DNA from: a virus
Lineage: Duplodnaviria > Caudoviricetes
Virus record (IMG/VR): IMGVR_UViG_3300021560_000062
Coordinates: 1 to 26,561 of that record
Reading direction: 5' to 3' (one strand)
Length of the DNA: 26,561 nucleotides
Both the position numbers and the translations under genes were made by a program. Positions 1 to 26,561 of the stretch are shown here, in pieces (positions within the stretch are counted from its first letter, which is position 1; each line of letters starts with the position of its first letter). Under the pieces are notes generated by a model. It saw nothing but the letters and a program-made list of their open reading frames with translations, ran no database searches and was not told the DNA's origin.

Positions 1-101
1 ATTCAGGGGACTTGGCACCCGATCGTGCAGGATGAATGCGTCGCGATGAATCGGGAAACCGGTTACTCGTTTCATTGGCCAACAACAGAGGAGTCCTAAT
101 C

Positions 102-485
102 ATGTTCATATCAATCAGGCGGGCGGGCTACGACCGTCACGGGCAGCAGGTGGCGAGCGGGCGCTTCCTGCTGCTTGTCCAATCCAAGGACGGCAATGCG
201 CGGGACCCGATCCGCGCCTTGGTCCGCTTCGTGTCTCTCACGCAATTCGGCCATTTCATGATGGGGTCGGCGCGCGCGTTCGGGCATCGCATCACGGTCA
301 GCGGCGCCTATGGTTCCGACGGCCTTCCCTGCAGCGTGCCGCCCGACGTCTACGCCAAGGCGGTTCCAGTCCCGCCGGTGCTCGTTGAGATGTGAAACAG
401 GGGCGGCGGGTGGAACGGTGCCGGCAGTGAAGCGCCGCTCATGCGGGAATGGGCGCGCAAGACGTTTCCAAAGAACGGCAAATAA
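102..485 (+). pseudogene. Small phage hypothetical protein interrupted by one in-frame TGA (393-395); intact part 102..395
   Basis: AGAGGAG SD upstream of ATG102. The frame reads ...PVLVEM-TGA-NRGGGWNGAGSEAPLMREWARKTFPKNGK-TAA(483-485), and a strong hairpin follows immediately. Confidence 0.55.
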
Positions 486-492
486 AACCCTA

Positions 493-530
493 GGGGGACG
501 GAATGGGAGCAAACTCCCGTTCTGTCCCTT
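493..530 (+). terminator. Long GC-rich hairpin, probable terminator or processing site
   Basis: GGGACGGAATGGGAG-CAAA-CTCCCGTTCTGTCCC gives a 15-bp stem with two G-U pairs, 8 nt after the stop at 485. The U-tract is weak. Confidence 0.6.
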
Positions 531-579
531 GATCTTCCCGCGGCCGCGGGAATCCGAGTCGAATCCGAGCCGCGCCAGG

Positions 580-609
580 TTGACAAGCGAGAAAATATCT
601 GCATCTAAT
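580..609 (+). promoter_or_regulatory. Putative sigma70-type promoter
   Basis: Perfect TTGACA (580-585), an 18-nt A-rich spacer, then TCTAAT (604-609). It is intergenic, downstream of the hairpin. Confidence 0.5.
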
Positions 610-764
610 GCGAACAGCTCCACGCCTGGGAAACCCACGAAGCCCCATGCGATCCAGGGGTCGCCGGCAACCAGCGGAGCGCAATGCCGGCGCCGGCCGG
701 CGGCTTACCTGGACTCCGAGCCGCCGGCCGTTCTCGAATCCGAGCCCGCCAAGGAATCCGAGCC

Positions 765-1010
765 ATGGTCGATCGCGTGTTCGCAATCGCCGGCGACTGG
801 GCACTGGCCAGCGACGGCATCCAATGGATGCTAATGCGCCAGCGCAAGGGTCCGCAGCCGTGGTATCCCGTCTCATTCGTCCATTCCAGCCGGGATATCC
901 TCGCCCGCTGTATGCATGAGAAGGGCGTGGGGCTTGATTCAGCCGCTCAATTGCTTTCCGGGCTACCTGACACCTTCGACCAGTGGAAAACAGCCTCAGA
1001 CGCCTCCTAA
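765..1010 (+). CDS. Phage hypothetical protein (81 aa)
   Basis: AAGGA SD upstream of ATG765. Globular-looking sequence MVDRVFAIAGDWALASDGIQWMLMR...LPDTFDQW. Confidence 0.75.
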   Translation: MVDRVFAIAGDWALASDGIQWMLMRQRKGPQPWYPVSFVHSSRDILARCMHEKGVGLDSAAQLLSGLPDTFDQWKTASDAS

Positions 1011-1037
1011 TTACGTTCCTCCGTACAGGAAACAGCT

Positions 1038-1550
1038 ATGACCCCCGACGAGGCAAAGGCTCTCCACGCCGTCGCCAGCGAGCTGGAGCGGCGCGCCAGC
1101 GACATGCGAGACCAGTACCGCCGCTCGCTCGCCCGTGGCTGGCACTCCACCTGGTCCGAATCCTGCTTGATACAGTCAACAAAGCTGTCGGCCTGGGGCG
1201 CCTTCTGCCATGCGCTCGCCGACAAGTACGAGATACGCGGGCCGCACGGCGACACCCCGCCCCCAGAATCTGAGTCGGCGTCTACCAGTGCGGCCGCGCC
1301 AGCTCTCGACTCCGAGCCGTACACTACGATCGCCGTGGAGCCTGGCGCCGTCTACACCGGTCCGCCGGGGCCGCGCGTCGCCGACCTGCCGCCAGCGTCC
1401 GAAGTTTTTCTCGACGATGGCAAGAGTCCGCCGCGTTTCGTAGAATCCGAGCCGGCCAGCGGTTCCGAGCCTGCCTCGCCCAGCGGGCCGCAGAGCGTCG
1501 TGAACACCGCTGGCCGGTTCGGCGCCACGGTATCAGGCTACAAGAGGTAG
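1038..1550 (+). CDS. Hypothetical protein with a helical N-terminus and a Pro/Ser/Glu-rich disordered tail
   Basis: AGGAAACAGCTATG start context, 170-aa ORF, GC-rich codon use. Confidence 0.7.
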   Translation: MTPDEAKALHAVASELERRASDMRDQYRRSLARGWHSTWSESCLIQSTKLSAWGAFCHALADKYEIRGPHGDTPPPESESASTSAAAPALDSEPYTTIAVEPGAVYTGPPGPRVADLPPASEVFLDDGKSPPRFVESEPASGSEPASPSGPQSVVNTAGRFGATVSGYKR

Positions 1551-1586
1551 CCCCATGCAAGCGAGCGTGAAACGGGAGTCGCCTCC

Positions 1587-1772
1587 ATGCAAACGATCGT
1601 GAAAGCCTATCGCGTCAACGCCGCCCGCGCCGTGTGGGAGCTGTGGGACGAGCGCGATCCCCGGCAAACGCCCAACGAGCGCGGCTACATGGTCCGCTAC
1701 TTCCCCGATGACGGCATTTGCTCGTTCAACGTCACCGGCTGCGCGTGGATAGTTCCGGGGACGCTGCAATGA
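1587..1772 (+). CDS. Small hypothetical protein (61 aa)
   Basis: GGGAG SD before ATG1587. Its stop overlaps the next ATG (ATGA). Confidence 0.65.
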   Translation: MQTIVKAYRVNAARAVWELWDERDPRQTPNERGYMVRYFPDDGICSFNVTGCAWIVPGTLQ

Positions 1773-1849
1773 AGGGTGCCCAAGCCGTGACCCCGTTCGA
1801 GTGGCTGCTTGTCCTTATCATCCTCACCATCCTGGAGTATTGGCCATGA
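1769..1849 (+). CDS. 26-aa hydrophobic membrane peptide (MKGAQAVTPFEWLLVLIILTILEYWP)
   Basis: Read manually. ATGA overlaps at both ends (1769-1772 and 1846-1849) fill the gap exactly. One hydrophobic segment. Confidence 0.5.
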   Translation: MKGAQAVTPFEWLLVLIILTILEYWP

Positions 1850-2820
1850 GACTGGTGATCTCGTCCGGCCACGGCAAGTATGTGCGCGGCGCATCGGGAT
1901 TGATCGACGAGGTTGACGAGGCCAGGCGAGTGGTCGCTTCCGTGATCGACAAGCTGCGGCGCACCGGCCACATGGTGATCGAGTTTCACGACGATACCAG
2001 CACGACGCAGCAGCAGAATTTACAAACCATCGTTAATTTTCATAACGCGCAGCAGCGCGATTACGACGTTTCCGTGCACTTCAATGCCTACGTGGCGACG
2101 CAAGGCGCGCGCGGCACCGAGGTGCTGTACGTGACGCAACAGGCGGCGGCCACCAAGATTGCCGCTGCGATCGCTGACGGCGGCAACCTGCTCAATCGCG
2201 GCGCCCACAAGCGCACCGATTTATATTTCTTGAACAAAACCAACAAGCCCGCGGTCCTCATTGAGGTTTGCTTCGTCGATGCCGCCGAGGACGTGAAGAA
2301 CTACCAGGCCAATTTCGACTCGATCTGCTCGGCCATCGCATCGGTCCCGGCCGAGCCTGTGGTGGTTGGAGGGGACACGTCGAATCCGCCATCCGAAATC
2401 CCGCTATCGACTGATCGTCCTCCGGTTCAATTCACAGGCAAATGCTCGTGGTTCGGCGGTCCCAATGATACGGGCGTCGCGCCCGACGAGGGGCTGGCGT
2501 TCATCTACTCGTACGACCAGCGCCCCGACCTGTTCCTCCCGCAGCAGCCGCCAGGGACGACCGGGCTGGCGCGTCGATTGGATCCCGAGGGCTTCTATGT
2601 CGCCTGCCGTTGGGATTACGGCGTGACGCCGAAGACCATGCTGGCCGATAAAAAGCGGGAGGCGGTCGTCAGCGCCGGCAATCGCTTCTTTCTCGCTTCC
2701 CCCGCCGACTGGGGGCCGCACGGGCAGACTGGCCGCGTGGCCGACCTGTCCCCTGGTTTGATGGAAGCACTGGGCATCAAAACCGACGACACCGTCACCG
2801 TGGAGTATCCCGCTACATGA
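1846..2820 (+). CDS. N-acetylmuramoyl-L-alanine amidase (Amidase_3) fused to an RlpA-like double-psi beta-barrel domain; probable endolysin
   Basis: Zn-amidase motifs ISSGHG, E, SVHFNA, PAVLIEVCFVD. The C-terminal GKCSWFG ... DWGP ... RVADLS resembles RlpA GxASWYG / DRGP / RIIDLS. GGAG SD before ATG1846. Confidence 0.9.
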   Translation: MRLVISSGHGKYVRGASGLIDEVDEARRVVASVIDKLRRTGHMVIEFHDDTSTTQQQNLQTIVNFHNAQQRDYDVSVHFNAYVATQGARGTEVLYVTQQAAATKIAAAIADGGNLLNRGAHKRTDLYFLNKTNKPAVLIEVCFVDAAEDVKNYQANFDSICSAIASVPAEPVVVGGDTSNPPSEIPLSTDRPPVQFTGKCSWFGGPNDTGVAPDEGLAFIYSYDQRPDLFLPQQPPGTTGLARRLDPEGFYVACRWDYGVTPKTMLADKKREAVVSAGNRFFLASPADWGPHGQTGRVADLSPGLMEALGIKTDDTVTVEYPAT

Positions 2821-3065
2821 AGGAGCCGACCATCATCCGGGAGAACGGCAACGAGCACTTTCGTGCCCGCTGGTGGAGAAAGAACGTGGTGCGGTTGACG
2901 ATCGCCGAGCTGAGCAAGCTGACCGGCTACTCGCCCAATGCGATCTACCGTTTTGAAAGAGGCTGCACGTCGGTCGGGGAGCCGCATGCGCCGGAAGCCT
3001 GGCGGCGCTACCGCATGGTGTGTGCCGGCGTTACCAGGGGAGAGGCATTTGACTGGGATAGATGA
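2817..3065 (+). CDS. XRE-family helix-turn-helix regulator
   Basis: LTIAELSKLTGYSPNAIYRFERG is a typical HTH_3 pattern. ATGA overlap with the amidase stop. Confidence 0.85.
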   Translation: MKEPTIIRENGNEHFRARWWRKNVVRLTIAELSKLTGYSPNAIYRFERGCTSVGEPHAPEAWRRYRMVCAGVTRGEAFDWDR

Positions 3066-3435
3066 TAAAGCTGACGAGCTGCTGCTGTCTCCTGACGACG
3101 AGATCAAGCTGCAATGCCCGCTGTGCGGCGGCAACAATCTGCACCACGACAACGTGCTCGTGTACTTTCGCCCGCACGACGATAGCGAGCAGACTTATCT
3201 GCTCGACGTCAAGCCGCCTAATGTAACCTACGACCTGCATGCGTATTACAATCCCAGCAGCCGCAGGGATGCCGTCGGCATCAGGTTCATGTGCGAGACG
3301 TGCGATCTCAATGCGGAGCTGCAAATCGTGCAGCACAAAGGGGCGACGTACATGAAATGGCGGTTCGTCGGCAATTCCGAGTACGTCAAGGATAAGGAAA
3401 ATGTCAAGTCGATACTGCCGCTCAGGAAAGTCTGA
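3049..3435 (+). CDS. Hypothetical zinc-ribbon protein
   Basis: CPLC...HH and CETC pairs plus QHKG. Probable TTG start at 3049 after GGAGAGG. Confidence 0.7.
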   Translation: MTGIDDKADELLLSPDDEIKLQCPLCGGNNLHHDNVLVYFRPHDDSEQTYLLDVKPPNVTYDLHAYYNPSSRRDAVGIRFMCETCDLNAELQIVQHKGATYMKWRFVGNSEYVKDKENVKSILPLRKV

Positions 3436-3436
3436 G

Positions 3437-5284
3437 ATGGACATCGTGTGCCTCGATTTCGAGACGTTCTTCAGCAAGGATTACACCTTGCGGAAGATGA
3501 CGACCGAGGCATATGTTCGCGATCCCCGGTTTGCCGCGCATGGAGCGGCCTTCAGTTGGAACGGAGCCCCGCCGCAATGGTTCCCCGCTTACAACTTGCG
3601 AGGCATTCTTAACCAGCTCGACATGCGGCAAACCGGGGTCCTTTGCCATCACGCGCAATTCGACGGGCTGATCCTCTCTCACCATTTTAATGTCCGCCCC
3701 GCCTTCTGGTTCGACACCTTGAGCATGGCGCGACAGATACTGGGGACGCACGTCTCCGCGTCGCTCGACTCGCTCGCCAGGCATTACGGGCTGGCCGCCA
3801 AGCAGGTCCCCTATGCGCTGTTCAAGGGCAAGCACTGGCACGAGCTGGATGACGTGACGCAGAAGATGGTGGCAGATGGCTGTTGCCATGACGTCGCCTT
3901 GACCTGGGACATCTTCCGTCGCTTCCTCAAAGAATTCCCGCGCGATGAATTGAAGCTGATCGACCTGACTATCCGCATGTTCACCGAGCCGGTGCTGCGC
4001 GGCGACGTCGCATTATTGGCTAAGGTGTGGGAGGACGAGCAGCGGCATAAGACCGACCTGATGGAGTCGATCGGAGTCACTGCCGACGACCTGCAATCGA
4101 CCGCCCGCTTCGTCGAGCTGCTGGAAGCCGCGGGCGTCGAGGTGGAGTACAAGGCCAATGACAACGGCATCATGATTCCGGCGATCGCAAAAACCGACCA
4201 GTTCATGCGGGACTTGCTGGAGGATGACGATGATTACGTACGCGGGCTGGCTCAAGCTAGACTTGGCGTTCGATCCACCATTGACCAAACAAGAGCAAGC
4301 CGCCTTGGATTTATGGCTAACAGAGGCACTATGCCGGTTTATCTTAAATATGGGGGCGCGCATACAACACGTTGGTCCGGTGGAGATAGAGTCAATTGGC
4401 AGAATCTGCGCCGTGGAAGTGATCTCCGAAAGGCCATATCCGCACCAGAAGGGTACCTCCTGGCAACCATCGATCTATCTCAAATCGAATGCCGAATCCT
4501 GAACCTGCTCGCCGGGCAGGAGGACAAGGTTGATGACTTCCGCGCCGGGCGCGATCCTTACGTGGGCGTCGCCAGCGAGGCTTATGGGCGGGAGATCACC
4601 AAGGAGGACAAGGCCGAGCGCGGCATGGGCAAGCAGTCCGAGCTGTCGTGCGGCTACGGCTGCGGCGCGGCACGCTTTCAAGCTACTGCCAAGTCGGGGA
4701 ATTACGGGCCGCCGGTCAAGCTGACGCTCGACGAAGCGGATTATTTCGTGAAGGTCTACCGCTTCACCCATCCGGCCGTGGTGGCGCTATGGCGGCAAGC
4801 GGACCAGGCACTGATTCAGATGGACCGCATGGCCTCGTGGAGATGGGGGCCGTTATTGATTGAAAATCGGCGCATTTATTTGCCCAACGGGGGATGGATA
4901 AACTACGAGACGCTGAACTGGTTCAACGGCGACATGAAAGTAGAAGGCAATCAGTTTAACGATAACCGCGTGCTGAGTCTTCCCGACCAGGGATGGCGCA
5001 TGCGGACCCGTTTCGGGTGGTCGAAGATGTACGGCGCAAAATTAGTCGAGAACGTCGTTCAGGCCATGGCGCGCGTGGTCATGAGCCAGGCCATGGTCCG
5101 CATCGCCGATGCCGGTATCCGCATCGTCAACTCCGAGCACGACAAGGTGGCGGTGGTATTGAAGCAGGATGGCACCGAGCAGGAGGCTTTTGAATTTTGT
5201 AAGCAGGAGATGGTGCGGGTGCCGCCATGGATGCCCGACCTGCCGCTCGCGTGCGAGGGGCACCTGGGGGAGCGGTACGAGTGA
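3437..5284 (+). CDS. polA: Phage family A DNA polymerase with 3'-5' exonuclease domain
   Basis: ExoI LDFET, ExoII HHAQFD, TTRWSG / NWQNL, motif A DLSQIECR, motif B RGMGKQSELSCGYG, ENVVQAMAR, motif C EHDK. Confidence 0.95.
   Translation: MDIVCLDFETFFSKDYTLRKMTTEAYVRDPRFAAHGAAFSWNGAPPQWFPAYNLRGILNQLDMRQTGVLCHHAQFDGLILSHHFNVRPAFWFDTLSMARQILGTHVSASLDSLARHYGLAAKQVPYALFKGKHWHELDDVTQKMVADGCCHDVALTWDIFRRFLKEFPRDELKLIDLTIRMFTEPVLRGDVALLAKVWEDEQRHKTDLMESIGVTADDLQSTARFVELLEAAGVEVEYKANDNGIMIPAIAKTDQFMRDLLEDDDDYVRGLAQARLGVRSTIDQTRASRLGFMANRGTMPVYLKYGGAHTTRWSGGDRVNWQNLRRGSDLRKAISAPEGYLLATIDLSQIECRILNLLAGQEDKVDDFRAGRDPYVGVASEAYGREITKEDKAERGMGKQSELSCGYGCGAARFQATAKSGNYGPPVKLTLDEADYFVKVYRFTHPAVVALWRQADQALIQMDRMASWRWGPLLIENRRIYLPNGGWINYETLNWFNGDMKVEGNQFNDNRVLSLPDQGWRMRTRFGWSKMYGAKLVENVVQAMARVVMSQAMVRIADAGIRIVNSEHDKVAVVLKQDGTEQEAFEFCKQEMVRVPPWMPDLPLACEGHLGERYE
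4230..4502 (+). CDS. Candidate overprinted gene nested in the +1 frame of the polymerase (90 aa)
   Basis: GGAGG at 4219-4223, 6 nt before ATG4230. Polymerase third positions turn A/T-rich across this span, and the composition is protein-like. Confidence 0.5.
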   Translation: MITYAGWLKLDLAFDPPLTKQEQAALDLWLTEALCRFILNMGARIQHVGPVEIESIGRICAVEVISERPYPHQKGTSWQPSIYLKSNAES

Positions 5285-5550
5285 TTACCTGGGATTGCTG
5301 CGAGACCTGTATCGGCTGGAGCCGCAAGACGGAGTACACTGGGACGTGCAATCAGGACAATTCCCTGGCGTGCGGCACGACGACCGATTCCCGGTTCCGC
5401 TGCCCCGCCTATCAGCGAGGAGGCCGTCATGGCGAGAGGAAAGATGGCGAAGGTAATGCACGAGTACAAGGAAAAGAAGCTGCACTCGGGCTCGAAGAAG
5501 GGGCCGCCGGTGAAGTCCCGCAAGCAGGCCATCGCGATCGGCCTGTCTGA
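5281..5550 (+). CDS. Small Cys-rich hypothetical protein
   Basis: GTGA overlap with the polymerase stop. MITWDCCETCIGW...GTC...AC...RCPAY. The 3' part overlaps the next gene. Confidence 0.55.
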   Translation: MITWDCCETCIGWSRKTEYTGTCNQDNSLACGTTTDSRFRCPAYQRGGRHGERKDGEGNARVQGKEAALGLEEGAAGEVPQAGHRDRPV

Positions 5551-5620
5551 AGCCCGCAAGGCCGGCGAGAAGGGTGCCGCCAGGCGGCGGGAAAAGAGAC
5601 TCGAGAACGAGCCTATGTGA
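5429..5620 (+). CDS. Small basic protein, DUF6496-like
   Basis: GAGGAGG SD. KVMHEYKEKKLHSGSKKGPPVKSRKQAIAIGLSEARKAG matches the KQAIAIxLSEAR family as I recall it. Confidence 0.8.
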   Translation: MARGKMAKVMHEYKEKKLHSGSKKGPPVKSRKQAIAIGLSEARKAGEKGAARRREKRLENEPM

Positions 5621-6024
5621 TGAAAAAGTTACCAGAACGCTTTCAAAGCAAGATACTACCAGAACCCAATTCAGGGTGCTGGTTTTGGAACGGTGCTATT
5701 GATTCGCGCGGTTACGGAAGAATTTCAGTAGCCGGTAAAAATAAATTGGCGCACCGAGAAGTCTTTCTGCGGCTAAAAAGAAATTTAGCCGCAGAAGAAT
5801 GTCTAGATCATCTGTGTAGAATACGATGTTGTGTTAACCCTGAACACTTGGAACCTGTAACTTTGGCAGAAAATATACGTAGAGGTAATCACAAGTACAA
5901 CAAACTAAAAACTCATTGCAAGTATGGGCATGAGTTTAACATTGAAAACATTCGTTTTTATAAAACTGAACGGGCGTGCCGAGAGTGTAACAGGATACGC
6001 ATGCGTAGGAGGAGACAAACGTGA
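5617..6024 (+). CDS. HNH homing-endonuclease-like protein (HNH_3 plus C-terminal Cys/His domain)
   Basis: GCWFWNGA...GYG...AHR...LDHLCRIRCCVNPEHLEPVTLAEN and KTHCKYGH...CREC. The DNA is markedly AT-rich. Confidence 0.9.
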   Translation: MMKKLPERFQSKILPEPNSGCWFWNGAIDSRGYGRISVAGKNKLAHREVFLRLKRNLAAEECLDHLCRIRCCVNPEHLEPVTLAENIRRGNHKYNKLKTHCKYGHEFNIENIRFYKTERACRECNRIRMRRRRQT

Positions 6025-6677
6025 GGTTGCCACCGTGGTCCTACTCCATGCTGCGCGACGAGGGCAATTGCCCCCATCTCGCTTATCGGCGGTTCATTAA
6101 AAAAGACCTGCCCAAGCCCAAGAGCAAGGCGTTGCAGCACGGTATTGACGTGCACGAAGCCCTGGAGAAGCGCATCCGGGACAACGAGCCGCTGGCGACC
6201 GAGCACGCAAAATATGAGCCGTGGGCAATGTGCTTTGATAAAAGAGTGTGCGCGGTCGAGATGAAGCTGGGCGTCACCAGGGAGGGGCGGCCTTGCGACT
6301 TCTTCGCCGAGGACGTGTTCGGCCGCGGCAAGGTGGACGTCGTTTACTCACCCGCAGCCAAGCGGCTGCACGTCTACGACTGGAAAACCGGCAACGTGCG
6401 GGAAGACCCGCACGAGCTGGAGATACAGGCGCTTTTACTGCAGGCCCGCTTCCCCGACGTGACCGACCTGCGCGGCTGGTATGTGTGGCTGAAAGAGGAC
6501 AGGCTGGGCGAGGAGCACGACCTGAGCAACACCCCGCGCACCTGGCGCAACGTGCTGGAGACGGTGTTCACGATGGAGAGCCGCACCAGCGACACCGACT
6601 GGGTGAAGAAGCCGGGGCCGCTGTGCGCCTGGTGCGAGGTGAAGGACTGCGAGCACAACAGGAACAAGAATGCATAA
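6021..6677 (+). CDS. PD-(D/E)XK exonuclease, Cas4/RecB-like
   Basis: WSYS...CP, HGIDVHEALE, E...GKVDV...DWKTG and a C-terminal CAWCEVKDC, giving a 1+3 Cys Fe-S staple. Confidence 0.9.
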   Translation: MRLPPWSYSMLRDEGNCPHLAYRRFIKKDLPKPKSKALQHGIDVHEALEKRIRDNEPLATEHAKYEPWAMCFDKRVCAVEMKLGVTREGRPCDFFAEDVFGRGKVDVVYSPAAKRLHVYDWKTGNVREDPHELEIQALLLQARFPDVTDLRGWYVWLKEDRLGEEHDLSNTPRTWRNVLETVFTMESRTSDTDWVKKPGPLCAWCEVKDCEHNRNKNA

Positions 6678-6843
6678 ATACAAAAAGGGTGATGTCCGTT
6701 ACACCGACGACCACGGCAAGTCGGAGGAGAAATGCTCCCTGTGCTGGTGGTGGGAGGGTAAGGAGACGTGCGCGATCGTCTCCGGGGTGATCGATCCGGA
6801 CGGATGGTGCATGAAATTCGCGTGGGATGATAGCGACCGATGA
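6670..6843 (+). CDS. HiPIP-like high-potential [4Fe-4S] protein (57 aa, no signal peptide)
   Basis: Manual translation: MHKYKKGDVRYTDDHGKSEEKCSLCWWWEGKETCAIVSGVIDPDGWCMKFAWDDSDR, pattern C-x2-C-x8-C-x2-V-x-G-x-I-x-P-x-G-W-C. It overlaps both neighbours and fills the gap. Confidence 0.8.
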   Translation: MHKYKKGDVRYTDDHGKSEEKCSLCWWWEGKETCAIVSGVIDPDGWCMKFAWDDSDR

Positions 6844-7052
6844 AAGCCGTTCGCCTCTGGATTACCGACGATTTCAGCAAGTGGGTGGACGTGCCGATCC
6901 CGGAAGGCGGCACCTTCATCGGCATGCTGGCGCAAGCCCGGTTCGAGAACGGTTTCACGACGCCGACGCTTCACGTCCCATGGAAGTCGGTTCATCTCGC
7001 TTTCGAGGTAGAGATAGCAGGGCCGTTGATTAAAGGGATAATGCTCAATTGA
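6840..7052 (+). CDS. Small hypothetical protein (70 aa)
   Basis: ATGA overlap upstream and TTGA overlap downstream; beta-rich globular composition. Confidence 0.7.
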   Translation: MKAVRLWITDDFSKWVDVPIPEGGTFIGMLAQARFENGFTTPTLHVPWKSVHLAFEVEIAGPLIKGIMLN

Positions 7053-7360
7053 GGACGCCCGAGGGATACGTCAAGCACGATATCCGCATGTGGCTGGAAC
7101 GCCAGGGAGCCTACCTGTTTCTCCCGGTACAGACCGGCATGGGCAAGCGCACGCTCGATATTATTTGTTGTCTCAACGGGTTGTTCATCGCGATTGAAGT
7201 GAAGCGCGAAGGCGGGCGCAAGGCCACCAAGCCGCAGCAGCGCATCATCGAGGAGATCGAGCAAGCCGGCGGCATCGCGTTCGTGACCGACAGCCTGCGG
7301 CATTGCCAGGAGGTTTTGTTCGGTAGAGGTATTTTAAGGCGGCTTGATCTTGCTTTATAA
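7049..7360 (+). CDS. VRR-NUC domain nuclease (resolvase-like)
   Basis: PEGYVK...TLDIICCLNGLFIAIEVKR...ATKPQ...IEQAGG; TTG start after GGGA. Confidence 0.9.
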   Translation: MRTPEGYVKHDIRMWLERQGAYLFLPVQTGMGKRTLDIICCLNGLFIAIEVKREGGRKATKPQQRIIEEIEQAGGIAFVTDSLRHCQEVLFGRGILRRLDLAL

Positions 7361-7372
7361 TCGTGTTACCCT
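7344..7372 (+). promoter_or_regulatory. Possible sigma70 promoter upstream of the adenine methyltransferase
   Basis: TTGATC (7344-7349), 17 nt, TACCCT (7367-7372), with an extended TG at 7364-7365. A TATAAT also lies at 7356-7361. Confidence 0.35.
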
Positions 7373-7378
7373 TGATAC

Positions 7379-7990
7379 GTGTCTAGTCGATCAAAATACG
7401 TGCCGGTTTGGCCCTCCTTAGCTAACCGCACATTAAAAACTGGTGTATTATGCGCTCCCTACAGCGAGCGCGGCAACGACCTGTACGAAACACCACCGGT
7501 CGCCCTGGAGGCTCTCCTGAAAGAAATAAAACTCCCCTATTACGTTTGGGAACCAGCTTGTGGCCATGGCAACTTGGTGAACGTGTTGGCCAAGGAACAC
7601 GCCGTTTATTTCTCTGATATAATGGATTACGGTATTCCAGGGCAACATGTTTTGGATTTTCTATCTATCAGCGTTCGCCAGTTTTCGGGAGCAATCGTAA
7701 CTAATCCGCCGTTCAAACATGCCGAAAAATTCGTTGAAAAGGCTTGTTCGATATGTCCAACCGTGATAATGTTGTTAAGGCTTGCGTTTCTGGAGTCCGA
7801 GCGTCGTTGCCCAATCTTGGATAACGGCACGCTGGCCGACGTCTACGTGTTTCGCAAGCGGCTGCCGATGATGCACCGCGCCGGCTGGGAAGGCCGCAAG
7901 GCCAACAGCGCCATGGCGTTCGCCTGGTTCATATGGAAGCGTGACCATCGGGGGCCGATCGTCCTTCACCGTTTGTCGTGGGAAAAATGA
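7379..7990 (+). CDS. Amino-type DNA methyltransferase (N6-adenine or N4-cytosine); start uncertain
   Basis: DLYETP, SAM-binding WEPACGHG, catalytic IVTNPPF, LLRLAFLES, FAWFIW. Confidence 0.85.
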   Translation: MSSRSKYVPVWPSLANRTLKTGVLCAPYSERGNDLYETPPVALEALLKEIKLPYYVWEPACGHGNLVNVLAKEHAVYFSDIMDYGIPGQHVLDFLSISVRQFSGAIVTNPPFKHAEKFVEKACSICPTVIMLLRLAFLESERRCPILDNGTLADVYVFRKRLPMMHRAGWEGRKANSAMAFAWFIWKRDHRGPIVLHRLSWEK

Positions 7991-8031
7991 CCCAGCTGTT
8001 CCACTCCCCACGGCTACATGGCAAGGAAACG

Positions 8032-8649
8032 ATGACAATAGCGGCGCTCTATGTCGAGACGGATGGTTGCTACTACAATCTTCCCGGCATCGACCCGTGG
8101 GATATCCGCCGGGACGCACGCCTGTATGCTGGACCTTACCCCGTGGTCGCGCATCCGCCCTGCCAGCGGTGGGGACGTTTCTGGCACGGCAGCACGGCCA
8201 GGCCGCACCAGTATCGCCTGGGCGACGATGACGGCTGCTTTGCCGCCGCGCTCCAGGCGGTGCGACAATGGGGCGGTGTGCTGGAGCACGTTGCCGACAG
8301 TCATGCCTGGAACCATTTTAGACTCGCGCGCCCGCCACGTGGGGCCGGCTGGATCGCGGCCGACGATGAGGGGGGATTTACCTGCTACATCGAGCAGGGA
8401 CACTATGGCCACATGGCGCGCAAGGGAACATGGCTTTACGTCAATAGAACCTTGCTGCCGGAGCTGCAATGGGAACGTTTGCCGCAACGGTTATCGCCGA
8501 TTGCACTTGACAGGTACGGTTACGAGAAAGCGCGTCGAATTGGCATCGTGGCCATGGTAGGGGGGAAACGCAAGACTGAGATACGGAACGCCACGCCGCT
8601 GCCGTTTCGGGATTTGTTAATTGCGATGGCGCGGAGCGTTGAAAGATGA
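8032..8649 (+). CDS. Divergent C5-cytosine methyltransferase-like protein
   Basis: AAGGA SD before ATG8032. IAALY...VVAHPPCQ (motif IV-like), VLEH (motif VI-like), Q.HYGH..RK.TWLY (motif VIII-like), RNATP.PF (motif X-like). Confidence 0.6.
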   Translation: MTIAALYVETDGCYYNLPGIDPWDIRRDARLYAGPYPVVAHPPCQRWGRFWHGSTARPHQYRLGDDDGCFAAALQAVRQWGGVLEHVADSHAWNHFRLARPPRGAGWIAADDEGGFTCYIEQGHYGHMARKGTWLYVNRTLLPELQWERLPQRLSPIALDRYGYEKARRIGIVAMVGGKRKTEIRNATPLPFRDLLIAMARSVER

Positions 8650-10247
8650 CTCAATTATTCCACTCTCCCGAGCGCAACCTGCTGGTTTACGAGACCGGCA
8701 AGGTGGCGGACGTCGTGCGCTACGTGCCGGATGCCAAGCAGCTCAACGGCTCCTATGTCGCCGTCCCTAAAAATTTACACAACATGCAGCTCCTGCGCTG
8801 GCTCGACTTGCCGGTGCTGCCGCCGATGGACGGTTACGATTGGCCGCGGGCGCAGGGGTTCACGCCGACCGCTGCGCAGCGGACCATGGCCAATTTCATG
8901 GTGCTGCATCCCCGCTCGTTCAACCTGTCCGACATGGGCACGATGAAGACCCTCGCCACCCTGTGGGCGGCCGACTTCATCATGCGTCAGCACCCGGAGG
9001 GCTCCTGCCGTGCTGTCATCGTCGCGCCGCTTTCTATCCTCCAGCGAGTATGGGGAGACGCGATTTTTCGCCATTTCCTTGGCCGCAGAACTTACCAGAT
9101 TGTGTACGGAGATGAACGAAAAAGAAAAGATTTGCTACAACAGCCGGCCGATTTTTATATCATTAACTTTGACGGTCTTGGCGTCGGGGCGCAAACCCGC
9201 AGAAAATTCGAGCTGGCCGGCCTGTCTGCGCAATTTAGAGATCGGGCTGACATACGAATTGCCATCATCGACGAAGCCAGCGCCTACCGAGATAGCAGAA
9301 CGAAGCGCAGCCGAATTGCGCGAATTTTGTTTAGCCCTGAAAGAAGGCCGTATCTTTGGCTTCTTACCGGCACCCCCACTCCGAATGGACCTTGCGATGC
9401 ATACGGTCTAGCGCGCCAGGTCAACAATGCGTTCGGCGAGTCGTTCGTGTCCTTCAAGCAGCGCACGATGATTCAAGTCAGTCAATACAAGTGGATTCCT
9501 CGCGCCGGGTCCAACGAGATGGCGCGTAAATTATTGTCGCCCGCCATCCGCTTCGGCATCGAGCAGGTGTGGGATGGACCGGAGCTGACGTACCAGCAGC
9601 GAGACGTGGAGCTGACGCCGCAGCAGCGCGAGCTGTTCAAGTCGCTGCGCAACCAGCTGCAGGTCGTGGTCAACAACGAGCCCATTACCCCGGCCAACGA
9701 GGCCGCTGCCCGCTTGAAGTTTTTACAAATCAGCATGGGCGCCATCTATGACCACGCGCACCATTCCCATCCGGTGGACGCCTCCCCACGCTTCCGCGAG
9801 GCAGAAGCAGTGATCGAGCAAACCGACCGCAAGGTGGTCATCTTCGTACCCTTGACAAACGTGCTACACTTGTTAAGGTCGCACTTGTCCAAGCGGTGGT
9901 CGTGCGGCGTGCTCAACGGAGAGGTGTCGGTGAAGGACCGCAACGAGTTGCTGGCAAGGTTCGCAAGCAGCGAGCACCCGCACATCATCCTCGCCGACCC
10001 GCAAACCACCGCGCACGGCATCAACGAGCTGGTGGCCGCCGACACTATCATATGGTTCGGGCCGACCGATAAGACCGAGCTGTTCATTCAGGGCAATAAA
10101 AGATTACACAGGCCCGGTCAAAAATATCCGGTGACAGTGGTGCAGCTCGTATCGCACGCGATCGAGCGGGAGATATTCCGCCGGTTGGAGAACAACGAGT
10201 CGCAGCAAGGAGTCCTGCTGCGCGCGGTGAAGGAGGGCAAGCTATGA
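8646..10247 (+). CDS. SNF2-family (SF2) DNA helicase
   Basis: Walker A-like DMGTMKT, APLS, INFDG, IIDEAS, LTGTP and motif VI QGNKRLHRPGQ. Confidence 0.92.
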   Translation: MTQLFHSPERNLLVYETGKVADVVRYVPDAKQLNGSYVAVPKNLHNMQLLRWLDLPVLPPMDGYDWPRAQGFTPTAAQRTMANFMVLHPRSFNLSDMGTMKTLATLWAADFIMRQHPEGSCRAVIVAPLSILQRVWGDAIFRHFLGRRTYQIVYGDERKRKDLLQQPADFYIINFDGLGVGAQTRRKFELAGLSAQFRDRADIRIAIIDEASAYRDSRTKRSRIARILFSPERRPYLWLLTGTPTPNGPCDAYGLARQVNNAFGESFVSFKQRTMIQVSQYKWIPRAGSNEMARKLLSPAIRFGIEQVWDGPELTYQQRDVELTPQQRELFKSLRNQLQVVVNNEPITPANEAAARLKFLQISMGAIYDHAHHSHPVDASPRFREAEAVIEQTDRKVVIFVPLTNVLHLLRSHLSKRWSCGVLNGEVSVKDRNELLARFASSEHPHIILADPQTTAHGINELVAADTIIWFGPTDKTELFIQGNKRLHRPGQKYPVTVVQLVSHAIEREIFRRLENNESQQGVLLRAVKEGKL

Positions 10248-10642
10248 CGTTCAAAGCCGATGAATTGATTGCCAAGGCGTTGGAGATCGACCGCCACATA
10301 AAGGCGCGCGAGGAAGCCTTGGCGGAAGAACTGAAGCCGTACAAGGAAGGCCGCCAGGCAATCGAGGGCGTGCTGTTGCAAATGCTCAACGATGCCGGCG
10401 CGCAGAATTTCAAGACGGACGAAGGCACCGCTTACAAGACACAGATTCTCCACCCCAAGGTGGTCAACCGCGATGACTTCCTTAAAGTGTGCGTGGACAA
10501 CTGGACGAACGGCGGCGGCGCCATGCTGCAGATCGGCACCATCAAGGGCGGCGTCAAGGACTGGCTGGAGACCCACGAGCAGGCCCCGCCGCCCGGTGTA
10601 GAAATCAGCTACAGCATCAACCTCAACATAAGGAAATCATGA
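10244..10642 (+). CDS. Phage hypothetical protein with N-terminal coiled coil
   Basis: GGAGG SD and ATGA overlap. The FKTDEGTAYK...PPPGV pattern resembles genes I recall in this position in podovirus replication modules. Confidence 0.8.
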   Translation: MTFKADELIAKALEIDRHIKAREEALAEELKPYKEGRQAIEGVLLQMLNDAGAQNFKTDEGTAYKTQILHPKVVNRDDFLKVCVDNWTNGGGAMLQIGTIKGGVKDWLETHEQAPPPGVEISYSINLNIRKS

Positions 10643-10643
10643 C

Positions 10644-11822
10644 ATGACGAAGAATCTCCCCGCCTACCTGGCCGGGCGAAAGAGCCTGGTCCGCACAGTG
10701 ACCGAAGAATTCGGTCTCGTGCTGCCTCCCCGTATCTCCATCAGGGGCAGCCGCTTTACCATGATAAACGCCGGCGGCGAGCTGCTGCCGCTGGAGACGC
10801 TGCACCTCGACTGCATCATCCTCGACATGAGCGATCAGTACGTGCGGCGCTACTATGCCGGCTCGTTCAGCGACGTTGAGCGGCTGCCGCCGACCTGTTT
10901 CTCGGACAACGGAGTGGCGCCGTCCTCGCGCGCCAGCCAGCCGCAATCCGCGCGTTGTGATTCATGTCAATGGTCCAAGTGGGGGTCCGACGTCAGCGCG
11001 AAGACCGGCAAGGGCATTCCAGCTTGCCAGCAGCGCATCAAGCTGGCCGTCCTCGTGGTCAGTGTCGATGCCCGCAACACCACCGTGACGCCGATCGCCA
11101 ACGGCCCCTACATGCTGGAGGTTCCTCCCGCTTCGCTGACCGGATTCAAGAATTACTGCAAAGTGATCTCGTCTCACGCGGACACCGACCTGTTCGATAT
11201 CGTGACCCGCGTCACGTTCGACCCCAAGCAGGTGGGCACCTTCGTGTTCCGCCCGCTGGCGGCAGTCCCTGACGAGGTCAAGGCGGTCTTCTATGGCTGG
11301 CCGGTCGGCACCACCGACACCTACGTAGGCAGGGACGACGAGCCCTATACCGGCGAGATCGACCCGGAGCAGATCGTTGCGCCCGCCAGGGGACAGATTG
11401 CCCCGCCCGCCGAGCCAATCCGTCCCTTGACACCCGCTCCGCAGCCGCAAGGGCAGCGCGTCGGCGATTATCCGTTCTTGCCGGTCCAGCAGCAGGCTGC
11501 CACCCAGCCGGTTGCTCAGCCGGCCGAGTTCAAGCTGCAGCCGGCACAGCCGGCCACGGTCGAGACGCCGAAGCGCGGTCGCCCGGCCGGTGCCCGCAAC
11601 AAGCCGAAGGAAGCGACGCCCGCCCCGACGTCCGCGCCGTTCTTGCCGGCGCCGGCGGCTAAGGATGAGGATATCCCCGACTTCCTGCGGCGTCCGCCAC
11701 CGGCACAACCGGCGGCGCCCGCTCCCGCGCCTGCCCCTAGTTTTGGTATGCAGTCGTCCGCGCCGGTTCCCAATGCCGACCTGATGGCGACGCTGGATCG
11801 CGCAATGGGGCTCAAGACATGA
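10644..11822 (+). CDS. Putative ssDNA-binding/annealing protein with Pro/Ala-rich tail
   Basis: AAGGA SD. PRISIRG...CFSDNG..P...CDSC.W..WGS.....GKG..AC...LEVPPASL, then a low-complexity tail with DIPDFL. Function inferred from position and motif. Confidence 0.65.
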   Translation: MTKNLPAYLAGRKSLVRTVTEEFGLVLPPRISIRGSRFTMINAGGELLPLETLHLDCIILDMSDQYVRRYYAGSFSDVERLPPTCFSDNGVAPSSRASQPQSARCDSCQWSKWGSDVSAKTGKGIPACQQRIKLAVLVVSVDARNTTVTPIANGPYMLEVPPASLTGFKNYCKVISSHADTDLFDIVTRVTFDPKQVGTFVFRPLAAVPDEVKAVFYGWPVGTTDTYVGRDDEPYTGEIDPEQIVAPARGQIAPPAEPIRPLTPAPQPQGQRVGDYPFLPVQQQAATQPVAQPAEFKLQPAQPATVETPKRGRPAGARNKPKEATPAPTSAPFLPAPAAKDEDIPDFLRRPPPAQPAAPAPAPAPSFGMQSSAPVPNADLMATLDRAMGLKT

Positions 11823-12178
11823 AGACTTTTGCGCAGCGGCTGGAGCATTGTTGCGAGTATGGCAGTTTGACGACGGCCGATCTCGCGATATGGTTTCAGC
11901 GAGCATACCCCACGGTACGAACCTGGCGTTACGACGGGCGGCTGCCGTGGGGGCCGCCGGGCGAAGAAGTCATTCGCCGCCTCAAAATACTGGAGACAAA
12001 AATCGACGAAGGCGAGTGGTTTCCGGTGCCGATTCTACTGACGTGGCAACATAGACGGTCCTACATGGAAAAGGCCCGCAGCAATGCCATCCCCACTAAT
12101 CGCTCAAGCGTTGACCTTTCTTCTGCCCCGCGCCAAGTTCTACGTGGCCGTTACCGATATTCACGGTCAAAAGTCTAA
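11819..12178 (+). CDS. HTH-like DNA-binding protein
   Basis: LTTADLAIWFQRAYPTVRTWRYDGRLP is an HTH-like pattern. ATGA overlap upstream; the 3' end overlaps the primase by 95 nt. Confidence 0.7.
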   Translation: MKTFAQRLEHCCEYGSLTTADLAIWFQRAYPTVRTWRYDGRLPWGPPGEEVIRRLKILETKIDEGEWFPVPILLTWQHRRSYMEKARSNAIPTNRSSVDLSSAPRQVLRGRYRYSRSKV

Positions 12179-14972
12179 CCGTTTCTTCGAGTCAATCGAA
12201 GACCTGGCTGCTTATATCGGCGAGCAGGACCGGCTAGGGCATACCGTCTACCACGCATGCGCCACCTTCAAGCTGCCCCAGGGCAACCGCCCTGGGGTGC
12301 GCGACCTGGGGCGGTCGCAAGCCAACGTCGCCTTCCTCCGCAGCCTGTTCGCTGACATCGACGTCGGTCCCAACAAGCCGTACCAGGAAGCAGCCGACGC
12401 CCTGATGGCGCTCGATGCGTTCTGCGCGGCCGCGGGCATGCCGCCGCCGACGATCGTCTCGTCCGGCCGGGGCTTCCACGCCTACTGGGTGCTTGAGGAC
12501 GACCTGACGCTGAACGAGTGGCAGCCGTATGCGCGTGGTCTCAAGGCGCTGTGCTACAAGGCCGGACTGAAGATCGACCCGGCGAGGACCGCCGACGGCA
12601 GCTCCATCCTGCGCACGCCGGGGACGACATGGCGCAAGGAAGACCCGCCCCGGCCGGTGAGATTCATCCAGCAAGAAGGACCGTACGATGTCCAAGATTT
12701 TGAATTTCTCAAAGCCGTCGAGCCCCGACGACCCCATGATGGTAGAGTGGCTGGCGTACATCGAGGCCCGCAACCGGCGTACCTCGCCGGAAGAAGTGAT
12801 GGACTTGCTGGAGCAGCAGCTAGACTTGCATATCCAAATAATAGAAGCGGCGAGCGAATTGCTGACGCGTGTCCGCAAATGGCGAAACTGCGAGCAACAG
12901 GCGGCAATGTTAGCGAGCCTCATTGGCACCACTGTCTCGGAGTGCTCGCATTTTGCCAGGATGGTGAGCGCCTGGGGCATGAATGGTCCTCCCGCGAGTA
13001 TGACACTTACACAGAAGAAGAAACCCAGGGGCGGCTCGACCGCTGGAAAGACTTCGGCCCGCCGTACTGCCAAACCTTCCACGACGTGGTCGATTCGACC
13101 ACTTGCGAAAACTGCCCCCACTGGGGAACAATCACCACCCCGATCGTCCTCGGGCAAGACGACGGACGACCCGAGCCCGCCCCCGCCGAAATCGGCGGCG
13201 TGACCATCCCGCCGCTGCCGAAGGATTTTGCGATCAACGGCAGCGGGCTGGTGCTCAAGGCAGCCAATAACCACACAGATGTTGACCTGGTTATTTCCAA
13301 GCATCCCATCTTTCTCGAAACCGTACACCGCGGCGAGATCAAGGGCGATCACACCCTGTCGCTCAAGCACGGGCTGCCGCACCGCGGGTGGGAGAACATC
13401 TTCGTCCCCGCCAGCACCCTGTTCGGCAGCGGCGGGATCGCGTTCCTGTCCGACAAGGGCATCACGATCCACGATACTCAACATTTCCTGCGCTTCGTGC
13501 GACACTCCATCGATATGTACCATGACCAGCAGGCGACCGTCGTGCGCGCCGAGCAGTTCGGTTGGAAGGAGGACGACAAGGCGTTCCTGTTCGGCCTCAA
13601 CCTGTACCGCGCCAACGAGGTTGTCGTCCCGGCGGCCGGTGACGACGAGATCGTGTGGCGGTCGAAACACGTCGGGCTGGCCAAAGGTGGATCGCTTCAC
13701 CGCTGGAAAGAGCTTGCTAACAACCTTTTCGCTGGTGGCTGCGAAGGTCAGTCGCTGGCCCTGCTGGCGAGTTTCGCCGCCCCCCTCCTGCGTTTTCTCT
13801 CCGTCGATGAAGGGGGTGCGATTCTCTCCCTTGTCACGCGTGCGAGCGGCAAGGGGAAGTCAACGGCTCTGGCCGGCGCTTGCTCCGTATGGGGCGATCG
13901 TGACGGCCTCGGTTTGACGCGAAGGGATACCGGGAACACCAAGGGTCTCACATTGGGTGCACTGGGCAACCTCCCCGTCGTCTACGACGAGATTGAGACG
14001 AAAGACCCTCAAGTCGCCCGCGATTTCGTTCAGACGTTCACCGAAGGCCGCGACAAGATGCGCGCCACCAGGAGCGGCGAGATCAAGCACACCGAGAACC
14101 GCTGGCAGACGCTGCTGATATCCGGCTCCAACAGCAGCCTGCTCGACACCCTGTCGTCCGATGGCGCCCAGGCGCCGGCCACCCGCATTATCGAGATGAG
14201 CTGCGATCTCCCCAAGGGGCTGCAGCATCACCTGGGCGACAAGCTGAAGAATGAGCTGCTAAAAAATTACGGCTACGCCGGGGACGCCTACCTGCGCTAC
14301 CTGATGAACAACATGGACTGGGTCAAGATGGCGCTGGAGCAGGCGGCCGATGCTGCCTGGAAGAAGACCAATTACCCGTCCGAGTGCCGCTTCTGGATCA
14401 GGACGGTAGCGGCGATCCAGGTGGCCGGCCACATCGTCAAGGGGCTGGGGCTGCTGGAATTTTCCCTCGATCGCCTGATGAGCTACCTGTTCCAGCGGCT
14501 CGACATGCAGCGCCCTGCCCACCTGATCGCCGCCATGGACGGCGACGCCTGGGCGATCGACGCCCTCGGGCAGTTCATGCAGGAGCATCACAGCGGCACC
14601 ATGGCGGTGCAGCACCGGTTCCGCATGGGGCGCAAGGAGTTCGTCCATCTGCGGCCGCGGGACCCGCTGGTGATCCGTTACGAGACGGAGGAGAACCGCT
14701 ACCTGATTGCGATGACGGCGCTGCGCAAATGGCTGGTCAAGCAGCAGCTGCCGTGGAACGAATTTTTTATGTACCTCAAAACCAAGGGCGTGGCGGTCGG
14801 CATCACCAATTGCACGCTGGGCGCCGGCACCGAGTACCCGTCGGTGCGCGTGCCCGTGCTGGAGGTTTGCTCCAATCACAGCCTCTGCATCGGGATGGAG
14901 CCGCAGATGGACCAGGACAAGGTGGTGCGGCTGGTCGATGGACGCGAGGCCCTGTTCAGGAAGGCTAATTGA
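12084..14972 (+). CDS. Primase-helicase: RepB/AEP-like primase, Cys-rich PriCT-like region and DUF927 P-loop domain
   Basis: FADID and SSGRGFHAYW primase motifs, CPQM...C...CENCPH cluster, FGW, Walker A SGKGKST, Walker B VVYDE. Confidence 0.9.
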   Translation: MPSPLIAQALTFLLPRAKFYVAVTDIHGQKSNRFFESIEDLAAYIGEQDRLGHTVYHACATFKLPQGNRPGVRDLGRSQANVAFLRSLFADIDVGPNKPYQEAADALMALDAFCAAAGMPPPTIVSSGRGFHAYWVLEDDLTLNEWQPYARGLKALCYKAGLKIDPARTADGSSILRTPGTTWRKEDPPRPVRFIQQEGPYDVQDFEFLKAVEPRRPHDGRVAGVHRGPQPAYLAGRSDGLAGAAARLAYPNNRSGERIADACPQMAKLRATGGNVSEPHWHHCLGVLAFCQDGERLGHEWSSREYDTYTEEETQGRLDRWKDFGPPYCQTFHDVVDSTTCENCPHWGTITTPIVLGQDDGRPEPAPAEIGGVTIPPLPKDFAINGSGLVLKAANNHTDVDLVISKHPIFLETVHRGEIKGDHTLSLKHGLPHRGWENIFVPASTLFGSGGIAFLSDKGITIHDTQHFLRFVRHSIDMYHDQQATVVRAEQFGWKEDDKAFLFGLNLYRANEVVVPAAGDDEIVWRSKHVGLAKGGSLHRWKELANNLFAGGCEGQSLALLASFAAPLLRFLSVDEGGAILSLVTRASGKGKSTALAGACSVWGDRDGLGLTRRDTGNTKGLTLGALGNLPVVYDEIETKDPQVARDFVQTFTEGRDKMRATRSGEIKHTENRWQTLLISGSNSSLLDTLSSDGAQAPATRIIEMSCDLPKGLQHHLGDKLKNELLKNYGYAGDAYLRYLMNNMDWVKMALEQAADAAWKKTNYPSECRFWIRTVAAIQVAGHIVKGLGLLEFSLDRLMSYLFQRLDMQRPAHLIAAMDGDAWAIDALGQFMQEHHSGTMAVQHRFRMGRKEFVHLRPRDPLVIRYETEENRYLIAMTALRKWLVKQQLPWNEFFMYLKTKGVAVGITNCTLGAGTEYPSVRVPVLEVCSNHSLCIGMEPQMDQDKVVRLVDGREALFRKAN
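12688..13203 (+). CDS. Candidate overprinted helical protein nested in the +1 frame of the primase
   Basis: AAGGA (12676-12680) 7 nt before ATG12688. Primase third positions become A/T-rich from that ATG to about 13020. Amphipathic helical sequence. Confidence 0.5.
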   Translation: MSKILNFSKPSSPDDPMMVEWLAYIEARNRRTSPEEVMDLLEQQLDLHIQIIEAASELLTRVRKWRNCEQQAAMLASLIGTTVSECSHFARMVSAWGMNGPPASMTLTQKKKPRGGSTAGKTSARRTAKPSTTWSIRPLAKTAPTGEQSPPRSSSGKTTDDPSPPPPKSAA

Positions 14973-15660
14973 GCGGCGGCGGGATACGCTTCTTCTCCTC
15001 CTCCGCGATCAGCTTCAGCAGCTCAGACAGGTTGTCGCTCTCCTGCTTGCGCAATTGATTTTCATCCACGCGGAGCTGCGAGCCGATGAACAGTTGCGCA
15101 GCGATCAGGTGGGCGCGCATGACCGATGCAAAATTATTTTTATCGGGATCGAGCGGGATCAGCAGGATGGCGCGCGCCTTGGCGATCGATAAACGCGTGC
15201 CTTCCCTCAGTGCATCTGCGAGTAATTCAGATTCGTCGCATAGCCGTGACTCTGCAGTTGCGGCAGCTGTTTCGCCAGCCGTCTCCCAATATCGGTTCGA
15301 TACATTGGGGAGTTGGGCACTATCAAGCGCCCCATACGGCGGTAGCACGTCAACGCGGCGTCCTGCACGGTCGGCCCGGTCGCCGTCATCACCAGCACGT
15401 AGTCCCCTGCCGTCACGATCATCGGCCCCTGCATGATCGCCTGGCCGTTCTTCTGCGGCACGTCCTCGCCCATCATCATCTCGCACGGGTGGATGTGCTT
15501 CCACATGCTGGGACGGGCGTTGTAGATAGGAATCCCCGCCACTTCCTTTTTTGTCAAATGGGAATACGGATAGTCGGGGATCGCCAGGACCACCCCCAGG
15601 CTCACTAAATCGGGCACAAAGACGCGGGCGTCCCGGCCCTTTGCCAAATCCTGTAGCCAT
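14965..15660 (-). CDS. Hypothetical protein overlapping the ATP-grasp gene in the -1 frame (own start at 15660 or reached by frameshift)
   Basis: The non-overlapped part (15206-14965) encodes a convincing helical domain. GAGGGAG lies 10 nt before ATG15660. An A_AAA_AAG site lies at 15552-15546. Confidence 0.6.
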   Translation of the reverse strand: MATGFGKGPGRPRLCARFSEPGGGPGDPRLSVFPFDKKGSGGDSYLQRPSQHVEAHPPVRDDDGRGRAAEERPGDHAGADDRDGRGLRAGDDGDRADRAGRRVDVLPPYGALDSAQLPNVSNRYWETAGETAAATAESRLCDESELLADALREGTRLSIAKARAILLIPLDPDKNNFASVMRAHLIAAQLFIGSQLRVDENQLRKQESDNLSELLKLIAEEEKKRIPPPLN

Positions 15661-16538
15661 TCTACGCAGTCTCCCTCGTGCACCGGCTGCTGTATGTTGA
15701 ACGTCGGCCAGCCGGGACGCATGGTGAACTCAAGCGGCCAGGGCGTCCCCTTCTCGTCGATGATGGTGTTGACGTCGATATATCCCACATAGGCCAGCTT
15801 ATCCAGCGCATCCGTCAGCGGGACCAGCAGCTTGCGGGCAAGTTTTGAATCCGGGACGTAGCGCAGCACCGTGCCCTGCTCGCCGGTCGCCATCCCGAGA
15901 TCGTCGTTCATCAGCTTCTTGAACTCGAAATTCTCGCACCAGCCCTCGTTCCAGCCCCCTGGCCCGAACCAGCCGCCGATCGCCATCTCGATCCCCGGCT
16001 TGAACTCCTGCAGGATGAACGGCGTCTTCAGCTTGCCGATCTTCTTCCATCGTTGCAGCATGTAGACCATGTCTTCCGGTGAATCCGAGCAGTACGACAA
16101 TGCCTTGTCGGCATCCCCCGATGGCTTGCTGACGAACCGCTGGTCCGTTTTCTTGACATGCGCAATGGCGGCATCGTAGTCCGCGAACTCCCTCGACGGG
16201 ATGACGGCAATGCCGTGCTTGCGCAGCACCTGCTGTCCCTCGGTGCGATCAAGCTCCCACTGTGCCGACTCCTGCGAGGCCGAGATCACGGCGGCCTTCG
16301 GGTACTCCGCGCGGAAGGCGTCGAGGTTGACCAGGTAGAACGTGTTGTCAGTGTTGAAGATCAGGTCGGCCCAGCGCAGCCACGGCTTGAAATCATCCAC
16401 CACGGTGACGAGGCCCTTGCCAATCAGGGCGTTCTTGGGAATCGGCCGCTTGAATAATTTAACCTCGTGCCCGTGGGCCTGCGCCCGCATGGCGAAGTCG
16501 AGGCCGTTGCCGGCGGGATCAATCACCAGGACGCGCAT
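15207..16538 (-). CDS. PurD/GARS-like ATP-grasp ligase
   Basis: MRVLVID Rossmann start, ELDR, VSKP.G, ILQEF..GIE, FEFKKLMNDDLGMATGEQG (compare PurD DHKR..GD.GPNTGGMG), GYIDVN, PLEFTMRPGWP (compare LEFNxRFGDP). Confidence 0.9.
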   Translation of the reverse strand: MRVLVIDPAGNGLDFAMRAQAHGHEVKLFKRPIPKNALIGKGLVTVVDDFKPWLRWADLIFNTDNTFYLVNLDAFRAEYPKAAVISASQESAQWELDRTEGQQVLRKHGIAVIPSREFADYDAAIAHVKKTDQRFVSKPSGDADKALSYCSDSPEDMVYMLQRWKKIGKLKTPFILQEFKPGIEMAIGGWFGPGGWNEGWCENFEFKKLMNDDLGMATGEQGTVLRYVPDSKLARKLLVPLTDALDKLAYVGYIDVNTIIDEKGTPWPLEFTMRPGWPTFNIQQPVHEGDCVEWLQDLAKGRDARVFVPDLVSLGVVLAIPDYPYSHLTKKEVAGIPIYNARPSMWKHIHPCEMMMGEDVPQKNGQAIMQGPMIVTAGDYVLVMTATGPTVQDAALTCYRRMGRLIVPNSPMYRTDIGRRLAKQLPQLQSHGYATNLNYSQMH

Positions 16539-16683
16539 CTTTGTTTTCTGCTGTCGGGACAGGCTCCTGCTCCTCGTCCCGGCGCGCCAGCAAGGCCGGA
16601 TGCCCCAGCGCAGGATGAATCAGAGCCGGCATCCCGTAAGGCCAGCGTCGCAATGGCTTATTCGCTGGAGGCTGCTGCGTCAT
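16519..16683 (-). CDS. 54-aa Pro-rich peptide between the ejection protein and the ATP-grasp gene
   Basis: Manual translation: MTQQPPANKPLRRWPYGMPALIHPALGHPALLARRDEEQEPVPTAENKDARPGD. ATGA overlap with the upstream stop; it ends inside the ATP-grasp start. Confidence 0.5.
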   Translation of the reverse strand: MTQQPPANKPLRRWPYGMPALIHPALGHPALLARRDEEQEPVPTAENKDARPGD

Positions 16684-19592
16684 TTGTACCCGCTAAACTC
16701 CCGCTGCTGACGTTCTTTGATTTCTTCCAGCTTGCGTTTGAACAAAACCATGTCCTCGCTAACGTCCTCACCACGCTGTTGCTTCTGCGCGATGGCGTGC
16801 CGCTGCGCCGATATCCACTTTTTCATCTCGATGCTGCCCATGCCCTTGGCGGTGCCCTCCGGGTCTTGCAGGGACGATGGCGCTGGCCGGATGCCGGCGG
16901 CAGCCTCCAGCGGCTCGATCGCAGACCCTATTTTCTCCCCTGACAAAATGGCCTTGACGGATATCGGCACCATGGAGCCGCCGACGTGGTTGAGGTAGTC
17001 GCCGAACCATTCCGGCACGGTGGCACCGGGGCGGATGAATGGGTCGCTGCGCCAGTCGCTGCCGCCGTGTCCCATCACGGCGCCCAGCGTCTCGCCGAGC
17101 AGGCGCGGGCCGGTCGCGATCTTGTTGATGGCTTCCTGCTTGGCATCGTTGTACCAGCCGAACACGTCTTTCTGGTATCCCGGCAGCATCGCCCGTTCCG
17201 GCACTTCGCCCTTGCCGCCGAAGCCGGGAGCCACGCCGCCGGTGCGCGGCGCCATCAAGTCCTCGATGCTCTCCGGCCCCTTGCCGGTTTTAAGGTATTG
17301 ATAGGCCGCGCTGAGCGCCGCCACGCCGATCGGGAACGCCGTCACGTAGGCCACCCGTGGGTCGTAGTCCTTGCTGGCGATCGACAGCCGGGACGGATCG
17401 CGCAGGCCCGCCACCACCCCACCGCCAATCTCCTTGATCGTTCCCAGGTTCCACGAGTAGGAGCGTAACCCGAGCGTTGCTGCCTGCCGGCCGAACGCGT
17501 TCCAAAATTGATTGTCGTGCACCATCTCGCCGAAACGGTTGTCGATGGAGTCCCAAATCTTGCGCGCCATGGCCACCTGCTCCTGGTGGGTGGCGCCTGG
17601 ATTGGCGTCGATCCATTCCTTCATGGTGTCGTAAAAGGCGCCGTTCTTCAGCTTGGGGATATATTTCACGAACAGCGGGAAGGCGACCGTCTCCATCGTG
17701 CGCCCCACCAGCTTGGCGCTCTCGACCGCCCCTTGCCCAACCTTCCCGGCTGCTGACGGGCGGGCCAGCACGCGCTGCTTGGCTGCTTCCGCCTCCAGCC
17801 TGAGCGCGCCGCGCCGGAACGATGTCCAGAAATTCCCCATTGCGGACATCTCGTAGTCCTTGGCGTGCTCCTTTCCGGTCATGCGCGCACCGGCCTCGGT
17901 GGCAAGGTCCACGATCTTGCGCATGTCGGGAGTGCCCTGGCTGCGCCCGAGATAAACCTGCTCAACCTTGTGCCCGGTGATCGGCCTGGTGATCGGGGCC
18001 AGCGGAGCCGTCACGAGCGACCCGACCGCCTTGAGCGGCTTGCCGCCAGCGATCTGTGACACGCCTTTAGCCAGGTCGGACAAAAATGCTTCGTTGGCCA
18101 TGGTGAAAGCGTGGAAACCGGACAAGCCCAGCTCAAGCGCCGTGATGGCGTTGGAAGATCGCAAGGCGGCGTCGTAGATGTTGCCGGCGGTGTCGAAGTC
18201 GTGGACACCGCGCGATATGTGGTTGTTGTAGACCCGCGCCCAGTCGGCCGGCGCGAATGCCTGCGAGCCGTCGGGGCGGCGGGCACCGCGACCCTCCAGC
18301 GCCACGTAGCCGTCCGGCACCTTGAAGGCTCCCGGCAGGCCGGACGCGCCCATCACCCTCGGCTTGACGTACTGCACCGTGCCCTGCGCGACGCCCGTCT
18401 CCAGTGCCTCGGTCGAAGCGATGAACTGGTCCATGCTGCGCACGTAGCGCAGCGCCCCCTCCAGCGGGTTGGTGGTCAGAGGAACCAGGCCATTGGCGAT
18501 GCCGTCGGCAATCGTAGGGATGGTCCGGCCCTTCAGGCTCGCCCCCGAGCCCTGCTTGCTGACGCCCCCGCCGCCCGTATAGTTGTATGCGAACTGCTTG
18601 GCCTTGTTGGGGTCCTGCCAGAAGTGCGGGAAGTAGTCCGCGATGAAATGCGCCTGAGCGAACCTGGGCATCGATTGCAATTTGTTCTTGCGCTTCTCGA
18701 ACTCGCCCTTGAGCGTATTGGCCAGCGCACGCAGTTGCGGCGTGTTGCCGCCGCCCATGAGCGCCCCGCCGCCTTCCACGTAGTCGAGAAAAGCAATCTG
18801 ATCCTGGCGCGACAACTGGTTGACCAGATGATGCCAGGGTTCCACGGCGGCCTGTGTCATGGCCGTCTCGCGCGCCGCCGTGCCACTGGACTTGCGCAGC
18901 AACCCAGCGGCCTCCTGCGCGATCGGCGACACCGTTCCCGGCGACACTATCTTTTCGATCGGCCGCAGCAGCGTACGGATTTCCTTTCCGAAGCCGACAC
19001 CGGGCAACACCAATTCGGCGCCGGTGCGCAGCGACTCCTCCGGGAGCCCGGTCGCCCTGCTGACCGGCTGGGAGAAAATTTCCTTGATCGGCGACGAGAT
19101 CGGCGACGTGGCATAATCGAACGCACCGCCCAGGGTGGTCAACGCGCCAGCCGCGCGGTCGCCGCCGCGAAACATCTCGACGCCGCGCTTCATCGTCTCC
19201 ATGCCCTCGCGGGCAATCTCCGGCTGATGGCGTTCCGCTTGCCGCAGGCCAGCGGCAGCCAGCCCGTAGGTGCCTCCAGCCGCGATGTCCATGTATTGGC
19301 GCATCAGCTGCGTCTGCTTGTCCTCGCCGGTTTCCTGCTCCATCCGCTGCGTCTCTTGCGGCGTGGCGTCCGGCTTGGCGTACTGCTGCTCCCACGGCAT
19401 GCCGGCAGCAGGCGGTCCAGGGGCAGGTGGGCCAGCTTGCGGTGCAGGCGTGGGCGCCGGCGCATATTGCTGCTCCCACGGCATGTTCCCCGCCGCCGGC
19501 GGGCCAGCGGGCGCCCCGAGCGTGCCGCGCGGGTAGACCTCGATCTTGAGCGGCTTGCCTGGTTCGTAGGGAATTTCCCACGGGTCGGGCAT
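16680..19592 (-). CDS. Large internal virion/DNA-ejection protein (970 aa)
   Basis: Third of three Ala/Gly-rich genes after the GNAT. N-terminal PWE repeats, a helical body and a C-terminal hydrophobic stretch. Function inferred from podovirus synteny. Confidence 0.7.
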   Translation of the reverse strand: MPDPWEIPYEPGKPLKIEVYPRGTLGAPAGPPAAGNMPWEQQYAPAPTPAPQAGPPAPGPPAAGMPWEQQYAKPDATPQETQRMEQETGEDKQTQLMRQYMDIAAGGTYGLAAAGLRQAERHQPEIAREGMETMKRGVEMFRGGDRAAGALTTLGGAFDYATSPISSPIKEIFSQPVSRATGLPEESLRTGAELVLPGVGFGKEIRTLLRPIEKIVSPGTVSPIAQEAAGLLRKSSGTAARETAMTQAAVEPWHHLVNQLSRQDQIAFLDYVEGGGALMGGGNTPQLRALANTLKGEFEKRKNKLQSMPRFAQAHFIADYFPHFWQDPNKAKQFAYNYTGGGGVSKQGSGASLKGRTIPTIADGIANGLVPLTTNPLEGALRYVRSMDQFIASTEALETGVAQGTVQYVKPRVMGASGLPGAFKVPDGYVALEGRGARRPDGSQAFAPADWARVYNNHISRGVHDFDTAGNIYDAALRSSNAITALELGLSGFHAFTMANEAFLSDLAKGVSQIAGGKPLKAVGSLVTAPLAPITRPITGHKVEQVYLGRSQGTPDMRKIVDLATEAGARMTGKEHAKDYEMSAMGNFWTSFRRGALRLEAEAAKQRVLARPSAAGKVGQGAVESAKLVGRTMETVAFPLFVKYIPKLKNGAFYDTMKEWIDANPGATHQEQVAMARKIWDSIDNRFGEMVHDNQFWNAFGRQAATLGLRSYSWNLGTIKEIGGGVVAGLRDPSRLSIASKDYDPRVAYVTAFPIGVAALSAAYQYLKTGKGPESIEDLMAPRTGGVAPGFGGKGEVPERAMLPGYQKDVFGWYNDAKQEAINKIATGPRLLGETLGAVMGHGGSDWRSDPFIRPGATVPEWFGDYLNHVGGSMVPISVKAILSGEKIGSAIEPLEAAAGIRPAPSSLQDPEGTAKGMGSIEMKKWISAQRHAIAQKQQRGEDVSEDMVLFKRKLEEIKERQQREFSGYK

Positions 19593-21710
19593 TTACTGCA
19601 CCCTCTCCCAGCTCTCCTGCTTGTTGGGATCGCCGCCCTTGAAGCGGTAGCCGGAACGAACGTCGCCCGGCTGCGGCGCCGGCTGCGCAGCGCCCTCCTG
19701 CTCGCCACGCGGCTGCACCTGCGGCGTGGACGTCGGCGCCGGTCCGCGCCCCTGCATGAAGTTGCGCATGCGGGTGCGCGCCTGCTCCACCTCCTGGTCC
19801 ATCTCGTCCAGCAATGCTTTCTTTTCCGCCGGCTTGAGCATGTTGAAGGCGTTGCTGGCCTGCAGCGTCGCGCGAATCCTGGTCTTGTAATTATCCAGCA
19901 ATTGCCCGTAAGCCTTGAAGTCCTCGTTGGTGCGATCGTGCCGGATGCGTTCCTCCAGGGCGCGCTTCTGCAGCTCCATTTTTTGGATTTTATCGTCGGC
20001 CCGCATCTCCTGGCTGGCTTGCAAGCGCGCCTCGCGCTGCTGAAACTGCTCGCCGCGCTGCTTCAAGGCAGCCGACGCCGTCCCGGCGCGAATATCCTGC
20101 CCGCGCTCCGTCGTCATACGACCGGCTGTTGCCGTCTCAGCACGTCGTTCTTGTCCTTCGCGCATAACATCGGCACGCTCGCCGGCAATTTCCTTCTGCG
20201 TCGCCAGCCGCGCCGCCGTACGTGCATCCAGCCCTTGCTCGTGCATGATCCGCAAGGTGGCGTCGATCTGCTTGCGGCTCAATTTGTTTTCTTCGGCCGC
20301 GTCGAACAGTTCCTGCCGCTGCTGGCGATCCAGCCGCTTCATGTCTGCCTTGGCGTTGGTCGAGAACTCCAGGCGATCCATGCGCGCCTGGTCCTGCTTA
20401 TCTATCTCCTCCAGCCGCTGGCGCCCGCGCTCCTGCAAAAGACGCTCGCGTGATGCTTCCGCAGCAGCCGCCCGCGCATCCTTGCCTTCATCCAGCATCA
20501 GCTTGGTGGCGCGGTCGAACTCTGCTTGCGTCATGCGGTAGCCGGCCTGTTTCTCCACCTTGAGCAGTTCAGTTTCCGCACGCTCATGCGCAATGCGCTC
20601 GCGCGATGCTTCCGCACCAGCCGCCCGCTCGCCCACCGCGACGTCGTGCTTCTCTGCCCGTTCACCTACTGCAACGTCGTGCTTCTCTGCCCGCTCGCCC
20701 ACCGCTACATCATGCTTCTCTGCCCGCTCGCTGACCCTGGCATCATGCGCCGCCGTCCGCGCGTCCTTGCCTTCCTCGATCATCATCTTGGTGGCGCGAT
20801 CGAACTCGGCTTGCGTCATCTTGCGGTCGGCCGTCCTATCTATCTTGAGCAAATCATTCTCGGCTCTAATGCGTGCCACGTCGCGCGCGGCATCCGCCCG
20901 CGTTTCGGCCGCCTGAGTCGTAGCCCCCGCCCGCGTACCAGCTACGTCGCGCGACGTCTGCCCGCGCATGTATTCAAGCTGCAGCCGAACCTGCTCCCAT
21001 TGCTCGCGCGACTCGCCCGCCATGATCGTCTTGAAGCGGTCCACGATGCCGCCGATCACTTCCGGCGGCGCCCCTGGATTGGCCCGCACCGCCATCTGCG
21101 CGACCTGCTGCCAGGTCAATGGCTGGGGTTGCTGCCCACCAGGGCGCATCCCTGGAGGCATGCCGCCGCCAGGAGGAGCAGACTGCGGCGCTTGAACCAT
21201 GCCGCCGGTCGGTGCCCCGCCGACGTTGCCGACCGGGCCGGGAAACGGCTCGCCAGCGAAGCGCGCGTTAAAACCGCCACCCATGCCCCCAGGGGAGATC
21301 ATCCCGCCTGGAGGCCCGCCCCCCGGTTGCGGACCCGGTTGCGGAGGCACGCTAGCGCCCATGGGCGGCCCGCCCGGTGGACCTGCACCGGGCGGCATAC
21401 CGGGTGGGCCTGGTTGGGAGGGCTGCCCCGGCATGGGAGTCATGGGCTGCGCACCAGGGACCGGCGCGTTGAACAGCTGCAGCGTGCGGCCATACCCGGT
21501 ATCGATTGCCTGCCCGAGTTGATACTGCTGCCCCGCCTGCGTCACCCGCTGCTGCAGCTCCTGCTTCCGCAACGGCCCCAGGTCAATATCTTGCTGCGCC
21601 AGCTTCTGGCGCTGGCGCGTCAACTCGGTGTCCTCGATCTCCTTCTGCGCATCCAGGTAGCCGCCACCGACGCCCGCCAGCCCTGAAAGACCACCAAATC
21701 CCGGTGCCAT
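19593..21710 (-). CDS. Internal virion/DNA-ejection protein with Pro/Gly-rich and coiled-coil repeats (705 aa)
   Basis: Gly-rich N-terminus, long charged helical repeats and a C-terminal GYRFKGGDP...W motif; synteny. Confidence 0.7.
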   Translation of the reverse strand: MAPGFGGLSGLAGVGGGYLDAQKEIEDTELTRQRQKLAQQDIDLGPLRKQELQQRVTQAGQQYQLGQAIDTGYGRTLQLFNAPVPGAQPMTPMPGQPSQPGPPGMPPGAGPPGGPPMGASVPPQPGPQPGGGPPGGMISPGGMGGGFNARFAGEPFPGPVGNVGGAPTGGMVQAPQSAPPGGGMPPGMRPGGQQPQPLTWQQVAQMAVRANPGAPPEVIGGIVDRFKTIMAGESREQWEQVRLQLEYMRGQTSRDVAGTRAGATTQAAETRADAARDVARIRAENDLLKIDRTADRKMTQAEFDRATKMMIEEGKDARTAAHDARVSERAEKHDVAVGERAEKHDVAVGERAEKHDVAVGERAAGAEASRERIAHERAETELLKVEKQAGYRMTQAEFDRATKLMLDEGKDARAAAAEASRERLLQERGRQRLEEIDKQDQARMDRLEFSTNAKADMKRLDRQQRQELFDAAEENKLSRKQIDATLRIMHEQGLDARTAARLATQKEIAGERADVMREGQERRAETATAGRMTTERGQDIRAGTASAALKQRGEQFQQREARLQASQEMRADDKIQKMELQKRALEERIRHDRTNEDFKAYGQLLDNYKTRIRATLQASNAFNMLKPAEKKALLDEMDQEVEQARTRMRNFMQGRGPAPTSTPQVQPRGEQEGAAQPAPQPGDVRSGYRFKGGDPNKQESWERVQ
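20623..20731 (-). repeat. 33-bp coding tandem repeat (ERAEKHDVAVG, about 3.3 copies)
   Basis: Units start at 20623, 20656 and 20689, with a partial unit at 20722. Differences among full units are synonymous. Confidence 0.9.
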
Positions 21711-21728
21711 CTACGTTGCCTACGTCTG

Positions 21729-23210
21729 TTACGGAACCCAACTTCCAAACGGATTAGCGACGTTAAGCCCTTTGGGGCCGAGTCCGCTGGCGATGCCGGC
21801 AAGCCCGGTGCCGACCCCCTTCGCCGCCGCCTGTTGCTGGTCGGACACCGCCTTGGCCTGGGCAATCTGGTTGGCGTAAAGGTTGTTCTGCACCTGATTG
21901 GCCTGGTTGCCTAGGCCCAGGTAATTCAGGTAGTCGCTGATCTGCTGTTGCGGGATTTGTGACGCTTGCTGTCCAAACCCGCCCATCCCACCCAACAACG
22001 CCAGCTGGTTGCCGCTGATCCCTTGCGAGGCCAGATAGGGCATCGCCCCCGCCTGCTGGAACGCTCCCGGCTGCGCCCCCATCAGGTTAGCACCCGACAG
22101 CATATTCGCCACGCCGGCGTTCTGAATCCCGCTCCCCGTACCGTAGATGTTGGCCCCGGTGGCGATGTCGCTCACGCCTTGCCCCGTGATGTTGGCCGCA
22201 GTGTTGAGCCCACCGATTCCCATATTCTGCAAACCGCCGGCGGTGTTCATAATGTTGGCGCCAGCGCCCAGTGCACCGACGCCCTGGCCATAGAGACCGC
22301 CGGCGGTGCTCATCAGGTTGCCGCCCTGGCCGGCGAGCTGCCCGCCGGTGCCGAACGCCCCCATGCCGGCACCCAGGATGTCGCTCGCCGCTCCCGCCGC
22401 TTGCGCCTGCCGCTGAAGCTGCTGGTTCTGCCAGTCAATGTTGAAATTAGACATGGTCTGCCCCTCCACCCCGGCCCCGTAAGGGGTGGTGGCGACCCCG
22501 CGCGCCGCTTCGGCGGCACGCGTCTGATCCTGCACCTGCTGGGCAGTACGGTTATAGAGGGCATTCTGCGGATCGAACCCGGAGGCCAGGACCGGATTCA
22601 TGTAGGGCAAGATGCTGGCCCCCGCCCCGAACGCCTGGCCGCTCTGATTGAACAGGGGCTGCGCCTGTGCGGCCGTGACGTTGCCCTGGTTCATGAACCA
22701 AGGGGCAGCGCCGAACGCTTGGTTAGCCACCGGAGCGAGATTGGTCCCCATGTTGTAGATGTTGTTGGCCATGTTGCTGGCGGCACCCGCCATCGGGAAC
22801 ACCGAGCCGCCGGCGTTGGCCACCACGTTGGCCAGGCCGCCCAAACTCTGCCCCGTGTTAACCTGCCCCTGCCCTATGTTTTGAATATTCTGCCCGGTGC
22901 CAAAATTCCCCAGGGCGGTGTTCATGCCCAAGTTAGAAGCGAAATTAGCCGCCCCCTGGTACTGCGCCGCGTTGGGGTCGTTGATCGCCCCCTGAGCGAT
23001 CCCGCTGTACTGCGGAATGTTGTAGGTGTTGTACTGCCCGAGATTACCAATTCCGCCGAGCGCACTGTTGGCCGCACCGGTCATATTCGGCGCTTGCCAG
23101 GCGGGCGGCGCCTGCACTTGGGACGCCGGCGTGCCGCCGATCAGCCCCGCCAAGCCGCCGCCGAGCGACATCGCGCCCGCAGCCAGCATCCCCAAGCCAC
23201 CGAACGGCAT
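21729..23210 (-). CDS. Gly/Ala/Asn/Gln-rich DNA-transfer (pilot/ejection) protein, P22 gp7-like position
   Basis: Hydrophobic Gly-rich N-terminus MPFGGLGMLAAGAMSLGGGLAGLIGG, very few charged residues, immediately after the GNAT. Confidence 0.7.
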   Translation of the reverse strand: MPFGGLGMLAAGAMSLGGGLAGLIGGTPASQVQAPPAWQAPNMTGAANSALGGIGNLGQYNTYNIPQYSGIAQGAINDPNAAQYQGAANFASNLGMNTALGNFGTGQNIQNIGQGQVNTGQSLGGLANVVANAGGSVFPMAGAASNMANNIYNMGTNLAPVANQAFGAAPWFMNQGNVTAAQAQPLFNQSGQAFGAGASILPYMNPVLASGFDPQNALYNRTAQQVQDQTRAAEAARGVATTPYGAGVEGQTMSNFNIDWQNQQLQRQAQAAGAASDILGAGMGAFGTGGQLAGQGGNLMSTAGGLYGQGVGALGAGANIMNTAGGLQNMGIGGLNTAANITGQGVSDIATGANIYGTGSGIQNAGVANMLSGANLMGAQPGAFQQAGAMPYLASQGISGNQLALLGGMGGFGQQASQIPQQQISDYLNYLGLGNQANQVQNNLYANQIAQAKAVSDQQQAAAKGVGTGLAGIASGLGPKGLNVANPFGSWVP

Positions 23211-23211
23211 G

Positions 23212-23757
23212 TCACAACCTCATGGCAAACGTGGCCTGGGCGGGATTCAAGCCGAGACGCCTGAAGAACGCCATGCGGCCACGCATGAACTTGATGTTCT
23301 CAGTTATCAGAAGCCGCTTGGCCCCGCGCTCGCGTGCTTCATCGATCAGGTCGCGAAACCACCGCATGGCGAACCAGCCGCCGCGGTGGGCCGGATCGAG
23401 CCAGAAACGCTCCACCAGGCAGTGCAGGGTAGTGGCGTGGTTCAGCGTCGGCAGAAACAGCGCAAAGATGAAGCCCACGATCTTGCCGTCCGCGCGCGCC
23501 ACCGAGACCAGGAGCGACCCCTGTAGCTCATGGGCGTAAAACGCTTTCCAGTCCACCGCCAGCGGATAATCTTCATCCTCCAGCTCCCGCCACTGCCGTA
23601 CGAACAGGTCGGGGAGCTCAGGCGCAATATCCGCAAACCGCTCCAGCGCAAACGTCAGCTCAGGCTTCGCGCGGGCCGAGCGTCTTGGGTGTAGCGGCAG
23701 TACCTTGGCGGACGGCATCCTGGTTGACGCTTGGTCCGCTGTACCGGGTCGAGGCAT
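23212..23757 (-). CDS. GNAT-fold acetyltransferase-like protein
   Basis: VARADGKIVGF...FWLDPAHRGG...EARERGAKRL...FFRRLG; GGAGG SD 6 nt before ATG23757. Confidence 0.88.
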   Translation of the reverse strand: MPRPGTADQASTRMPSAKVLPLHPRRSARAKPELTFALERFADIAPELPDLFVRQWRELEDEDYPLAVDWKAFYAHELQGSLLVSVARADGKIVGFIFALFLPTLNHATTLHCLVERFWLDPAHRGGWFAMRWFRDLIDEARERGAKRLLITENIKFMRGRMAFFRRLGLNPAQATFAMRL

Positions 23758-23848
23758 CGCTGGCCTCCGGTGAACGGTTGTGCATCCCCTTCTGGTGAAT
23801 GCGCGTCTCAGCCGCGTGGCCGTCGCCGGACGGGGAACGGTTTTTCAT
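23660..23848 (-). CDS. Small hydrophilic hypothetical protein (62 aa)
   Basis: Strong AGGAGG SD before ATG23848, 2 nt after the upstream stop. Confidence 0.65.
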   Translation of the reverse strand: MKNRSPSGDGHAAETRIHQKGMHNRSPEASDASTRYSGPSVNQDAVRQGTAATPKTLGPREA

Positions 23849-23850
23849 GG

Positions 23851-24108
23851 CTACCTCCTGCGTCGCACCGATGATGACTCCTCACCGGTCGGGGCTTCAT
23901 GCACAGGCTCGCCGCGCGCTACCGCCTGCGCATCGGCCTGTTCCTTGTCGGCCGCCGCTACCGCTTCCTGCGCCTTCTTGTTTTCTTCCGCGCGGCGTTC
24001 AGCCAAGGCGTTGTTGTCAGGCAACGCGCCCATTGCCTGGAACTCACCCAAGAGAGCCAGGATATCGCGCAGCGCCTTCTCCAAGTTCTCCAGTCTCTGC
24101 TCCATCAT
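23851..24108 (-). CDS. Small coiled-coil hypothetical protein (85 aa)
   Basis: AAGGAGG SD before the ATG; helical charged sequence. Confidence 0.75.
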   Translation of the reverse strand: MMEQRLENLEKALRDILALLGEFQAMGALPDNNALAERRAEENKKAQEAVAAADKEQADAQAVARGEPVHEAPTGEESSSVRRRR

Positions 24109-24119
24109 GGAAGCCTCCT

Positions 24120-25568
24120 TCAGTACTTGATGATCTTATACAGGATCATGGTCGGCTGCACGCCTGGAACAGCGGCACCCGTCGATCCCGACGTAGTTTG
24201 ACTGCCAACCAAGCCGCCGGTCACGGTGCCGCCGCTGATGTTGCCGGACGCCACCGACCCCGTGCCGCCCGTCACCGGGATGCCGCCCACCACCACGCTG
24301 CCGCCGTTGACGCAGGCACTGCACGTGGCCGTTTGGCCGGCCGCCGTCGTGCCGGAAACAGTGATGTTGTTGACGCTGGCCCCCGGAGGCACGCCTGCAT
24401 TGGCAGTATTCTGCGAGTTTGTAGAGCTTGCCGGGTTGAACCCCGTCACCGCTACGCCGGCGCCAGTGGTGGCAAAATTGTTGCCGAGCGTGTAATTTAT
24501 GGTCGTCGTGATGAATTGGTTGGCGTTGCTAGACGACACTGTCGCGGGCGTCACCGCTGCCGCCGATACGCCCGCACCGCTTACAGCCGGGTCATGACCG
24601 GTCGCAATCGTCTGCGGAGAGACCGTCACGGTGCCACCGGTGACGCAACCGGTACACGAGATGCTGGCACCCGACAATGTGCCCGCCGTGACGTTCAACG
24701 TGGGGATCGACCCCACCGTCAAAACATGATTCTGAACGCCCCCTGCATTGCTAAAAGTGCCGCTGTCAAAATTGCCGCCTGCAACAGTAATGCGGTTAGC
24801 GAGTGGTCCTCCTCCAAAAGCCGGAACGGTATCCAAGCCAGCAACCACGCGCCCGCGCAAATCAGGCAGGCCAAAATTACCAGCTGCGCAGCCATCGGCG
24901 ACAGTGAAAGTGTCTCCCATGATGGTGTAGAGATTATTGAACGTCGTTGACGACACACACGAGCCATCCGCGAGGAAGAATCCAGCCGGAATATTGGTGC
25001 CGGCAAAGTCCAGCACCGTGCCGGCCGGCAATGGCGAAGCGGGCGTAATCTCGTAGCAAGTGCCGTCCCACATGGCATCTACCAGCTGGGTGGCGATGAT
25101 CTCACCACCCTGCAGCGGCTGCACGGTCAACGCGGCAAATGGGCTGCGCTTGCAAACCGGCCGCGCCGTCGTGGATCCCACCTGCAACGTCATCGCTGCG
25201 GTGTTCGTGAAGCCCGAGAGGAACAGCACCCGGTTGCCGAACGTGACAGTGAAGCCGCCCGGTGTCGTGGTAGCCACCACCTGGGCATTGGCGCTGCCGG
25301 TCGAGCCGGCCGGCGGGCCGATAAAGATCGACGTGCCGCCCTGCGCCGGCGTCAACGGCGTCACGAGGCCGGTCAGCTGGGTGATATCCGGGTTGATGCC
25401 CGAGATCGCCGCATTGCCCAGGCACGTGATGATGGCGTTGTAGTTCGCCATCACCTGATTGGCGTCAGCGATCGTGTTGTTGGTCAGCGTGAACGGCAAA
25501 GCGCACGGCACCGCCGCGTGGGCCGGCGACCAGGCGAGAGCGAATAGGAGCGCGATCAGCTTCTTCAT
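24120..25568 (-). CDS. Tail fibre protein with phage tail-collar domain and N-terminal signal peptide
   Basis: Collar motif PAGTVLDFAG...PAGFFLADG...LY...G...FGLPDLRGRVVAG, Thr/Gly-rich shaft, terminal VQPTMILYKIIKY, N-terminus MKKLIALLFALAWSPAHA. Confidence 0.88.
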   Translation of the reverse strand: MKKLIALLFALAWSPAHAAVPCALPFTLTNNTIADANQVMANYNAIITCLGNAAISGINPDITQLTGLVTPLTPAQGGTSIFIGPPAGSTGSANAQVVATTTPGGFTVTFGNRVLFLSGFTNTAAMTLQVGSTTARPVCKRSPFAALTVQPLQGGEIIATQLVDAMWDGTCYEITPASPLPAGTVLDFAGTNIPAGFFLADGSCVSSTTFNNLYTIMGDTFTVADGCAAGNFGLPDLRGRVVAGLDTVPAFGGGPLANRITVAGGNFDSGTFSNAGGVQNHVLTVGSIPTLNVTAGTLSGASISCTGCVTGGTVTVSPQTIATGHDPAVSGAGVSAAAVTPATVSSSNANQFITTTINYTLGNNFATTGAGVAVTGFNPASSTNSQNTANAGVPPGASVNNITVSGTTAAGQTATCSACVNGGSVVVGGIPVTGGTGSVASGNISGGTVTGGLVGSQTTSGSTGAAVPGVQPTMILYKIIKY

Positions 25569-26561
25569 GCGACTGCTGCCAGCACGTTGGAGAGGTAGCG
25601 CAGAATCTGGTAGCGCAACGAGAGCGTACCAATTTTAACCGAAGCCGACGATGGTCCGGTGACGTCGAATTGAATCCGGCAAAAGACCAGCGGCAGGTGC
25701 CAATTCACTTGCCGGGGGACCAGGAAATTGGGCGTTCCGCCCCACACCGCCTGCCCCCACACGAACTGCCCCCATACCGTCGCCACGCCGGTAGAAACGA
25801 TGTCGAACGTGTCCAGCACAGTGGCATTTTGGTTGAGTGCCTTCACCACGAAGTCGGCCGACCCCGCCGCCGTCTGCACGTTAAGCGTGGTCTCGGTGAT
25901 GCAGTTCTCCGTCATCTTCTCGGTGTCGGGCAGAAACGACGTGCGCCAATCAAACGCCAGCTGAATGCCGTTCTCGGTGAACGTAGAGGTGGCGTTCTGC
26001 ACCACGTCGCTTTGCCAGATAGAGGCGTGCACGTTGACCGGCGTCATCAGGAAGGTGCCTTGGGACGGCACCATGTTGACCGCCGGGAAGGTGTGCGGAC
26101 CCGACCATATCTTGCGGGCGAAGTCGTACCAGAATTCCTGCCAGGGGGCTCCCGGCACGCTCACGTTCTGCGTGGTGATCCTAATCACGTCCCCGACACA
26201 GCCCGCCACCATGCGCGACGGCACGTTGGCATAGATGAACGGAGCCACCACGCCTTGCCCGTCATTGCCGATCGGCTCCGACATACGGGCGTTGAAGTCG
26301 ATCAACCGCAGCCCTTGCGGAGAGACGAACGCCAGCCCCTGCGGTGTGGTGCAGACCGTGCGCGCAGCCTGTGTGCCAGTGGAAATATTGAGCGTGTTGA
26401 CGGATAAATTATTCAACGCTGCGTCGCCGAGCACCTGATAGACATTGATGTTGCCCTTGAACACCATCAGCGCCTGGATGATGCCGCCCAGCTGGTTGTA
26501 AAACGACAATGGTCCGAGCGCGGTCAGCTTCTCGGTGTCGCCGAACGTCAACACCTGATTG
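25565..26561 (-). CDS. Tail/head-stabilisation (P22 gp10 / tubular-tail-like beta-propeller) protein, 5'-truncated by the window
   Basis: Beta-rich ORF open to the window edge, with LMVFK, GLAFVS..GL, WYDF...WS and WGQFVWGQAVWG. It lies upstream of the fibre and ejection genes. Confidence 0.7.
   Translation of the reverse strand, partial: NQVLTFGDTEKLTALGPLSFYNQLGGIIQALMVFKGNINVYQVLGDAALNNLSVNTLNISTGTQAARTVCTTPQGLAFVSPQGLRLIDFNARMSEPIGNDGQGVVAPFIYANVPSRMVAGCVGDVIRITTQNVSVPGAPWQEFWYDFARKIWSGPHTFPAVNMVPSQGTFLMTPVNVHASIWQSDVVQNATSTFTENGIQLAFDWRTSFLPDTEKMTENCITETTLNVQTAAGSADFVVKALNQNATVLDTFDIVSTGVATVWGQFVWGQAVWGGTPNFLVPRQVNWHLPLVFCRIQFDVTGPSSASVKIGTLSLRYQILRYLSNVLAAVA

Follow-up and report, generated by a model that had tools for sequence, protein, structure and literature searches.

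What does the 3' end of a phage ligase gene encode in its second reading frame, and how do ribosomes enter that frame? The question arises in the window, a 26,561-nt stretch of tailed-phage DNA (IMG/VR record IMGVR_UViG_3300021560_000062), where the gene of an ATP-grasp ligase is overlapped in the -1 frame by an open reading frame (ORF) that continues past the ligase stop. The original prediction gave two readings of this arrangement. Its headline was a programmed -1 frameshift at an A_AAA_AAG heptamer, giving a 524-aa ligase with a swapped C-terminus, and its alternative was an overprinted 231-aa gene read from ATG15660 after the sequence GAGGGAG. The coordinates of the heptamer (15552-15546), the -1 ORF (15660-14965) and the 454-nt overlap were all reproduced from the sequence, and GAGGGAG was located at 15677-15671 (Table 1). 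We find that, over its last 150 codons, the ligase gene has a second frame that stays open from a conserved start at ATG15660, and we are largely confident that ribosomes start there and make a separate 231-aa protein, with a predicted disordered leader and a helical hairpin, that may be a small terminase subunit (TerS).

Table 1. Features of the ligase locus, in window coordinates.
Feature	Position	Strand	Remarks
PurD/GARS-like ATP-grasp ligase gene	15207..16538	-	443 aa; the final large gene in the late (virion) cluster; the older of the two overlapping frames
Overprinted ORF, 231 aa, -1 frame relative to ligase	14965..15660	-	454 nt overlap with ligase
Shine-Dalgarno-like GAGGGAG (ligase codons E-G-D)	15671..15677	-	10 nt before ATG15660; anti-SD duplex -7.8 kcal/mol
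Start ATG from ligase codons Glu293-Trp294 (GAA TGG)	15658..15660	-	conserved across homologue clusters
Overprinted leader, residues 1-143, Gly/Asp/Arg-rich, predicted disordered	15232..15660	-	structure prediction and D/E counts
Helical hairpin core, predicted helices 144-166 and 177-225	14986..15231	-	mean pLDDT 90; candidate small-terminase oligomerisation core
A_AAA_AAG heptamer (ACA AAA AAG, ligase codons 329-331)	15546..15552	-	present in window, unconserved, likely incidental
DUF927 primase/helicase gene	12084..14972	+	convergent; shares its last 8 nt with the end of the overprinted ORF

The ligase is a distant relative of PurD. It matches Pfam GARS_A and GARS_C below cut-off, and scores 59.3 bits against TIGR00877, the PurD equivalog model, whose cut-off is 288. 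Like PurD, it aligns with solved GARS enzymes (eight sequences, best E 1e-11) over residues ~70-425, but it is only ~24% identical, falls below the cut-off and is sited among virion genes. Its only full-length phage-type relative in the annotated phage collection is MW202796, at 47%. The ligase frame is the older of the two, since it aligns with cellular PurD through the overlap region. In the window, the -1 frame is open from 15729, with the preceding stop at 15732-15730, and no promoter- or terminator-like site was found within 14700-16900.

The second frame, its start and its codon skew are conserved with the hairpin

Across relatives of the ligase, the open frame, its start and a skew in codon choice are conserved, and they go together with the hairpin. 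Of the 38 hairpin-bearing clusters, 34 keep the -1 frame open from about ligase codon 294 to its stop, where 2.9 are expected from each gene's own codon use; of the 8 clusters lacking the hairpin, none does (Fisher 1.9e-6, although clusters are not independent). In a hold-out set it is open in 24 of 26 hairpin-bearing clusters; L166, a hold-out cluster with no hairpin, has an open frame nonetheless. Stops in the -1 frame fall to 0.14 per 100 codons in the overlap, compared with 3.3 in the 5' part of the ligase, and stops in the +1 frame show no such drop. The overlap is preserved across ligases that are merely 50-70% identical. In the window genome alone, the overlap stays open in 43% of synonymous-codon resamplings based on its own 5' usage (P 0.43), which is unremarkable. 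The open frame is thus far beyond chance across homologues, but not in the window by itself.

The start is conserved as well. At codon 294 of the ligase the second frame has ATG in 30 and GTG in 6 of the 38 hairpin-bearing clusters, and ATG in 24 of the 26 hold-out clusters. Ligase residue 294 is Trp or Cys in all 48 clusters, and an NTG start in the -1 frame would be restricted to ligase Trp or Cys codons. The first residues of the hairpin are encoded inside the ligase 3' end; together with this restriction, that may be why the overlap is so long, with Trp294, behind a GGAG-type Gly-Asp pair, as the usual start. An SD-like duplex of -5 kcal/mol or lower is found in 27 of 40 overlap-type clusters versus 16% of background, with that strength absent in the other 13 and reached in 4 of the 8 clusters that have no overlap. 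Among database proteins, 28 of 215-260 aa have an overprinted-type leader and begin with MA, MV or MD; 113 proteins lack such a leader.

The third conserved feature is the codon skew. Fourfold-site G3 climbs from 0.32 to 0.58 in the overlap and is up in 36/36 clusters, and the overprinted frame encodes 653 D/E residues against 395 expected, again above expectation in 36/36 clusters. The skew is confined to hairpin-bearing clusters. This is consistent with a leader made soluble and rich in acidic residues by the shaping of the codons between start and hairpin. Selection for a basic N-terminus within the overlap was also considered and is unsupported (142 K/R versus 128 expected in the first 19 leader codons), which counts against a TerS role. 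Divergence at fourfold (synonymous) sites is lower in the overlap in 5/5 informative close pairs, but likewise in the sole informative pair that has no overlap (70/129 vs 24/62).

The exceptions show how the arrangement can be lost or moved. In three of the four exceptions (L051, L055, L064) a new SD and start lie farther along the frame; in L007 an ATG follows five codons later, behind a weak SD. In L180 the overlap is closed and an ATG separate from the ligase start sits at the ligase stop. L077 and L067 carry an Endonuclease_7 gene between the ligase, whose -1 frame is closed, and the displaced old 3' end. The displaced copy in L077 is 93% identical to L074 and starts at the SD; the one in L067 has stops in the ligase frame, with the SD, the start, the first ~15 codons and the hairpin intact. 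That displaced ligase 3' ends kept the start and the second frame supports a real overprinted gene. In a quick tree, the 8 clusters with no overlap occupy 6 separate places among overlap-type rows, and where the overlap is lost, the hairpin gene is found elsewhere in the genome. L081 encodes a distant phage ligase whose -1 frame is closed, and the hairpin search found no match there. A search of the genomic context of freed forms (P0131, P0034, P0096, P0167) found nothing usable, and a match there to L212 was spurious.

Altogether, a real overprinted gene very likely occupies 15660-14965, with a predicted leader of ~140 residues followed by a helical hairpin. The conserved frame and start strongly support the alternative of the original prediction, an overprinted gene read from ATG15660.

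The hairpin protein as a candidate small terminase subunit

The -1 frame had been predicted to end in a helical domain, and structure prediction bears this out with a hairpin of mean pLDDT 90. Leader residues 1-140 have pLDDT 40-54 and no helix of at least 4 residues. The hairpin domain, predicted as a monomer, has helices at its residues 9-32 and 43-91, which is a generic arrangement. At a threshold of E 1e-3, the hairpin family comprises 1,153 protein clusters.

Neither the 231-aa ORF nor its core has a consistent family match in Pfam, PHROGs or NCBIfam. One significant-looking match was to a single-member PHROG (1/37 proteins), whose function is unassigned. PDB sequence searches with the hairpin protein gave no match, nor did Foldseek against PDB and BFVD at E 0.001 or better, and the best VIA-align hit (Z 6.5) is an unrelated pilin and generic. 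An Atlas search with the stand-alone form from L016 returned a DUF5681 lead at 0.89 alongside unnamed clusters, and nothing in the annotated phage collection matched the stand-alone protein of L085.

TerS is typically a ring oligomer of 8-12 subunits that binds or modulates the large subunit, TerL. We put at about an even chance that the hairpin protein is the small terminase subunit of these phages, a role that profile and fold searches did not confirm. At the same even chance, the hairpin would oligomerise as a TerS-like ring serving TerL, with the leader replacing the usual helix-turn-helix (HTH). The principal competing explanation accepts the overprinted gene as real and holds that its product is some other single-copy oligomeric factor, such as an adaptor in replication or assembly, or a ligase partner; we regard this as a serious possibility, short of even. 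It is favored by the TerS tests by sequence and fold, all negative or inconclusive. No TerS family was matched in Pfam (150 and 37 proteins) or PHROGs (100 and 37 proteins), and hhalign gave a probability of 0.4-3% against T5-type TerS, with nothing significant against T5 TerS, a 4-sequence T5-type alignment or the putative TerS of Caulobacter phage Kuura. No HTH was predicted in leader residues 1-140 and no HTH family was matched. The fold searches had no TerS among the listed matches, though a TerS fold may have gone unmatched. In the L038 group, a weak homologue sits between an HTH-like gene and the primase gene, on the same strand as both, a setting that also favors a non-terminase role.

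Against a non-terminase role, language-model neighbours of the protein are mostly TerS: four TerS families, the best being T5_Terminase_small at 0.91 with 117/256 features shared, read with the Atlas caveat that where 5 of 10 top matches agree the named family is probably wrong. TerL is present in 29/29 records, and within 1.5 kb upstream of it, on the same strand, the sole widely shared ORF cluster is KTSC-like, which leaves no other shared TerS candidate in that interval. Overlap-type genomes carry the hairpin gene at the end of the late cluster, not beside TerL, a point against TerS; in G003, G015 and G019, where the gene has relocated, it is divergent from TerL and 0.7-3 kb from its start. 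Counting relocated cases, 22 of 25 near-complete genomes have exactly one copy of the hairpin gene. One distant homologue is fused to an HGGxSTG domain and another adjoins one, a domain that we take to be linked to TerS.

A further-reaching version of the terminase reading seems to us unlikely, though worth stating. A widespread group of uncultured podophages would hide its TerS in an alternative frame, and a leader overprinted de novo would have replaced the DNA-binding head. The leader's motifs MAGxPxxRA, at the start, and LxxLDxxxLP, near the end, would have become functional, and would be carried out whenever the gene is freed by duplication or relocation.

Other proposed routes into the second frame

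If the overprinted gene is read from ATG15660, ribosomes would start there independently and a frameshift would be unnecessary. Two other routes were weighed. In the first, ribosomes re-initiate around the ligase stop and make just a hairpin of ~85 aa, and the open -1 frame upstream is a product of GC-rich codon bias. Gene callers often call forms of 51-88 aa (the window's own database entries are 81 and 51 aa), an ATG lies near the ligase stop in 5 of 40 clusters (for example TAATG in L011), the L166 frame is open with no hairpin, and the stand-alone 100-aa forms of L016 and L085 indicate that the long leader is dispensable in some lineages. Yet the hairpin had been noted to lack a good start of its own near 15207, and indeed the window has no ATG, GTG or TTG in the -1 frame from 25 codons before to 8 after the ligase stop. 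An NTG near the stop occurs at only 10 of 40 overlap-type loci, leaving 30 (the window included) that have none, and it is paired with a ribosome-binding site at 0/40. Codon bias is also a poor account of the open frame, as 5' windows of equal length in the same genes are open in just 2-3 of 38 and the skew is specific to hairpin-bearing clusters. Near-stop re-initiation is therefore rejected for most loci, and as a general explanation it is improbable.

The second route, the programmed frameshift, would replace the C-terminal part of the ligase with leader and hairpin, and we consider it very improbable. A_AAA_AAG is a shift-prone heptamer, the -1 frameshift site of dnaX and IS elements, and it is real and in frame in the window, where low-level incidental slippage may occur. 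A tandem slip would yield 524 aa with a predicted junction of HLTKK followed by GSGGDSY (junction peptide HLTKKGSGGDSY). In contrast to dnaX and IS elements, the heptamer here is unconserved, no stimulators were found, and the second frame begins at a conserved start of its own. Of 48 homologue clusters, only the window's own carries A_AAA_AAG at this site and one other has A_AAA_AAA, with ACG AGG AAG the commonest spelling (10/48); none of 30 hold-out clusters carries A_AAA_AAG. In-frame X_XXY_YYZ sites occur in the overlap in 5/48 clusters and in the 5' 293 codons of the ligase in 7/48; the heptamer's occurrence is no more than chance. The modest downstream stem of the original prediction did not hold up: in pseudoknot-free folding, the 70 nt behind the heptamer are no more stable than shuffled sequences (z -0.38, 62/200 equally good). 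A shift at codon 330 would need the second frame open only from there, yet the frame stays open for another 36 codons upstream, back to the conserved start, and in L067 and L077 it persists detached from the ligase 5' part. A shift would also cut the GARS_C-like region at ligase residues 314-420. No ligase-hairpin fusion appeared among the best 150 profile matches (longest 260 aa), and a search for longer hairpin proteins gave 3 matches of 236-244 aa and no fusion, which is weak evidence. The programmed frameshift is rejected on heptamer conservation and the lack of downstream structure. Of the two observations named beforehand as counting against the prediction, the heptamer is indeed absent from homologues, but in overlap-type loci the hairpin has no separate, non-overlapping start.

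Known overlaps and what this one may mean

Long same-strand overlaps are best known in small viral genomes. One survey describes overprinted extensions of viral genes, among them the phiX174 A and C extensions and the hepatitis B virus spacer/pre-S (PMC8227390). The phage overlap resembles these in that a new frame over an older gene lengthens an existing protein and the new part is predicted to be disordered. It differs from the examples in that survey in its setting, a tailed dsDNA phage group with genomes of ~43 kb, in having a folded PurD-like domain as host frame, and in its length of 150 codons. It also differs in that it was apparently undone several times, by relocation or endonuclease-driven displacement. 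In a literature search that covered few subscription papers, nothing was found on this overlap or ligase group.

For TerS, a review covers P22 gp3, Sf6 gp1, T5, PaP3 and E217, and states that the TerS gene is usually, not universally, beside TerL, with E217 TerS 58 kb from its TerL (PMC9611059). Set against these, the candidate is likewise a phage protein that is small, single-copy and predicted to have a helical-hairpin core, and its distance from TerL has a precedent in E217; it differs in having a 140-aa disordered leader in place of a predicted N-terminal HTH, and no significant profile or fold match.

The overlap matters because it is long, lies in a group of ~43-kb tailed phages and is maintained across divergent ligases, and because gene callers often shorten the overprinted protein. 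With repeated loss, start relocation and endonuclease-driven displacement, this phage group offers natural experiments on the birth, constraint and freeing of an overprinted segment. If the hairpin protein is TerS, it would fill a gap in these genomes, and would indicate that a missing TerS can hide in an alternative frame and work with no HTH. Should the unlikely further-reaching version, a TerS whose leader was born by overprinting, also be true, the birth and escape of part of a core packaging protein would be traceable in living genomes.

The second frame at the 3' end of the ligase gene

The original prediction, every coordinate of which was confirmed, read the -1 frame across the end of the ATP-grasp ligase gene either as the product of a programmed frameshift or as an overprinted gene for a 231-aa protein. 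Taken singly, the window exceeds chance neither in its open frame, which survives without a stop in 43% of resamplings of synonymous codons, nor in the context of its heptamer. The homologue set comprised 80 viral loci; two that ended before the ligase stop were left out, and the other 78, clustered with the window at 85% identity, gave 48 clusters. Of these, 24 went into a profile of the C-terminal domain, which located the domain in 38 clusters, spanning the end of the ligase gene in the -1 frame; 8 lacked it at that position, and contig ends truncated 2.

From codon 295 to the stop, 34 of the 38 domain-bearing clusters keep the -1 frame open, versus none of the 8 without the domain; 2.9 of 38 are expected open by chance, and 5' windows of equal length are open in 2-3 of 38. 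In domain-bearing clusters the density of -1 stops per 100 codons is 3.3 in the 5' part and 0.14 in the overlap, with no fall in +1 stops; where the domain is missing, -1 stops hardly change (2.6 and 2.3). A hold-out set was drawn from 82 metagenome and genome loci, excluding the window's own record; 75 spanned the region, and 36 of these, less than 85% identical to the first set, formed 30 clusters. Among 26 domain-bearing hold-out clusters the frame is open in 24 and the start is ATG in 24; the remainder are one truncated cluster and three without the domain (two closed, one open). These counts support the overprinted gene, and such a conserved gene is very probably real.

A programmed shift at the heptamer was rejected and is a highly improbable explanation of the second frame: codons 329-331 carry A_AAA_AAG in the window only of the 48 clusters (one further cluster has A_AAA_AAA), none of the 30 hold-out clusters has the heptamer, and folding of the window's RNA 3' of it is not beyond chance against shuffles (z -0.38). 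In one homologue locus, L057, the -1 frame is stop-free over the entire ligase (553 open codons before the ligase stop), possibly through extreme GC bias.

Start sites, selection and loss

In many loci a -1 stop at codons 288-293 lies immediately 5' of an ATG made by codons 293-294. The triplet there is ATG in 30, GTG in 6, CTG in 1 and TTG in 1 of the 38 domain-bearing clusters, and ATG in 3 of the 8 without the domain; A is the third base of just 32% of Glu/Gln codons in the 5' part, versus ATG at 30 of 38 starts. An NTG in the -1 frame can sit on ligase Trp or Cys codons only, a restriction that would force a long leader, and ligase position 294 is Trp or Cys in all 48 clusters. In 27 of 40 overlap-type clusters (background 16%) the start lies behind an SD-like duplex of at most -5 kcal/mol, and such a duplex also occurs in 4 of the 8 clusters without overlap. 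Ten of the 40 have a start near the ligase stop, in no case behind an SD. In the window, the GTG at Cys352 follows a weak SD only.

Composition was tested in 36 clusters, the 38 minus two with far shorter overlaps. At fourfold sites G goes up in the overlap, from 0.32 to 0.58, and T goes down, from 0.14 to 0.05. The -1 frame holds 653 D/E residues versus 395 expected, up in every cluster, and 127 aromatic and Cys residues versus 278 expected, with no K/R enrichment in the first 19 leader codons; such skew is slight in the 8 clusters without overlap (93 versus 85). Fourfold differences in close pairs, outside versus in the overlap, are 50/122 versus 13/80, 42/134 versus 10/82 and 11/136 versus 1/81, and two more pairs are likewise lower in the overlap (11/129 versus 2/77; 64/129 versus 27/69); one pair without overlap shows such a reduction too (70/129 versus 24/62).

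Because the 8 clusters without overlap occupy 6 places among overlap-type rows in a quick tree of uncertain root, their placement suggests that the overlap was lost repeatedly. L051, L055 and L064 have stops after codon 294, yet a fresh SD and start lie 82, 59 and 67 codons 5' of the ligase stop, respectively; in L180, where the overlap is closed, the hairpin gene starts at the ligase stop itself. In L077 the ligase 3' part is only 56% like that of the sister L074, and an Endonuclease_7 gene comes next. The old 3' end, displaced yet 93% like L074, starts at the SD, and the 245-aa ORF is still encoded there. In the displaced copy of L067, stops interrupt the ligase frame and the leader is shorter, with SD, start and hairpin kept. 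Endonuclease_7 and a replacement ligase 3' part appear to arrive together as a homing-like cassette, displacing the old 3' end.

The hairpin protein as a terminase candidate

In the overprinted protein AlphaFold2 leaves residues 1-140 without predicted structure and predicts a helical hairpin at residues 144-225. At E 1e-3 or better the hairpin family numbers 1,153 clusters. Among the best 150 of these, 37 have an overprinted-type leader (28 are 215-260 aa and begin MA, MV or MD) and 113 lack it; the 86 of the latter that are at least 110 aa have a mean leader of 55 aa. LxxLDxxxLP occurs in 11 of these 86 leaders (0.39 expected by shuffling) and strictly in 6 of 36 overprinted leaders, and 7 of the 86 proteins have an MAGxPxxR-like start. 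Two homologues, P0015 and P0017, have an N-terminal region of about 100 aa that, judged by eye, seems folded and may be a winged helix, with nothing of note in Pfam, PHROG or NCBIfam.

Whether this protein is the small terminase subunit (TerS) is evenly balanced. Exactly one hairpin match is found in 22 of 25 near-complete records and 27 of 31 overall. Of the three misses among near-complete records, a clear relative of the G002 match is present in G014 (its later recovery by profile is circular, the sequence being in the profile), the G015 match is weak, at E 0.001, and joined to an HGGxSTG domain in one protein, and G027 ends within the ligase. The large subunit, TerL, is present in 29 of 29 records. 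The same-strand ORFs listed up to 1.5 kb upstream of TerL include one BLAST cluster that spans 26 loci and is mostly KTSC-like (in Pfam, 3 of 3 tested), and no other listed cluster is shared beyond 3; among those listed, this small KTSC-domain gene is the one widely shared just upstream (L097-L125). Neighbours named by a language-model search include the T5, Sf6, Phage_term_sma and Terminase_2 small-terminase families, with low agreement flagged by the tool, and all profile and fold tests for TerS likeness gave nothing or nothing decisive. An excerpt of PMC9611059 describes TerS as an HTH plus a helical-hairpin core, difficult to annotate, and in E217 distant from TerL; the hairpin core predicted here is alike, whereas no HTH was predicted in the overprinted protein.

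Phage group and significance

The ligase is a phage group without a PHROG, 50-70% identical across 80 viral loci, and is placed where the virion genes end, close to a GNAT acetyltransferase. Complete relatives of the window phage, itself a 26.6-kb virus record, are 40-46 kb; no cultured member was found among annotated phages, and three short matches in bacterial bins are insufficient to establish a host. Other phage ATP-grasp families, but not this one, are mentioned in an excerpt of PMC7824862.

Features of the window and of related loci
Feature	Source	Coordinates	Strand	Remarks
DNA polymerase A, SNF2 helicase, DUF927 primase/helicase	window		+	
Two ORFs among replication genes	window	7379-8649; 5429-6024	+	methyltransferase-like motifs NPPF, HPPC by eye; no Pfam match
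DUF6496 gene, weak HNH_3 gene	window			among replication genes
Tail-collar, acetyltransferase, large unnamed genes	window		-	
GNAT acetyltransferase	window	23757-23212	-	
705-aa gene	window	21710-19593	-	three near-identical AEKHDVAVGER repeats, Pro/Gly-rich stretch
54-aa ORF	window	16683-16519	-	overlaps stop of 970-aa gene (ATGA) and ligase start; no Pfam match; L007 has a 111-aa ORF with weak PHROG matches in the equivalent position
PurD/GARS-like ATP-grasp ligase	window	16538-15207	-	final large - strand gene; score far under PurD cut-off
Overprinted ORF	window	15660-14965	-	231 aa
Heptamer A_AAA_AAG	window	15552-15546	-	
HGGxSTG domain (NF041373) with weak hairpin homologue in one protein	L127, G015	5985-6653	+	
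HGGxSTG gene	L085, G003	11474-11274	-	directly after hairpin gene
Endonuclease_7 genes	L077; L067	4301-4969; 4225-4860	-	

Overprinted extensions of viral genes and their disorder are documented (excerpt of PMC8227390), and no description of this overlap of ligase and -1 ORF was found in the literature searched. Overprinting itself is a known kind, of which the window's overlap is a variant; the finding would be of greater interest if a TerS role and a function of the leader were shown.
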